NCBI GenBank assembly: GCA_000004985.1
Contig: GG738860.1
DNA from: Naegleria gruberi
Taxonomy: Eukaryota
Strand: one strand, 5' to 3'
Length of the DNA stretch: 64,000 bases
In this document: positions 1 through 64,000 of the stretch, in pieces
How positions within the stretch are numbered: position 1 is the first letter of the stretch
How the letters are laid out: each line of letters begins with the position of its first letter
Translations under genes and position numbers: made by a program
Notes under the pieces: generated by a model
Told to the model about the DNA's origin: nothing
Database searches by the model: none
The model's input: only the letters and a program-made list of their open reading frames with translations

Positions 1-231
1 AAATATTTTGATAAGGTGCTCAACTTAATGAACTACTTCATTCAATAAAACTCAACTGTGCAAGCAAAATTCAAATAATGACTTTTAGGTGTGCACTTTA
101 TTCAAAAGTACAATTTCTATTCAATAATATAGTATTTGTAATGGTATTACAAAATATAAATCAAATTGAATCAAATTGGAGTTATTGCATAATGTTAATT
201 TACAAATTCTTAGAATTATTTACAAGGAAAA

Positions 232-766
232 TTAGAGAATGACACATCTGTGGTCATTCACACTCAACACTTCTATTTTACAAACAATACCAGATCTTGC
301 AGGTACATATGGAGGAGCTCCTTTTTCATAATCTTTGAATAAATTGTATTTCTAATTTCCAATACTTTATAATAAACTTACAAGCTTCTTGATAGGGAAT
401 AACCAGTTCGGCTGTTGTTCCTTCTTTGAGTTTTCCAGATAAAAAGGCTTTCTCCCAACCGTCTATCACTTTACGAGCTCCTGGATCAAGTTTAAATGTA
501 TATGGCTTTTTAATTAGCCAAGTATCATCAAAATCGTGATGTTGTCCTTGTACTCGCTATTGTAGTATGAAATATCATGATCATCACACCATTCCGAAAT
601 TAACAAAAATGTTTAATCATCTTCTTACCATTTTATAGTGTAGGGTGATATAATCGCCCTGCTTTGGTGTCTTTCCACGACCCTCCTTCATGATATTGAT
701 TTGGGTCTCGTTATTTGGATCGGCAGCATCACTCAAAAATAGTGCCATTTTTTTATCTTTGAACAT
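232..766 (-). CDS. FKBP-type peptidyl-prolyl cis-trans isomerase (cytosolic FKBP12-like), 3 exons approx 766-629, 556-382, 332-232
   Basis: Spliced translation gives MFKDKKMALFLSDAADPNNETQINIMKEGRGKTPKQGDYITLHYKM / RVQGQHHDFDDTWLIKKPYTFKLDPGARKVIDGWEKAFLSGKLKEGTTAELVIPYQEA / YYEKGAPPYVPARSGIVCKIEVLSVNDHRCVIL*. The FKBP hallmarks are present: HY..., FDSS-like, GW(E), IP..AY, and a C-terminal hydrophobic beta-strand. Introns begin GTAAGA and GTAAGT with AG acceptors. Confidence 0.6.
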
Positions 767-897
767 GAAATTTAAAAGAACCAAGTTCATAGTGCATTAA
801 TAAAATAATTAACATTATTCAAGCAAGAACAAAGTCATACAATAATTATAGTAAATTTCCTTGTTATATAAAACTAGTTTTCATCAATAAATGTAAG

Positions 898-978
898 TTG
901 AGGTGGCCGAGTGGTTAAGGCGCCAGCCTGCTAAGTTGGTGGAGTAATCCGCGTGGGTTCGAATCCCATCCTCAACGT
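898..978 (+). tRNA. tRNA-Ser (anticodon GCT)
   Basis: Cloverleaf fits by hand. There is a perfect 7-bp acceptor stem GTTGAGG/CCTCAAC and a 3-bp D stem GCC/GGC. The anticodon stem is CCAGC/GTTGG with loop CTGCTAA. A long variable arm is typical of Ser. The T arm is GTGGG-TTCGAAT-CCCAT and the discriminator is G. A T7 run follows immediately. Confidence 0.9.
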
Positions 979-985
979 TTTTTTA
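979..985 (+). terminator. Pol III terminator (T7 run) after tRNA-Ser
   Basis: The sequence ttttttt lies directly 3' of the tRNA. Confidence 0.7.
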
Positions 986-1070
986 CCAATCCATTTTTTG
1001 TTTGTCACAGCAAAATTTTGCTTTTCCTTTAGTTCACAACCAGAGAGTTACAAAGAATGATACAATTTAT

Positions 1071-1394
1071 TTAATCATCAAAATCATTATTTACACTACT
1101 CAAGCTTCTACTAGTATTGATTGCATTATCCACTTTAGTACTATTTGAAGAATTGAGTTTTTCTTGTAGATATTCATCGTAGGTGAGTGAGGCTTTGGAT
1201 GATTGATATCTTTCAGAATCGATTATCTCAAGTAATGAATCAGTTATTTTACCTCTATAGCCAGTTTTTCTGATGAGTGAGTGAATAGTCTCTTCTTGAT
1301 TCCATTCTTGCTCCTTGGAAACTTCAGGAAGATAGGTCTAAAATCAAAATTAGGTTGACCAAAAAATCAGTTAAACTTACACCACTATAACTCA
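1071..1394 (-). CDS. 3' terminal exon(s) of an unknown gene, truncated upstream by the 50-N gap
   Basis: An open frame on the minus strand ends TYLPEVSKEQEWNQEETIHSLIRKTGYRGKITDSLLEIIDSERYQSSKASLTYDEYLQEKLNSSNSTKVDNAINTSRSLSSVNNDFDD* with stop at 1071-1073. It runs into N at 1395. No family recognised. Confidence 0.35.
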
Positions 1395-1444
1395 NNNNNN
1401 NNNNNNNNNNNNNNNNNNNNNNNNNNNNNNNNNNNNNNNNNNNN
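1395..1444. other. assembly gap (50 N)
   Basis: Run of n. Confidence 1.
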
Positions 1445-1753
1445 TCAAAACAATGCTCACACATATCAGTGGAGGCTCTATTTTGTTCTGCCATTCTCTA
1501 TATTCCTGTTCTGTACTAGTATTATCAGCAATATATACTACAATTCTACAATCCAATCTTTGGAAAAACAATTCAAACCCTTCACTATGAAACAAAAGCC
1601 TGAAAATTTGCAATAATTAAATTCTCTCCTTGTTTTTCTAACTTGTTCTATTTTTGTTTTTTTGAAAACGTTGAGGAATTTGAAAAAGGGATGATAAACT
1701 GTTTCGGTACTAAATTCAATCAACGTATTGTTGTTTTATTCAGTTTATTGAGT

Positions 1754-2771
1754 TTATTGTTCTGTGGTGGTGGTGGTAGTAGAGGCAGACGCGTTGTTGT
1801 CATTATTCTTATTGTAAAGTTGATAATAATTGGTGTAGGATGGATAATTCATTTCAATTCTCTTTTGACAACCTTTAGCTGTTGTTTGGTGGAATTCTTT
1901 AGGGAGGAAGGTGAGTGCCCAATCATAAATAACATTGGGAATGAGGCCTCCAGGTGTAACCTGTGTGACACACCAAAATTCACATCTCTTTTTTATAATG
2001 ATTATTGTAAAATATTGTAAATTATTGTCAGCTTACATTTTCATCTATTGGGCTAACTTTCATACCCAAAAATAAAACAGTGGTTCTAACATATTCTGAT
2101 TTAGTTTCCTTTGGGAATGAATCTGCACTCTTACCAATCATCAAGTAGGTATTAGTTTTTTCATCGTATTTCTCTGCATTGACTGTCATTAAATCACGTG
2201 AGCTCACAATTAAATTCCCCTTCTTGACTAAATATTCCAAAACTTGATTTTGTGGCTAAATTATTTCCAATTATTATTATTATTAATATTATTTCACAAA
2301 ATAATTACCTTTCCAGGAATGTTAAAAATTTGTACAATTTCTCTTCCAGCTTCTCTGTTGTCCCACAAATAACGAAAATCATACGCTCTCAAAACATCAT
2401 AAAACACTTGAATTGGATAATTAACAATCATCTTGTACTTGTGTCTGACTGTTAAATGAGAATGTTCTTCACTAATGGTTTTAGATCCTCCTTCACCATT
2501 TAATTTCTTCCACATGATTCTATCCTCTTCCTCGAATAATAATTTATAGTCACCATCCTTATCCTCAATTTCACTCTCTAATTTATCAAAATCCGAAAAT
2601 TCCTATTTCCACAATTTTTCCTTGGTCAAGCATTAATTTCCATCACACAAAACATACCACAAGAGGAAATTTATATTGTTCAAATTTTTCAAAGCTATCG
2701 GAAACTATCTCTTCAAGCTTTGGTTTGATGAAGAGTGATTGTGCAGGTGTCGACGAGAACCATCCAGCCAT
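1754..2771 (-). CDS. START (StAR-related lipid-transfer / PCTP-like) domain protein, about 4 exons
   Basis: Exon translations are MAGWFSSTPAQSLFIKPKLEEIVSDSFEKFEQYKFPLV / EFSDFDKLESEIEDKDGDYKLLFEEEDRIMWKKLNGEGGSKTISEEHSHLTVRHKYKMIVNYPIQVFYDVLRAYDFRYLWDNREAGREIVQIFNIPGK / PQNQVLEYLVKKGNLIVSSRDLM...MKVSPIDEN / RCEFWCVTQVTPGGLIPNVIYDWALTFLPKEFHQ...*. YDVLRAYDFRYLWD matches the PCTP YDVLMDIDYRKQWD signature. Introns begin GTATGT, GTAATT and GTAAGC. Confidence 0.5.
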
Positions 2772-2895
2772 TTTTTATTGTTGTGTGTTGCAATAATTTG
2801 GAAGGTGTTGGAGGCATAGGCGGAATACTGAACTCCGCTGTACTTACTGATTTCTCGTCCCCAAGCAGGGCAAGACAATTAGTAATAGAGAGAGC

Positions 2896-4195
2896 TTATA
2901 AATTCCACATTGGACGATGATTTGGTTCTTTGAGGGATGGTACTGCTACGAGTTCATTATTGTTTTCCTTCACTTCAACAATTACATTGGACATTTCATC
3001 CATTTCATCAAAGATTAAATGTTCGAGTGATCTGAATGGTTTAACCCAGCCCTTTATCTGGGAAGCTCTCATTCTCTCATCTTTGCATCTGTAGGTGACA
3101 ATATTGAAATTGGATCTTTTCCAATAGGGAGCTAATTTAGCTTCCTCTTCATTGTCATTCTCAAAGAACGTTTCATTAATTCTCGAGAGGAAACCCTCAT
3201 GGGAGTCATGTTGACTTGCTGATGGTGGGGGTGTAATTAATTCTCTACCAACTGTTTGATTAATCATATCAGTACTCTTCTTTTTGAAATCAGTCCACTT
3301 TTCCCATAATTCTTGCTTGTTAAGAATAACTTTGGTGTATAATTTGATGCTCGCGTATTTAGGCCACATTGTTGAGCTATTTAAAATATGAGCTATTTTC
3401 AAACCATTTGATGTCCAATAGGCACAATTTCCTCTTTCTGCAATTCCAGAAAACCATGAAAAGCCCTTAAATAAGTTATAAATTGGTCCATTAACCATAC
3501 TATATTTGGCCATATTCAAATCACCCAATTTTTGAGTTTCCACAAAATATTCATGCATTTGTTTAATGTATTCTTCTGGCCATTCCTCAAATCTGAAAGA
3601 AATCATTGTTCTCGAATAAATTCCACCTTGTTCATTACCATCATCCACTGTACATTTACTGCATGTTTAATTCACAACATGTCAACCAATATATAATTAT
3701 TCCATTAAACATACCTCGGATGTCCAAACAAATAATCATCAGCAGGTATAAAATTCACCATTCTATGACCTGGTTTTCCAACAACTATTACAAAGATGAC
3801 AAAATATTCAGAATAATATTTCAACAATTAAAATACCTACTATTCATCACTATTGATTTTCCATCTTCTGGATTAGTATATCGAATAGCAGAGTGACCAT
3901 ACGGATTCACTGATGAATCCGAACTAAATATCCTCGTCGTTAACAATGAAGGAGTCACATAAATATATTCAAAAGCAGGAGCCTTCTTCTTCCCCAGCAG
4001 AGAATCAATCTCTGTTAATGCTGTTTCTTTATTAATCACCTCCCTCATATCTTGATGCTGAATTGCTTTAGAAAAACATTGTTTCTTCATCATTGCTCTT
4101 GAAAAAGGATAATCATTATTCTTGTTGATTAATAATTTCCGAGATAAAGTAAAAGCTGTAGTAGTTGTACTAAAACGCGATAATGATCTCAACAT
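2896..4195 (-). CDS. conserved hypothetical protein, possibly a permuted papain-fold (NlpC/P60-LRAT/PPPDE-like) His...Cys enzyme; 3 exons
   Basis: ORFs at 3821-4228 and 2896-3648 are joined by a small exon (VVGKPGHRMVNFIPADDYLFGHP). Splice sites are AG|GTATTT and AG|GTATGT. The likely ATG is at 4195 (aaaaaaATGTTGAGA). YGHSAIRY ... GNCAYWTS resembles the His-then-Cys arrangement of LRAT/PPPDE families. This is weak evidence. Confidence 0.4.
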
Positions 4196-4359
4196 TTTTT
4201 TGATTGAATTTCTTTCAGTAAAAGGCAAGGAATAGATTCAATCAAATTCATGTAGTTGCTACTGTGAACTTTCTATGCCATCAGATTGTTAATTGTCAGT
4301 AATTGGTGGAAATAAGTGATTACAAAATATTTTAAACCAATTCGAATATTAGAAAAAAC

Positions 4360-6042
4360 ATGTCAAAGAGACCAGCCGAATCTTCTTCCGAAGATGAAGA
4401 AGAAGATTACTCATCAGAGGAGGAGAATGTACAAGAATCGTCATCAATTAAAACTAAACCAATTCAAGTAAATCCACTCCATGCCGATAAGATTGTTCGA
4501 CAAATATTGATTAAACCCAAATGGCATGCCAAGATTGACAATAAGAGAATTATTAAAAAGTGGAGAGACGAATGTACCAAACAAGGTATATCAAACTCTA
4601 GTTTTGATGTTGGAATTGATATCTTACGTGATATCAAAGCAATTTCCCACTCTGTTCACTATTGTTGTGGATATTGTGGTGCTCAACCAAAGAAGAAACT
4701 ATTCTCTGATCCCGATAGTGATGCAGAAGAATTGAATGAAGATGAAGAACTTTTCGATGGAACTCTTGAAGATAAGAAACCGAGTAAAAAGAAGAAAAAA
4801 GTAATGAGGATTTCATATTCGGACGATGAGGAGTATAATGATGATGATGGTGAAAGAAGATCATATAGGAGGTCAACCAAGTTTTGTCTTTGTCCATGTG
4901 CTCATTGTGCATTTAAGGAACAGAAAGTTGGACCAGATGTATGTGTTGAGAAGGAAGATTGGATTCCAGAAGAGTTGACTGAAAGATTGAAGAAACATTT
5001 GAATTCTTTGGTGGAGAGTACACCTAAGGAGGAATGGGATTGGCATCCTGGTTCAAATCAACAAGTTCTCGATATTATCCATCCTTCATTGTATTGCTAT
5101 TCGAAAGAGCATAGTATTTTGAAAGGGGATACGAAAAAAAAGTTGGTAAAGAATATGAAACAGATTAACACTCAATGGCTACCAACAGATTTTGAAGTTG
5201 ACAAACAAGGAAATGTCAAACCACTTTCCTATATCAATAACATTAATCCAACATCACAGAAAGAATTACAAGATACTATTTGTGAGGTCTTGTCACATTT
5301 AACTCAACCAGTCAAGAAATTTGTCAAGTTCAAAAAGAAGGTTCAAGTAATTGTCAAGGCAGCAAATGTAATTGTCACTCCAGAACAAGGTTTCTATCCA
5401 GGTGGTACTTGGCACTCAGAAGGGGATACTGAGAATATTGTAGCTACTGCCATCTTTTATTATGAATGTCAAAATGTGAAGGAAAGTGTTTTGGAATTTA
5501 GATCTTCATTGGATGAGGAAAGTTTTTTTGGTATTGAGCAAGATAATGTAAAACAAGCTTGGGACAGATGTAATGTAAGTTACCTTAATTCAATATTCAT
5601 CAATTAATTTCTCAAATTTCTTTGAAAGATTCATGATCGTGATAAATTATTCACAATTTTGGGAAATGTCAAAACCACAGAAGGAAAATGCATCTTCTTC
5701 CCAAATACCCATCAACACAGAGTTAGACATTTCTTCCCAAAGGATCCAACTGAGGTTGCCACCAGAAAAATTCTTGTCTTTTTCTTTGTTGATCCAGAAA
5801 AGCCAATTGTTTCAACTTCAAACATTGATAATCAGAGGAGAGATGCTGCCATTTCGAATGCATTCCCTCTCGTTAAAAAGTTACCTTATCCAATTCTTAT
5901 TAAGGAGATTATTCCATTCCTTCCTTTGATGAGTAAGGCACAAGCCGAAGAGGTTCGTGAGCAATTGATGGAGAGTAGAAAGTACAAAAGGGATGAACAA
6001 AATGAATTATACGAAAGAGAATTCTCATTATGTGAACATTAA
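4360..6042 (+). CDS. DUF4246-like protein with acidic N-terminus, 2 exons (4360-5574, 5629-6042)
   Basis: A long ORF with a Ser/Glu/Asp-rich N-terminus. CRCN|GTAAGT gives a 54-nt intron, then ag|IHDRDKLFTILGNVKTTEGKCIFFPNTHQHRVRHFFPKDPTEVATRKILVFFFVDPEKP. The FPN..QHRV..F...DPT....RKIL.FF.VDP block is, from memory, the DUF4246 signature. Confidence 0.5.
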
Positions 6043-6159
6043 ATTCTACCAAATTATTGAAATTTATTCCTGGTTATTATTAATATTAATATTAAAAATT
6101 ACTAGAATGAAGTTGATGAACTCAACGCAATCACAATATTAATAAAACAATTAAAAAAA

Positions 6160-7539
6160 ATGATTAGAAGAAGAGTTTCGGATCAATCTTCATCATCTTC
6201 GGGTGCTTCTCCTTCATCATCAAAAACAAGACAACACCAACTATTAAATAATATAACTCTACCAAATACTAATACTAGCAATAGTGTACTACCATCAACA
6301 TCAGCATCTGTTGGATCGACTGCGGAATCGACTGCTAAAATTAATGAAAAAACAAAATATGAATTGAGTACATTGCTACATAAACATTGCTCAAAGGATG
6401 CTGATGCCTATGTTGAGGATGCAATTTTACATAAATTTAAATCAATACTAAAGCAAGGAGATGTCTATGTTGAGACTGCTTATCATCAATTGATAAAATC
6501 GATATTGACAAAGAAGAATTCCACCATTCGATATTTTGCATTGACTTTTATTCATGAAGCAATGAGAAGTAAACGATTTAGAACACTTCTGGCTCAGGAT
6601 TTTAAGGAATTTATTATATTGACAGTGGCAGGTAGTCCAGCAAGTAGGACGGATGCTGCCACTTCGAACGTTAGTAGTGGTAAAGATAATGCATTCCTAA
6701 CGAGGAAAAATTCAAAATATAGTGCTATTTGTGTGCCTGATGTGTTGCCTCCACCTGAGAAATCTGCAATGAAATTGAGAGCAAAGGCATTGGAATATAT
6801 TGAAAATTGGAGTGAAACATATGGTCAATTGTATCCATCTTTTCAAAAAGGATATGAGTATATTGAAAAGAAATTGAGATTTCAATTTCCTAAACTGAGA
6901 GAACATCATCTCAATCAAGTTCAAATTCGAAATGAAAGACAAAGACATAGACAAACTATTTTATTGGGAAAATTTAAGAATATTAAGGATAATGATTTTG
7001 AAAAGATGGCCCACATTGAAGTGTGTCTGAGACAACTCGAGGTTTGTCTCGAACAGATTATTCCATCATTTGAAGAAATGATGAAAATTGCAATTAGAGA
7101 GGACGAATCAGTCAATCCACCTGTCACTATTGATCCAAACTTTAATTATATTGAAACTATAAATTCAACCTCTGATGAGAATATAACCGAGCAAAATAAT
7201 GTACAAAACGATAATTATAATGTAAATATGGATAACTATGAAATAACTGCGGAGGAAAATGAAGAGGATGAATGGGAAGAGGTAACAGGTTATCAAGAGG
7301 AAGAGGATGAAAACTCTGTGCCTCTAGACATTGATGACATGATGAAAGATGTTGGTATCTTCTCGAATGATTATGAGATTACAATTGATTTGAAAGATAT
7401 TTTCCAAGACCAGGAAACTATTGACAATACCACACTCTTTGAAATTTGTAAGGAAAATTTACGTACACTGAGGAAGACATACTTTCCTCAAATTAAGGAA
7501 TGGATGAGAATAATGACTGCTATTAAAAGAACCAGGTGA
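6160..7539 (+). CDS. hypothetical protein with N-terminal VHS/ENTH-like helical region and acidic C-terminus
   Basis: Continuous 459-aa ORF. It has an N-terminal Ser-rich tract, then KYELSTLLHKHCSKDADAYVEDAILHKFKSILKQ...IRYFALTFIHEAMRSKRFRTLLAQDF (helical repeat). The C-terminus is Asp/Glu-rich. Confidence 0.45.
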   Translation: MIRRRVSDQSSSSSGASPSSSKTRQHQLLNNITLPNTNTSNSVLPSTSASVGSTAESTAKINEKTKYELSTLLHKHCSKDADAYVEDAILHKFKSILKQGDVYVETAYHQLIKSILTKKNSTIRYFALTFIHEAMRSKRFRTLLAQDFKEFIILTVAGSPASRTDAATSNVSSGKDNAFLTRKNSKYSAICVPDVLPPPEKSAMKLRAKALEYIENWSETYGQLYPSFQKGYEYIEKKLRFQFPKLREHHLNQVQIRNERQRHRQTILLGKFKNIKDNDFEKMAHIEVCLRQLEVCLEQIIPSFEEMMKIAIREDESVNPPVTIDPNFNYIETINSTSDENITEQNNVQNDNYNVNMDNYEITAEENEEDEWEEVTGYQEEEDENSVPLDIDDMMKDVGIFSNDYEITIDLKDIFQDQETIDNTTLFEICKENLRTLRKTYFPQIKEWMRIMTAIKRTR

Positions 7540-7763
7540 TATTTTCTCAATGTATTGACATGAAAACAAGATTACTACTGTATTTGACAAGTGTGAAAAA
7601 CTCAAAATTGAAAACTTTGAGGCAATAGAAAAGACCAAATCAATGGAAAAGCAAATTGAAGCAGCAAGGAAAATTGAAGAGGAAATTATTGAGGATTTGA
7701 TTCTTAAAAGAAAACGAAACAATACTGACTCTAGTAAAAATAAAAAGCAAAAGATGAAATAAT

Positions 7764-8936
7764 TTATGATTGTTGGGTAGTTGTTTGTTGTTCAGTTGTT
7801 GTGGATGGAGTTGAAGAAACAAAGAATGATTTGATAAGGGCAGCAAAATTGTTGGCCATGTCATCACTTGGGAATTGAGCAAAACCGTGGACAACCTTTG
7901 GAGTTCTGAAATGTTTGAGTGTAGATGTACCATTAGAAGCTTCAGTAACAACACGAGCAAATTCAGCAGCTTCATCTCTCAAAATGTCATATTCAGCAGT
8001 AATGACGAAACCTCCAGGAAGCTTTGAGTAAACCTTAGCTCTAGCATCAGGATCACGAGTATCCAATGCACTCATAACTGAAAAGTATGGATTGGCAGCA
8101 GCTTCTTCATCTGAAACTTGGGTTCCAAGAAGATATCTCCAAAACTTCTCAAGAACTGGACTATCCAAAACAAATCCAAAATCTCCAAATAATTTGTAAG
8201 ATTCAAACTTGGTTCTATTAGCAGGATAATAGTGAAGAGCTGGATAGAAGAGAGCTTGTTGATGAATTTTTGGAATTTGTTCCTTCTTGACAATTTCCTG
8301 ATCTGCCATCAATAACCTAACAAGGGCATGTGAAGTAATATGACCACCAGCAGAGTCACCAGAAACAGTGAGTTGATTAAGATTGGCATTATACTTTTCA
8401 TCCCTCAAATTCTTTCCAACCCAAGTCAATGCATTCAATAAATCATTCAAACAAGCTGGGAAAACATTTTCTGGAGCTTTTCTATATCCAACACTGACAA
8501 CTACAAATCCCTTCTCTGACATTTTTCTACAGAATGAATCATAAACGTCAATATGATTTAAAACCCATCCACCACCATGAGTATAAACTAATACTGGATA
8601 TCCACCTGGACGATGTTGTTTTGGTGTGTAAATTCTCAATAAATATTGTGCCATATCACTTGTTGAATCCATCTCTTTCAAATACAATTCCGATGATGAA
8701 ATATTATATTGAATTTGATGAGTAGTTTTTTGCAATAAACTAGATTCCATAGTAGTATTTCTAACCTTGTACAATTCCTGTCTGAATTTTACAATATCTG
8801 CAAATCTAACAGATAATTTAAATACCATACTCTTATAATATAATTGGAATGATAAATCAGGAAATAAAATCAACGGATACAATGCATAGGCAACAAGCAC
8901 CAACAAGAGTGCCAAAATTCCGAATGCCACCTTCAT
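7764..8936 (-). CDS. alpha/beta-hydrolase fold-3 esterase/lipase (arylacetamide deacetylase / HSL-like), N-terminal TM anchor
   Basis: HGGGW oxyanion motif (YTHGGGWVLN) and GDSAGG nucleophile elbow are present. The N-terminus MKVAFGILALLLVLVAYALYP is hydrophobic. The ORF track extends to 9167, but the first plausible ATG is at 8936. Confidence 0.8.
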   Translation of the reverse strand: MKVAFGILALLLVLVAYALYPLILFPDLSFQLYYKSMVFKLSVRFADIVKFRQELYKVRNTTMESSLLQKTTHQIQYNISSSELYLKEMDSTSDMAQYLLRIYTPKQHRPGGYPVLVYTHGGGWVLNHIDVYDSFCRKMSEKGFVVVSVGYRKAPENVFPACLNDLLNALTWVGKNLRDEKYNANLNQLTVSGDSAGGHITSHALVRLLMADQEIVKKEQIPKIHQQALFYPALHYYPANRTKFESYKLFGDFGFVLDSPVLEKFWRYLLGTQVSDEEAAANPYFSVMSALDTRDPDARAKVYSKLPGGFVITAEYDILRDEAAEFARVVTEASNGTSTLKHFRTPKVVHGFAQFPSDDMANNFAALIKSFFVSSTPSTTTEQQTTTQQS

Positions 8937-9235
8937 GATAATTCTAATGCTGCTGACCACTAAAACAAAAACACAAACTCCTGGTGTGCAAAGCTGCTGA
9001 TCTTTATATTTTTTTTTTAAAGCGAAAGAGCGAAAACCAAGCGAAAATTTATTATTATTCCCTTGCTCAATGCTCAATAAGAATTTCAATGGTTCAATTA
9101 TTTGGAAATAGAAGGTCAGATTTACATATTGAGGTGATTTTTGTGGAGTAAGGTGGGTGGTGTTCAATATTTTTTGAAGGTTAATTGGCGAAGTATCATC
9201 ATGATGTTGGGACTTGAGATTTTCTTGGTGGAAAT

Positions 9236-9418
9236 TTAGTACATTAAGCGAGTTATCATTGTATCGAGATTGTTTGCAGCCTCTGTGAAATCTATCTCTT
9301 CCATTCCTTGCTGAGTGTATTGCCAGAGGTGAATCTTTCTTTTGAAATTGGAGGTGAAGATAGAATGAAAATCTTGTAATGTCTTAGTGATTGAAGCAGA
9401 GTTGACGAGGTGAGACAT
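9236..9418 (-). CDS. small hypothetical protein (60 aa)
   Basis: ATG-initiated ORF MSHLVNSASITKTLQDFHSIFTSNFKRKIHLWQYTQQGMEEIDFTEAANNLDTMITRLMY*. No family recognised. Confidence 0.25.
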   Translation of the reverse strand: MSHLVNSASITKTLQDFHSIFTSNFKRKIHLWQYTQQGMEEIDFTEAANNLDTMITRLMY

Positions 9419-9628
9419 TTTCAAAGTGTCAGATTAGAATACTATTTGAGGGAATTGTAATTTTGTTACTATAATCGCCTCCTTTCAACTGAAGAGTTGG
9501 TCCCAATGCAGAAAGAGATCCATATGAATGAACTGACGTAAAGCATGCCTTTGGCTTCTGAATACTATCTAGAGTAGAAATTGTTTGGTTTAAATATTTC
9601 ACTTGGCAAATCATTCATCAGAGGATAG

Positions 9629-9939
9629 TCAAACTCTGAACATCCCATTTGAATAATGCACATCATCTGGAACTAGATTATTCCACATTTTCCTCAAATT
9701 TCCACGTGCAAATTCACCAGGAAATCGTAAAAAGCTGTTATTTTGTTCCCTAAGCCTTTTCACCAAGTTTTCATTACCAATACACCAATCTACCATCACA
9801 CTCCTCGACTTGAAACTCTGTGAATTGTCTTGATAAAAGTAAACATTCGGATCACCTTTTGGCTCATCCTCGGAGAGGGTTTGTTCTTCATAAATATTCT
9901 CGATAAAATCTCTTCCAATTCTTGTTCCTCCAATTCCAT
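9629..9939 (-). CDS. small hypothetical gene immediately downstream of PTH2; frame break (1-nt indel or 38-nt mini-intron)
   Basis: ATG at 9939 gives MELEEQELEEILSRIFMKNKPSPRMSQK. The downstream conserved-looking part SFKSRSVMVDWCIGNENLVKRLREQNNSFLRFPGEFARGNLRKMWNNLVPDDVHYSNGMFRV* is in another frame. The two are joined if gtgatccg...ttcacag is a 38-nt intron. Confidence 0.3.
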
Positions 9940-9967
9940 TTTGTTTTTGAAATATTTATTAATATTT

Positions 9968-10452
9968 TTACAATAATTTCAAATGTTTTGTAACAGTATC
10001 AATTAATTCTACAGGAGCTGGACCAATTCCAAGTACTGTTTTCGATCCAGCTTCAATTTGAGTTCTTCCAGCATCAACAACAAGATAACAATTCAAACGT
10101 TGTTGTAAACATTTTTGAAATAAATTATCCAATTCCTTATCACTATCTGCTTTAAGACAAATCTTAGCTTCAGCTGTTACTTCCCAGTCATGTAAATATT
10201 GTTTCCATTGTTGCATATCTTGGTTGGTGATTTGTGTTGGCTCTGAATTTGATGATGAAAATAATAATTGAGTTTGAGCAAAATAGGAGGTGTTTTCATA
10301 GAGAATATTTCTATAGAGACCGACAGCTGCATGACAACATTGAGCAGCAATCTTTCCTTTACCCATATTCAAATCATTTCTAACAACAAATACCATCTTG
10401 TAAGCCTTTGATGTCGGGAATGATTTCATCAAATATTCTTGATATTTTTGAT
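9968..10452 (-). CDS. PTRH2: peptidyl-tRNA hydrolase 2 (PTH2) catalytic domain; 5' part lost in the 491-N gap
   Basis: MVFVVRNDLNMGKGKIAAQCCHAAVG ... DAGRTQIEAGSKTVLGIGPAPVELIDTVTKHLKLL* matches the PTH2 family consensus, including its typical HLKLL end. Confidence 0.8.
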
Positions 10453-10943
10453 NNNNNNNNNNNNNNNNNNNNNNNNNNNNNNNNNNNNNNNNNNNNNNNN
10501 NNNNNNNNNNNNNNNNNNNNNNNNNNNNNNNNNNNNNNNNNNNNNNNNNNNNNNNNNNNNNNNNNNNNNNNNNNNNNNNNNNNNNNNNNNNNNNNNNNNN
10601 NNNNNNNNNNNNNNNNNNNNNNNNNNNNNNNNNNNNNNNNNNNNNNNNNNNNNNNNNNNNNNNNNNNNNNNNNNNNNNNNNNNNNNNNNNNNNNNNNNNN
10701 NNNNNNNNNNNNNNNNNNNNNNNNNNNNNNNNNNNNNNNNNNNNNNNNNNNNNNNNNNNNNNNNNNNNNNNNNNNNNNNNNNNNNNNNNNNNNNNNNNNN
10801 NNNNNNNNNNNNNNNNNNNNNNNNNNNNNNNNNNNNNNNNNNNNNNNNNNNNNNNNNNNNNNNNNNNNNNNNNNNNNNNNNNNNNNNNNNNNNNNNNNNN
10901 NNNNNNNNNNNNNNNNNNNNNNNNNNNNNNNNNNNNNNNNNNN
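10453..10943. other. assembly gap (491 N)
   Basis: Run of n. ORFs that span it are artefacts. Confidence 1.
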
Positions 10944-11296
10944 TGTGTTCTTGTGATGACATTTTTTAATGAGTTGGAATTATTTTGAAAATAATCACAT
11001 GAGGAATAAATTGCAGAATTGAACATCAATCTCGAGCCAATAAATTCACAAACAATTAAGAACTCTCCAATTAGACTTTAGATAGTTAAGGGATTGTTGA
11101 CGGAAGAGAATTTCATGTTTTATAGTTAGTATTTATAGAAATTAATAACAATAATAATTTGTACTTCACAACAGGAAAGTTGAAGAAACAATAATTTTCA
11201 AGTGGAAACTTTACAATTTCTTTCATCAAGAGGATTATCCAATCAATCAATTATTGAAATAAAAAAAAATTCAAATCACCCAGATCTTCTTTGAAC

Positions 11297-13741
11297 ATGG
11301 CCAGAACCAAGCAAACAGCGAGAAAATCGACGGGTGGCAAAGCTCCAAGAAAACAATTGGCTTACAAAGCTAGAAAAGCAAACAGACCTTTCCCTTCCCG
11401 TTCGTTGGCAGGTCCTTTTTCTGATGAGGAAAAAGCAATTTTTGTGAATGGTTTGAAAAGAGCCTTCGATGGAAGTGAAGAATCATCAAAATTTGATGTA
11501 AATACCTATGAAGGAGCTTCACAATTAGTCAAATTTTGGATTTTCCAAGATCAAAAAAGAAGAAAATTGAAACCAATGGTAGAGGAAGCTAAATGGAATG
11601 GCAGCTTTGAATTGCTTCACAATCTTCCTATGGATATCAAGTATGAAATTATTGATTTTATTCCAACCTTTTCCTTGAGAGATTTTTACAAAATCAAGTT
11701 AGACGAATTCACTGAACAGATGAAGCTGGCACAAGTTGAAGATATTTCTAAAATTGTATGCAAAGGACTGAATTTGTTTGAAACCTTTACAAAGAGATCT
11801 TTTCAAAATTTGTACTATTCAGATCCTCTCTATAGAAACTATTACAAGAAGAGACTAATTAACAGAGAATATGCATTAAGAATGAAACAAAGGATATTGA
11901 AGTTGGATGAGTTTGATATTACAGATATTGATTATGATATTGGTTCTGTAAAGAAAGACAAACTATTGCACTTCTTTTCGTTGGTTAAGGAGATGAATGA
12001 AATTGACACTGTTGACTTTAATGATGTGGTCATTCACAGAAATATTGAAAAAATCAAGTCATTGGTAAATGGAACCACCACAAAAAGAAATGAAGATGAT
12101 TACGAGTCACCTTGTGAAGAACCAATGGATGATACTGATTCAATTAGTAATGAGCCTAATGTAACTGTATCATTTGATGAAATGGAGCTACTTTCTGAGG
12201 AAGAAATGAAAAAGTTAGAATCAAAATCTATTGCCATACTGCAGGAATCAGAAAGAGGATATTATAATACTCGTAATTACAATAAGTTTAACAAGCAAGA
12301 TAGTAAATCTTTTAGAAAGCAAGCGATGTATTCGTATGCTATACCATTGGAACTAATAGGAACTGGTGCTATTCCACAAGAACAAAATTTTACTCGTGCC
12401 TTTTCTCACGAAGAGATTATGGAAAGGCTTAAGGAGTTTATTGGAATTAATTCATCCATTAAGAAACTTTCTGTCAGAGGTCTAGATGTCGGCTTTACAA
12501 ACACTGCCATGGACATCTGTAAAGGAATAACAGATCTTTCAATACTTTTATGTGAGTACGTGGATTATTTTGAGTGCTTTAAAGAAGTCCTACCAAATCT
12601 CAACAAGCTGACTATTAATGGAGTTTCTTCTCATTACTCAATTAGTTTTATGGAAAGCTTTATGATTGAGGAATATATTCAACCTAACTGTGTTGTTGAT
12701 TTAGGGTTTGCTACAGGCACTGACACATATTTCTCGGATTTTTTAAATCGTTATGTTGAAGATCAAAACGGTAACAAGACTCCATTGAAAATTACCTCAA
12801 AACTACTCTCAACTGAAAACGTAACCGAATATGCCGACTTTTTATTGAGGTTTATAGAAGGAGTATCTTTCGGCCAATTGTTTTCTGATTTTGATATGAA
12901 AAAGAAATTGGTAGATTACTTGGTAATTGAAGTTGGCATTCCAATTGAATGGCTTACGCTTACCACAAGTGGAGATACTATAATTACAGAATACTTAGCT
13001 TATCTTTCAAATGTTTATCAAAATGGGGCAATTAATTGTCCAAGCTCTATTATGTTACGAGCAGGCTTGATTCCAAATAATATAGCCAATGAATTGGTTT
13101 TTTCTAAATATGAATGGGATGTTGTTGAGTTATGTTTAGATTATTTAAAAAAGAGAGATGATATTGATGACTTTGTTTTGACCCTTAGAAATTTGCTCGT
13201 TTTCTATGTGTGTGATAGAAGTGATTCTCCACTCTTTGAACTATATTGTTACATTAAGAAGAATATTCCAGAAAGTCAATTCAAAGAAATTTTAAAGCCT
13301 ATCAAATGTATCATTCCAGAAGGCTACAAAGAAAAGAACAATGAAACCTTGCATACAGTTTCTATTCCCATCATTTGCTTCCCATTCTCAAATTACCAAT
13401 TCGCTAAAGCTATCGTGGATGATATGACAGACGAAGATTTGAAATTTGTTAATGAGCTTGGTGACTCATGTCTGCACATTTATTCTAGACATGACCATAG
13501 TATTTGGAGTAGAATAGTTGAAAGAGTACCAGAGGTAGTCAAACTCAGCAACCCTGAGGGAGTAACACCTTTACATATTCATACTACCAATATCCAGTCA
13601 TACATATTTGTATTAGACTTGTTGACAAGATTTGGTGCTGACCCAAATGCAAAAGATATTGAAGGAAGAAAAGCTATTGGTGAATTTTTTATATTTGAGA
13701 ATGGTATTTTGAAAGTTAACAACAGATCAATGGAATATTAG
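11297..13741 (+). CDS. histone-H3-tail-mimic protein: N-terminal 22 aa identical to the H3 tail, then an F-box-like motif, a long helical region and C-terminal ankyrin repeats
   Basis: ATG at 11297 gives MARTKQTARKSTGGKAPRKQLAYKARKA..., which after Met is ARTKQTARKSTGGKAPRKQLA = H3 residues 1-21. It then diverges completely (NRPFPSRSLAGPFSDEEK...). The 815-aa ORF is uninterrupted. LPMDIKYEIIDFIPTFSLRDFYKI is F-box-like. The C-terminus has GVTPLHIHTTN...LLTRFGADPNAKDIEGRKAIG (ANK). Confidence 0.7.
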   Translation: MARTKQTARKSTGGKAPRKQLAYKARKANRPFPSRSLAGPFSDEEKAIFVNGLKRAFDGSEESSKFDVNTYEGASQLVKFWIFQDQKRRKLKPMVEEAKWNGSFELLHNLPMDIKYEIIDFIPTFSLRDFYKIKLDEFTEQMKLAQVEDISKIVCKGLNLFETFTKRSFQNLYYSDPLYRNYYKKRLINREYALRMKQRILKLDEFDITDIDYDIGSVKKDKLLHFFSLVKEMNEIDTVDFNDVVIHRNIEKIKSLVNGTTTKRNEDDYESPCEEPMDDTDSISNEPNVTVSFDEMELLSEEEMKKLESKSIAILQESERGYYNTRNYNKFNKQDSKSFRKQAMYSYAIPLELIGTGAIPQEQNFTRAFSHEEIMERLKEFIGINSSIKKLSVRGLDVGFTNTAMDICKGITDLSILLCEYVDYFECFKEVLPNLNKLTINGVSSHYSISFMESFMIEEYIQPNCVVDLGFATGTDTYFSDFLNRYVEDQNGNKTPLKITSKLLSTENVTEYADFLLRFIEGVSFGQLFSDFDMKKKLVDYLVIEVGIPIEWLTLTTSGDTIITEYLAYLSNVYQNGAINCPSSIMLRAGLIPNNIANELVFSKYEWDVVELCLDYLKKRDDIDDFVLTLRNLLVFYVCDRSDSPLFELYCYIKKNIPESQFKEILKPIKCIIPEGYKEKNNETLHTVSIPIICFPFSNYQFAKAIVDDMTDEDLKFVNELGDSCLHIYSRHDHSIWSRIVERVPEVVKLSNPEGVTPLHIHTTNIQSYIFVLDLLTRFGADPNAKDIEGRKAIGEFFIFENGILKVNNRSMEY

Positions 13742-13834
13742 TAATTTTTCAACCCAAAAAGAAGCTTCTTATAATAAACTTACCGTAACAATTCTCACGT
13801 TGAATTGGAAAGATTACAAAGTGATAACAATTTA

Positions 13835-16800
13835 TTATACAATAACAGGAGGAAGTCTCTCTCTTGAAATTGGACGAGACAGAGCTCGCTTCTCTGCCTC
13901 ATATTCTTCTATTTTCTCTCTAAGGGATTGAATCTTGTGTCGTTGCATTTCGATTTCCTTCAAAGCTTGTTCTAATGATGTAATACCACCAAGGTCCTTT
14001 AGTTCCAAAGATGATGAAGTTATATCGGTGCTCTTCTTTCCAATCTTGGACTCGAGCTCCTTGTCTTTAAGTTTTTGCTTTAGAGATCTAACTTCCTTTC
14101 TCAGGTCATTAATTTCCTTGATGAGGACAACATTTTCATTCATGATTCTCTTATTATCTGACTTGGAGGTTTCTGTTGCTTTAACAAGCTTCTTCTTGAG
14201 TGATTCGACTGTTTTTTCGAGGTAGGATCTTTGTCTTTCATATTCCTTTTGAATGTCAAAGTCCATTTCTTGAGTAGTAATCTTTTCAGAGACGTAGGTT
14301 TGGTAAAGCTTGGTAACCTCTTCTTTAAGCTCCTTTGGCTCTTGAATTAATTGTGCAACCTTGTAAATATCTGCACGAATTCTCTTCAATAGAGTGTCAT
14401 TATCTTTGACTTTAAAGTTCAGTCTTTGAATTTCCTTGACTCTTCCATCAATCTTGAGTTCGAGATCCTTGATTGAGAGAATTAATCTATCATTCTTCTC
14501 CTTAGCCTTTTCCAATTCTTTTCTCATCTTCTTGGATTGCTTTCTTAAACTGGTAATTTCTTCCTTACTTGGTTTGATTTGTTCTTGGAGAGTTGAAATC
14601 TTGTATTCTAAAACAAATCTGAATTTTTCAAGTTCTTGGTTTTGTCTCTTCAACTTGAAAATTCTCTTTTCCTTGTCAATAATGGTTTCTTCTCTTTCCT
14701 TATTTTCCTCACTCATCTTTTGAATATCCTCTTGATATTGCTTATTGAGATTTTCTGCTCTTTGCTTCTTTTCTTCCAACTTTTCAATAAGTTCTAGTTT
14801 TTGTTTCAAAGTCTTTTGTAAGGCAATAAATCTGTCATTCCACTTGTTAGCTTCACTCTTGGCTTCATTGTAGCTGTCGTTCATCTTTAACAACTTCTTT
14901 TCATACATTTCTTTCAAGATCTTGATTTCCTTATCTTGATCCTCTTCCATTTGATTTTTAATTTCGGAAAATTTCTTGTCCAACTCGACCTTCTCATCTT
15001 GTAATGTAACAATAGATCCATCTTTTCTCTTAATTTCATCTTCATATTCTTCCGTAATATCTGTGAGCTCTCTCATGTGCATTTCCTCCTTATTCTTGGA
15101 ATCATCTAGGATTTGCTTCTTCTCCTTCTCTCTGTCTCTGTTGAGTTCGGAAATTTGTTCAAGAGAATTGTGCAATCTCTCGTTAAAGTCTTGTTCCAGA
15201 GCTTTGATTTTTTCTCTGTGTTTTTCTATCAACTCATCGATTTTCTTCTCGTACTCATCTGTTACACTTTTCTTCTCTTGCAAAATACTTTGAATTTCCT
15301 CTTGTTTCTTTGTAAGTTCAAGATTGAAGCTTTTTGCTTGTTCTCTGAGAGCATTATTGAATTCAATTTCCTTTTTCTTTTGCTCGTATTCATTGTCTGA
15401 CTTTAATTCTGCAACTTTTGCTTGAAGCTCAGCAATTGTGGTATTCTTTTCTTCCCATTCTGCTCCTGAAATCAAAATTTCTTCCGAATATTTTGTTTCC
15501 TTCTTAGTTTTACCTCCATCTCTGTCTCTTATTTCCACAATACCCAGCATACCATCTTCACCTGAACTGAATAAGAAAGAATCATCCCAAGCTTTAGAAA
15601 TTCTTGTCACAGGACCTGAGTGCAAGTATAGTTTGTCTTCTATATACTCCAGATTTGGAAATGAATGCACAGTAATAGCACCAGTCTCTAGACCACCAAA
15701 TATCATCTTTAATCCTTCAGAGTACTCCATACAAACCAATGTATTATCTCCCAAATCATATTCTGTTTGTGGATTACCTTCACTGAAGCCCTTAATCTTG
15801 TTATCTGATCCAGTAACAAAAATACTCTTTCCGTCTGTGGCGACAGATGTGTATCCAACATTCTTATTAGTATGGTGAATGGTTCTCTTCTCAGTTTTTA
15901 CAACATATTCGTACACAGCACCATCCATACCAACACTCAGTACTCTAGTATCATCATCAGTCCATTGAAGAGCTCTGATTTTACCATTGTGGCCCCTGAG
16001 GGCAGATATTAATTGGAGAGTGTAGGTATTGTAAACGTTGATTACGTTACCGTGAGCTGCTGCAAAGTAATGACCACCATTACTGAACTTTACCTCACCA
16101 CAATTTCTTACCAAGAAAGATTTCTGCTCTCTAATATCATCTCCCAAAATATCCATAAATCTCAGTTTATCTTGGAAACCAACAACCAAGTGCAAACCAC
16201 TAGGGTGAATTGCTATTGAGTAGGCCTCGGCTGGGAATTGTTTTACAATATTCAGTGTATTATCCAAGTAGTTCCATACTCTGACAGTCTTATCTGTACT
16301 GCAGGTCGCAATAATTGGCTTTCTAATAGCAGTATCCATTCCCGTTATGGCCTTTGAGTGGAATGGAATTGTGAGATATTCAAATTTAATGTCATCTTCC
16401 TTTTGTAAAATATCAGAACTACTGATATTCAAAGTAAATATTTGAGCTGAACTTGTTGAAAGGACCAAGTTTTCATTTGAAGGACTCAAATTAAAATTGA
16501 GAATTTTGTGATCGAGATAGGTTTCGCTCAGTTCCTTATATTGAGTGCTATTCATAACTCGTAAAGTCTTTGATCTTGAATACATTTCCTTTTCATCGGC
16601 CGATTTTTCAAATATTGAAACAACTCCATTCTCACCTCCACATACAAACCCAGTTCCATAAGGAATGAGTGCTGTTATACTAAGTCCATCTGATGGAGAT
16701 GAGGGTAAAATAAATTTAAATTCATTCTTTTCAACGAAAAATAAATCTCCGTTAGCATTTGAAACAACTAACTTCTCTTCATCTAACCAGGTATGAGACA

Positions 16801-17467
16801 GATAAGGCTCATGATCTCTTTTGCCAATACCGTCTGTCACAACTTTGAGTTTTTCTCTATCATCTAGGGTTAATAATTTAAATACACCATTACCAGTAAC
16901 ACAAATAGTTTTGCTATCTGGACTAATTGAACATTGAAAGACTGGATCTCCATCCACTGAAGATGTACAAATCGTATCAACTATCCTAGTTTTACCTTCC
17001 ATAGACCACAAAACTAAATTATATTCTGGACCTCCTCCTTGGGCTACCAAATATTTACCATCCAATGAGAAAGCCATACAAACAAATTCATGAGATCCAA
17101 CACCTGGATGAGAAATCGTCTTTTTGACTGTGTATGTTGTTGTTTCATAGAGTTTAATAAGAGGTGGGTTTTTTTTGAGGTCAGTGATCTTTACAGTTGA
17201 TGAAAGTGGTTTTGTTTTTTCTGCAACAGCCAAATATTTTCTATTAGGTGCTAGACAAAGAGCTGATATTCCTTCCGTATTATCGGACCCTGTTTTAATC
17301 TTCCTCACTCCATTTGTTTGATGAAAAACTAGGCATCTACCTGAAGGGTAAACGACACATGTATCGTTGACATTATCTCTAATGTACCAGATATTATTTT
17401 TTACCTTTGCATTAAGACCAAACACATTTTTAAGTGAGAGGATGTGGTTTTGAAATGGTTCAGTCAT
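13835..17467 (-). CDS. CFAP57: cilia/flagella-associated protein 57 (WDR65)-like: N-terminal WD40 propellers + C-terminal coiled coil
   Basis: A 1210-aa uninterrupted ORF. The N-terminus LKNVFGLNAKVKNNIWYIRDN..VVYPSGRCLVFHQ...LCLAPNRKYLAVAE parallels the CFAP57 N-terminus (..FGL...NNV.Y.D....IFPSG......SPNRRYLAISE). About 650 aa of WD-like repeats are followed by about 550 aa of E/K-rich heptad coiled coil. Confidence 0.65.
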   Translation of the reverse strand: MTEPFQNHILSLKNVFGLNAKVKNNIWYIRDNVNDTCVVYPSGRCLVFHQTNGVRKIKTGSDNTEGISALCLAPNRKYLAVAEKTKPLSSTVKITDLKKNPPLIKLYETTTYTVKKTISHPGVGSHEFVCMAFSLDGKYLVAQGGGPEYNLVLWSMEGKTRIVDTICTSSVDGDPVFQCSISPDSKTICVTGNGVFKLLTLDDREKLKVVTDGIGKRDHEPYLSHTWLDEEKLVVSNANGDLFFVEKNEFKFILPSSPSDGLSITALIPYGTGFVCGGENGVVSIFEKSADEKEMYSRSKTLRVMNSTQYKELSETYLDHKILNFNLSPSNENLVLSTSSAQIFTLNISSSDILQKEDDIKFEYLTIPFHSKAITGMDTAIRKPIIATCSTDKTVRVWNYLDNTLNIVKQFPAEAYSIAIHPSGLHLVVGFQDKLRFMDILGDDIREQKSFLVRNCGEVKFSNGGHYFAAAHGNVINVYNTYTLQLISALRGHNGKIRALQWTDDDTRVLSVGMDGAVYEYVVKTEKRTIHHTNKNVGYTSVATDGKSIFVTGSDNKIKGFSEGNPQTEYDLGDNTLVCMEYSEGLKMIFGGLETGAITVHSFPNLEYIEDKLYLHSGPVTRISKAWDDSFLFSSGEDGMLGIVEIRDRDGGKTKKETKYSEEILISGAEWEEKNTTIAELQAKVAELKSDNEYEQKKKEIEFNNALREQAKSFNLELTKKQEEIQSILQEKKSVTDEYEKKIDELIEKHREKIKALEQDFNERLHNSLEQISELNRDREKEKKQILDDSKNKEEMHMRELTDITEEYEDEIKRKDGSIVTLQDEKVELDKKFSEIKNQMEEDQDKEIKILKEMYEKKLLKMNDSYNEAKSEANKWNDRFIALQKTLKQKLELIEKLEEKKQRAENLNKQYQEDIQKMSEENKEREETIIDKEKRIFKLKRQNQELEKFRFVLEYKISTLQEQIKPSKEEITSLRKQSKKMRKELEKAKEKNDRLILSIKDLELKIDGRVKEIQRLNFKVKDNDTLLKRIRADIYKVAQLIQEPKELKEEVTKLYQTYVSEKITTQEMDFDIQKEYERQRSYLEKTVESLKKKLVKATETSKSDNKRIMNENVVLIKEINDLRKEVRSLKQKLKDKELESKIGKKSTDITSSSLELKDLGGITSLEQALKEIEMQRHKIQSLREKIEEYEAEKRALSRPISRERLPPVIV

Positions 17468-18049
17468 TTTTTTTGTAGATTATTAGAGAAAAGTTTTGGC
17501 GGGAGTTCTTTAACGGTTGATGGTTTGAGGTTGAAAGATTGTAAGTTGTATCAGTTTCTGATATCACTAAAAAACAAGAAAGTGTTGAATATTACAATGA
17601 AAGTATTTAAATATACTAAAACTGAATATCAAAGTGAACTCGTTACTAACAAAAGTGGTAATGTAGTACCTCAATAGTGATTACAGTTAACTAAGAATTG
17701 GAAATACGTAAACTTGTTTTGATACTTCATCACATTGTTATTATATATAATATAATAAATAGGGATTGAAGTATCGCTCGTTTATGGAAATGTGAAATGG
17801 CACATTTATGTATTTAAACAATGATGCATTCAATTTAGAACGAGCTGCTTGTCAATGCAAATAGAAACCTGAAGCGTTGGTCACTGAATCATCTTCCTTA
17901 TTTCTTGCCAACTCCGTTTTCAGTCTGTTCTGACGCCACCTTCTAAAAGAGCTTGTTAAAAGCAGCTATTCAGGTAGTCACTATTGCAACTTTCAAGAAC
18001 CTTCACCACAGAACTGTGGGCGAAAAAAAACAATATTTAACGTTAAAAA

Positions 18050-20470
18050 ATGGATGCCCGTGTTGCAGTAACGAAAGGTACGTTAAGAGAGAGATGAATT
18101 TAAGAATATTAAGGCCTCTGTTCATACATCATCAATATAATACCATTTTAATATCGGACTTGAATAAATAGATGATTTTGAGTATGGACAAATATTGGGT
18201 GAAGGTGCTTTTGGCCAAGTTCGTTTGTGTGTCCATAAAGCAACAGAACTTCAATACGCAGCTAAAGTATTGAAGAAGGAAAAACTTATTAAGGCCAAAC
18301 AAACGAAATATGTCAAATCAGAGAAGGAAATATTATTGGAGATGGATCATCCTAACATTTCAAAATTGTGTTATACCTTCACTGATGAAAAGAAGTTGTA
18401 CTTTGTGTTGGAACTTATTTCTGGAGGAGAATTATTTGAGTGTATTATAAAGAGCAATGTAGCAAATGATAATAAGGAATTGAAAAAAGTTGCTCAATTT
18501 TACATGGCTCAAATGTTGGAAGCACTGATCTATATTCACAGTCTTAATATTTGTCACAGAGATCTTAAACCCGAAAATCTAATGCTTACAGGATCTGGTA
18601 ATTTAAAATTGGTGGATTTTGGTATTGCAAAGAAAATTGATAGACCAGGTCCGAATACATTCTGGTAAGTTAAAATATGAAAATCTTGAAAATCTTAATT
18701 TCCAATAGTGGTACTGCTGAATATTTGGCGTAAGTTTTCTTATCAACTTGATTATATTGATGATTTCTCAATAGACCCGAAGTTGTCAGTAATAATGAAT
18801 ATGGTATTATGGTAGATTGGTGGTCTTATGGTTGTATTATTTACGAATTATTTTGTGGAAAGAGTCCTTTTTACAGCTCTAGTATGGCTGTAACTTGTCA
18901 AAAGATTGTTGATAGAGACATCTATTGGCCAAAGACAATGCCACCAGATGCCAAGGATTTAATTAATGGACTTCTCACTACAGACCCAGAAAAGAGAATT
19001 GGAGGTCCTGAATTAAGAAAGCATCCATTTTTCAAAGGAATTGATTGGAAGAATTTAAACAAGGCTGACCCACCTCTGGTTCCAGATCTTTTGTTCAATG
19101 ATGAAGATAGAGGTGTTGGTATTAAAATGTCCATGTTTGAACCTAGAGTGGATCAGGAAGACGTCATGATAAATGCTCACGTTTTCAAATCGAGATCAAG
19201 CAGTAAAGGATCAACGCAAGATGCAATCAAGAGAAGCAACTTGCTCAGAAAAATGTACCCTCAATTGTGTGCTCTCCCAGAGAGACCAAGACCAATCAAT
19301 TCAAGAATTATTCAAAACTCTGAAAATGTTCCAAAATCCAATGATAAGGTAGAAGAGGAGGAGGTAGATGATAGGGGTGATACTCAATCGGAATGTACTA
19401 GTGTCAATGAGGTCAGTAAGAAGGTCGTTATGATTCAAAATGCTGTCGGTTTGAAAACTCCTGTTATCAGGATTGCATTTGGAGAAGGTGACAAGATGGC
19501 TTGTAGTAGTAGTTTCCAAGCAAAAACATTTGGAATTGGAATTGACAGTGAATCTAATGTCATTTTCAATGAATATAAGAATTTATCAACTGTATCCACA
19601 TGTAATTACTTGGAATATTCTCCAAATGGTGAAACACTTGCCTTCGACATGCAAAGACATATTGGTTTGTTGGACTTGAAGAATCCAAAGAAAAAACCAA
19701 GACAATTGGTGGGGCATTCCCTTCCAATTACAAAGGTTTCTTGGCATCCAAAGAGCCACATGTTGGCTGCCGGAGGAAGAGATAACCTGGTGTACTTGTG
19801 GAATGTTGACAGCTCCAAACCAAAGCTTGAGGCTCAAATGGATTCACACAAATCATATATTTCAGATCTTCAATTCCATGCAAAAGATCATCTACTTGCC
19901 AGTGGAAGTGGAGATTTCAAAGTTGTATTCTACGACATTCAAAGTCAGAGAATTGTACAAAAGTACAGTTACCATGAAGATGCAATTCTTGGTGTGAGGT
20001 GGAATCCTAAATTCCCTGACATTTTTGTTTCCTGGTCTTTGGATAGAAGACTAATCTTCTCCGACCGCAGAACTTTCAAACCTATTAAGGTTCTAGCTCA
20101 TAATAGACCTGTGATTCATGCTCAATGGTCACCTGATGGATCAATGCTTGCCACCTGCAGCAAAGATTCCATTAGAATTTGGTCCTATCCATCAATTACC
20201 TCCTCTTTCGTCTACACCAATTCTGAAAGTCTTCCTGGTGAACATCTCTCTTTCGAATGTAATAGCAATTATTTGGCAGTATTGAAATGCAGAGATGATA
20301 CCTCTCCTTCAGTCATTGATACCTCTTCCTTTTCTTTTGTTTCTCCAAATCCACATCCTCAAAACTCACACAAACTCCCAATTACTAGTCTGCAATGGAG
20401 TAATAACAGACCATTCCTTGCCACTGGTTCCTATGATAAGTCTGTTATTTTGTGGGGTGTTGATGAATAA
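18050..20470 (+). CDS. AGC-type Ser/Thr protein kinase fused to C-terminal WD40 repeats; 4 exons (18050-18077, 18172-18664, 18709-18729, 18775-20470)
   Basis: Exon 1 is MDARVAVTK|GTACGT. Exon 2 is DDFEYGQILGEGAFGQV...AAKVLKK...HRDLKPENLM...DFGIAKK...NTFC|GTAAGT (44-nt intron). Exon 3 is a 21-nt micro-exon GTAEYLA|GTAAGT (45-nt intron). Exon 4 is PEVVSNNEYGIMVDWWSYGCIIYEL...HPFFKGIDW, then about 330 aa with WD40-like GH...WD repeats (LAAGGRDNLVYLWNV, LASGSGDFKVVFYDI, LATGSYDKSVILWGV). Confidence 0.8.
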
Positions 20471-20587
20471 ATTTTAAATAATTCAGTGACTTGTTGAATG
20501 GTTTCGGAAGAAGATCCTGTGTATTAAGTTTAGACTTATTTTTTCTAATAATTTACAATGAAATATTTAGTTATTCGAATAGATACC

Positions 20588-21676
20588 TTAGAATACACCA
20601 AATTTATATTGAGGAGGTATTGGAATGTCGTAACCCAATTCCTTCGCAGCTCTGATTGGCCAATATGGATCACCCAAATCCTTTCTTCCAATAAATACTA
20701 AATCAGCTTTTCCTTCTGTCAATATTTGATTGGCTTGTACTGGTTCAGTAATTTTACCAACAGCTGCCACAGGCATTACTTGTCTAACCCTTTCTGCATA
20801 TTTCACTTGATACATTGGAAATGCCATGAGAGCTTGGGATAGTAATCTTGATGAATTACCTCCTGATGAACAGTCAATTATATCAACTCCCAAATCTTTC
20901 AAAATTTCAGCTAACCTCACACTATCCTCAATATCCCAACCATCACTCACATACTCATCACATGATATTCTTACAAATAGAGGCATTGTCTCTGGAATGC
21001 AACTTCTTACTCGACTAACAATTTCAGTTAGAATTCTTATACGATTCTCAAAAGAACCACCAAATTTGTCTTTTCTCTTATTAGATGTTGGTGATAAGAA
21101 GGAATTAATCATATAACCATGAGCTGCATGTATCTCAATCACATCAAAACCAGCCAAGACAGCTCTCTTAGCAGCAGCTACAAAGTCTTCAATCAATTCT
21201 TCCACCTCATCTTCAGTCAACTCTCTCGGAACTCTATGTGATTCATCAAATGCAATTGGAGAAGGTCCAACCACTTCCCATCCTCCTTCTTCATCACTTA
21301 ATGCAGTTCTTCCTAGGGCTTCCCACAATGCACGTGTTGAACCTTTTCTCCCAGAATGAGCCAACTGAATACCAATATGTCCACCTTGTTCATGAGCTAA
21401 ATCCGTAATCTGTTTCAACATTTCCACATGTTCGTCCTTGTAAATTCCCAAACAATGAGGAGTAATTCTTCCAATTTCAGAAACAGCAGATGCCTCCACT
21501 ATAAACAAGCCAGCACCACCTACCACTCTACTGCCAATATGTTGCACATGCCACAGATTAGCAAAACCATCCTTGCTAGAATAGGTACACATTGGAGAAA
21601 CTACAATTCTATTCTTCAAAGTCAATCCTCTAATTGTGTAAGGTTGAAATAACATTGGAGTGTCTGAGGAGGGCAT
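20588..21676 (-). CDS. NADH:flavin oxidoreductase, Old Yellow Enzyme family (YqjM-like)
   Basis: MPSSDTPMLFQPYTIRGLTLKNRIVVSPMCTYSS.DG....WH..H.G.R..GGAGL..VEA.AV...GRI ...HSGRKGS... matches the YqjM-type OYE N-terminus. The ORF track extends to 21853, but the OYE-homologous Met is at 21676. Confidence 0.85.
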   Translation of the reverse strand: MPSSDTPMLFQPYTIRGLTLKNRIVVSPMCTYSSKDGFANLWHVQHIGSRVVGGAGLFIVEASAVSEIGRITPHCLGIYKDEHVEMLKQITDLAHEQGGHIGIQLAHSGRKGSTRALWEALGRTALSDEEGGWEVVGPSPIAFDESHRVPRELTEDEVEELIEDFVAAAKRAVLAGFDVIEIHAAHGYMINSFLSPTSNKRKDKFGGSFENRIRILTEIVSRVRSCIPETMPLFVRISCDEYVSDGWDIEDSVRLAEILKDLGVDIIDCSSGGNSSRLLSQALMAFPMYQVKYAERVRQVMPVAAVGKITEPVQANQILTEGKADLVFIGRKDLGDPYWPIRAAKELGYDIPIPPQYKFGVF

Positions 21677-22015
21677 GATTGCCTTTTTGGCTTCTGCCAA
21701 TCCTGTTAGAGCTTGAATAATAACACCAACCCAGTTGACCATGATGACGAAGATGTGAAGAGAATTTTTTCTAATAGTTTTTTCATGCTTGCTGAATATT
21801 TGTTGGACTTGAACAAAAGTGGTGCGAATTAATGCGAAGAACACCCCGTCCAATGAATCCGATCCTTAAATTGACAATTTTGTGCATTCTTCAAGCTCAA
21901 TATTTCGTATTTTGTGTTTTACAAATCCTCAAGATGCTAAACAAAGATAATAATATTTGCATTCACCTCTACTTAATAATATGGTGTTGTTGCGATCCTT
22001 TTTTAATAGAAAAAA

Positions 22016-23926
22016 ATGTTTAGACAAGCTTGTTCTTCATTGCTCTCATCATCTTTGCCAACAAAAACAACAAGAGCAAATTATTATTACAATAGGAGAT
22101 TGAATAATTCCTCTCTATTGAAATCCATCATTCAATACAATACCTTCTCTACATGTCTCTCACAAAATAATGCCTCGGAGAAGAAAACCAAATCATCAGC
22201 AGCAGCAACAACAACAGGAGGATTAATTACAACACCAATTTATTATGTAAATGGACCACCACATATTGGACATTTATTTACAACTATCCTCTCCGATTCC
22301 ATCTATTTGTACCATAAACAATTGAAGAATCGTCATGATATGATCTTTTCCACTGGTACTGATGAGCATGGTAGTAAAGTGCAAAGAACAGCCATTAAAA
22401 ATCTTCCCAATCAAAATACTTTGGATGATGAAACTATTAACAAGTCGTGTGTTGAATTTTGTGAGAAAATTTCTGAAACATTCAAGACCATGATGAAGGA
22501 TTTTAATATTCAATATACTCACTATTTAAGAACAAGTGCCACAAGGGAACATAGAGAAACAGTGGAAAGAGTTTGGAAGGAATTGGAAAAACGAGGAGAT
22601 ATTTATTTGGGAGAATATCAGGGATGGTATTGTACTACTGATGAAGCTTTCACAACAGATATTGAACAAGTTAAAATTACCAATGAAAAGGGAGAGGAAG
22701 AATTAGTGACATTGAGTAAAGCTTCAGGAAATAGATGTGAATTCGTGACTGAAAAGAATTATAAATTCAGATTGAGCAAATATATGGATAGAATTCAACA
22801 ATGGTTGGAAGAAAATCCAAATACAGTCAAACCAAAGGAAAGATACAATGAATTGATGGAATTAATTAAGAAGGAGAAGGAAAGAAGTCCAGAATCTCTC
22901 GATTTAAGTATTTCTAGAACAAGAGATCGTGTACAGTGGGGTATTCCAGTTCCAGATGATTCGGAACATACAATTTATGTTTGGCTTGATGCTTTGACAA
23001 ATTATCTTACTGCTGGTTCCACTCTCGCTAATGAATCACTCAATTGGCCACCAACTGTCCAAATTATTGGAAAAGACATTCTCAAATTCCATGGTATTTA
23101 CTGGCCTGCTTTTTTGATGGCTCTTGGAAAGGAACTTCCTGAAACCATTCTTGTTCACTCATATTGGCTTGTCAATGATGTAAAAATGTCCAAGTCTTTA
23201 GGCAATGTTGTATCACCATATGATTTGTTGAATCAAACTGGTGTTGAACATGACTTGTTACGTTACTATTTATTGAGTGAAGCTGTACTCAGTAATGATA
23301 GTAGTTTCAGTATGGTTAGATTCCCTGTTAAGGTGAATGAATTGGCTGATATTTTCGGAAATTTATTGACCAGAGCTTTTAATAAGAAATTCCATGCTGA
23401 AGAGGGAGAAATTCAATACAGAAATCTTCAATTTGATTGCCCTAATGCCGAACAAAATCCAAATCAAACTGCTCAAGAACTTATTGAATTACTCAATGAT
23501 TTACAAGAACAAGTTAGAAATGCCTATGAAGAAAGATGTGAAGTGAGATTTGCCAATCTTGCAGCCACAAAGATTTTAAAGAAGTGTAATCAATTATTTG
23601 ATGAAGTTAAACCATGGATTCTTGTTAAGGATGCAGTGGCTAATGCTCAACAAATTGAGGAGTTAATGTTTCTTGTTGCTGAAACTTTGAGAAACTGTTC
23701 TATTGCCCTTTACCCAGTTTTACCTCACAAGATGAATCAATCATTGAGCTTTTTCAATCAGTCCACACCATTGTTGGAAGATATTGGTTTCTGTAAGAAG
23801 GGTACTTCTATTCGCGTCAAATCCAATCCAGAAATCCTTTTCAAAAAGATAGAGGAAGTAAAACAACAAGAACATTCATCAAGAGGAAGAGGAAAGAACA
23901 AGGAAAAGAATGCTGAAAAGAAATAA
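22016..23926 (+). CDS. methionyl-tRNA synthetase, mitochondrial type
   Basis: Class-I aaRS HIGH motif (PPHIGHLFTT) and KMSKS motif (KMSKSLGNVV) are present, plus the MetRS-type anticodon-binding helical C-terminus. The N-terminal MFRQACSSLLSSSLPTKTTRANYYYNRRL looks like a mitochondrial presequence. Confidence 0.85.
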   Translation: MFRQACSSLLSSSLPTKTTRANYYYNRRLNNSSLLKSIIQYNTFSTCLSQNNASEKKTKSSAAATTTGGLITTPIYYVNGPPHIGHLFTTILSDSIYLYHKQLKNRHDMIFSTGTDEHGSKVQRTAIKNLPNQNTLDDETINKSCVEFCEKISETFKTMMKDFNIQYTHYLRTSATREHRETVERVWKELEKRGDIYLGEYQGWYCTTDEAFTTDIEQVKITNEKGEEELVTLSKASGNRCEFVTEKNYKFRLSKYMDRIQQWLEENPNTVKPKERYNELMELIKKEKERSPESLDLSISRTRDRVQWGIPVPDDSEHTIYVWLDALTNYLTAGSTLANESLNWPPTVQIIGKDILKFHGIYWPAFLMALGKELPETILVHSYWLVNDVKMSKSLGNVVSPYDLLNQTGVEHDLLRYYLLSEAVLSNDSSFSMVRFPVKVNELADIFGNLLTRAFNKKFHAEEGEIQYRNLQFDCPNAEQNPNQTAQELIELLNDLQEQVRNAYEERCEVRFANLAATKILKKCNQLFDEVKPWILVKDAVANAQQIEELMFLVAETLRNCSIALYPVLPHKMNQSLSFFNQSTPLLEDIGFCKKGTSIRVKSNPEILFKKIEEVKQQEHSSRGRGKNKEKNAEKK

Positions 23927-23945
23927 TATATCAGATTCAGTAAAT

Positions 23946-26900
23946 TTATTGGTTGTTTGAAAGAACAAAGTAGCTGTTTCTGCACTTGACAGCAGCCTTT
24001 CTGACCTTTCTCTTCTTATCGTCCAAGCATGCTTCTAAACCTTTAATAATGTCCTTCTTTAAAGGATAAATTTCATAATACTTGTATCCGTTAGTGAGCT
24101 CCAATAATGCCTCAACTGAGAGTATTCTTACTGCTTGGGATTTTTTGAATTTACAGGTATCAAGAAGGATTGGAACAATTGATGACAAGTGGACAGACAT
24201 TTCTTCCTTGGCATCTGATAATAAAGTTAAAGTAGTCTTGATTGCTGCATACAATAAATCTTCCGAATTATTGTCTTGCTCTATCAGAATTTGCCTCATT
24301 TCCAAAAACTTTAAAACAATAGGGAAAATATTCTTAACCTCACTGAGAATAACCTTTGTTGGCACATTATGAATTAAATTAGATAATGCTAAAAGAATGG
24401 AGCCAATGATATGTGGTTGGGTTACTGTGTTAATAGAGTCCATCAACTTTCTCACATTGGTGGCAAAGAAACGTTGTTTGTACAAGACTTGAATAATGGC
24501 ATGATTTTCCTTGTGGATGGATGTTTCATCCTCTCCAATAGCAATCAGAAAACCTTCAGCAACCTTCTTATTAACCTTTGAACTATTATATTCAAAGACG
24601 AGAGAACCACACAACAATGAAGAGTACCTGTCTGCGTGAGGAACATAGGCTCCTCTCATGACCAATCCTTTCAAAATCCACGATACCATCTCAATGTATC
24701 TTTCAGCACTCTCACTATCTCCATTATATACGGTAAGCATTTGTGAAAAAGCATCAAACACTGTGGCATTACAAATTGTAATCAATTGTTGGAATTCAGT
24801 AGAATCCAAAGGCAACTTGTTTAATACTGAACCAACAAGTTGGGCAATACATTTGGTGACCTGGCTAGGTTGTTCTCCCTTCAATGCCATTTGTAATAAA
24901 GAATCCGTCATTGTTATCAAATTACCCATTCCAACAGTTGGTCTGCATGCTATTACAATAGCAGATAAAACTGAAATAAAGTTTTTAAGTCCAGTGCTAG
25001 GAACTGAATTGGCATATTGTAAAACACTATCCAGTACAACTTGTTGTAATTCATTTTCCAAAGATCTACCCAATAAAAGTGTCAAGAAGGAGAAATTTCC
25101 TTGATTGTGATGAACATGTGCACATTCTGAATCACTGCAATCCATTGTATCAGAATCGTCAACCATTTGTGAGGATGAATCAGTAACTGACATTTTAACA
25201 ATTCTTTGAATATAAGAAACCTTATCATGGGCTGGTATCAGTGATACGTCCAACGAGGTAATAGTCTCAAAAACTTTCACTCTCTCGTGCTCATAATGAG
25301 ATTCAGAAATTGGAATGCTTTCAATTCTCTCGAATAGTCTATGTGTAATGGAAGGTGTCATGGATGGACATACCTTTCCAACTGCTGAAATATTAGAAAG
25401 AATACGATTAATATGTTCAGACTTATTTTCACAACCATACAATGCACCGAAAAGTGGTACCAAAATATCTTCGCTAACAATATCTGGAGCATATTTGTAA
25501 ATCCAAGCAATATCCTTAATGACTCTTTCCTTATACTCTTCCAGTGAAGTGGCATGCAGTAAACTGAAAGATTTGTTTTCTTCACCGTACGATTTGAGGA
25601 GTATCCTTGAAACATAGATATCCCTCAACAATGTAGATGGTATTCTGAAAATGGCAATTCTTGAAATAGTTTCGACCATGACTAGGATCATTTCCTTGTC
25701 ATTCTTTGAAAATTCCTCTTCATAAATGGATAAAAATACTGTCTGTACTTGGCTAATAAGATTGAATACAACTTCTGGAAGTTGATTCTCACCTTTTTGT
25801 TCTGCAACAGCTTGCAAGAGTTGTGTTATCATGAGTAAACTTCCATATAACTTATCCTTGGTATCAGATTCACTCAGAGTAGCAACCAATTCAGGCATTA
25901 CTCTATTAAATACCATCATGGAAATTTCAAATGTTGGAACAGCGCAAGCATAAATCATTCTGGCATATTGAGCTGCAAACTTTGGTTCTTTTGACTTGAG
26001 TTCCAATAGGGCAGTACGTAAAATAGCTTCAATATTTGGAATGTCAAATGGTTTGTTACTTGGATCGTTTGGAATGATAACTATTCTTGCAATCTTGGTG
26101 ATGGATTCATAGCACTTCTTCATGACATCCATAGAGTTGGTTTTGACTGATTCAGCCTTGATGTATGACCAAATTTCTGTCAAATATTCTCTACTATTTA
26201 CTTCTCCAAATTTCTCAATGCAATAACACAAATAGTCCAATGTCTCTAACTTGGTATCGACGAGATCACTAGAAAGCTTTTCCAAAAGGAATGGAAATAG
26301 TGTAGGTGCAAAGAATTTGTTGCACCCAAAACAAAGTTTCAAACTCCTAGATAAATCCTCTCTGGTTATTCCTCTTGTATCATTTGCTGGTGGTGTATAG
26401 GTAATTGGGAAATAACAACTAGTAATGTCAAACAAGTCATCAGATACTGCTGATAATATTTTAGAGCTCAGTTCAGAGTCATCAAATATAGCAATAACTT
26501 TAGGAATCAAATTGAAACAGTATAATAAATTGCCAGGATCTCTTTCACCTTCCAATGATTGAATAAAACCATTCAAAAAGTCAATTGTTCGAACAATGGA
26601 AGGAAATCTGTCTGCCAATAGAGAAAACCATTCAAAGCACAAACTTCTAGTTTTTGTTGCATGAGCCACACCTGAAGTACTTCCAATTGATTGAATATTG
26701 ACATTTTCAAAGAATTGAAGAACTACATTAATAGCTTGCTCACTTGAAATGTATGAACTCCACTTTTTAAATAAAGAAAACAAGCATGGTAATAATGTAG
26801 CTAGACAATCAAAATCATAAAATCTATCACCAATAAATCTCAAAAGACTTGCTACCAGCTTGAGTTGTGTTGTTTGTTTTGTTTCATCAGTTTCACTTCC

Positions 26901-27158
26901 TACATTATTTGGTATATTTTCTAATATCAAATCCAAGACAGCATAAGCTGCTCCTCTAATTCGATCATCAGTAGCATGATTCAAGTATTCTCCCAATAAT
27001 TTAATTCCTTCATTGATCGTTAATGTTCCATTCACTACAAATTCTATTAATTTACTTTTAAGAGACTCCTTGTTGGTGTTCGGAAGAGTTGGATTGCACA
27101 AACTATCAATCAGTGAAATCAATTCTTGTTCTCCATTGCTGTTGGATGATGTTTGCAT
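23946..27158 (-). CDS. MMS19: MMS19 (cytosolic Fe-S assembly targeting complex / NER protein) homolog, HEAT/ARM repeats
   Basis: A 1070-aa uninterrupted ORF. ...ERDPGNLLYCFNLIPKV...ITSCYFPITYTPPANDTRGITREDLSRSLK...LFPFLLEKLSSDLVDTKLETLDYL closely parallels human MMS19 (GEKDPRNLLVAFRIV...VTSCYFPIDFTPPPNDPHGIQREDLILSLR...LLPLLIEKVDSEVLSAKLDSLQTL). Confidence 0.75.
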   Translation of the reverse strand: MQTSSNSNGEQELISLIDSLCNPTLPNTNKESLKSKLIEFVVNGTLTINEGIKLLGEYLNHATDDRIRGAAYAVLDLILENIPNNVGSETDETKQTTQLKLVASLLRFIGDRFYDFDCLATLLPCLFSLFKKWSSYISSEQAINVVLQFFENVNIQSIGSTSGVAHATKTRSLCFEWFSLLADRFPSIVRTIDFLNGFIQSLEGERDPGNLLYCFNLIPKVIAIFDDSELSSKILSAVSDDLFDITSCYFPITYTPPANDTRGITREDLSRSLKLCFGCNKFFAPTLFPFLLEKLSSDLVDTKLETLDYLCYCIEKFGEVNSREYLTEIWSYIKAESVKTNSMDVMKKCYESITKIARIVIIPNDPSNKPFDIPNIEAILRTALLELKSKEPKFAAQYARMIYACAVPTFEISMMVFNRVMPELVATLSESDTKDKLYGSLLMITQLLQAVAEQKGENQLPEVVFNLISQVQTVFLSIYEEEFSKNDKEMILVMVETISRIAIFRIPSTLLRDIYVSRILLKSYGEENKSFSLLHATSLEEYKERVIKDIAWIYKYAPDIVSEDILVPLFGALYGCENKSEHINRILSNISAVGKVCPSMTPSITHRLFERIESIPISESHYEHERVKVFETITSLDVSLIPAHDKVSYIQRIVKMSVTDSSSQMVDDSDTMDCSDSECAHVHHNQGNFSFLTLLLGRSLENELQQVVLDSVLQYANSVPSTGLKNFISVLSAIVIACRPTVGMGNLITMTDSLLQMALKGEQPSQVTKCIAQLVGSVLNKLPLDSTEFQQLITICNATVFDAFSQMLTVYNGDSESAERYIEMVSWILKGLVMRGAYVPHADRYSSLLCGSLVFEYNSSKVNKKVAEGFLIAIGEDETSIHKENHAIIQVLYKQRFFATNVRKLMDSINTVTQPHIIGSILLALSNLIHNVPTKVILSEVKNIFPIVLKFLEMRQILIEQDNNSEDLLYAAIKTTLTLLSDAKEEMSVHLSSIVPILLDTCKFKKSQAVRILSVEALLELTNGYKYYEIYPLKKDIIKGLEACLDDKKRKVRKAAVKCRNSYFVLSNNQ

Positions 27159-27286
27159 TTTTTTGATTTTGCAAACAATGGAAGTCCGTGTTATTCTTTC
27201 ATGATTGTGCTGTACACAAGGATTTGAACAACATTTAAAGGTTGAATATTTAGGAAGCTATTGAAATATAATGTATTGAATTTTAA

Positions 27287-28600
27287 TTAAAAGGTTTTTG
27301 GAGTTAATTCTTCATCATCTTCCTCAGCACTTGCTTTCTTCTTCTTTTTCTTGGAGGCTTTCTTCTTTTTGGTGCTTGTAGATGCTGGGGGTTGAATAGC
27401 AAGAGAAGACCATTCATCACCTTGCACTTCTACAGTTTCGTGAAGTTGCTCTTGAGGTGATGTTGGAGAATCTGTAGGTGCTACAACAGGTGTTGTTATG
27501 TCTGTAGTGATGATGGCTTCACTTTCAGTGGTTATTGATTGTTCTTCTGTTGTTGTTGGAAGGGTTGGAACACTATCTGTTGGATCCATACTTGGTGCTT
27601 CTTGTTGCTCTGGAATTGTTGTGGATGTTAATAATTCATTTGTTGTGCATTGAATAGTTGGAGATGATTCCTCTGTTTTAGCTTCTTCTTGTGGAGTGAC
27701 AGGTTGTTGTGTTTCTTCTTCTTCTTGAATTGCTACTGGTTGTTCTGCTTCTACTTGTTGTTTTGGTTCATCCAGGATGAGTGGAGTAGAATTGGCCACT
27801 GTCAGAATGGTATTGTTCTTACCACTGACACTTCCATTATTACTTGATTGTCCACTCTTATTAGAGACATTGGCAACACTAGCAGTGGTACTCTTATTTG
27901 AAGCAGTGGCAACTTGTGCTTCGGAAGTTGTTGATTTTGATGAAGAAATGGCAGCTACTGTTGAATCTGTTACATTTGAAGGAGGATTTGATGTTGGTTG
28001 TACTGGGGAGGAAACAGCTGGAGTTGTTGCAGTGTGGAGTGATGAAATTGGTTGTTGAGGTTGTGTGGTAATGTTTGAAGGACGTGGTTGTTTTCTTGCT
28101 CCTTGTTGTTGAGTGTTTAGTTGTTGTACAAGTGGCACACTCACAAAATGGTTTTTCAATATCCGAATACTGTCTGAGAATATCCAAGGTGTGTTTGTGT
28201 TTATAGATTTACAGGCTAAGATCGCATAGTCGGCATCATAGATCTTTTCATTTACTTTCTTTGTTTTTAACATGTTCTGTTATTGTACAATAATATTTCC
28301 AATATTTTAATATAATATATAATTATTATTATAAAATAGATTATTGTTCAATAAAAGATTAATCCACAACAAACTTCCTACCTTTTGTTCAACCATCATT
28401 GGTACCTTTGTTCTTACGTGCTCCACAATTCTATACATTCCTACACTCGGTTCATTCATGATGTGATGAATATTCGAACTCCAAATATCACATAAATTTA
28501 AAACTGATTGTTTGGTATCAAGATCAAGAAAACGATCCGTAGAATCAGCAAGGGTTGGCACTGATCCCTTGTAGATTTCTCCTCTTGGTTGTCCTCTCAT
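27287..28600 (-). CDS. hypothetical protein: small N-terminal globular part + long Thr/Ser/Pro/Gln-rich low-complexity tail ending in a poly-Lys/acidic stretch; 2 exons (28600-28382, 28278-27287)
   Basis: MRGQPRGEIYKGSVPTLADSTDRFLDLDTKQSVLNLCDIWSSNIHHIMNEPSVGMYRIVEHVRTKVPMMVEQK|GTAGGA. A 103-nt intron follows, then ag|NMLKTKKVNEKIYDADYAILACKS...KKKKASKKKKKKASAEEDDEELTPKTF*. Confidence 0.45.
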
Positions 28601-28699
28601 TTTTTAATATGAAAGATTTTTTGAGTTTTCTTTTAAGGGTTGAAACAATAATGTGTAGTAATAATGTGTATTCATTAACTACATTTTGAATTCAGTTTA

Positions 28700-31399
28700 T
28701 TACAAGATAACACAACCACCTCCTCCACCTCCACTGCTACTGGGTCTTGGGATGTTATTAATTTGAGTTCGGAGGTCTTGATTTTGTCTGGTTAGTTCAT
28801 CGAATTTTCTTTGAAATAATTCCTCCTGATTAGAATATTTGGAATGTATTTGAGCAACTTGGGAAGAGTATTCTTTCTTAATTTCTGTTTCTTTTTTGTC
28901 CCATTCCAATTTGAAATGGTTGAGGTCTTGTTCATGAGCTTGTTGCTGCTCTATTAAGGTATGTAAATGTTTTTCATTTTGCAGTTTCATATCTTCTAGT
29001 TCTTGTAAACGAGTAAGTTGTTCTGATTCGAGTTTGGTAATTTCAAGCCTTTGTTGTTCTTGTTCTAACATTTGTATTACCTTTTCGGATTCGTAATCCT
29101 GTAATTTGGATAAATAGTTAGCACATTCGACAGTTAAATTCTCAATATCTTGCAAAAGGTAAGTTCTAACTTGCTCTCTACCTGGACCTTTGCATTGAGC
29201 TTCGAATTGTTTCATTTGTCTTTCAGCCTCTTTCTCTAAATCTTGAACTGTGGCATCGTGGGTTAAAGCTCTAATAAAGAGTGATATATTTTGTTTCATT
29301 TCGGATCGTACTTGCTCGCACAACCTAACAGATTTGTCCATATTGTTACTTTCTATTTGGGATCTCTCTTTTTTAATTAATTCAAACAACTTGTCAGAAT
29401 ATTCTCTCAATATCTTTTCATCTTTTTCAAACATGGAGTCTCTGTTGAATATGTCAAGAATTGTTGCCCATGTTTTTGTGTGTTGTTTACGGATTTCACA
29501 AATTTCATAAATACTGTTACTGTTCAAATGTTTCTTCATTTCCCTTTCGTATAAATTTACACATTTTTCAATTGTCTTATTGTAGGTATTTTCAATTACC
29601 ATTGTAAATTTGTCCTCAATATTAGGAATCATTCCATGTGTTTTAATGGTTTTCAAATATAATAATATTAAAGTAACATAGCGAGTTCCATCTAATAAAC
29701 CTCCATTCATATTTTGTTTTGGTTTAATATTGGATGGAACGAAACTGTTAACAAAAGTAGACATTTCCTTAATGAAGTTAGCATTCAGTAAATGTTCTAC
29801 GTATGGAATATCAGGAACACAACCTGTAGCAGGTGCTTCCATATGATATGTATCAAAAGTTTCAAAAGATTCAATTACTTTTTTTCTTGAATCATTGTTG
29901 CAAACCTTATTCAAAATAAAGGAGGTAAGAGTCTTAAATTCAGCTGGTATATTCAATTTGAAATCTCTGAACAACCAAATACATCTTGGTTTCATATAAC
30001 TATTGCACTCCGTATTGTTTTGATTGGATGATTTCAATTGAATGTTTTGAGTGAATCTGGTGGTAATTTCAAGTGTCTCCATACTACTTGCTGTAGGACA
30101 AGTTGTGGTATTATAAATAAACAGAGATGATAGTAATACACTTAGAATCATAATGTGATTATCATCAGAAGCGTTAGCAGATGCTGCATCAACACCTTCA
30201 GTGTCTATCAATAAAACTTTCAATTTCTGATTGCCGTAGACCATTTCAATTGGCTCTGACCATATCCAAATTCCAAATGTTTTAGCTTCTACTGTGTGTC
30301 CTAAATGAAAGCTATCTGCAGGAACATTATCACCAACTAATCTACTAAGAGAGTATGATTTACCTTCCCTTGTTCTTCCAGCAAGTACAATTGCTCCAAT
30401 AGGCTCCTTGATATTTTTGATTATGTCAAGAGCTTGTTTCTGGAAGATTAAACCCTCTCTACGTCCGTTCTCTGATAACAGAATGTATTGACCATTGGGA
30501 GTGACCACCATATTTTTAGGAAGTAAGAGAGGAATTGCTTTACCGTGGAGTTTAACAACTTGAAAAGCAGGGTTTTGGGATGAGTTGTCTCCAGCAAATA
30601 CTAAAAGACCCCAATCGCCAAAATAATCCACGTTAACAACAATATTGTTTTCCATACAGAGGTAAATACTTTGATTTGTTGTAATATTTTCTCCAACATG
30701 ACATTGTCCATAAATGGTAAAGGTAGCATAATTTTTTTGATAATAGCCATTCTCAACTTCAAATCTATTAACATTTGGTGAAAGTACTAACTTTCTATGG
30801 ACTCTTGAAGAATAGATAAATACTGTATCTCCAGATTTAACAATACCATCTTTTGATTGATCATTAGCATTTACAAAATACAGTAGATCGTTTTCAGCAG
30901 AAAAGTGAGGGAGAGCTACTAATACATTTTGCTCCTTCAATCCCACATATAGATTGGTATTTGAGTTCATGATGGCTACTGGCTCTTTGTAAAATAAATT
31001 AGTATCTTTACACTTTTCAACAAATGGATCAAATATGCTATCTGAAACTAAATCAGGGTCTGCTTCCATTTCTTTAAGAATATCCTTTGAAGAGTTTGGT
31101 ACTTTGGAATCATTATCTATGGGTTGATCAAAGTCCATGTCAAGATAACTGAATGATTCGGCCAAATCTTCGAGACTATCATTAATAGCTTTTCTTTCTG
31201 AAGTATGAATGAAAGTGTAATATTCAATGGCGTCTTCAAGATGACCCATGCTATTTTGGATGGCTTCAAACACTAAATTCAAATCCGACAAATCCATTTC
31301 TATCATTCTCCAGAATGTTGAGGTGGCTAAATCGCAAGCTTCTTTTCCATACTCCTCAAAGTGTTTCTCGATTTTATCCAATACTGTGTGGTGATCCAT
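28700..31399 (-). CDS. guanylate-binding-protein (GBP)-like large GTPase, paralog 1: ~330-aa N-terminal extension + GBP GTPase domain + coiled coil + Gly run + CaaX (CVIL)
   Basis: AIVLAGRTREGKSYSLSRL (P-loop), EAKTFGIWIW (GBP TKGIW signature), LLIDTEGVD (G3), then ...HIMILSVLLSSLFIYNT. The C-terminus is ...RPSSSGGGGGGCVIL*, which is prenylatable. Confidence 0.8.
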   Translation of the reverse strand: MDHHTVLDKIEKHFEEYGKEACDLATSTFWRMIEMDLSDLNLVFEAIQNSMGHLEDAIEYYTFIHTSERKAINDSLEDLAESFSYLDMDFDQPIDNDSKVPNSSKDILKEMEADPDLVSDSIFDPFVEKCKDTNLFYKEPVAIMNSNTNLYVGLKEQNVLVALPHFSAENDLLYFVNANDQSKDGIVKSGDTVFIYSSRVHRKLVLSPNVNRFEVENGYYQKNYATFTIYGQCHVGENITTNQSIYLCMENNIVVNVDYFGDWGLLVFAGDNSSQNPAFQVVKLHGKAIPLLLPKNMVVTPNGQYILLSENGRREGLIFQKQALDIIKNIKEPIGAIVLAGRTREGKSYSLSRLVGDNVPADSFHLGHTVEAKTFGIWIWSEPIEMVYGNQKLKVLLIDTEGVDAASANASDDNHIMILSVLLSSLFIYNTTTCPTASSMETLEITTRFTQNIQLKSSNQNNTECNSYMKPRCIWLFRDFKLNIPAEFKTLTSFILNKVCNNDSRKKVIESFETFDTYHMEAPATGCVPDIPYVEHLLNANFIKEMSTFVNSFVPSNIKPKQNMNGGLLDGTRYVTLILLYLKTIKTHGMIPNIEDKFTMVIENTYNKTIEKCVNLYEREMKKHLNSNSIYEICEIRKQHTKTWATILDIFNRDSMFEKDEKILREYSDKLFELIKKERSQIESNNMDKSVRLCEQVRSEMKQNISLFIRALTHDATVQDLEKEAERQMKQFEAQCKGPGREQVRTYLLQDIENLTVECANYLSKLQDYESEKVIQMLEQEQQRLEITKLESEQLTRLQELEDMKLQNEKHLHTLIEQQQAHEQDLNHFKLEWDKKETEIKKEYSSQVAQIHSKYSNQEELFQRKFDELTRQNQDLRTQINNIPRPSSSGGGGGGCVIL

Positions 31400-31482
31400 C
31401 TAAATAGTTTTTTGTTGTTGGGTTGAAAAATTCTAAATTGTTTTCTCTTTTAAATTGCAAGCACCATCCGTTTTAATCAACA

Positions 31483-31559
31483 AAACGTGATTGTAGACTC
31501 AAATAAGTAACACTCATCACGTTTTACTAAACGAACAATACAACAGGGCGATCACGTTT
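31483..31559. promoter_or_regulatory. recurrent AAACGTGAT / ATCACGTTT motif cluster in the 5' region of GBP paralog 1
   Basis: AAACGTGAT sits at 31483-31491. Its reverse complement ATCACGTTT sits at 31516-31524 and again at 31551-31559 (GCGATCACGTTTC). The same 9-mer pair recurs as a palindrome upstream of the other two GBP genes. Confidence 0.35.
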
Positions 31560-31625
31560 CAGCATTTTTTAATATTTTTATTATTTTCAATTTTAAATTA
31601 AATGTGTTTAAATAATTATATTTAT

Positions 31626-34154
31626 TTACAAAATATTACAAAAACCAGATGATCTATTATTCATATTTGCAAGACTACTGGTTAGATTAGAAATTTGTCT
31701 TGAACTATCAGCAGATTGTTGTTGTAAAACATTAATCATTTGAGTCATTCTTTGTTCGGATTGAGCTTGCTGTTGAGTAAACATTTGATTCATATTTTGG
31801 AGATTTTCCTTATGTTCAAAGAGGAGTCTTTCTTGGAGTTCTTGCATTTTCTTCTTTTCATCATTTGATGCAGCAAGCATTTCTTTTTGGAATTCTTTGA
31901 TTTTGTCCATTGTTTCCTTGTATAATTCTTCTTTGGCTTTTTCAGATTGTTCGAGGTTTTCTAATTGCTGTCTGACTTTTGCAGTTTCTTGTTGGATGGC
32001 TTGATTTTTCAGTCGTTGTTGAATCAAATCTTCCTTGTAGCTCTTAACTTTCTTCAACTTGTTTTTATCTAATTCACTTCTTTCTTCAAAGAAGGTTTTA
32101 AGTACTTCAGTCTTGGCTGGTCCTTTTGCTCTCTGATCGTATAATTTACCAATCTGATCAAAGACAAGCTCAATATCTTCCATTGACTTGTTCTCAATAT
32201 CATTTTCAAGAGATTCAACTGCTTGTTTGTGAAGAGAGGAGATTATCTCATGACATTGCTTTCTAGATACTTCACGATTCTTCAAAAAGAAAGAGTGAAT
32301 TAAACCTCCAGTGATATTGCCAGACTTATCTGTGGTCATGAATGAATTTGCCAATTTTTCAAACTCCTTCTTGATAACATCTTCATCGGTAAAGACAACA
32401 TTTTGGGAAAATCTTTTTCCCAATGTTGCAATAATGTTTCCATGAATTTCCAATAGTTCAGTATGCTCAATAGGCAAAGGGCATTCAACGATCTTTTCAT
32501 TCATCATGGTAGTGTACAATTCAGGGAGTAGTTGCTCTTCCTTTCTGAGTGATGTTTCAGAAATGAGAGAAATTGGATCAGAGAATGAAGGAACCATTCC
32601 AGGAGTATTCAACTTGAAAATATAATTGAACAATACTACTGGCAAATGATCTATTGTCATTTGAGCCTTTGATCCATGTTTGTTGTGGAAATATTTTGGT
32701 GGTGCATTTTGAACAATTTCATAAACGACCTGTTCCACCTTTTGCAAGAACTCTGGGTTCAGATAATGCCAATAATCTGCAATGGAGGTAAGAATTTGGG
32801 TACTGACATGTGGAGGTGGAATAGTATCATATCTCCTGTTTTGGAAATACATGACGATATCCCTAACAATATTATCCAATTGGTCATCTCCACGTTTAAG
32901 AATTTCTCTTTCCATGTAGCTGTCAAGAGTCTGGCCATATGGAAGTTGTAAAAACACGTCCCTCATTATCCAGTGGAAAAATGGTGAATAGGAGCCTTTC
33001 TCCAAACTAAGGGTTTCAGCAATTTTGGATACAAATGACAAATGGTGCAAGTCAGATCTTTTTGGTGAGCTTTGTGAGTTGTAAACAAAGTAAGATGAAA
33101 TCAAAACTGAAAGAATTAAGAGCAAGTAATCATTATCATTTGAAGCGTCAGTTGAGTTCATGCCTTCACAGTCCAAAACGAGCAACAAAGTCTCTTTTCC
33201 TTCAACAAGAGAGCAAGACATCCAGATTCCTTTGGTTTTAGCAATCACTTCATTACCCAATTCAAATGCAGTAAAAGTTCTGTCATTAATCAATCGACAT
33301 GACAAGAGACTTTTACCTAATCTCATAGGTCCTGATACAGTTACGATACCAATAGGAATTTTGCCAAAATTCTTGACCATTGTTCTTATAGCCTGAACTG
33401 ATTCTCTGACGAGATACAATCTATCAGGAGCTCTACAATTGGAATCAACGAGACCAGTTTGAGGATTGACATATCCTTCACTTCCATTCAATTTCACCAT
33501 TTGACTTGTTTGTGGATCAAAGTAGTGATCTGTAAATTGAACAAGAGGAATACTTTTCATGCCCTCTAGGGGAAAACTTTCGCCTTCATCAAAAAACTCC
33601 TCGTCCTTAACATATTCAGGGATTGATTCAATACTAATTGGTCTAGTATCACCTCTCGTAGTGGCTCTTTTAGTTACTGTTTGAGGAAATGATCTTGGAA
33701 TACTTGGTGAAGGTCGTATATGGGCTCTCCTTTCAAATTGGTCAGAGTGCTGAGAATTGTTACCAACAAAACCTGGAGAAAATTGATACATTGGCTGTGG
33801 ATTATTTTGAAATGGATTCACATTGAAGTATTGGTAAGGAGGAAGATGATTACCAAATGAAACAGGAGTGCTAGCTCCATCAAATGTTGATTCTGGTAAA
33901 TAAGCTTGTCCAGTAACTTCATGTTGTTGAGGATTTCCAAACGCCATGGGATAGAATCCATTGTTTACATTATTGTTCATTTGTGGTTGAGGAATAATAT
34001 AACGTGGAAATGGCATTTGAGAATTGTAATAGGACGGAACACCAACCGAGAAATCACTCATTTGAGAGTTTGGAGTGGTCGTTCTTGGACAATAGTTTGA
34101 ATCTCCCTTATTGCTTTGCATTGTTTTTTTTGTTTTACTTGCAGAAATGATCAT
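31626..34154 (-). CDS. GBP-like large GTPase, paralog 2: Q/N/P-rich prion-like N-terminus + GBP GTPase domain + helical/coiled-coil domain + CaaX (CNIL)
   Basis: IGIVTVSGPMRLGKSLLSCRL (canonical G..R.GKS P-loop), AKTKGIWM, LVLDCEGM, ILSVLISSYFVYNS. The C-terminus is ...NNRSSGFCNIL* (CaaL box; human GBP2 ends CNIL). The first ATG in frame is at 34154 (the ORF track starts at a TTG at 34163). Confidence 0.8.
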   Translation of the reverse strand: MIISASKTKKTMQSNKGDSNYCPRTTTPNSQMSDFSVGVPSYYNSQMPFPRYIIPQPQMNNNVNNGFYPMAFGNPQQHEVTGQAYLPESTFDGASTPVSFGNHLPPYQYFNVNPFQNNPQPMYQFSPGFVGNNSQHSDQFERRAHIRPSPSIPRSFPQTVTKRATTRGDTRPISIESIPEYVKDEEFFDEGESFPLEGMKSIPLVQFTDHYFDPQTSQMVKLNGSEGYVNPQTGLVDSNCRAPDRLYLVRESVQAIRTMVKNFGKIPIGIVTVSGPMRLGKSLLSCRLINDRTFTAFELGNEVIAKTKGIWMSCSLVEGKETLLLVLDCEGMNSTDASNDNDYLLLILSVLISSYFVYNSQSSPKRSDLHHLSFVSKIAETLSLEKGSYSPFFHWIMRDVFLQLPYGQTLDSYMEREILKRGDDQLDNIVRDIVMYFQNRRYDTIPPPHVSTQILTSIADYWHYLNPEFLQKVEQVVYEIVQNAPPKYFHNKHGSKAQMTIDHLPVVLFNYIFKLNTPGMVPSFSDPISLISETSLRKEEQLLPELYTTMMNEKIVECPLPIEHTELLEIHGNIIATLGKRFSQNVVFTDEDVIKKEFEKLANSFMTTDKSGNITGGLIHSFFLKNREVSRKQCHEIISSLHKQAVESLENDIENKSMEDIELVFDQIGKLYDQRAKGPAKTEVLKTFFEERSELDKNKLKKVKSYKEDLIQQRLKNQAIQQETAKVRQQLENLEQSEKAKEELYKETMDKIKEFQKEMLAASNDEKKKMQELQERLLFEHKENLQNMNQMFTQQQAQSEQRMTQMINVLQQQSADSSRQISNLTSSLANMNNRSSGFCNIL

Positions 34155-34228
34155 ATCAGACAAAACGTGTGAGTGTATTATGCTTCATCTCATTACACGT
34201 TTCGATTTCAGGTTTGTAATAATAGAGT

Positions 34229-34248
34229 AAACGTGATCCATCACGTTT
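34229..34248. promoter_or_regulatory. perfect palindrome AAACGTGAT-CC-ATCACGTTT in the 170-bp divergent promoter between GBP paralogs 2 and 3
   Basis: aaacgtgatccatcacgttt: 9-nt arms, 2-nt spacer. Two further half-site variants sit at 34163-34170 (AAACGTGT) and 34195-34202 (ACACGTTT) in the same intergenic region. Confidence 0.4.
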
Positions 34249-34323
34249 GGTATTAAAGTGGTTTCAATTTTAAAGTAATTAAAGCCAGCTCTAGCTTTAC
34301 TATAATGCAATAATTAAAAAACA

Positions 34324-36759
34324 ATGCAATCTGCTAAACCTCTCATATTATTCAAAAGCTCTGTTAATGGAGAATTAAATTCATCTGATTGTGGTGAACC
34401 TTTTCTGGTTCAAGAAACAGTCAATGAATTACTACAATTGACCGATTTACTCAACAAACCAGTCAAGGTAATTGGAGTATGTGGTCCAAAGAGGGCTGCT
34501 AAAACTTCTCTTGCCAATTATCTTGCTCAATCTGTATCATTTGAAGTTGGACATTCAATTGAGTCCAAAACAAAGGGTATTTGGTTGTTTGTAGTTGATA
34601 AACAAGATCATTCCTTAATCATTTTGGATTCTGAGGGTTTTGATGAAGCCTCAACTGCCCAAGATCAACTCTTGTTCATTATCCTGTACTTTTTGTGTTC
34701 CCTCCTTGTTTTCAATACCAGTCATGTGCCAACAAGACAAAATGTTCAAGATTTACAATTTCTAGCCGAATTTAAATCCAAGCTACTTGTATCTGAAGCT
34801 TCAACCCATAACAAATCTGTTCATCCAACCTTCTTGAATTCATTTGGTCCAAACTTTTTATGGTTGATTAGGGATAAATTCTTGAATATTCCCAACGAAT
34901 TTCAAGACATGGAAGATTTCATGTTGAGAGTAGTCCTGGCAAAATCAAATGATGGAAAGGATCATTTGAGAGAAAACATTCTCACCATCTTCAATAGAGT
35001 CTTCTTTGATTTTTTACCTGTACCTGGAGAGCCATCATTCCAGTCAAAATTGGAACATGTTACAATGAATGTTATTTTGGCTAATGTTCCATTAAAAAAA
35101 TTGGTCAATCCTGAAGATATTGGCGATAGAGAAAGTGTTACTTTGGAAACATTCCTTAAATTGGTTGAACTTGTTATTCATCAAATGACTCGAACTCTTA
35201 ACAAGATTCCAGTAATTGACAATATTTTTCATACCATCACCTCCAATAAGGAAATTTACAATTTAAAACGTGCCGTTCAAGTATACGTTGATCACATGAG
35301 CAGGGAACTTGATGATATTGACCCAGTTGACTATGACATATTCACTGAAATAGATAAGCAAGCTGTTGCTAAGGCAACCAAAACCTATTTTGAAGGAATT
35401 CCATCTTCAACTGCAGATTCGAATAGATTACTTTCTGATCTCATGCAAAAGAAGAAGAGTTTCATTGACGACCAAAATGAAAAATCCAAAACATATTGTA
35501 CCTCTCTCATCAAACAATTGTACTCGAAAATGGTTGCTCCCCAAGTAAAACAGTTAATGAATGTCAGAGGTGATATTTCCATGTTGCTTGACACTATTGA
35601 TAAATTCAAGAAGGAATACCATTCGAAAGCTAAAGGAAACATGGCAGTCTCTGTTTTGAATGGCTATTATAATCATCATATTACTAAGGATTTGAATAAT
35701 TTGAGTTCAATAAGAGAGTATGAAGAGAATGTGAAGAATATTAAGGAAGAATTTTCTCACAACTTGGTTCAGTTGAAGGAAGCTGAAAAATCTCTTGTCA
35801 CATTTGAGAACAATATTTCTCAAAATACAAACTATCAACAAATGCTAGAAATGCAAACAAAACTGCAATCTGAACTCTTTAAAGAAGTGATGATTGCTCA
35901 GAGGGAATCACAAGCTAATACTCTAGTCTCCATTGATATGCTCTCAAAGAGTATGCATGACTCTCAGAGACAAGCTCTTAGCATGTATTCTGCAATGCAA
36001 CAATCTCAGCAACAAGCACAAACTCAACAATTAGCTCTCGTTCTAGAGCATAATAGAATTGCAAGTGAGCAACTTAATCAAGCAATGGAAAAAACTACTC
36101 AAGCAGTAATTCAGTATAATGCCAATAGAGAAGATGATTCTTTTTTGGGAAAGGTTGGAAAGATTGGTTTAATAGTTGGTTTAGGTGCTTTGGCACCTGC
36201 ATTGGGTGCCATTCCACATGTTGGATCTGTCCTCTCTGCAACAGCTACAGGAATGAGTGCAGTTATGGGAAAGCAATTGCTCGGACAAGAATATGACCCA
36301 AGACTAATTCAAACCAATACTACTCCTACTCCTCCAAAGGTTAGTCATAGTCCATCAGTCAATCGAGACTCCTTATTATCTCAATTCACAACCAATGCTC
36401 TCTCACAACAAGTGCATCCACAAAATCAACAAGTAACCAACAGCCATCAACCAAGAGCTGTTGTTAGCCAGCTGCCAAGAAAGAATCCTATTGTGCAACC
36501 TCAAAAATCTTCAATCACAGAGTCCACAAAATATGAATTGGGTGGAGAGTTTAAACAAGTTGGCCTCAATGGATCTTATTCCAATACTGTTACAAAAGAT
36601 ATGTTTCCTTATGGCTGTCAATGGGGATGTGGACGTGAAAATGTTTGTTCAAAGCCAGGCCATTCATGTGGAAGACCATCATGCAATGAGGAAAGAAATA
36701 AGAAATCCTATTTCAAAGGCACACTTGGTGTAATGTCAACAACAAGAAACAAGTTGTGA
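34324..36759 (+). CDS. GBP-like large GTPase, paralog 3 (divergent: degenerate P-loop, Gly-rich hydrophobic segment, Cys-rich C-terminus, no CaaX)
   Basis: VKVIGVCGPKRAAKTSLANYL (P-loop with AKT in place of GKS), ESKTKGIWLF, LIILDSEGFD, LFIILYFLCSLLVFNTS. Downstream is a helical domain, then GKVGKIGLIVGLGALAPALGAIPHVGSVLSATATGMSAVMG (glycine-zipper/TM-like) and a Cys-rich tail YGCQWGCGRENVCSKPGHSCGRPSCNEE. Confidence 0.7.
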   Translation: MQSAKPLILFKSSVNGELNSSDCGEPFLVQETVNELLQLTDLLNKPVKVIGVCGPKRAAKTSLANYLAQSVSFEVGHSIESKTKGIWLFVVDKQDHSLIILDSEGFDEASTAQDQLLFIILYFLCSLLVFNTSHVPTRQNVQDLQFLAEFKSKLLVSEASTHNKSVHPTFLNSFGPNFLWLIRDKFLNIPNEFQDMEDFMLRVVLAKSNDGKDHLRENILTIFNRVFFDFLPVPGEPSFQSKLEHVTMNVILANVPLKKLVNPEDIGDRESVTLETFLKLVELVIHQMTRTLNKIPVIDNIFHTITSNKEIYNLKRAVQVYVDHMSRELDDIDPVDYDIFTEIDKQAVAKATKTYFEGIPSSTADSNRLLSDLMQKKKSFIDDQNEKSKTYCTSLIKQLYSKMVAPQVKQLMNVRGDISMLLDTIDKFKKEYHSKAKGNMAVSVLNGYYNHHITKDLNNLSSIREYEENVKNIKEEFSHNLVQLKEAEKSLVTFENNISQNTNYQQMLEMQTKLQSELFKEVMIAQRESQANTLVSIDMLSKSMHDSQRQALSMYSAMQQSQQQAQTQQLALVLEHNRIASEQLNQAMEKTTQAVIQYNANREDDSFLGKVGKIGLIVGLGALAPALGAIPHVGSVLSATATGMSAVMGKQLLGQEYDPRLIQTNTTPTPPKVSHSPSVNRDSLLSQFTTNALSQQVHPQNQQVTNSHQPRAVVSQLPRKNPIVQPQKSSITESTKYELGGEFKQVGLNGSYSNTVTKDMFPYGCQWGCGRENVCSKPGHSCGRPSCNEERNKKSYFKGTLGVMSTTRNKL

Positions 36760-36923
36760 ACAGATAGTAGCTCTATGGTTGTTAGTAAAATTGGTAATAA
36801 ATAACTTATTTGTTTATTATTCACATTATTAGGGTTAGGGATTTAGGGTGTTATTGTCATTAGAAAACACAATGTTGCTCGATAGAGTGTTGTTACAATT
36901 GACTATTTACATGTTATGAAACT

Positions 36924-38006
36924 CTAGATATTGTCACAAGAAAAGTACAAGTTGAATTCCTTCAACTCTTCCACTAACATTTCGTATTGTTCCTTGCAAT
37001 CTGAATGTGAAAGTACAGTCATACCAGTAATATCCTTCAGCTCAATTTCAGGTTCATTGATTGGCGTGTCTGGATTAAATAATTGAAATATTGTCAAATT
37101 TTGTGGTTTTTGTCTAAAGAATGGCATATTAATAAGATCATTAGAGGGGAGAGAGAATCTTCTTGGTCTCTCTTCATAAACTTGATCCACAACACAATCA
37201 TCATCCAAATTCATTTGGTCAGAACAGTTGGGACTTGTTAAGCCACTACCTCCACTGCTATGATTACTATTTGGTGAAGCATTACTGGCAACAGAAGGAG
37301 TATTACTGCTACCACCTATCATGTGTTTTTTCATGTGTGCAAGAGGAGGAGGAGAACTAATTGCTCTATCTCTTGAACCACTGCTACCATTGAACGAAAA
37401 TGGACTCAAATTACTAGTACCAAAGGCATGGGAGGATGGTGATGGAGCTGTTATGGCCAATGAACGTTGTGTGGTAATGACGATTGGTGGAGAGGATTGT
37501 GTCGATGATTCATGGTGGACATTATTCAGACAAGAGGTGGTATTGTTATTATTATGATGATTACTTTGGCAAGTCGACACTGATGAAGATTGGTATTGTT
37601 GTTTTGGATGTATCGTCGACGATGGAGAGTCATGAATCATGGTTGTACTGGTGGAGAGTTGCTGCTGATGACAATCGCCACCATTATTCAAGTCTAATTG
37701 CTGTGAGGGTGAACCAACATACTCATTAGAAAGTTGATGAAACCCCTGATGATGATGTCCAATGTTCAAACTATGACCCGTCGTCGTTAATGATGATGAT
37801 GAACATATCATTGTTGGTGATGAGAAGTATGGTGAGATGCAATTTGTTGTTCTTCTTGTTGTTGTTGGTTCATTTTTAAAAACTTGTGAGGGAGAACTTT
37901 TATGTATTGATGAAAATGTCGAGTGTTCTCGTTTTGTGTTTTTGACTTGTAAAGGGCAGAATCTGTGTTGTCCTCTCTTCTCTGGTGTGTTGATGATGAT
38001 TCTCAA
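36924..38006 (-). CDS. hypothetical Ser/Thr/His/Asn-rich low-complexity protein
   Basis: A 360-aa ORF, mostly low complexity (SSSS, HHNNNNTT, poly-S/T), ending in a short ordered C-terminus ...LKDITGMTVLSHSDCKEQYEMLVEELKEFNLYFSCDNI*. The true start is uncertain. Confidence 0.35.
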   Translation of the reverse strand: MRIIINTPEKRGQHRFCPLQVKNTKREHSTFSSIHKSSPSQVFKNEPTTTRRTTNCISPYFSSPTMICSSSSLTTTGHSLNIGHHHQGFHQLSNEYVGSPSQQLDLNNGGDCHQQQLSTSTTMIHDSPSSTIHPKQQYQSSSVSTCQSNHHNNNNTTSCLNNVHHESSTQSSPPIVITTQRSLAITAPSPSSHAFGTSNLSPFSFNGSSGSRDRAISSPPPLAHMKKHMIGGSSNTPSVASNASPNSNHSSGGSGLTSPNCSDQMNLDDDCVVDQVYEERPRRFSLPSNDLINMPFFRQKPQNLTIFQLFNPDTPINEPEIELKDITGMTVLSHSDCKEQYEMLVEELKEFNLYFSCDNI

Positions 38007-38620
38007 GGTAATAATGGAATCTTTTTTCTAATGTGGTGCCAAGATAGCAACAAGTACTTGGTGTGTCAAATAGAGATGAAGATTTAATGCTGACAATTCA
38101 GAGAATAAGCGAGCAGTTGATTTGTTTTTTTTAAATGATATTTATGTCCAATTTGGTTTTCATGGGGGTTGTTGGTGATGTTGTGAGATGTTGGTGGTGG
38201 CATCTTTGCTTCTAGCTATGAAATTTAAAGATGGATGTTGAATCGAGAGAACACTTGAGAAAATGGTATTGATTCGGTTAACGGTCGACATTATCTCTAT
38301 TACAGTGTGGTGTTATGAGTTTTCAACTCTTGGCGCCAATATTTTAAAATGCATGTTCGATTCAGCAATACTTAGTTTCCTGAATTAGAATATCTCTATT
38401 TTTCTTCATCAATTCGCGACACTACAGTGACTAACAATGAAGTTAAATCTCTTCAAACAGTAGTTCTAGACCGCCAAATGATTTCCAAACCTTATTATTA
38501 CTTGTTTAAAAAAGAAGATTTGAATTGCTCAATAAATATTCGAAACTCCAATTCACTGAATGCTTCAATCCAATGAAGCACCTTACCTATTAATCTCTTC
38601 CTTAATAAAGTCCTGATTCT

Positions 38621-40000
38621 TTGCACATGAGCTGTTCTGCACCTCTAACCAACAGTCATCAAAAAAAAATGGTCCAACAACCCCATCACACCACCCCTTC
38701 TACCTTACCTCTTCATCCACCATCGCCCGCTCACATTGGTGCTAATATTTTCCACCCGAAAAGTTTGGAGGAGTATCATACTGTGCTCTTCAAATCAATA
38801 TCTAGTGTTGTAATGATAAAATCAGAGTGGTGTCCAGTCTCTAAGAAGCATGAATCACTTTTATTTCAATTATCGAAATCGAGACCTGATTTGAATTTTA
38901 TATTTGCTGATATGGAGAAGATACCACAGATTAAGGGAGAGCTGAATGTAAAAACTCTTCCGACTGTATTTATATTGTTGAATGAAACTGTGCATTCGAG
39001 AATTGATGGTGCAAGTGAGCATGTAGAGGTGCATATCAAGGAAATGGAAAAGGAGAAGCATTTGAGGGAATTGATTTATAACAACTTGAGGACTGTTGTA
39101 TATTTTCATAGTAGATCGGGATGTAGTTCTGTAGAGTCGAAGTATGATGACTATTCTAAAAAGTATGGAAACACCATAAGGTTTGAAAAATTAATTTATG
39201 AAGAGTGTCCTCGATTACATAGAAGTTTTGTGAGGGCAACACAGGTTCCTTGTTTTTGCTTTTTTAAGGGAGGAAAGTTAAAGAAGAGATTGGAAGGTCA
39301 TAATTGTAACAATCAACTCGAGGGAGCTATTCATGATCTTACCTCAGACAATCTTGATTATGATGCTCTTGATTTACTACCATCATTTGACAATTTTATA
39401 ACAATCGTTGACTCTGGAGATAAGCTTCAAAAGGTTCTTGATGAAAATGACATTGTAGTAGGTATGTTTCAAATAATATTAGCGATTTATATTAATTGGA
39501 TTGAATAATTGAACTTAGTTGGAGTTTTCTTACAACAACAGCTGAACGAAAAAACACCAGCATTTGGACAATTTGCGAGCTCAGTATCTCCTCAAGCAAA
39601 ATGTGTTTGTATAAATGTTAATCAATTCCCTTCTTTAAGAACACAGGAGGGAATAGATACAGTCCCAACATTTATGTTCTTCCTTAATGGACACTTATTC
39701 AAGAAAGCCAGAGGAAATAGGTATGAATTGGATAGGGAACTTAAGGAAATGATTGCACAACAATCTAAAGATGAATTCAAGAGAGTTGAAAAATCTCATT
39801 ATTTTCACTTTTCTCGAGATATCACCTCTCCAACTCCACAAACAAAGAAGGTTGTGGCTACAACCTCTTCCTGTCCACTGAAAGTTGGCACAAGATCGGC
39901 CAACTCCACTCCACAACCAGCACATCATTCTAAGGACTCTCAACAACACTCTAAATCTTCCCTAGGCGTCAGAACTTCAACAACAAGTATTAAAAAATAG
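38621..40000 (+). CDS. protein with three tandem thioredoxin-like fold domains (degenerate active sites), 2 exons (38621-39461, 39519-40000)
   Basis: Domain 1 is VVMIKSEWCPVSKKHESL...LPTVFIL (WCxxS in place of WCGPC). Domain 2 is VVYFHSRSGCSSVES...VPCFCFFKGGKL. Domain 3 follows the GTATGT...AG 57-nt intron: CVCINVNQFPSLRTQEGIDTVPTFMFFLNGHL. The C-terminus is S/T/P-rich. Confidence 0.5.
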
Positions 40001-40034
40001 ACTAAAAACTGTAATATTTCAGAATAAAACTTAT

Positions 40035-42242
40035 TTATTTTCCAATAACGGAAAGAACCTTCTTGGTATCTTCTTGGTAGTCCAACACATCCACAAGAAT
40101 GTGCTTCAAGTATCTTACATCTGCATTCCATTGTTGAATTTGGTGTTTCTCTCCATTTTTTGGTGGTGAGACAGCTTCAGAAAGTAATATAAGAGTCTCC
40201 TTACAAATATTTTCAATCCAGAGCGAAACATGATCATCATTCTTTAAAATTTCCAATTGTTCTGGTAACTTGATGAGATATTCACCAACTTGTGAAATGT
40301 ATTTGGAAGGGTGTATGGAATGTTCCAAATCTGGAAGATGGATATCATCTACATATTCCACATTTCCAATAGAGTTTTGAAGTGACAGGTAATAATTTGT
40401 TGAGGTGTACTTTGTCGAAACACTGCTGAGTATAGTGGAAATATATGATACAAGTGTGGTCTTGACTAATTCTTGGGAGGGTTGGAGGATATTCAAATCT
40501 ACTGACTTTGAAGCCATGGAAAATATTGGGAATTGAGTTTCTTGTAAACTATTGTAGAAATGAGACAATTGCTTGAAGGTTTGCTCTGTCTGAATTTTTA
40601 CATAATACTCAGCCATATTCTTTGCAAGAACTTCTTTGAGTACTTCCAAGAGTTTTGTTTTGATTTTTTCTTCCAATTCTTCAAGCTTTTTCTTTACACC
40701 CTGATCCTTATCATTGACCAATTCAAATAATTTGAGAGCATTCTGTATGAGTTCTCTATCCTTCACAGAGAATGAAGCCATTTCTGATAATGTTGGTACC
40801 TTTCTATTCTTGAGACTCTTATTAATTTCATTACTGACAGTCTTTTTGATGGATTGACCAAAATCATCGAAAACTTGGTTGATAACCTTGATAAAGCTTT
40901 GTGATTCAATACCATAGGTAAAGGTTATACATCTCTCGAGGGCATTTTCACATTCTGTGAAAAGGAAATTCAAAGCTTCATCAATACACTCTACAAAATT
41001 ATCACTCATCGACAAGTGAGGTCTAACTTGCTTCAAGAGGTAGTCCTTCTCCTGGGTGGAAAGATATTTGGCTTGAAGAGTTGCATAAGGTTCGAATAAT
41101 AATTTTTGAATGGTTTCTGATTTGGAGAGGTCATCCAATTGTTTGAAAAAGGTCTTTGTTGATCTATATTGATTCATGACCAATTGTTGGAGATCTTCAG
41201 TTTGAAGCAGTGAACAATTCTTATGTTTGAAGCAAAATTCTACCAATTTTACCTTTACATTTGTTCTAATTTCATCAGGTGATGAAAAACTTTGGAATAA
41301 CTTCCTATAAATTAAATCTTCTTGTTTGAGTATGTACAAAATTTGATTGAAGAATTGTTGCTGCTTCTTTTGTTGTTCAATAATTTCCTTATAATTCTTC
41401 TCATAATATAGTTCGAATATAGTATTGACACCATTACTGGAATCAATTCTTTGAACCAGTTCAATTAATTCTCTACAAGCTTCTATATTTTTCTTTTCTG
41501 GGCTTTCCATCATTTCACTAATAAACTTTCCACCAATCAATGTTTTAATTAATTTTTCCTTATATTGCAAAAGTTTAGGTTTTGATTTAGTCTTGACTTT
41601 TTCACTGTAAGGTTCCAAAGTTTTAACACCTTCCTCTACACAACAAATTTGATTTGTCATTTCTCTAAGTGTTTCCATTGAAATTTCCACTTGTGGTTCA
41701 TTAAATCCACCACTATTATTCATATTTGGACTCGTAACAGGTGATTTTGCAAGACTTGGTGATGATTGTACACCTGTTGTTGTTCCGATAAGATTGTTCA
41801 CCTTGTCTCTAAATAATAAATCTAATTGTTGCATTGATTTTGTCAATGATTTTGATTGTTCCAAAGTAACTAGAATAGAACTGATGGCCATTTTGAATTG
41901 TACTAATTGTTTTAAAGTATCAAAATGTTTGTTTCCTTCATAACATTCCGAATTAATTTTCTCAACCTTTTTATATAGGTTTGTGATGGCAATAAATAAA
42001 TTAATTGATTGTTCCTGCATCCTTTCAATTTCAAATAGAGCGTTAGGAATCTTTTGCATTGATATTTTAACTTCTTGTTCCATATGTTGTCCCAAATCAG
42101 AAAACAAAACCTGAACCTTTTGTATAATTTGATAAACACTAACAGTAATATCAGTCTGGGGAGAACTCGTCTCCGATGATATCACTTCATTAATCCAAGT
42201 CTTCGGATCAAAATCGTCGGCTTGAAACTTTGATGGATCCAT
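40035..42242 (-). CDS. COG7: conserved oligomeric Golgi complex subunit 7 (COG7)
   Basis: The N-terminus MDPSKFQADDFDPKTWINEVISS matches human COG7 [21 protein letters not shown]. It is an all-helical ~735-aa protein. The ORF track extends to 42353, but the COG7-homologous Met is at 42242. Confidence 0.75.
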   Translation of the reverse strand: MDPSKFQADDFDPKTWINEVISSETSSPQTDITVSVYQIIQKVQVLFSDLGQHMEQEVKISMQKIPNALFEIERMQEQSINLFIAITNLYKKVEKINSECYEGNKHFDTLKQLVQFKMAISSILVTLEQSKSLTKSMQQLDLLFRDKVNNLIGTTTGVQSSPSLAKSPVTSPNMNNSGGFNEPQVEISMETLREMTNQICCVEEGVKTLEPYSEKVKTKSKPKLLQYKEKLIKTLIGGKFISEMMESPEKKNIEACRELIELVQRIDSSNGVNTIFELYYEKNYKEIIEQQKKQQQFFNQILYILKQEDLIYRKLFQSFSSPDEIRTNVKVKLVEFCFKHKNCSLLQTEDLQQLVMNQYRSTKTFFKQLDDLSKSETIQKLLFEPYATLQAKYLSTQEKDYLLKQVRPHLSMSDNFVECIDEALNFLFTECENALERCITFTYGIESQSFIKVINQVFDDFGQSIKKTVSNEINKSLKNRKVPTLSEMASFSVKDRELIQNALKLFELVNDKDQGVKKKLEELEEKIKTKLLEVLKEVLAKNMAEYYVKIQTEQTFKQLSHFYNSLQETQFPIFSMASKSVDLNILQPSQELVKTTLVSYISTILSSVSTKYTSTNYYLSLQNSIGNVEYVDDIHLPDLEHSIHPSKYISQVGEYLIKLPEQLEILKNDDHVSLWIENICKETLILLSEAVSPPKNGEKHQIQQWNADVRYLKHILVDVLDYQEDTKKVLSVIGK

Positions 42243-42427
42243 TTTTAATTTTTTTTGAATGTTAATAAATTTATTATTGTGATCAAACCAATCAAAAGAT
42301 GTGTGAAAGATCACGACTGATTCAGATGTTAGTTGTGTGAAAAAAGTAAGCAAGTTAACTTCTTAAATCAATATTTTCAACAAGAAATGAGTAATTGTGA
42401 GATGAAATCAAGATTTGAGAAAACAAT

Positions 42428-43678
42428 CTATTTCTTCTTTTGCTTGGCAATTCGTTCTTCCATTCTTACAATCATTTCCTTAATACGTTGTCTATAAATT
42501 TCCATCAATTCATGTCTTTGATTGAGTACCATTCCCTTGGTTTCAATTGGCTCACCCATTACTACATAAGCCTGATTTCCTGAATAAATTTTCCAATCAT
42601 CATATGGCCAAATATGATCAATGCCATAATGAATCACTGGAACAATTGATGCTTGAGTTTCAATGGCGAGAACAAAGAGACCCATCTTGTAAGGGAGGAG
42701 TTCTTTGCTGGAGGAGGTTTGTCTATCACCCTCTGGGTAAATGTAGGTCTGGAATAGACCTCTCTTCATTAATCTTCTCATATTATCAATGACTTCCCAA
42801 GATTGTTTTGGTATTTGACGAATAATAACCTCGCTACCAACTCCATAACTAATCCAACCAAAGAATGGGAAAAGGGCCATCTCAACATTCATTATAGTAA
42901 CAGAGTTTTGAGTCTTGTAGGCTAATTCAACTATTCCATCAGCCAAGCTTCTCTGATTTCCAATTGCGAATATGAATGGACCCTTTTCTCTAATTGTTTG
43001 TTCTTCCTTTAATGAGAGAGTTTTTGTAACTTTCACATTTGGATTTTTCTCATTAATCAAATGATAATACTCAAAAGCATTGAGCTTATTCAAATTTCTA
43101 GCAATATCACTCTCGTATAATACAGTTAAACTATTAAAGAATGCCCAGAAGAATAATTTACAAAAGAATACAATAATTGGATGGATCAAATAGAGATGTG
43201 TGAGAATGACATAATCCTTAGCTCTTTGCTCCTTTTCGTGGAGTGTCATTCCCTCCTTGTTTGTAGTTGTACTTTTTTTGAAATACCTAGCTATTAATCT
43301 TTCCTTTAATCGAAGAAGAGGAAAAATTACATTCTTAATTGTTCCTACTGTCATGTTTCTTACAATTCTAGAAAAAATTGTAATAATCAAACATGGTGTG
43401 GCACCAATTACAATAATCATCCACTTGGAGAAGTGAAACATATTCATTAAAGTTTCCTTCCATTCCTTCTTTTTGCTATTTTTCAATACCAATGAATTAG
43501 GTGATGAAGTAGAAGAATTAGAGTTGTCTTTGGCAGAACAAGTTGATAAATTCAAACCTTGTCCTCCTCCACCAATAGAAAGGGATATAGTTCCAATTAA
43601 ATGTTTTCCTATTACATTCAATCTCCTTCGTATGATGGGATTATTAATATTTAAATTATTCCCACTCGTTAAATTCAT
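42428..43678 (-). CDS. lysophospholipid / 1-acylglycerol-3-phosphate acyltransferase family (LPLAT/AGPAT-like) membrane protein
   Basis: Hydrophobic TM segments precede FIFAIGNQRSLADGIV (NHQS..D-type motif I variant), then FPFFGW, YPEGDRQ (motif III PEGTR variant) and VPVIHYG (motif IV). Confidence 0.65.
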   Translation of the reverse strand: MNLTSGNNLNINNPIIRRRLNVIGKHLIGTISLSIGGGGQGLNLSTCSAKDNSNSSTSSPNSLVLKNSKKKEWKETLMNMFHFSKWMIIVIGATPCLIITIFSRIVRNMTVGTIKNVIFPLLRLKERLIARYFKKSTTTNKEGMTLHEKEQRAKDYVILTHLYLIHPIIVFFCKLFFWAFFNSLTVLYESDIARNLNKLNAFEYYHLINEKNPNVKVTKTLSLKEEQTIREKGPFIFAIGNQRSLADGIVELAYKTQNSVTIMNVEMALFPFFGWISYGVGSEVIIRQIPKQSWEVIDNMRRLMKRGLFQTYIYPEGDRQTSSSKELLPYKMGLFVLAIETQASIVPVIHYGIDHIWPYDDWKIYSGNQAYVVMGEPIETKGMVLNQRHELMEIYRQRIKEMIVRMEERIAKQKKK

Positions 43679-44245
43679 ACTAATTATATTGTGTTCATAT
43701 TCTTGCTGATGGGAAGAAGAAGTGTCTCCAGTCAGATTAATCTTATTCGGATATATTTTGCTGCTGTTGATTTATACAAATCCTACTCGATGACTTTCTT
43801 GATTCAAGATAATAATCATCACGGCCATCACGTGGTTGATTATCATGCATTTTTATTATTGGTTTGTAAACATCATCTCCATCCTTGTCTTGCGTAATCT
43901 TTGTTTATTCCGATTGCAATAAAAACATCAGCTGAAAGAACAATGTTATTTTCCTAAAGTCCATCCTTTCTCTCTTCTTCTATAAGAGTCAGTAAATCAA
44001 AAAATTGTTAGAACCATGTAGGACACGACACTCTTTTCAAACAGAATCAGGTGCATTGAAAGCTCTAGTTAGCTACTATCACACCTCTGGCTCTAAGTAC
44101 CTCTCCCGTATGAATGAAAGAAGTAATTAGTGTTGAGGGTTACGTTGCTTTGAAAGCCTATCATCTGCAGGCAATCAATTTAAGCGTTAGAGTGAGGGAA
44201 AAGGCGCCAACTTTTTGGTTTTTTAAAAATAATCATTAAAAAAAT

Positions 44246-46723
44246 ATGAGACGAAGTGCTGGTTGTTCAATGCAAGCAATGTGGAGGAAGGGTTTTCTTC
44301 TTCGGAATGGAGCACTTCTTGGAAAGGGATGTTCAGCACAATTTTTGTGTGGTGCTAATGGTAATAGTAATAATAATAACGGAGGAATGTATTTTGGATC
44401 AATAGTGGTTAGGAGAGCACATTCACCAATATTTAAATTGAATCAATTGAAAGAAAATGGAGAGGTGGATAATAGTGAAAAGATTGAAGAATTAAGTTCG
44501 GAAAAGTTACCTGATTTTGATTCATTGCCAAAACCTGTGCAGGAATATCTGATGAAAATTTCTGAAAATCCAGAACAACAAAGGGTATCTTTTGCCATGA
44601 GAGCAATGCATTCAATTTTGAAACAATATGAAAATAATTTATCAGTACTGACACCCTCATTCTACAATATTATTGCCTTCAATGTAGCAAGGAAACACAA
44701 GCACTTGAAATCAACAATCAAGTTGATTGAGTTGTTTGAAGATTTGGGAGTAATGTCACCATTACTTCACCGTTATGCAATAATATGCATGACTGATAGT
44801 TCGAATATTGGACAAACACCTCTCGGAGAAGTTTGGAAGTTTTTATTCAAGTACGATTTCACTCCTCATCCAGAGTCATTCAGAAAGTTCTTAATAGCCC
44901 TCATTGATCATGGAATGGAGGATAGTTCATTTGACAAAATTATTTTCGAAATGGATCCAGAAGCTTCACAAAAATATGGAAACAAGTTGCCAGTCCATGT
45001 AAAAATTAGATTCGTGCTAATTCACATGGTAAAATATGATATATCACTAACTTGGAAGCACTATAGACCTCTAGTTTTAGCACTTATTCGAGAAAATCAA
45101 AAGGATTTAATCACTACATTTTTTGAAACTCTCTATTCCAATAATAGGGTTTATGAAAATAGTGAATATTCACCATTTGAAGCTATTTCAGCAAGTTCTG
45201 TGCCTGGTTTTTCTCATTTAAATATTGAGAAAGATGGTAAACCTTATCATCAACCACTGTGGCCTTTGAGAAAAACAGGTAAAATTCAACTCATTTCACT
45301 TTTTGTCAAGGAATGCTCGGCAAGTAAGCTTTCAGATGTTGCGCAATATATTTTTAAAAAAACAACCAAGTACGTGAGTGTAGATACCAAGAGTATTAAT
45401 GCCATTTTGAATACAATGATTGAATCAAATGATATTCATGTATTTGACCTCTATAATGAGTTTAAGAGAGCCTATTCTCCTCTTATTAATATTGCAACCA
45501 TTACAATCATGCTCAAAGGATATACAAAGTTTATAGGACTCACCACCGATAGTTCTCTTCAAGTTTTACTTTACAAACAAGGATCAGAATTACAACAACA
45601 AGTACAAGACCTAAAAATTCATACAGACAAGTCCTACTTTAAGAATGTCATGTGGTTTTACCATGCTTGTAATTCATTTATTGATGTTGATATGAATAAC
45701 GTTGAAAATTTGTTACGATTTATGAGAAAATGTGGAATTAGAGCTGATGATGATTTTACAGTGTATATAATGATGGCACTTTCAAATAGCCCCGATGGTA
45801 TCAGCTTTTTCAAAAAGTATGCATCAAAGGCAAATCCTATCGATGTAAATATCTTGAATTGGGCCCTTAAAACGAGTCTCAACACTGAATGTTTTGAAGA
45901 TAGTGTAGACATTCTTTCATATCTTGGATCAGAACGAGATTCATACGTAGTGTGTTATAATGAAGAAACTTTCAAGATTTGCTTTAATATTTGGAAAAAG
46001 CTCATCTTGGTGGGTAAACCAGACGAGTTTCCAATCCACAAAGTTTTACAAGATATGGAAAAATGCTTCGCCAACAACACCCTTGAACCAACAGAGGACC
46101 TTCTCTCTTTTCTTGGGTCTGTTTTACTTAAATTTTACGAGAGTAAGAATATTGTTGGCGAAGATCTTTTGAAGAATACCATGACAGTCATTACAAAGTA
46201 TTATCCAAGTGAACTCATAGTAACCAAACCAAAATTGGTATCTTTAGCATTGAGTTCAGTTATTGGAAAGGGTTCTGTTGATATTAACCTTTTGGAGAAG
46301 ACTGTGACAATGTTGGAGACCTATGACGAAAATTTCTTTGATACCATTCACTATACACAATTATTGAGGATTATCAACAAGAGCAATACACCAAACAGAT
46401 GGAAACTAATGAGAATAATTTTACAAAAAATGACAAACACTAAAAAACACCCAAATCTGGTGACACTTCAAACAATAGTAGAGATAATTCTGAAAGAAAT
46501 GCCACACATGTACACACTACTTTTGCAAATATTGTCAATAATGAAAAATAGATTAATCTTTGACTCTGAGGCCACTGAAGTACATGTGAGAAGTAAGCAA
46601 CAATTGAGCTTGTGGTTGGAAGAAGTTACCGACTTGATATCTAAAGTGCGAGATCAAGAGACAGCTTTAGCTGAAAAGCAGATGGAAGCAAAATCTAATA
46701 GTTCAGAAGATTTACAAACCTAG
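44246..46723 (+). CDS. helical-repeat (PPR/TPR-like) protein with predicted mitochondrial presequence
   Basis: An 825-aa uninterrupted ORF. The N-terminus MRRSAGCSMQAMWRKGFLLRNGALLGKGCSAQFL is Arg-rich and amphipathic. The remainder is an all-alpha, ~35-aa periodic Leu/Tyr/Phe pattern. No catalytic motif found. Confidence 0.45.
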   Translation: MRRSAGCSMQAMWRKGFLLRNGALLGKGCSAQFLCGANGNSNNNNGGMYFGSIVVRRAHSPIFKLNQLKENGEVDNSEKIEELSSEKLPDFDSLPKPVQEYLMKISENPEQQRVSFAMRAMHSILKQYENNLSVLTPSFYNIIAFNVARKHKHLKSTIKLIELFEDLGVMSPLLHRYAIICMTDSSNIGQTPLGEVWKFLFKYDFTPHPESFRKFLIALIDHGMEDSSFDKIIFEMDPEASQKYGNKLPVHVKIRFVLIHMVKYDISLTWKHYRPLVLALIRENQKDLITTFFETLYSNNRVYENSEYSPFEAISASSVPGFSHLNIEKDGKPYHQPLWPLRKTGKIQLISLFVKECSASKLSDVAQYIFKKTTKYVSVDTKSINAILNTMIESNDIHVFDLYNEFKRAYSPLINIATITIMLKGYTKFIGLTTDSSLQVLLYKQGSELQQQVQDLKIHTDKSYFKNVMWFYHACNSFIDVDMNNVENLLRFMRKCGIRADDDFTVYIMMALSNSPDGISFFKKYASKANPIDVNILNWALKTSLNTECFEDSVDILSYLGSERDSYVVCYNEETFKICFNIWKKLILVGKPDEFPIHKVLQDMEKCFANNTLEPTEDLLSFLGSVLLKFYESKNIVGEDLLKNTMTVITKYYPSELIVTKPKLVSLALSSVIGKGSVDINLLEKTVTMLETYDENFFDTIHYTQLLRIINKSNTPNRWKLMRIILQKMTNTKKHPNLVTLQTIVEIILKEMPHMYTLLLQILSIMKNRLIFDSEATEVHVRSKQQLSLWLEEVTDLISKVRDQETALAEKQMEAKSNSSEDLQT

Positions 46724-46741
46724 TTTTTTATTATTAATAAA

Positions 46742-49700
46742 TTAGTGAATAGTTTCATACAACTCCATTGCAGTATCAAGCAATAAAGTATCAAATAGTT
46801 GGTCAGTAATAAAGTTTTTGATCATTTCTTCTTCGAGGTTTGAGGATTTCCATTTTTCTGCAGGTTTGAGGATACCAGGAATTAAAGGAATTGAATGTTT
46901 TGGAAGGTATTCATTTTCCATGTCAGAGAGTGTATGATCAACAAATTGCTCATTCTTGGATAATTCAAAGGATTTAACAAGGCTATCAAACACAAATTGG
47001 AAAGGAGTCAATTGATGAACATTGGTGTAATTATTCTTTTTCTTTCTAATATTTTCTTCTCTTCCAAAGACGTGACCCTTAAATGCAACTCCAACGTGTT
47101 CAGATTGCATGATGGTGTTGTATTCACTCAGGTAAAAATTGAATGATTCCAAGACGAGTTGATTAAAAGCATCTTGATTAGGATTGGATGACTTTTCAAG
47201 AACTGATACGTCAACAAGATTACAGACAGATCCAACCTTGTCTAGATTCTTATCCTTAGAATTGTTGTGAATAATATTTAGAAGATTTTCTACATGTTCC
47301 CTAGTTTGAATAATTTCTCCTGATCTTGGTTTTTCTTTGAGGGAAGGTAATGGACCTAGTTTAGTATTGAAAACATGGTATTCGTCATGATCGTGAATGT
47401 GCATATCTGATAAAGTTTCTCCAGTAAAGTCTTCATCTTCGTCGTGATGATCAACTTGCTGTGGAGATTGTTGCTCGTGTAAGTGAATATCATCATCACC
47501 AATAGTATTTTCGTCTTCAATAGAATCGCTGGAAAAGTCAAAGTCATCTTGCTCCAATACTTCTTCTTCCACGTGGAACTTTTCAGTTTGAGGTGATGGT
47601 TCTGAGTCAACCTTGTTTTCGTCGAAATCTTCAAAATCAGAACTAATATCATCATCAAAATCTGATTGAGCAAGCATTTGTTGCTGTTTAGCATCTTCTT
47701 CGTCATTGAGCTTCTTTAACCTAAGTTCTTCTTGTCTTTGCTCTTCCTTTCTGAGTTCTTCTTGACGTAACTGTTCCTTTCTCAATTCTTCTTGTCTTTG
47801 TTCTTCTCTTCTGACTTCCTCCAACTCTTGTTGTTTTTGTTGTTCCTTTCTTAATTCCTCTCTTCTGAGCTCTTCTTGACGTAATTGCTCTTTTCTTAAC
47901 TCCTCTTGTCTCAGATCTTCCTTTCTTTGTTCTTCTCTTCTGATTTCGTCTTGACGAGTTAATTCCTTTTGGTTTTGTTCTTGTTGCTTCAACTCGTCTT
48001 TCAATTTGAGGATTCTGAGCTCTTCCTTTCTCAATTCTTCCTTTCTGAGCTCTTCCTTTTCGATTTCAGCTTGTTTACGTTTCTCCTGTCTAATACGTTC
48101 GTCCTCAAGCTCTTTGTTCCTTAATTGCTCCTTTCGTTTGATTTCCTCTTGTTGCTCTTGCAGCATTTCCATCTTTTTTCTAATTTCTTCTTCAGATGCT
48201 TCTTGCTTTTTGAGTGAATTCTTCAACAATTCTTCTTGCTTTTCCTTCTCCCTTCTGAGTCTTTCTTCTTCTTTTCTCAACTCTTCCTTTTTCTTTGAAT
48301 AGGTAAGTCTTTCTTCTTCAAGTCTTGCCTTTTCTTCATCGAGTTGTTGCATTTTGAGTTTTTCTTGCTCTACTCTGTCTTGTTGTCTTCTTTGGAACTC
48401 TTGCTTTTCTTGTTCTAATTGCTCCTGTTCCTCATGAAGTCTTTCGAGCTCTTCCCTAATGCTATCCTCTCTTTCAGAATCTTGTAAGAGTAACTCCCTC
48501 TTGAGCTTTTCTTGCTTCTCTTGTTCCTTCTTGAGAAGAATTTCCTTTTGTTTTACAAGCTCTTGTTCCATCTTTTTGGCAAGCTCTTCTTCCTTTCTTT
48601 TGGCAACTTCCATCTCAATGTGTTTACGAAGATTATCTTCCTGTTCCAATTGATTTCTTCTCATTTCATCCTCATGTTCTTTGGCAAGACGTTGTTGATC
48701 TTCGAGCTGCTGTTTACTTTCATTGAGCTTGTTTTCAAGTTGCTTTCTGAGAGACTTTTCTTTTTCGAGCATTTCTCTCAACCTATTCTCTTCTTGAATC
48801 TTTCTTTCAGTCTCTTCTTCGAGTTCTCTTCTCTTTCTTTCTTCATTGAGCAATTTTTGTCTAAGAACCTCTTCCTGACCCTTGAGTTTAACAAGATTTT
48901 GTTCTTCTTCTAACTTTTTTCTGAGAGCTTCTTCCATCTTTTTAGAAAGCTCCTCTTCCTTTCTTTTGGCAATGAGCTCAATTTGTTTTCTAATTATTTC
49001 TTCCTGCTCGGCCTGTCTTCTCTTTAATTCTTCTTCTTGTTCCTTCAAGAGCCTTTGTTGTTCCTCTTTATGTTTGAGAAGTTGTTGTTCCATCTTTCTG
49101 TCCATCTCTTCCTCTTTTCTTTTAGCGACTTCCATTTCGATCTGGACACGAAGCTTTTGCTCTTGGTCGAGTTGCTTTCTCTTAAGGTCATCTTCTTGCT
49201 CACGAACAATACGTTGTTGCTCTTCAAGTTGCTGCTTACTCTTGCTGAGCTTGTCTTCAAGTTGCTTACGTAAAAGTTTTTCTCTTTCAAGCATATCCTT
49301 AAGCTGAGACTCTTCTTCAAAGAACTTTTCAGTTGTTTGTTCGAGTTCCCTCCTCTTTCTCTCTTCAGATAAGAGCTTGTGTCTCAAAGCTTGCTCTTCA
49401 TTCTTGAGTTTGAGAATATTATTTTCTTCCTCCAACTTTCTCTTCAACTCTTCTTCCATATTTCTGGAGAGTTCATCGTCCTTTCTCTTAGAGACAAGTT
49501 CAAGCTGCTTACGAATAATGTCTTCTTGTTCAATATGTCTTCTTCTCATTTCCTCTTCTTGTTCTCTAGCAAGACGTTGTTGTTCTTCGAGTTGTTGTTT
49601 ACTCCTACTGAGCTTATCTTCAAGTTGCTTACGTAAAAGTTTTTCCTTCTCAAGCATGTCTTTCAATTGCTTATCCTCTTCAGATAGCTTTTCATTGGAA

Positions 49701-51813
49701 TCTTTGAGTTCGCGTCTCTTGGCCTCTTCTTCGATGAACTGAGTGATGATTGACTCTCTTTGGGCAAATTGTTGTTCAAGTCTCAACCTCATCTCTTCAT
49801 CCCTCTTTCTACGTTCATTATCGATTTCTTCTAACTTTTTTCTAATAATTTCCTCTTCTATTTGTCTCTTCATTACATAATCTTGTTCTATCTTCTTCAG
49901 AAGATTTTCCTTAATTTCATTTTCAATTTTTGCCTTGAGATCCTCTTGAGTGATTTCTTCATCAACTCTCTTCAGCTTTTTTCTCTTTACAGAATTCGAT
50001 ACAGGAGAAGTAGAAATTTCCTCAGATGATGTTTCGCTTTCATAAGAGGTTTCTGAAAGCTTTTTATCTTGAATCATGAGTTCATTCTTGACCTCCTTGA
50101 TCTTTTGCTCTATCTTCTTGGAACGAAGCAATTGTTGTATCTTGGCCTCTTGCTTCTTCTTTTTGGAACGAAGAGCTTTGAGTTCCATTTTCATATTCTC
50201 AATGTTTCTTTCTCTCTCTTCGAATTCTGTTGAAACACTCAGTGTTTCTTCAAAAGACATACTCGAAGTAGTATCCATCAAAGATTCTTCTCTAAGAAGT
50301 TGACTATTATGAATATTTTCAGCCTTTTTACCCAGCATTTCAAGAGCTTCTTCTTCTTTTTTAATTTCATTTTCCAACTTCTTTTCGAGCAAGCTAGCTC
50401 TTTTGATGTTTATCGAAAGAATACTCTCTTCTGATTGTTTGATTTTCTCAATTACATTGAGAGAATCAATTAATCGCCTTGAGATGTCTTCCTTAGACTT
50501 TTCATCAGGCTTTTTACCTTGAGGAGAAGTACCAACTTGGGCATCCATCGTTAGTTTTGGTTTTTCAACTTCTTTAAAAATTTCTCTATCAACAAAGTTT
50601 GGATGAGAAACAAAATTAGGTGAAGGCTTAGTGTAAACAATGTTTGTAGGTTGGCGTCTTAGAAGGTCATCAGTACTAGGTAATTCAAGTATCTCTGGAC
50701 TTGATGGTCTCTGTTCAGTCCAAGCTTGTTTTATGGTATTATTGTTCGATGGATGGTTTTGAATATAGGACGAGTTATGATTATCTTGGTGGGATGTCAC
50801 AATTACTTTTGACATTGGTGGAGAGGAATGGATTGGGCTGAATGGTTGTTGAGCGAAAATGGTTGGCTCTGTTTTGTACATTTCCTTTCGTATCTCTGAG
50901 TATACGTGTGGGAACATGACTTCTCGTCTGTCAATCTCGGAAGGGTATAGATTATGATCATAATATAATGGTGCAGAATATGGCCTAGTGTCCGTTTCTG
51001 ACTTGGTCTTTTTAACTTTCTTTTTCTTTGCATCTCCACTTGATTTTTCCCCTTCCTTTTTTTTAGATTTTTCTTCTTTTCGTATTGAGGAAGAAGGTGG
51101 AGTCTTAGATCTATGTTTCTTTAAAAGAGAATCCAAAGTTGTTACTATTTTTTGTTCTTGTTCGGATGTCATCTTTTTCATCTTCTTCTTTGGAGAAATA
51201 GATTTCTTCTTAGGTTTTGGCACTGTCTTGCTTACATATGCTTCTAATTTTTGAAGTGTTTGTTCTCTCTTTGTCCTTTCGGCTTCCTTTGCCTTATTAA
51301 TCTCTGCTTTTTGATTAAATATTTCCTTCTGCTTCTTTTTCATAAACTCTTTTACTTTATCCTCATCATAGGGTTTCTTTCTATCCATATAATAAGGCTT
51401 TAAATCAACCTTAGGTTCTTCCTTAGGTTTTGTTATTGGAGCTTTTTGAAGGACTGGTGGTGTTGTGGAGGAAGACTTTTTTGGTGGAGCTGAAGATGGT
51501 CTTGTTTCATAGGGTGATTTTTTGCTCGGTGTTGATGATTTACTACTCAAAGAAAACAAGGTTAGAATTTATCAAGAATTCAAGAATTCAACACTTACGA
51601 TGTGTTTGTTGTTGTGGCTGTATTGGGTTGTTGTTGATCTGTTGCTGTATTGTTGTAGCTGTTTGTAAATAAAACTCGTGATGTTATTGTTGGTATGGCT
51701 GTATTATAACCAGAAAAGAAACTATCTTCCTCATGTATTGGATCCCTAACTACCTCAGGAGATGCCGATTTTTCTTGGACGACATTGTGAGGCGATTGGG
51801 AATGTGTGGACAT
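46742..51813 (-). CDS. giant (~1.67k aa) Glu/Lys/Arg/Gln-rich trichohyalin-like coiled-coil protein, 2 exons (51813-51599, 51545-46742), with internal ~129-aa repeats and a globular C-terminal domain
   Basis: Exon 1 is MSTHSQSPHNVVQEKSASPEVV...NTATTTNTS|GTAAGT, then a 53-nt intron. The central part contains at least 3 copies of L(K/R)(D/E)MLEKEK(L/S)LRKQLE(D/N)KL..SKQQLE(E/D)QQR(L/I)..E.E..., then short EELRKEQLRQ-type octad repeats. The C-terminal ~330 aa are non-repetitive. Confidence 0.7.
48400..49800. repeat. imperfect tandem DNA repeats (~0.39-kb unit, at least 3 copies) inside the coiled-coil gene; approximate bounds
   Basis: The same antisense Ser/Leu/Cys-rich pseudo-peptide (CCSSSCCLLLLSLSSSCLRKSFS) recurs at about 49236 and about 49623. 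The sense protein repeats are listed above. Shorter 24-nt GA-rich repeats continue to about 47700. Confidence 0.55.
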
Positions 51814-52003
51814 TTTTTTTTGTATTTGGATGAAATTTAGGCGCCAAATTTTGGTACGAAAATGTAAAGAGTTTGGCGCCAAGGATTTCCTGAATCAATA
51901 ACAATGAAAATGGAAAATTATTTTCATCATTCAAGTGTTCTGAATGAATTTGTTGTTTTTTCCACTTTCACAAGTTTGAAAATGTAATGATTACAACAAT
52001 ATT

Positions 52004-52744
52004 TTACATGCATAATGTAAAATACAATAATACTAGTAAGGTGATCAAAGTTGTAGTACCTCCTGATAGACTTGAATGTAGTGTCATTGAATTGCCTGTA
52101 CACATGACAGAATCTGCCATATCAAAACTCTTCCAAGAACCTTGATAAACTCTATTAATTCCATTACTTGTTGATAGACATCTAAAATCTATCAACTCTC
52201 TCGAGTTACAACTTGCATAATAATTCTCACACGAGGACATGCAGAGATTGTAAATTTGTGTTGACTCGTCCCTACTCACATCACATAGTGGAAAGAAGTG
52301 TTGACAAATGTAACGTCTTGCTGCATTGTAGCACTGACTTTTTTGAAATAATCCCTTGTGATAGACTTCCGAGTTGAATGATAATAATGCCTGTCTATCA
52401 CTCAATTTTAAATAATCAACAATTGTCAAGTTGTAAGAGTCAAAGGTTGATGAAGAATTGGTGAGTGTTAAATTATTAGATATGCAAATTCGTATCGATT
52501 CGTTGAGTGTCATGTACTCGTTGATAGTTTCCAAGCAGAAAGTTTCGTTTGCATTCGTTTGCGAAATAAAATCATAGAGAAGAGGAGAAGATAGAGAGGT
52601 ACATTCACCCGAACAAGATCCATAGAAATTGTTATTGTTTAATGTTTCCGATTCGTTCATAAGTGTGAACACCAAGAGAATGACAAGAAAGAATGAAGGA
52701 TTTTTCATGTTGTTGGAATTTTTTTTGATTTGTGAATTGGCCAA
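52004..52744 (-). CDS. secreted/GPI-anchored-type Cys-rich protein (signal peptide, many N-glyc sequons, C-terminal hydrophobic tail); possible Frizzled-like CRD
   Basis: The N-terminus MKNPSFFLVILLVFTLMNES is a signal-peptide candidate. There are 14 Cys with spacing ...CQHFFPLC...LCMSSCENYYASC...C..., multiple N.T/N.S sequons, and a C-terminal GGTTTLITLLVLLYFTLCM* (GPI-signal-like). Confidence 0.5.
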   Translation of the reverse strand: MANSQIKKNSNNMKNPSFFLVILLVFTLMNESETLNNNNFYGSCSGECTSLSSPLLYDFISQTNANETFCLETINEYMTLNESIRICISNNLTLTNSSSTFDSYNLTIVDYLKLSDRQALLSFNSEVYHKGLFQKSQCYNAARRYICQHFFPLCDVSRDESTQIYNLCMSSCENYYASCNSRELIDFRCLSTSNGINRVYQGSWKSFDMADSVMCTGNSMTLHSSLSGGTTTLITLLVLLYFTLCM

Positions 52745-52812
52745 TAATTATAATCACCTCAATTTTTGTCTCGAAACGAGGATGTGCTTGCAATTTAAAT
52801 TTTAAAAAAAAA

Positions 52813-53327
52813 ATGATGTCAGCAACAGGAAATCATCATGAACAACAAAATAATGAACAACAGCAGTCGGAAAGAGCCAACCGTAAAAAGATTTTAGATG
52901 CTGTCTTGGAGTATTATTCAGAGGCTTTTTCTATAGAAAAAAGTAACGAGCAAATTAAAAACAAAATGGACCTTTGTTTACCGAAACATGTCTGTAAGCG
53001 TATTTCATTTAAATTATTGAAAACAGGAGCAAATATAAATTCCATTAGTGAGAAAGTTTTGAAAATTCCAAAAAAAGAAAAGAAAATTGAAAATCATGAA
53101 GAAGTGCTTCTTTCCCAAGCAGACTTGGATGATTTTAATAAGGAACCAACACAACATGACACTGAGGAGAAAAAAAAACAAATAATGGAGTATACTGAGC
53201 AGTATGTTCAGAAAAAGTCACAGAGTGTGCTTTCACAGATGGATAGTATTACTTTTCCCAAAAAGATTAGAGCAAGACTTGATCAAATTTCTAATATTAT
53301 TGCTAAAACCTGTATTCATCTAGAAGA
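52813..53327 (+). CDS. 5' part of a hypothetical gene running into the 1484-N gap
   Basis: ATG at 52813: MMSATGNHHEQQNNEQQQSERANRKKILDAVLEYYSEAF... is open to the gap edge. No family recognised. Confidence 0.4.
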
Positions 53328-54811
53328 NNNNNNNNNNNNNNNNNNNNNNNNNNNNNNNNNNNNNNNNNNNNNNNNNNNNNNNNNNNNNNNNNNNNNNNNN
53401 NNNNNNNNNNNNNNNNNNNNNNNNNNNNNNNNNNNNNNNNNNNNNNNNNNNNNNNNNNNNNNNNNNNNNNNNNNNNNNNNNNNNNNNNNNNNNNNNNNNN
53501 NNNNNNNNNNNNNNNNNNNNNNNNNNNNNNNNNNNNNNNNNNNNNNNNNNNNNNNNNNNNNNNNNNNNNNNNNNNNNNNNNNNNNNNNNNNNNNNNNNNN
53601 NNNNNNNNNNNNNNNNNNNNNNNNNNNNNNNNNNNNNNNNNNNNNNNNNNNNNNNNNNNNNNNNNNNNNNNNNNNNNNNNNNNNNNNNNNNNNNNNNNNN
53701 NNNNNNNNNNNNNNNNNNNNNNNNNNNNNNNNNNNNNNNNNNNNNNNNNNNNNNNNNNNNNNNNNNNNNNNNNNNNNNNNNNNNNNNNNNNNNNNNNNNN
53801 NNNNNNNNNNNNNNNNNNNNNNNNNNNNNNNNNNNNNNNNNNNNNNNNNNNNNNNNNNNNNNNNNNNNNNNNNNNNNNNNNNNNNNNNNNNNNNNNNNNN
53901 NNNNNNNNNNNNNNNNNNNNNNNNNNNNNNNNNNNNNNNNNNNNNNNNNNNNNNNNNNNNNNNNNNNNNNNNNNNNNNNNNNNNNNNNNNNNNNNNNNNN
54001 NNNNNNNNNNNNNNNNNNNNNNNNNNNNNNNNNNNNNNNNNNNNNNNNNNNNNNNNNNNNNNNNNNNNNNNNNNNNNNNNNNNNNNNNNNNNNNNNNNNN
54101 NNNNNNNNNNNNNNNNNNNNNNNNNNNNNNNNNNNNNNNNNNNNNNNNNNNNNNNNNNNNNNNNNNNNNNNNNNNNNNNNNNNNNNNNNNNNNNNNNNNN
54201 NNNNNNNNNNNNNNNNNNNNNNNNNNNNNNNNNNNNNNNNNNNNNNNNNNNNNNNNNNNNNNNNNNNNNNNNNNNNNNNNNNNNNNNNNNNNNNNNNNNN
54301 NNNNNNNNNNNNNNNNNNNNNNNNNNNNNNNNNNNNNNNNNNNNNNNNNNNNNNNNNNNNNNNNNNNNNNNNNNNNNNNNNNNNNNNNNNNNNNNNNNNN
54401 NNNNNNNNNNNNNNNNNNNNNNNNNNNNNNNNNNNNNNNNNNNNNNNNNNNNNNNNNNNNNNNNNNNNNNNNNNNNNNNNNNNNNNNNNNNNNNNNNNNN
54501 NNNNNNNNNNNNNNNNNNNNNNNNNNNNNNNNNNNNNNNNNNNNNNNNNNNNNNNNNNNNNNNNNNNNNNNNNNNNNNNNNNNNNNNNNNNNNNNNNNNN
54601 NNNNNNNNNNNNNNNNNNNNNNNNNNNNNNNNNNNNNNNNNNNNNNNNNNNNNNNNNNNNNNNNNNNNNNNNNNNNNNNNNNNNNNNNNNNNNNNNNNNN
54701 NNNNNNNNNNNNNNNNNNNNNNNNNNNNNNNNNNNNNNNNNNNNNNNNNNNNNNNNNNNNNNNNNNNNNNNNNNNNNNNNNNNNNNNNNNNNNNNNNNNN
54801 NNNNNNNNNNN
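53328..54811. other. assembly gap (1484 N)
   Basis: Run of n. Confidence 1.
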
Positions 54812-55584
54812 ATTTAATTAACAATATGGAAATTAAATATTTAGGATTAAAAAATGAAATTTTTATTTCAATTTTATCACCAACAATTGTGTGGTATGAT
54901 TACTTTGTTTCAAATTATTGTAAAATTTATCCATTAAAAGATTATAAATTAATTTTATTATTAATTATTAAATTATTTATTGATAATTTAAATGGATTAA
55001 AATTATTACATGAATTAAATATTTCACATATTGATTTTAACATTTTAAATTCTAACATAATATTAAATAATTGTTCTGATTTAATTAGTAAATATTTAAA
55101 AGAAAATAATTTACCAACATTTAATATGGTATTAATTGATTTTAATAGTTCAAAATTAGAAAGTCAATTATTATTTACAAATGAATACATTCCAAAAACA
55201 ACACATTATCCTCCTGATTATAAATTATATTATGATAATATAAAACCAAATATATCATTTACAAAAGCACATGATATTTATTCATTATCTATTGTAATGA
55301 TTCAATATATTAACATTTTGATTAATTGTTATGGGAATAATTGCTTTCAAATGAAATCAAATACTATTAGATATATAAATCAATCACATAGAAACAAAGA
55401 CGAACCATTCAATATTGATTTTAATATTTTAAATTTTAATATTTTAAATAGTTTTGAAAAGGAAATTTTTAATGAATTATTTGAAATGATAAGAGAAATG
55501 AATTTAAACCCTTGGAAAATTATTAATGAAAAAGATTATTGTTTACAACAATTAGAAAAATTACAAAATAATGTATTGAATTAG
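54812..55584 (+). CDS. extremely AT-rich protein-kinase-like C-lobe fragment (possible pseudokinase); 5' end lost in gap
   Basis: It is open from the gap edge to TAG at 55582-55584. LHELNISHIDFNILNSNIIL (HRD-region-like with HID), LIDFNSS (DFG-like DFN), PPDYKLYYDN (APE-like), DIYSLSIVM (DIWSLG-like). Composition is about 85% A+T versus about 65-70% elsewhere. Confidence 0.35.
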
Positions 55585-56023
55585 AATATTTCTGATACAT
55601 CTTCTTCATCACCTATAATTAATAGTGAAATGAAAAATTCACATCAAATGAAACAATGATATTGTCAAATGATTCTTTTTTCCTCAAATTTAATAGTCTC
55701 CCAATATAATCACTTTTGGCAACTTGTATTCCCTAAATATCATTGTCAATTATAATATTTCATTTCACCACAGAAGAGATTTTCTAAAAAATCAATTTTC
55801 TCATCAATTAAATTCCTAATTGTTCAATTTTTACGATATGTTTCCGATAAAATTGAAGAATTTGTTTCCAATAGAATGTATCTATTGCGATACGATTGTA
55901 AGTTGATTTGTTGATCAATAAAATGTTTCGAATATGTTTTAATTAGAGGTAATTAAAGGAAATATTTCGGTTTGTAATCCTGAGGAAAACTAAAAGTTTC
56001 TTATAAATATTGGAAATCAAAAA

Positions 56024-58735
56024 ATGAAAAGAAAACCAATCACGTCATCCTCTGCCAGCAAGAAGGCGAAAACTACCAATACAGAACAGCAACCAATAAT
56101 CATTTCATCACAAGATTCGAATAATGAAGAATCGAACAATGATCAATATTATGATCCGGATACTATCTTTCTATTAGATTCCAATGGTGAGTTTGTGATA
56201 ATCCCCGATGACCAAGAACCAATTTCATCAGAAGAAACAGAAGAAACTAATTTATTAGTTTCATCATCGCAATCACCACCTTTTGATTATTCGATTTATA
56301 CTAGTATCGATCAATTTCTAATAATTCCCACACACAACTTGATAAAGGAAATTCCACACGAAATTATCGCAAATTGGATGTTCTACATGGACAAACAAAC
56401 TCTTTTCAATTTCATTAGAGTTTCTCGAGAAGTTTACAATATATTTGATGAAATTTATGCAGAGAGTGTGGAAAGATTGAGATTGGAAATTTTAAATAAC
56501 AAGAGAAAGAGTAGTGATTTGAATCGATTATTGGATTTGTTTTCGAATGAAAGTCGAGAGAGAAGTGGTGAGAAAGTTATGCTGACCTATGATGACTATT
56601 TCAGAATGAGAAGTTTTACACCGTGGCCTTTGAGTTATTTTCATGATAGGACTCGGTTTGAGAGTGTTGTGAATGAAAATGATCCTCAAATTAAAGTTAT
56701 TAATGAAAAGGCAGATGAACAGATGGCACGTCTATTAGAAATGAATAATGAACAAATGAACAAAGAAACTGCTCAATATGAAAAGGTATTGCCATATGGA
56801 GTTTTTCCAAGAAAAGACATTTACTATTTGACTTTTAATCAATTGGTAAAGAGAAAGTGTGTCAAAAATCTGAAAGAAGACTTGTACATGTATACAGATC
56901 AAGCATATAAAATTGAAAGAGTGATAACAAGTGATTTATATGCAAATGAGGAGAAGAAATATAGTGTGGATTATCATACATATGTGGATAAACACAGTCA
57001 TCCAACAACTGTATATATTGAGAGAATTGTTCGGTTTTTCAAACATCCAAATGAAATGACATTCTCTGACTTTGATAATAGATTCAAGAATAATTTTCTT
57101 AGTGAACTAGCAAGAATATTAGTATATGATTGTGTATTTGAATATAACAAATCAACCAAGACAAGAGAAAGATTTGTTGTATCTGGTGGATCACTGCTTC
57201 ACACTCTTACTGGATGTGGCTGTCAAGATATTGACATTTTTATTATCAATAATCAAGAACCCGATGAAATTGTCAATCAAGCAATCAAACAGGTTTTATT
57301 GAAATTTGAAGAAAAAACCTCAAACTTTACCTATAATATAATGGGTTCAAAAACTACTATTAATATTTGTGAAGAAAGACCTAAAATGAGTATTGCAAAT
57401 GGTTATAGAGTTGAGACCAATCAGAATATTCAGATTGTTCTTTTGAGATATGATTCCATTGAAGAGTTATTACTATTCTTTGATTTGGATTGCTGTAAAT
57501 TGGCATTTGATGGAATTAGAGTTTACACAGTATTGGAATGTTTGAGATCTTTAAAATATAAGATTAACTTTCTTCCAAAACGGACAGGAAATACAGAAAT
57601 CAACAGAGCTAGGGCTTTAAAATACGGTTTTAGAGGTTTTTTTACTTTCACACTCGATACAGATCATCCTCTCTCTCATGCCATGCATTGTGACTTTGTT
57701 GTTGAGAAGCTCAGAAAAAAGATAACAACAGAATACAAAGAGACCCGAATTGATGATATTTACAATGGTAGACGAAATCCTACGACTCAGTTCTTTGTGC
57801 AACCAAAAGATTTTAGCTTTGCAGCACCTATGAAGGAATCGTCAGATCTCGATGAATCAAATTACCTCTATCCATTGATATTGAGAAATGTGGATTATCA
57901 TTTTGTTGATTTGTGTAAATCTATTGGACTCGGTGCTGCATTGTGGAAATTGAAAAAAAACATTTCGAGAGAACGTTCTTGTTACATATTTGATTTCCTT
58001 CTCGATGGAGATACTAAAAGCAAGGCCCTATTCACTTCTGAATTGAAATTAGAAAATTCTGAAAGAAAGGGTGGTTCTGAAATGTTAGAAAAGCTAATTT
58101 CATTAGATGGCTACACATTCTTAGATAGACCTTCTGAACTTTTCAAAAACCTGCAACAAGATTATAATCTCGTCAAAAACAAGTATTCATACTCTCACCT
58201 AGTTCAGAAATATAATATTGTGAATTGTGCCAAATGTTCCAACTATATTTATTCAACACAAATTGCATCTCAATTGAGGTTAAAGAAGAGACAACATGAC
58301 TCGTCCATTGAAATTCCAAAATTTGACACAATTAACGAAAATAATTTCAATCCAGAAATTCATTTCTGTTGTGATTCCTGTTTAAGGAAGGTGAATGGCA
58401 TGATAAAGTTTAGAGCTTTTATCCAATCAACAAGTTATGGAGTTTCTGGAGCTGAAAAAGGAATTGTAACTCTGTTAGTGGAACAAGATCAGAATTCAGG
58501 AATTTCAAAGAGGAAAATCTTTATATATTTGGAAGGGGCTTATGGACTGGAAGAATTGCAAATTGCATTTTATTCCTTACTGAATTATAGGAAATATATT
58601 GAGTACATTTCAGTGGATGATGAAATTCATGTAAAATTGGCAAACACAACAATTGTTTCGTCTGACTATGAAGTTCTCTATCCTCCAAAAACTTACCCTC
58701 CAAAATTTGATTGGATGTTCAATGGATCAATGTGA
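56024..58735 (+). CDS. 903-aa protein with F-box-like motif, a Pol-beta-type nucleotidyltransferase core motif and C-terminal Cx2C...Cx2C pairs
   Basis: Uninterrupted ORF. LIIPTHNLIKEIPHEIIANWMFYMDKQTLFNFIRVSREVYNIF is F-box-like. FVVSGGSLLHTLTGCGCQDIDIFI fits h[GS]S-x11-DhD (cGAS/OAS/Cid1-type NTase signature). A candidate third acidic residue sits about 83 aa later (LLFFDLDCC). Cys pairs are CAKC...CCDSC. Confidence 0.55.
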   Translation: MKRKPITSSSASKKAKTTNTEQQPIIISSQDSNNEESNNDQYYDPDTIFLLDSNGEFVIIPDDQEPISSEETEETNLLVSSSQSPPFDYSIYTSIDQFLIIPTHNLIKEIPHEIIANWMFYMDKQTLFNFIRVSREVYNIFDEIYAESVERLRLEILNNKRKSSDLNRLLDLFSNESRERSGEKVMLTYDDYFRMRSFTPWPLSYFHDRTRFESVVNENDPQIKVINEKADEQMARLLEMNNEQMNKETAQYEKVLPYGVFPRKDIYYLTFNQLVKRKCVKNLKEDLYMYTDQAYKIERVITSDLYANEEKKYSVDYHTYVDKHSHPTTVYIERIVRFFKHPNEMTFSDFDNRFKNNFLSELARILVYDCVFEYNKSTKTRERFVVSGGSLLHTLTGCGCQDIDIFIINNQEPDEIVNQAIKQVLLKFEEKTSNFTYNIMGSKTTINICEERPKMSIANGYRVETNQNIQIVLLRYDSIEELLLFFDLDCCKLAFDGIRVYTVLECLRSLKYKINFLPKRTGNTEINRARALKYGFRGFFTFTLDTDHPLSHAMHCDFVVEKLRKKITTEYKETRIDDIYNGRRNPTTQFFVQPKDFSFAAPMKESSDLDESNYLYPLILRNVDYHFVDLCKSIGLGAALWKLKKNISRERSCYIFDFLLDGDTKSKALFTSELKLENSERKGGSEMLEKLISLDGYTFLDRPSELFKNLQQDYNLVKNKYSYSHLVQKYNIVNCAKCSNYIYSTQIASQLRLKKRQHDSSIEIPKFDTINENNFNPEIHFCCDSCLRKVNGMIKFRAFIQSTSYGVSGAEKGIVTLLVEQDQNSGISKRKIFIYLEGAYGLEELQIAFYSLLNYRKYIEYISVDDEIHVKLANTTIVSSDYEVLYPPKTYPPKFDWMFNGSM

Positions 58736-58989
58736 GCTAGATACAAAAGTATTATTTTGTTTGGATCATTGTCCTTCAGTTTGTAGTGGAATTTAAATAA
58801 ATTTCTGAATTTCTCATACAATTTTTATTAGATAAAGCCCTAATGTTGGAATACCTGAAATGATGAGAGTGTGGAATTCAAATACCAATAATCCACAACA
58901 CTCTTTGGTTTACATAAAAAGTCAAATGAATTCAGAAAGCAAGAGCTGCTCAAACGCAAAACCACAATCTTGATAAATTAAAAACAATT

Positions 58990-59063
58990 TACCGACAATG
59001 GGGCTCGAACCCACGACCCCAGGATTAGAAGTCCTGTGCTCTATCCAACTGAGCTATGACGGC
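58990..59063 (-). tRNA. tRNA-Arg (anticodon TCT) candidate
   Basis: The reverse complement is GCCGTCATAGCTCAGTTGGATAGAGCACAGGACTTCTAATCCTGGGGTCGTGGGTTCGAGCCCCATTGTCGGTA. D stem GCTC/GAGC, anticodon stem CAGGA/TCCTG with loop CTTCTAA, and T arm GTGGG-TTCGAGC-CCCAT are all well formed. The acceptor stem has G1.T72 and T5.T68 non-Watson-Crick pairs. AAATTGTTTT follows the 3' end. Confidence 0.6.
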
Positions 59064-59532
59064 TACATGTTGAAAATGAAAAATTTCACACAAAACCGTG
59101 ATCAACCTTACACCTAGCATAAAATTTTCCTTAACGAACCCAATCTCCACTAGTAATTTCAGTTCCCTCCCGTGTACTCTAAAGTTTTATTGTCCAATAA
59201 CCACTTCCGACCACTCCCTACCTTATCAAAACATGCATTCTTATTCAATCATCCCTATCACATACCTTCTCCCAATACTTGTTCTAACCATTAATTCAAA
59301 AAAACATTACCTTGCATTCAACAGAATGTGTGTTTAAGAAAATAATTCTAGTAACACCAAGCCAAACACATGCAAATCTTACCAAAAGCATAAAATTAAG
59401 CGCACATTCATAAATTGAAAAATTATTCCGTTGCCTAAAACCGAGCTCAAGGAAAATACCACACAAACACATGTTTGCCAATTGGTAATTCAATGGTTTA
59501 ACACGAAATAAACAACACAACATTTAAACAAA

Positions 59533-61245
59533 ATGGTACTACATGATGCTTCCCCAACAACAACGAGTAGTGCGGTTGACCAACAAATTAAACAATACAG
59601 GTTTAAAATAGAGGCTGTTTTTGACCACAAGGAGGCGAGAGAAATATTTAGGGAATATATGAAGAAGGATTGTCTCAATGAAGGTGAGTTTACTTTTACC
59701 TTTCGAATAATAATTATTGTGTTATTGTGATGGTTTCGAATTATCACCACCAATCAAAATAATCAATTAATTTCAAACACAACTCTCAATTAAAAATTTG
59801 AATAAGAACCCTTGTTATTTTACGAAAGTGTTGAAAAATACTTGAACACCCGATTAGATAAGAATCGATTAGAATTGGCTGCTGATATCACTGAACATTT
59901 CATCACAGTTAGCCAACATGAATTAAACCTCTCCATGTCTATTCGAAATGATATCCTAACCCGATGGGAACAAATCGAAGAAAGAAACAAGAATGTCATT
60001 GATGATGATTTAATTGCCTGTCCAATTGATTTATTCAGCAGAGCTCAGGATGTAATTTTCATCGAGATGAAACAAGATAATTTTTCAAGATTTGTCGATT
60101 CTGATATTTTCAAAAAGTTTCTAATAAGAGAATTGAAGAAGAATGATCATATTTTGGAATCTTTGGGCACGTGTAAATTCAATTCAAGAACTGGCTCTTT
60201 GGGAAGTTTATCATCTGAGGATTTGATGAATAATTTGACACCAGTTTCATCTTCCATTTCATCTTCACCATTACATGCAATTTCACATTCACAACCAAAT
60301 AATTCTAGTTTTTCTGGGAATGTGAATTTAACTCCAAGAAGTTCTCAAGATAGTGAGAGTGATTCACTCGATGAGAAAATTGCAACTTTCTATGAGAAAC
60401 AAAATGATTCGAATGAAAGTTTACTCTTGCCAATTATTGATGATATGAGTCCATATATAACTCCAAAAGATTATGATTTGGGAATGAAACTTGTAAATTC
60501 ATTGAATGATTCGAATATGTGGAAAACTATTGATGAAAAAGTTGGACTCAAGACACTTGTCAGTAATCCTGTTTTTAGTTTTTCTCCAAGAAAGAGTGAA
60601 AGTGGGAAGATAATTGTCTGCAATTCTGGAATTCTCACTGGTAAACCAAGAGATTGGTTGAATTTGTTATTCTCTGATTCTATCAATAAGATGATTCATG
60701 AAAAGATGAAGAAGAGATTCCAAGTTGACTATATCAAAATTAATCCAAAGAATGGAGCTCACTACCCAAACACAATAGTATACACTGAAGCTCAATTTCC
60801 ATTTCCATTGACTAATAGAGATTTCATCTTTTGTAGAAGTGTAATTCCAGATCTTTACAATGAAACTACTGGAGAATATGACAGATATGTCTTTATTCAA
60901 AAACCAACTCAACATCACGAATATCCAGCCAGAAACTCACCAATCAGAGCACTCCACTACATTTTCTACATTGTTGAAAAGAAGACTCAATCCAGTGTTA
61001 AATATTCAGTATTCGAAACTGGAGATCTCTCCGGCAAAATTCCACCAAAGATTGTTTCAAGCTTTTTCAAGACTATTGCTAATGCCATGCACAAGAAAGT
61101 CATCAAAGCATGTGAAAAGATCTATAACGAAGAAATCGTTTCCAAAGATGCTGATGGCGCCCTATCAACCCTCACTGAAATGCTCAAATATTTGGAACAT
61201 GAAAGAGCTAACAAGTCAAACTCAACAATAGCTGAAAAACATTAA
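59533..61245 (+). CDS. RGS domain + START (Bet v1-like lipid-binding) domain protein, 2 exons (59533-59683, 59807-61245)
   Basis: Exon 1 is ...YRFKIEAVFDHKEAREIFREYMKKDCLNE|GTGAGT, with a 123-nt intron. Exon 2 is EPLLFYESVEKYLNT...IDLFSRAQDVIFIEMKQDNFSRFVDSDIFKKFL (RGS box C-terminal signature). The C-terminal ~200 aa are RDFIFCRSV...IRALHYIFYIVEKKTQSSVKYSVFETGDLSGKIPPKIVSSFFKT (START-like). Confidence 0.65.
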
Positions 61246-61394
61246 TACTTGTGTAAAATATATTCATCATCATCATGGATTTCAATATCAGAATTTTTGA
61301 GAGTTTCTGATATTTTTGTAAATTCAATAAATTTTTGAAAACAGATTTGAAAACTTTACAAAATTTCTTAGCTGAAAAATCAATAATTAAAAAA

Positions 61395-62429
61395 ATGCAA
61401 ACAAAATTAAATGAATTACCGTTAGAATTGATAAGAGAAGTTCAATGTTACTCTAGTCGTGTTGAATTGATATTTTTGTGGAGTTTTACTTGTCGGAATT
61501 GGAGGCGAATGGTTTGTGAATTGATTTGGGAAGATTACAATGAAGTGATTAAGAAATTTTCCAATAACAGATACGAAATGAATTTCAATGATGATTATGA
61601 AAACTTTCTCTATTCGAAAGAAGGAAGAAAGTTTACTAAATATTTAATTAGAAAGCATGTTTACGAAATGGCTTGTCTCCTATCCGAAGAAGAAGAAATG
61701 ATTGCACAACATTTTGATTCAGTTTCGGAACGATGGATTGATGAACAATTGAAATATTTGAAAAATGTTTTTAATCAATTCTCAGATTTGAAATTAGAAA
61801 AACAAAGTTCAATTGAACTATCCAGATCAACACTATTCGACAATGCTCTTTCCTTCATAGGCTCCTTCTTCTTGCCAAATAATTCTTCAAATGATGTGAA
61901 GGATTTCGATTTCCTTTCAAAAATCCTATTGGAAGGAGAAAGATCGAGTGGAAAGTCATCGTTCCTCTATTGTGCAATGAATAATGGTGAAATTATTCAA
62001 AATTCAATGCCTCCAATTGCCTGTTTTGCTCGGAAAATATTAACAATTGGTCAAGAAAGAGTTAAGATTGAAGTGTGGGAAAGTGGTGGAGAAAGATATC
62101 GGCCTCTGATTGCTGCCAATTATCGAAGAGTTGAATTTATTTTGATATTTGTGGATCCTTTCAAATGGAATTCGAAACAGTCCACTGAATTATTGAGCAA
62201 AATCAAGGAAGATATTGAGAAATATTCATCGAAAAAGATTGAGGTTATCTTTATTACAACAAGGAAAGACATTGAACAAGAGAAACGAAACCTTTCTAAT
62301 GAAAAAGCAGATGAATATGCTTTTGATAATTATTTTGGAGCTCTACATTTCAATATTACAAATAATCAAGCTGAGGAACCAAAAAGAATCATTTGGTATT
62401 GCACATTACTCAAGTATTTACTTTCGTAA
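61395..62429 (+). CDS. F-box-like motif + divergent Ras/Rab-like small GTPase domain (catalytic Gln absent)
   Basis: LNELPLELIREVQCYSSRVELIFLWSFTCRNWRRMV is F-box-like. GERSSGKSSFL is G1, VWESGGERYR is G3 (DTAGQE with the Q missing), and ITTRKD is G4 (NKxD variant). Confidence 0.55.
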   Translation: MQTKLNELPLELIREVQCYSSRVELIFLWSFTCRNWRRMVCELIWEDYNEVIKKFSNNRYEMNFNDDYENFLYSKEGRKFTKYLIRKHVYEMACLLSEEEEMIAQHFDSVSERWIDEQLKYLKNVFNQFSDLKLEKQSSIELSRSTLFDNALSFIGSFFLPNNSSNDVKDFDFLSKILLEGERSSGKSSFLYCAMNNGEIIQNSMPPIACFARKILTIGQERVKIEVWESGGERYRPLIAANYRRVEFILIFVDPFKWNSKQSTELLSKIKEDIEKYSSKKIEVIFITTRKDIEQEKRNLSNEKADEYAFDNYFGALHFNITNNQAEEPKRIIWYCTLLKYLLS

Positions 62430-62498
62430 CAAATTATTGTAAATTCCCTTAACTTGAATTATTTAAAAGTAATATTAAAATATTAAAAATTTATTGAA

Positions 62499-63202
62499 TT
62501 AGTTGATAGCAACAACTTCAACATCGAAAATCAAAACACTGTTAGCTGGAATTTTACCCATAGCCTATTGAGTAATAAATCATAAAAATTGTAATTATAA
62601 ATCAAATCAGTAAAATTATAAAATCAATAACTAACCCTTGATCCATATCCCATTTCACTAGGAATAACCAACTTTCTCTTTTCACCAACACAAGCTCCTC
62701 TGTATTAATAATGTAATTATACGACATTACATGAATTGTTAATCCACACTTTGTTTAACGTCAACTTACTGAAGACCAGCATCCCATCCTTTAATAACAC
62801 TACCTTGTCCAATCTGATTATTATTAAAATAATTAATGATGTCAAGTGGTATCCAATTCATTCCGATAACACGTGTTAAAATATCAAATCATCAATTATA
62901 TTTTGTTTGATCGGAATGTATTATTAAAATATTGATCAATAAATAGATAATATAACACTCATACATACAGTGAAGGAGAATGGTTGATTTCTGCTATAAC
63001 TAGAATCAAATTCAGTACCATCAGTCAAAGTACCTCTGTAGTGAACATCAATTTTATCACCATCCTTGATCTTTCTATCACAATCATTTGGTCTATACTT
63101 GACACCAACTTGCAATCTCTTCAAATCTTCATACTTGGCAAAGGAGGATGAAACACAGAAGGTAACAACCAACAACAAGGCAACAACAAGAGTAAATCTC
63201 AT
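62499..63202 (-). CDS. ER-type FKBP (FKBP13/FKBP2-like) with signal peptide, 4 exons (63202-62969, 62813-62770, 62699-62636, 62564-62499)
   Basis: Spliced product is [78 protein letters not shown] / [15 protein letters not shown] / [22 protein letters not shown] / [21 protein letters not shown]. It is near-colinear with human FKBP2. Introns begin GTATGT, GTAAGT and GTTAGT, all with AG acceptors. Confidence 0.8.
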
Positions 63203-63299
63203 TTTTTTTAATTAATTTAAAAAATATTTAATTCTATAGGTATTAAATTTTAAAAGATATTAAATATTAAAAGATCTAACTGTTGCAGACATCACTAGT

Positions 63300-64000
63300 T
63301 TATTCTACATCATCATCATCATCTAGCATGGTATGAGTAATTTGTTCCTTAATTATGTACCTTTCGATTGATTCCCTTACTTGGGTTTGATAGGTATCGA
63401 GATTATCAAAGTAAATTCTTGGAACTGTACAAATTTCAATATAGTAAATCATTAAATAATTAACTAATACTTACTCAAATCACCAAATCCATTGACTTCA
63501 ACAATAAAGTGCTCTTGGAAATTCTCAGAAAACATCAAATCAACACCCAAACATAATGAGTTTGGAAAGCATTCATTAGCAATGCTCTCGCAAGTAACTT
63601 TCACCTTATCCCACGACCCAGGAGCCTTATATTCAAGTAACCTTAAAAAGTCATCACATTCTCCTCTCTTATTTCCTAAATGTAAATTGGTCATTGGATT
63701 TCTGGAAGTTCTTACAACGAAATTCATAATTTTTCCGCCTACAACTACAATTCTCAGATCGAAATTACCACGACCCATATAATCGGCTTTTTCAACCCAC
63801 TCCTCAACAATAGCTCCCTCAGCCAATACAAAATCTATTACTTGCTTAATATCCTCATTCTTTGTGTATCGTCTTATTCTCAATGAATTGTAAACTTTAA
63901 AGTATTGAGGGAAGTTTCTATCTCTAACTAGTTCAGAAGAGGTGGTTGCCAACTCTTTGAATACTGTCTCGGTAGATCCTATAATCCTCTGCTCAACAAA
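63300..64000 (-). CDS. RimK-type ATP-grasp ligase (RIMKL / alpha-L-glutamate ligase-like), 5' end beyond window; last intron 63425-63474
   Basis: FDLRIVVVGGKIMNFVVRTSRNPMTNLHLGNKRGE and LCLGVDLMFSENFQEHFIVEVNGFGDL align with RimK DIRVFVVGGKVVAAMRRQ...FRSNLHRGG and LDVAGVDIL....PLVMEVNSSPGL. The final exon IPRIYFDNLDTYQTQVRESIERYIIKEQITHTMLDDDDDVE* follows a 50-nt GTAAGT..AG intron. The frame stays open to position 64000. Confidence 0.6.

Follow-up and report, generated by a model that had tools for sequence, protein, structure and literature searches.

A single gene on the plus strand of the window, the 64,000-nt stretch of Naegleria gruberi DNA analyzed here, encodes a protein that joins an RGS domain to a START domain and belongs to a heterolobosean family. 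We regard this assignment as very nearly certain. The gene and the parts of its product are arranged as follows.

59533-61245, plus strand: gene of two exons, with ATG at 59533 and TAA at 61243-61245
59533-59683, plus strand: exon 1, codons 1-50 plus base 1 of codon 51, encoding the first RGS helices
59684-59806, plus strand: phase 1 intron of 123 nt, GT..AG (GTGAGT...AATAAG), interrupting the RGS box
59807-61245, plus strand: exon 2, encoding the remainder of RGS, then linker, START and C-terminal helix, and ending in TAA
59611-60120 (intron included), plus strand: RGS domain, residues 27-155, Pfam PF00615
60151-60420, plus strand: serine-rich low-complexity linker, residues 166-255
60421-61122, plus strand: START domain with a helix-grip fold, residues 256-489
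61159-61239, plus strand: extra C-terminal helix, residues 502-528, motif D-DG-L-TL, beyond the canonical START helix

Joining the two exons yields an in-frame product of 529 aa. The ATG at 59533 is the first one downstream of an in-frame stop, and the MVLH with which the product begins lines up with MVLL and MVNQ in Naegleria orthologues. Removal of the intron restores both the frame and the conserved RGS motif ...CLNEEPLLFYE..., and the GC content of the intron is 25%, compared with 34% for the coding sequence and 32.8% for the whole window. The intron call is also supported by the orthologue from N. lovaniensis, in which the same codon is interrupted in the same phase (...KDCLNE/gt...ag/EPF..., slashes marking the splice sites). 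Exon 2 is a single unbroken ORF that contains the linker and the entire C-terminal domain in addition to RGS residues 52-155. The fusion is therefore independent of the intron call, since this one ORF holds most of RGS together with START. The sequence-only reading had proposed that the RGS box spans the 123-nt intron and that both halves belong to one gene, and both proposals stand: the Pfam match runs over residues 27-155, and the single ORF and the intron common to the N. lovaniensis orthologue place the halves together. In a six-frame scan, the family RGS profile matched both exon pieces, with an E value of 1.6e-15 in the frame of exon 1. The gene at the N. lovaniensis locus (L001; PYSW02000049.1, 6001-7867) spans ~226 nt more than its coding sequence, and the first intron, common to both genes, makes up ~166 nt of this excess. 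This difference implies a second small intron in N. lovaniensis, which is absent from the window gene.

The RGS box read from the letters is borne out by Pfam PF00615, which the N-terminal domain matches over positions 3-117 of the 117 in the profile, with E=3.7e-16 and a score of 60 bits where the cutoff is 23.9. The ending that had been called diagnostic of RGS is present as well: FSRAQDVIFIEMKQDNFSRFVDSDIFKKFL, at residues 127-156, aligns with RGS10 and RGS4 over their last helices. Sequence matches to this domain in the PDB were RGS10, RGS17 and RGS4, and the best RGS sequence matches overall were R4-type small RGS proteins (RGS4, RGS10, RGS17 and RGS8). In an AlphaFold2 model of the exon 2 product, the RGS part is helical with a pLDDT of 53-83, values that come from a shallow alignment and a construct excluding the first 51 residues.

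We compared the domain with RGS4. In this comparison, the RGS4 Gα contacts N128, D163 and R167 are matched here by N91, D141 and R145, and another Gα contact, N88, corresponds to P52. The equivalents of N91, D141 and R145 are invariant across seven family members, and the proline is likewise invariant in the family. The window protein thus keeps the three contacts found in R4-type proteins but differs from them in several respects: identity is 27%, a 15-residue insertion lies between helices, proline replaces N88, a START domain is attached, and the amphipathic N-terminal membrane helix is lacking. The residues retained make GAP competence plausible, but the proline at the N88 position means that it is not guaranteed, and there are RGS domains that serve solely as scaffolds.

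Between the two domains lies the serine-rich linker that the sequence-only reading had described; it contains 27% Ser and 42% Ser, Thr and Asn combined over residues 166-255. Linker length varies among orthologues, and pLDDT falls below 50 in the model of the exon 2 product; we take this stretch to be disordered. Identity to orthologues is 57-67% in RGS and 31-52% in START, compared with 19-38% in the linker, where the alignments have many gaps. By these alignments, conservation is much stronger in either domain than in the sequence that connects them. The protein has no transmembrane segment or lipid anchor (maximum Kyte-Doolittle mean over 19 residues, 1.08). We considered anchoring in the membrane and rejected it, given that the protein lacks both a hydrophobic segment and an N-terminal Gly.

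Taken as a single sequence, the C-terminal domain scores only marginally as START: Pfam PF01852 matches residues 366-487 at E=7.8e-5 and 22.6 bits, 0.6 above the cutoff of 22. Only three of seven close family members have a Pfam START match at E<=1. Profile and structural evidence settled the identity of this domain, which had been proposed as START-like. The canonical START motifs PFP-x-x-NRD(F/Y), (I/V)R and D-x-x-G-x-IP could be aligned, and PCTP and STARD10 were the only sequence matches to the domain in the PDB, whether the query was the single sequence or a profile. With a six-sequence domain profile, PCTP and STARD10 were returned at E=5.6e-5 and 9e-4. When this six-sequence profile was searched against 1.84 billion representatives, it retrieved 126 proteins, 123 of them new; Pfam START was found at E<=0.01 in 98 of the 123 (best E=5.9e-45), and 47 of the 123 also carry Pfam RGS. 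A protein search with the 35-sequence START profile returned one protein.

We then modeled residues 256-529 with AlphaFold2, using the 35-sequence alignment of the domain. The model had a mean pLDDT of 92.8 and a pTM of 0.90; it replaced an earlier run on a seven-sequence alignment, which had a pLDDT of 41. STARD10 was the top structural match, and the START structures matched in the PDB were STARD10, CERT, PCTP and STARD4, covering only ~175-215 of the 274 modeled residues. The model agrees with the helix-grip fold of START, which is ~210 aa long, has an N-terminal helix, an antiparallel sheet of nine strands and a long helix at the C-terminus, and differs from the shorter Bet v1/SRPBCC folds. 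Judged by its motifs, profile matches and predicted fold, the domain is START proper and not merely Bet v1-like. It might be argued that the fusion is an artefact in which neighboring genes were misjoined, or that the resemblance to START arose by chance, and the marginal single-sequence score would fit such an account. We find it barely credible and consider it effectively refuted already.

Beyond the canonical fold, the model contains a further helix at model residues 247-273, in a block with a pLDDT of 80-98. The motif of this helix is kept in orthologues (DHDGGLATLKEY), and its 'TL' persists in the consensus of the 35-sequence family. Alignment and model together indicate that the helix is a family-specific addition to START.

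Proteins with RGS N-terminal to START are not confined to this locus. Local profile scans identified ~50 cluster representatives with this arrangement. All named carriers are Heterolobosea (N. gruberi, N. fowleri, N. lovaniensis, Willaertia magna and Acrasis kona), and the remaining representatives are metagenome proteins. N. gruberi has at least five RGS-START paralogues among the representatives, and N. lovaniensis has two among the nearest relatives. The window protein is 48-50% identical, at 95-96% coverage, to N. lovaniensis C9374_011673 (P0001) and the N. fowleri orthologue (P0002), and 39-41% identical, at 92% coverage, to an N. gruberi 'regulator of G-protein signaling 8-like protein' (P0005). 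All three align with it from end to end, with colinear RGS, linker, START and C-terminal helix. W. magna ABK040_010692 (P0009) has the same RGS-START layout; only the START profile retrieved it, and the local RGS profile confirmed its RGS domain. What differs among these heterolobosean relatives is the sequence and length of the linker. The exact window protein was absent from the databases searched, in which its best match was 50% identical, and no synteny was detected with the N. lovaniensis locus.

Family entries in the databases are often labeled only 'RGS domain-containing' or 'hypothetical', and the precomputed Pfam annotation of the six closest homologues lists only RGS. The START half is missing from these annotations because its score lies at or below the Pfam threshold. 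The high-confidence model shows a full START domain behind labels that mention only RGS.

The sequence-only reading regarded the combination of RGS and START as undescribed. This does not hold, as many heterolobosean RGS-START proteins are public, and a passage of a 2014 survey (de Mendoza et al. 2014, PMC3971589) includes START in the set of domains that divergent taxa combine with RGS. The same survey gives N. gruberi 229 RGS genes and a lineage-specific expansion of Gα. Both modules are textbook domains, and their combination appears in public proteomes and in the survey; we therefore do not propose a new kind of system. As judged from the sequence comparisons, the window gene is a previously unlisted orthologue. 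Also new, on the strength of the profiles and the model, is the finding that an entire START domain and an added helix make up the under-annotated C-terminal half of the family. Our literature search, which was incomplete, found no functional study of any RGS-START member and no papers on RGS-START with Naegleria or Heterolobosea as their topic.

With slightly better than even confidence, we propose that the product is a soluble RGS-START protein of 529 aa that couples GAP action on Gα to a lipid. The RGS domain would bind activated Gα and accelerate GTP hydrolysis, while the START domain would bind a membrane lipid. Whether RGS encounters Gα, or in what location, would then depend on lipid binding. 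If the RGS-Gα encounter is set by lipid in this way, termination of the G-protein signal would be coupled to the lipid state of the membrane. GAP activity, lipid binding, the class of ligand and the coupling of RGS to START are each inferred here. In keeping with the earlier suggestion of G-protein signaling under the control of a lipid ligand, we consider such control a plausible and reasonable hypothesis. The family would lend itself directly to testing whether lipid controls the inactivation of Gα, in an organism that has so large a complement of RGS genes, and the pathogen N. fowleri, in the same genus, has an orthologue of the window gene.

A similar logic of GAP plus START is found in the animal proteins DLC1, DLC2 and DLC3 (STARD12, STARD13 and STARD8). 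The ligand of the START domains in the DLC family was long unclear. DLC1-3 use a RhoGAP domain on Rho-family GTPases and have an N-terminal SAM domain, whereas the window protein has an RGS domain directed at heterotrimeric Gα, and Pfam found no RhoGAP or SAM match in it at E<=1. As whole proteins, the two are analogous and not homologous.

With respect to the lipid itself, the window domain aligns with the phospholipid-binding START subgroup of STARD10 and PCTP (STARD2) at the NRDF, xIR and D-x-x-G-x-IP motifs. It differs from them in an identity of only 17-19%, in the extra C-terminal helix, and in being attached to an RGS domain, as STARD10 and PCTP are single-domain proteins without RGS. 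Trp101 of the phosphocholine cage of PCTP aligns with Thr/Ala here, and the ligand is not predictable for this reason. A sterol, which the sequence-only reading had allowed for, is not favored, as the START domains nearest in sequence are phospholipid binders and the structural scores do not discriminate. We consider a phospholipid or sphingolipid more likely than a sterol.

The roles of the two domains could instead be reversed. START would be the effector and RGS the address, so that a lipid-transfer or lipid-extracting protein would be recruited by a GAP-dead or weak RGS domain to membranes bearing activated Gα, much as RGS serves as a binding module in GRK2, axin and sorting nexins. The proline found at the N88 position in all members would suit this arrangement, as would the PDB START domains matched, which are mostly lipid transfer proteins (STARD10, CERT, PCTP and STARD4). 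A passage of PMC3971589 also describes RGS domains without GAP activity that serve as scaffolds. We nevertheless think this arrangement unlikely, because the residues most critical for GAP activity, those equivalent to RGS4 N128, D163 and R167, are invariant, and because the Pfam scan found no PH, FFAT or other second membrane-targeting motif of the sort typical of transfer proteins. Less probable again is an account in which START no longer binds lipid and has become a protein-interaction or autoinhibitory module for RGS, possibly relieved by phosphorylation of the linker. The headgroup-cage residue of PCTP that is not conserved, the conserved C-terminal helix particular to the RGS-START family and the abundance of potential phosphosites in the linker would all agree with such a role. 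We retain lipid-coupled GAP action on Gα as the preferred reading.

Several relatives extend the RGS-START core with a C-terminal BLUF blue-light sensor, which Pfam detects at E values of 1e-22 to 1e-27. This set includes P0020, P0030 and P0104 (A. kona KAL0486363.1), together with P0021, P0061 and P0068 (W. magna KAL9658754.1), and several of its members are metagenome proteins. The A. kona protein KAL0486363.1 is named 'photoactivated adenylate cyclase subunit alpha', and the only domains found in it were RGS, START and BLUF. Further elaborations of the core occur in P0086 (N. lovaniensis C9374_007590) and P0079 (metagenome): ankyrin repeats followed by RGS and START, and RGS with a START-like region and a cytidine/deoxycytidylate-deaminase domain. 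In the deaminase-bearing relative, the START-like region was matched only by the family START profile. The literature searched contained no paper that connects BLUF with RGS and Naegleria.

By analogy of domain layout, the fungal RGS-LOV photoreceptors, such as BcLOV4, are the nearest precedent for the RGS-START-BLUF proteins, as both fuse RGS to a sensory module. Binding of BcLOV4 as a whole to membrane phospholipids is regulated (PMC8993538). The protein senses light through LOV and binds lipid through a polybasic helix, with no START pocket, whereas the window protein has no photosensor. More broadly, RGS-START proteins could form a heterolobosean class in which the lipid bound by START allosterically gates the GAP activity of RGS, with blue-light gating added in the BLUF relatives. 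We regard this extension as doubtful. If it were true, the class would amount to a switch, controlled by ligand and light, that turns heterotrimeric G proteins off and has no characterized counterpart in animals, fungi or plants, and compact Gα inhibitors of an optogenetic or lipid-sensing kind might be derived from it. The BLUF-bearing relatives may in any case be of interest for optogenetics.

Elsewhere in the window, we noted the following features.

897-977, plus strand: tRNA-Ser(GCT), near the start of the window
18195-20470, plus strand: ORF in which WD40 repeats follow the C-terminal end of a protein-kinase domain
28700-31399, minus strand: guanylate-binding protein (GBP) paralogue with GBP N- and C-terminal domains
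34324-36759, plus strand: second GBP paralogue, oriented divergently to the first, with the same domains
56024-58735, plus strand: upstream single-exon ORF of 903 aa
58990-59063, minus strand: tRNA-Arg(TCT), in the 800-nt gap directly upstream of the RGS-START gene
61335-62429, plus strand: next gene downstream, Pfam Ras at E=2.5e-13 over residues 176-312 of the ATG-started product

Tandem paralogues of the RGS-START gene were looked for and rejected, as the 64-kb window contains only one RGS and one START signal. For the 903-aa ORF upstream, Pfam gave no match and public collections contained no exact record; by eye, the ORF contains an F-box-like 'IPHEIIANWMFYMDKQTLFNF' stretch. An F-box-like 'LPLELIREV...' was likewise noted by eye N-terminal to the Ras domain of the downstream gene, with no Pfam score. 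The N-terminal part of the kinase in the kinase-WD40 gene probably lies in the adjacent ORF at 18195-18668, across an intron. Guanylate-binding proteins are a family of dynamin-like GTPases best known from animal innate immunity. In line with an origin in the Naegleria clade of Heterolobosea, the window also encodes a methionyl-tRNA synthetase that is 74% identical to that of N. fowleri, 70% to that of N. lovaniensis and 62% to that of W. magna.

Follow-up and report, generated by a model that had tools for sequence, protein, structure and literature searches.

NAEGRDRAFT_65991, a divergent Naegleria gruberi paralogue joining a probable F-box to a Rab-like G domain without the catalytic glutamine

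Near the end of a 64,000-nucleotide stretch of Naegleria gruberi DNA (hereafter the window; contig GG738860.1 of assembly GCA_000004985.1), an open reading frame appears to join an F-box-like motif to a Rab-like GTPase that has lost the glutamine used in GTP hydrolysis. The locus raises the question of what each half of this protein is and what such a combination would do. In the ORF listing, the frame runs exactly from an ATG to a stop codon (Table 1), and it contains no in-frame stop, whereas each of the five alternative frames has 13-35; its 344 codons are free of frameshifts in a host genome of 32% GC. We dismissed an upstream TTG start at 61335 in the ORF listing, because the window is eukaryotic and the starts of the paralogues agree with the first ATG at 61395. 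A bacterial origin of the window was likewise dismissed, the DNA being eukaryotic and from N. gruberi. A dip in GC content at 52-56 kb of the window is no real feature and corresponds to an assembly gap.

The gene is N. gruberi NAEGRDRAFT_65991 (XP_002678758.1), here with its N-terminus restored. The public GenBank/RefSeq model (P0001) is 100% identical to residues 92-344 of the ORF and leaves out the F-box owing to its start at Met92, so that anyone consulting the RefSeq/UniProt entry (253 aa, D2VAV3) should know that its truncation conceals this domain. The manually corrected sequence given for XP_002678758.1 in Table S8 of Herman et al. (2021, BMC Biol 19:142; PMC8296547) is the same 344 residues. 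A tblastn search found no second copy of the protein within the window, and we found no other assembly that encodes the exact 344-residue product.

Table 1. Features of the NAEGRDRAFT_65991 locus (positions in the window)
Feature	Position	Strand	Basis or remark
Complete CDS, 344 codons + TAA	61395..62429	+	ORF listing; in-frame ATG/stop scan
Divergent F-box (probable), aa 6-46	61410..61532	+	LPxEL..(V)..ELIF..xCRxWRxM; three helices modelled
Helical linker, aa 47-170	61533..61904	+	Family alignments; restricted to this family
Internal Met92, start of public GenBank/RefSeq model	61668..61670	+	P0001 begins MACLLSEEE; in-frame ATG list
Rab-like G domain, aa 171-344	61905..62426	+	
G1/P-loop GERSSGKS, aa 181-188	61935..61958	+	Fits GxxxxGK[ST]; intact; best-conserved G-domain block in family
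Switch I/G2 MPPIACFA	62007..62030	+	Family T-I-G-x-D-F; Thr to Pro, Gly to Ala, one residue short
G3/switch II WESGGERY, aa 228-235	62076..62099	+	Asp to Glu; one residue shorter than WDTAGQERF; no Gln
G4 TRKD, aa 289-292	62259..62270	+	Family TKxD; canonical GTPases NKxD
G5-equivalent FNITNN	62349..62366	+	Family (V/L)EITNT instead of ETSAK
C-terminal helix WYCTLLKYLLS	62394..62426	+	Conserved in family; replaces Rab hypervariable tail; no CC/CXC/CaaX

The C-terminal half of the protein is recognized by the Pfam Ras profile (PF00071) with 50.3 bits (E=2.5e-13) against a cut-off of 21.6, and the HMMER alignments, the AF2 model and PDB fold searches all indicate a Rab-type fold whose nearest relatives are Rabs. 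A preliminary description of this DNA, made from the letters alone, had named the G1, G3 and G4 motifs and proposed profile and structural checks. All three motifs are present in this ORF, both checks bear out the Rab-like domain, and its catalytic glutamine is indeed missing. In HMMER alignments to Rab30, Rab11-like and Rab3B, a one-residue gap falls exactly at the Gln of WDTAGQERF, and the Glu of WESGGERY is paired with the Asp of DxxG. In a MAFFT alignment of the family, the gap lies one or two residues closer to the N-terminus, and the Gln is absent either way. Two further features had gone unmentioned: Pro stands in place of the G2 Thr (MPPIAC versus TIGxDF), and no prenylatable Cys follows the C-terminal helix. 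The protein ends in IWYCTLLKYLLS, which offers no prenylatable Cys, and no member of the clade has a terminal Cys motif; because this Cys is missing, we call the domain Rab-like rather than Rab. The RabF motifs are recognizable in the family consensus (TIGVDF, KLQLW, RFRSIT, YYRGAS and LLFDLT versus IGVDF, KLQIW, RFRSIT, YYRGA and LVYDIT), and the copy in the window reads IACFA, KIEVW, RYRPLI, NYRRV and LIFVDP at these positions.

This copy has neither the Gln nor the G2 Thr, and such a loss of hydrolysis residues is what marks a pseudoGTPase. Having lost this switch-I Thr and carrying ExxG and TRKD, it may lie nearer the pseudoGTPase end of its family, with a dependence on nucleotide that is perhaps weak or lost. 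Loss of the Gln is by itself no proof of the suggested GTPase locked in the GTP state, because TBC RabGAPs can reportedly provide the glutamine in trans, a finding attributed to Pan et al. in 2006. With the G2 Thr gone as well and ExxG in place, this copy may just as well bind nucleotide weakly, bind it independently of Mg or not bind it at all.

The N-terminal motif called F-box-like in the preliminary description (residues 6-46, LPLELIREVQCYSSRVELIFLWSFTCRNWRRMV) fared less simply. Searched as a single sequence, it stays below the gathering cut-offs of both PF00646 (11.3 bits, E=0.35; cut-off 20.5) and PF12937, F-box-like (10.7 bits, E=0.47; cut-off 24.3), and it is only at the level of the family that the assignment stands. 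The homologous segment passes the PF00646 threshold in 9 of the 10 full-length paralogues tested (20.7-30.7 bits), and the F-box of the paralogue XP_002677004.1 is a strong one. When a profile of the family N-terminus (A2) was compared with the PDB, 28 of 29 matches were F-box proteins, with FBXL17 at the top (2.5e-7) and FBH1, FBXW7, SKP2, FBXL5, FBXO44, Dia2 and TIR1 also matched. When the family HMM was built with this sequence left out, residues 1-60 of the window copy still reached 48.4 bits, compared with a maximum of 6.6 among 1000 shuffles. The F-box signature is present as LPLELIREV..VELIF..TCRNWRRM, with the LP, the E, the hydrophobic helix 1, the EL and the xCRxW all in place, and AF2 models three helices here (10-17, 22-27 and 34-55; pLDDT about 72-75). 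The helix-1 core has polar residues, Q17 and S20, at positions that are hydrophobic in the paralogues, and this F-box scores lowest in the family. A PDB fold search with the full-length model returned only GTPases among the matches listed and no structural match for the F-box, so the case rests on sequence profiles and predicted helices. On family homology, we take the N-terminus for a genuine, if degenerate, F-box.

Between the two domains lies a linker with conserved blocks (GRKFxKYLxRKxVYE, W(I/V)DxEL..LK.xF.xFxD and LFxxxLSFxGSFF), after which comes a short spacer rich in S and N. No Pfam family matches it, and its residues 61-170 score 65.2 bits against the leave-one-out family HMM. The AF2 model, which was built on a 14-sequence alignment (a single-sequence AlphaFold run reached a pLDDT of only 36 and was set aside), places linker helices at 67-72, 75-103, 109-126 and 149-159. 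Its confidence is low over 133-168, so that the modelled placement of the F-box relative to the G domain is tentative.

The family was gathered by a search of representative proteins, simpler searches having returned only the public model or, with a profile, three proteins. At least 17 full-length relatives are collinear with the window protein from first Met to last residue; phmmer matches span query residues 5-344 (P0002, 3e-58, and P0003, 1e-31, among others), and the full-length leave-one-out family HMM gives 268.7 bits. The family shares its architecture end to end: F-box, linker of about 120 residues, G domain and WYxxLLKYLL helix, with no lipid anchor. The catalytic Gln is missing from all 17 family G domains, whose consensus at G3 is WDQCGPERF; its loss is a trait of the whole clade rather than a peculiarity of NAEGRDRAFT_65991. 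G1, G4 and G5 are mostly retained, while in several members switches I and II vary or have degenerated. By block, conservation is 2.41 for the P-loop, 2.08 for the G4 strand, 2.07 for the C-terminal helix, 1.04 for switch II and 0.57 for switch I. A well-kept P-loop, G4 and C-terminal helix beside poor switches is the reverse of the pattern in ordinary Rabs. In P0004, P0017, P0022, P0128 and P0070, the G-domain motifs have decayed and the F-box and linker are retained. Because the clade as a whole has no Gln (usually Pro instead), a Rac-like TKxD and no lipid anchor, it would be better regarded as a group of atypical or pseudo-GTPases than as Rabs.

Within this Naegleria-restricted family, NAEGRDRAFT_65991 is a fast-evolving, species-specific paralogue. 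Relative-rate tests with two outgroups assign 49-54 unique changes to the window copy versus 12-22 to its sisters (p from 2e-4 to 2e-7), and the excess sits mostly in the G domain (35 versus 11). The acceleration also fits relaxed constraint. At the 60 most conserved columns, the window copy matches the family majority at 44, and its 16 mismatches are mostly conservative (V/I, T/V, I/L, S/T, E/D, Y/F and R/K). The intact ORF, the 44 matched columns and the lack of a published pseudogene flag suggest that the gene is under constraint.

A GTPase acting as a regulated adaptor on an SCF ligase had been thought unusual in the preliminary description, an expectation that the literature contradicts. 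Herman et al. described Naegleria-specific divergent Rab-like clades with a conserved N-terminal extension that is recognizable as an F-box in some members, and their supplement holds dozens of F-box-GTPase fusions (PMC8296547). Thus, the F-box-Rab-like architecture, including the corrected gene model, was already known in 2021. In the row for XP_002678758.1, Table S8 of that paper gives "Rab", no pseudogene mark and no orthologue outside Heterolobosea; the "additional domain" cell is empty, meaning no F-box call, and it is this call that family homology supplies here. The text of Table S8 places the accession in the N. gruberi gene list only and has no N. fowleri ortholog for it, and the text of the supplement makes no mention of the family-wide absence of the Gln (WDQCGPERF), the TKxD form of G4 or the decay of G motifs. 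The same paper reports birth-and-death evolution and pseudogenes in these clades as well as RhoBTB and BTB-Arf fusions in Naegleria, proposes "GTPase-dependent ubiquitination", and places the probable action of the Rab-like genes at the interface between organism and environment (PMC8296547). Our literature search returned no usable further description of an F-box with a Rab-like domain, nor a paper on Naegleria Skp1.

Of the known systems, the Naegleria Rab-like clades are the nearest, since XP_002678758.1 is itself a member and is collinear with them end to end (PMC8296547). The best functional analogy is the Rab40-Cul5 system, in which a Rab-type G domain is likewise fused to a cullin-adaptor motif. 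That motif is a C-terminal SOCS box (ElonginB/C-Cul5) in Rab40, whereas NAEGRDRAFT_65991 has an N-terminal F-box (putative Skp1-Cul1); the latter protein gives no Pfam SOCS-box match at E<=10 and stops right after its G domain. Rab40 still has a canonical DTxGQ and a site for prenylation. Our protein is no more than an analogue of Rab40, and the Rab40 and Naegleria fusions are of independent origin. Rab40a/b/c of animals establish that a GTPase can be a cullin adaptor, as substrate receptors of the cullin-RING ligase CRL5 (PMC8129794, PMC10509765). TbFRP, a FYVE-F-box-GTPase of Euglenozoa whose F-box is suspected to confer turnover, likewise comes from a discoban protist and, by its published description, resembles our protein in the order of an F-box followed by a Rab-related G domain; its authors did not find an N. 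gruberi orthologue (Adung'a and Field 2013, PMC3593210). TbFRP differs in its N-terminal PI3P-binding FYVE domain, for which NAEGRDRAFT_65991 gives no Pfam match and has only 5 residues of room before the F-box. RhoBTB, a Cul3 adaptor that combines a Rho domain with BTB domains, differs both in GTPase subfamily (here Rab-derived) and in the type of cullin adaptor (here an F-box). In RhoBTB, Rnd, RhoH and the pG domains of p190RhoGAP, a Ras-superfamily domain without catalytic residues serves as a binding module. Atypical and pseudo-GTPases such as RhoBTB and Rnd have a literature of their own (PMC5593906, PMC13236570).

By analogy with Rab40-Cul5 and RhoBTB-Cul3, we infer that the most likely role of the protein is that of an SCF substrate receptor or adaptor. 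The F-box would dock on Skp1 and thereby on the Cul1-Rbx1 (SCF) ubiquitin ligase. To our knowledge SCF is universal in eukaryotes, and on that ground we assume Skp1 and Cul1 in N. gruberi. The Rab-like domain would occupy the place that WD40, LRR or other substrate-binding domains hold in ordinary F-box proteins, and from this position it would serve as the module that recognizes a substrate or partner. Because the P-loop, TKxD and a G5-like motif are kept and the catalytic Gln is never present, the predicted behaviour of the G domain is to take up guanine nucleotide but to hydrolyse it little or not at all by itself. As a binding module it would then be always "on", or be switched by exchange or GAP action alone, and would not act as a timer. 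Taken whole, the best explanation of the locus is a Naegleria F-box-Rab-like paralogue that acts as a putative SCF receptor with a non-hydrolysing G domain, a reading in which our confidence is about even.

The same domain evidence would serve a protein that is mainly a soluble Rab-like signalling or scaffold factor, with the F-box as a self-destruct or turnover handle through SCF autoubiquitination. F-box proteins are commonly unstable by this route. For TbFRP, the authors connect the F-box with fast proteolysis and a population that is dynamic (PMC3593210). We consider this account rather unlikely because it leaves the retention of F-box and linker in paralogues with decayed G motifs unexplained; were the G domain the working part, loss of its GTPase motifs should bring loss of the gene. 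Turnover by the F-box and a receptor role can both hold. It is also conceivable, if plainly unlikely, that the gene is a young product of birth-and-death that is decaying or already functionless and has yet to gain a stop codon, its odd G2, G3 and G4 and weak F-box being damage. The accelerated, G-domain-centred change and the family's lowest F-box score would then find a ready explanation, as would the pseudogenes and birth-and-death reported for these clades, the listing of the accession under N. gruberi only in Table S8 (PMC8296547) and the lack of an exact product in other assemblies. Against decay, that paper gives the gene no pseudogene mark. The frame has also stayed open for 344 codons at 32% GC while the others are full of stops, the protein is collinear with the family over its entire length, first Met to final residue, and most substitutions at conserved columns are conservative ones (D>E, K>R, T>S, V>T, I>V), with the family majority still matched at 44 of 60.

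A Rab-derived G domain beside an F-box also brings to mind yeast Rcy1-Skp1, a complex that needs no Cul1 for its work with Ypt31/32 and Ypt6. A non-SCF Skp1-F-box complex of this type would act directly in membrane traffic, its Rab-like domain mimicking or competing with genuine Rabs. We find this improbable, as neither a lipid anchor nor a membrane-targeting domain occurs in the sequence and conservation is poorest in the switch regions, which Rab effectors recognize. That the N-terminal motif is a chance resemblance, the Rab-like GTPase simply having a helical extension unrelated to F-boxes, is hardly credible. The sub-threshold Pfam scores of the window copy and the blank "additional domain" cell in Table S8 (PMC8296547) would suit it, but the leave-one-out score far above any shuffle, the behaviour of the paralogue N-termini in Pfam and PDB comparisons and the occupation of every F-box signature position essentially refute it.

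A more specific form of the SCF-receptor reading can be imagined, in which the family uses its Gln-less Rab mimic as bait, catches Rab binders on switch surfaces that diversify rapidly and hands them to the ubiquitin system. Such binders may be endogenous Rab effectors or regulators, or the Rab-targeting effectors of intracellular bacteria, for example Legionella, that prey on amoebae. We rate the bait function as very improbable; if true, it would make the family an "integrated decoy" device of immunity or homeostasis. The birth-and-death evolution, the confinement of the family to Naegleria, nucleotide-binding blocks that stay conserved beside variable switches, and the remark on the organism-environment interface (PMC8296547) are compatible with a bait and are no test of it. 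NAEGRDRAFT_65991 itself, being divergent, species-specific and already catalogued, adds little to the wider picture. As putative SCF receptors, F-box-GTPase fusions would create a direct link between SCF ubiquitination and recognition of a nucleotide-state or GTPase-like kind.

The span assigned to the gene in the preliminary description coincides exactly with a 344-codon open reading frame that opens at the first in-frame ATG and closes with TAA. The nearest in-frame stop upstream lies at 61308, and over the stretch itself the coding frame contains no stops, compared with 13-35 in each of the five other frames. The N-terminal 91 codons taken separately are likewise free of stops, whereas the remaining forward frames have 9 and 12 there. 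The public GenBank/RefSeq/UniProt model, P0001 (EFC46014.1 / XP_002678758.1 / D2VAV3, NAEGRDRAFT_65991, "predicted protein"), is 253 aa long and 100% identical to aa 92-344. Since it starts at the internal Met92 (61668) and not at Met1 (61395), both the F-box and one half of the linker are missing from it. Only Herman et al. 2021, in their supplement, give the corrected 344-aa sequence.

Coordinates of the F-box–Rab-like gene and its G motifs, with the collinear full-length homologues
Feature	Position	Strand	Motif or length	phmmer E	Remark
F-box–Rab-like CDS	61395..62429	+	344 codons		first in-frame ATG to TAA; ORF listing, ATG/stop scan
G1	aa 181-188		GERSSGKS		
G3	aa 228-235		WESGGERY		
G4	aa 289-292		TRKD		
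P0002			379 aa	3e-58	collinear homologue
P0003			407 aa	1e-31	collinear homologue
P0004			353 aa	4.2e-26	collinear homologue
P0005			360 aa	2.2e-24	collinear homologue
P0017			379 aa	2.5e-15	collinear homologue
P0022			373 aa	2.1e-11	collinear homologue
P0128			373 aa	5.4e-07	collinear homologue

The immediately upstream gene (59812-61245, +) codes for an RGS domain (E=2.9e-11) and, C-terminal to it, a START-like lipid-binding domain (22.8 bits, cut-off 22). Its stop lies 150 bp before the F-box–Rab-like ATG, and the listed ORF starts at a TTG that may not be the true 5' end. An intron-containing gene for an FKBP-type prolyl isomerase whose N-terminus resembles a signal peptide (about 62501-63202, -; first exon PF00254, E=3.5e-11) lies tail to tail with the F-box–Rab-like gene, its last exon ending about 70 bp from the stop codon of the latter. 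At 63464-63952 (-), an ORF that matches RimK-like ATP-grasp (PF08443, 22.1 bits, cut-off 21) probably represents a single exon of a larger gene, which may extend past the window end. The very low-GC ORF at 54826-55584 (+, 252 aa), directly after an assembly gap, has a sub-threshold protein-kinase match (PF00069, E=0.0067, 16.3 bits versus 31.7) with degenerate HxD / DFx / DIYSLS-type motifs, and could represent a pseudokinase or part of a gene that the gap interrupts. We rejected the low-"GC" dips at 10-12 kb and 52-56 kb as a biological feature, since they are accounted for by N runs (assembly gaps at 1395-1444, 10453-10943 and 53328-54811).

An F-box-like motif had been proposed for the N-terminus. 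Taken alone, aa 6-46 of the window copy fall below threshold in Pfam (PF00646, 11.3 bits, E=0.35; PF12937, 10.7 bits), and it is the family that bears the proposal out. A phmmer search of 1.8 billion representatives returned homologues that are full-length and collinear over query aa 5-344; for other relatives, such as P0008, P0018, P0021 and P0070, the match was partial. Those matches that have names are paralogues from N. gruberi together with proteins of N. fowleri and N. lovaniensis, and some of them already carry the label "F-box domain-containing protein" in UniProt; the others are unnamed metagenome sequences. The Pfam F-box gathering score is exceeded by 9 of 10 tested family members (20.7-30.7 bits). 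When a profile built from the 55 N-terminal columns of the family alignment was searched against the PDB, 28 of 29 matches at E<1 were F-box proteins, the best being FBXL17 (2.5e-7), followed by FBH1, FBXW7, SKP2, FBXO42, FBXL5, FBXO44, Dia2 and TIR1. Residues 1-60 of the window copy score 48.4 bits against a family HMM built without it, compared with 6.6 for the best of 1000 shuffles, and the three helices expected of an F-box are seen in an AlphaFold2 model at 10-17, 22-27 and 34-55. The profiles and the model indicate that the motif is a genuine but degraded F-box. Its low Pfam score is due to two polar residues in helix 1, Q17 and S20, at sites where the paralogues are hydrophobic, and to a Thr in place of the nearly invariant Val that precedes C-(K/R)-x-W. 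A family-specific helical linker with conserved blocks joins the F-box to the G domain; it matched no Pfam family and scores 65.2 bits in the window copy by leave-one-out.

The C-terminal half is a Rab-like GTPase domain, as had been claimed. Pfam Ras (PF00071) matches aa 176-312 (E=2.5e-13, 50.3 bits, cut-off 21.6), with Roc and Arf marginally under their cut-offs, and the top sequence matches among solved structures are all Rabs (Rab30, a fungal Rab11-like protein, Rab3B/C, Rab8A, Rab11 and Rab1). The AlphaFold2 model, made with a 14-sequence family alignment (pLDDT 74.2, pTM 0.78), is well modelled at aa 173-343 and retrieves Rab8, Rab3, Rab4 and Rab1 in Foldseek (E ~1e-10, TM 0.75-0.83 relative to target). 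Together these results argue against a non-GTPase Rossmann-like fold. The G1, G3 and G4 motifs originally quoted are all present. HMMER aligns WESGG-ERY to WDTAGQERF with a gap at the Gln, and MAFFT alignment of the family moves this gap slightly; under either placement the catalytic Gln is missing, in agreement with the preliminary description. Features absent from that description are a Pro for the switch-I Thr (MPPIAC versus TIGxDF), ITN in place of SAK at G5, and a C-terminus (...WYCTLLKYLLS) without a prenylatable Cys. Because it lacks a prenylation site and has defective G2 and G3 motifs, the protein is Rab-like and not a Rab.

Across the 17 G domains in a family alignment of 19 sequences, the DxxG glycine is never followed by Gln, indicating that loss of the catalytic Gln is a character of the clade and not peculiar to the window copy. 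The commonest G3 is WDQCGPERF, with Pro where Gln would stand. Switch II is wholly degenerate in the relatives P0004, P0017, P0022, P0128 and P0070, as is the P-loop in P0128 and XP_002680400. P0128, XP_002680400 and P0070, in which the P-loop or DxxG is lost altogether, keep the F-box and linker. Most members have TKxD at G4, the form found in Rac1 and compatible with guanine binding, and the family G5 is EITNT. Column conservation peaks in F-box helix 3, the P-loop, the G4 strand and the C-terminal helix, is modest in switch II and reaches its minimum in switch I. Judged from the alignment, this pattern is the reverse of that of ordinary Rabs; switch and interswitch RabF motifs are said to have been described by Pereira-Leal and Seabra in 2000 as the Rab family hallmark.

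The best-supported reading is that the protein would serve SCF as a substrate receptor or adaptor, with recognition carried out by an atypical G domain that either does not hydrolyse GTP or acts independently of nucleotide. As in other F-box proteins, the F-box would bind Skp1 and the C-terminal domain would face substrates. Here that position would be taken by a soluble Rab-like domain without a lipid anchor, one that retains its nucleotide-binding blocks but not the hydrolytic Gln. The GTP-locked state suggested earlier is not established, because TBC RabGAPs supply a Gln in trans and because the G2 Thr loss and the D-to-E change make weak or Mg-independent nucleotide binding plausible. RhoBTB-Cul3 is one analogue among GTPase-type cullin adaptors, and Rab40-Cul5 is a documented one (PMC8129794, PMC10509765). 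The likeness to Rab40 and RhoBTB would be one of mode of action, as the protein lies outside both families; it also differs from euglenozoan FRP in having no FYVE domain. Atypical and pseudo-GTPases have been reviewed (PMC13236570, PMC5593906).

The F-box could instead be a turnover handle, a role proposed for that of trypanosome TbFRP (PMC3593210), although we consider this unlikely. Somewhat less likely again is that the window copy is a decaying paralogue or young pseudogene. Its nearest relatives are all from N. gruberi (XP_002670359, 44% identity; XP_002677004/P0002, 41%; XP_002671737, 37%), and it has evolved faster than its sisters: with N. fowleri P0003 or metagenomic P0005 as outgroup, Tajima relative-rate tests gave 49-54 changes unique to it versus 12-22 (p 2e-4 to 2e-7), concentrated in the G domain (35 versus 11), whereas the test with the more distant outgroup P0018 was not significant. 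Nevertheless, the ORF is intact, the family majority residue is kept in 44 of the 60 best-conserved columns, and the 16 mismatches are mostly conservative (V/I, T/V, I/L, S/T, E/D, Y/F, R/K). We read these sequence features as those of an accelerated but still constrained paralogue. A non-SCF Skp1 complex acting in membrane traffic seems improbable, and a chance N-terminal resemblance to an F-box is very hard to reconcile with the Pfam scores of the relatives, the PDB matches and the shuffled controls.

On sequence grounds, the gene is a member of a published Naegleria F-box–Rab-like clade. Herman et al. 2021 (BMC Biol 19:142, PMC8296547) re-annotated the N. gruberi Ras superfamily; their Supplementary Material 4 puts the number of Rab or Rab-like loci in this species at nearly 90 and traces the surplus relative to N. 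fowleri to three divergent Rab-like clades that have no close relatives beyond Naegleria. Their Table S8 asterisks XP_002678758.1 as a manually corrected model, identical to the 344-aa ORF, and classifies it as "Rab", with the cells for pseudogene, additional domain and outside-Heterolobosea orthologue empty. In the available portion of the Table S8 text, the accession occurs once, in the N. gruberi gene list. Our finding is thus a rediscovery, and the fusion, initially considered unusual, was already published as to both gene and clade. The gene contributes nothing categorically new to the F-box–Rab-like class; what is new is that this copy is assigned an F-box and that the G motifs of the clade are analysed. 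Among the relatives P0005, P0008, P0017 and P0019, several full-length family members come only from environmental metagenome assemblies (JGI/ENA contigs, 2-10 kb), indicating that the clade reaches putative unsequenced Naegleria-like heteroloboseans. Other N. gruberi F-box–Rab-like clades have mixed G3 motifs (WDSGGNERF, WDTSGQERF and WDASGKPTF; Table S8 of PMC8296547), indicating that the catalytic Gln has been lost repeatedly or variably across F-box-GTPase fusions.
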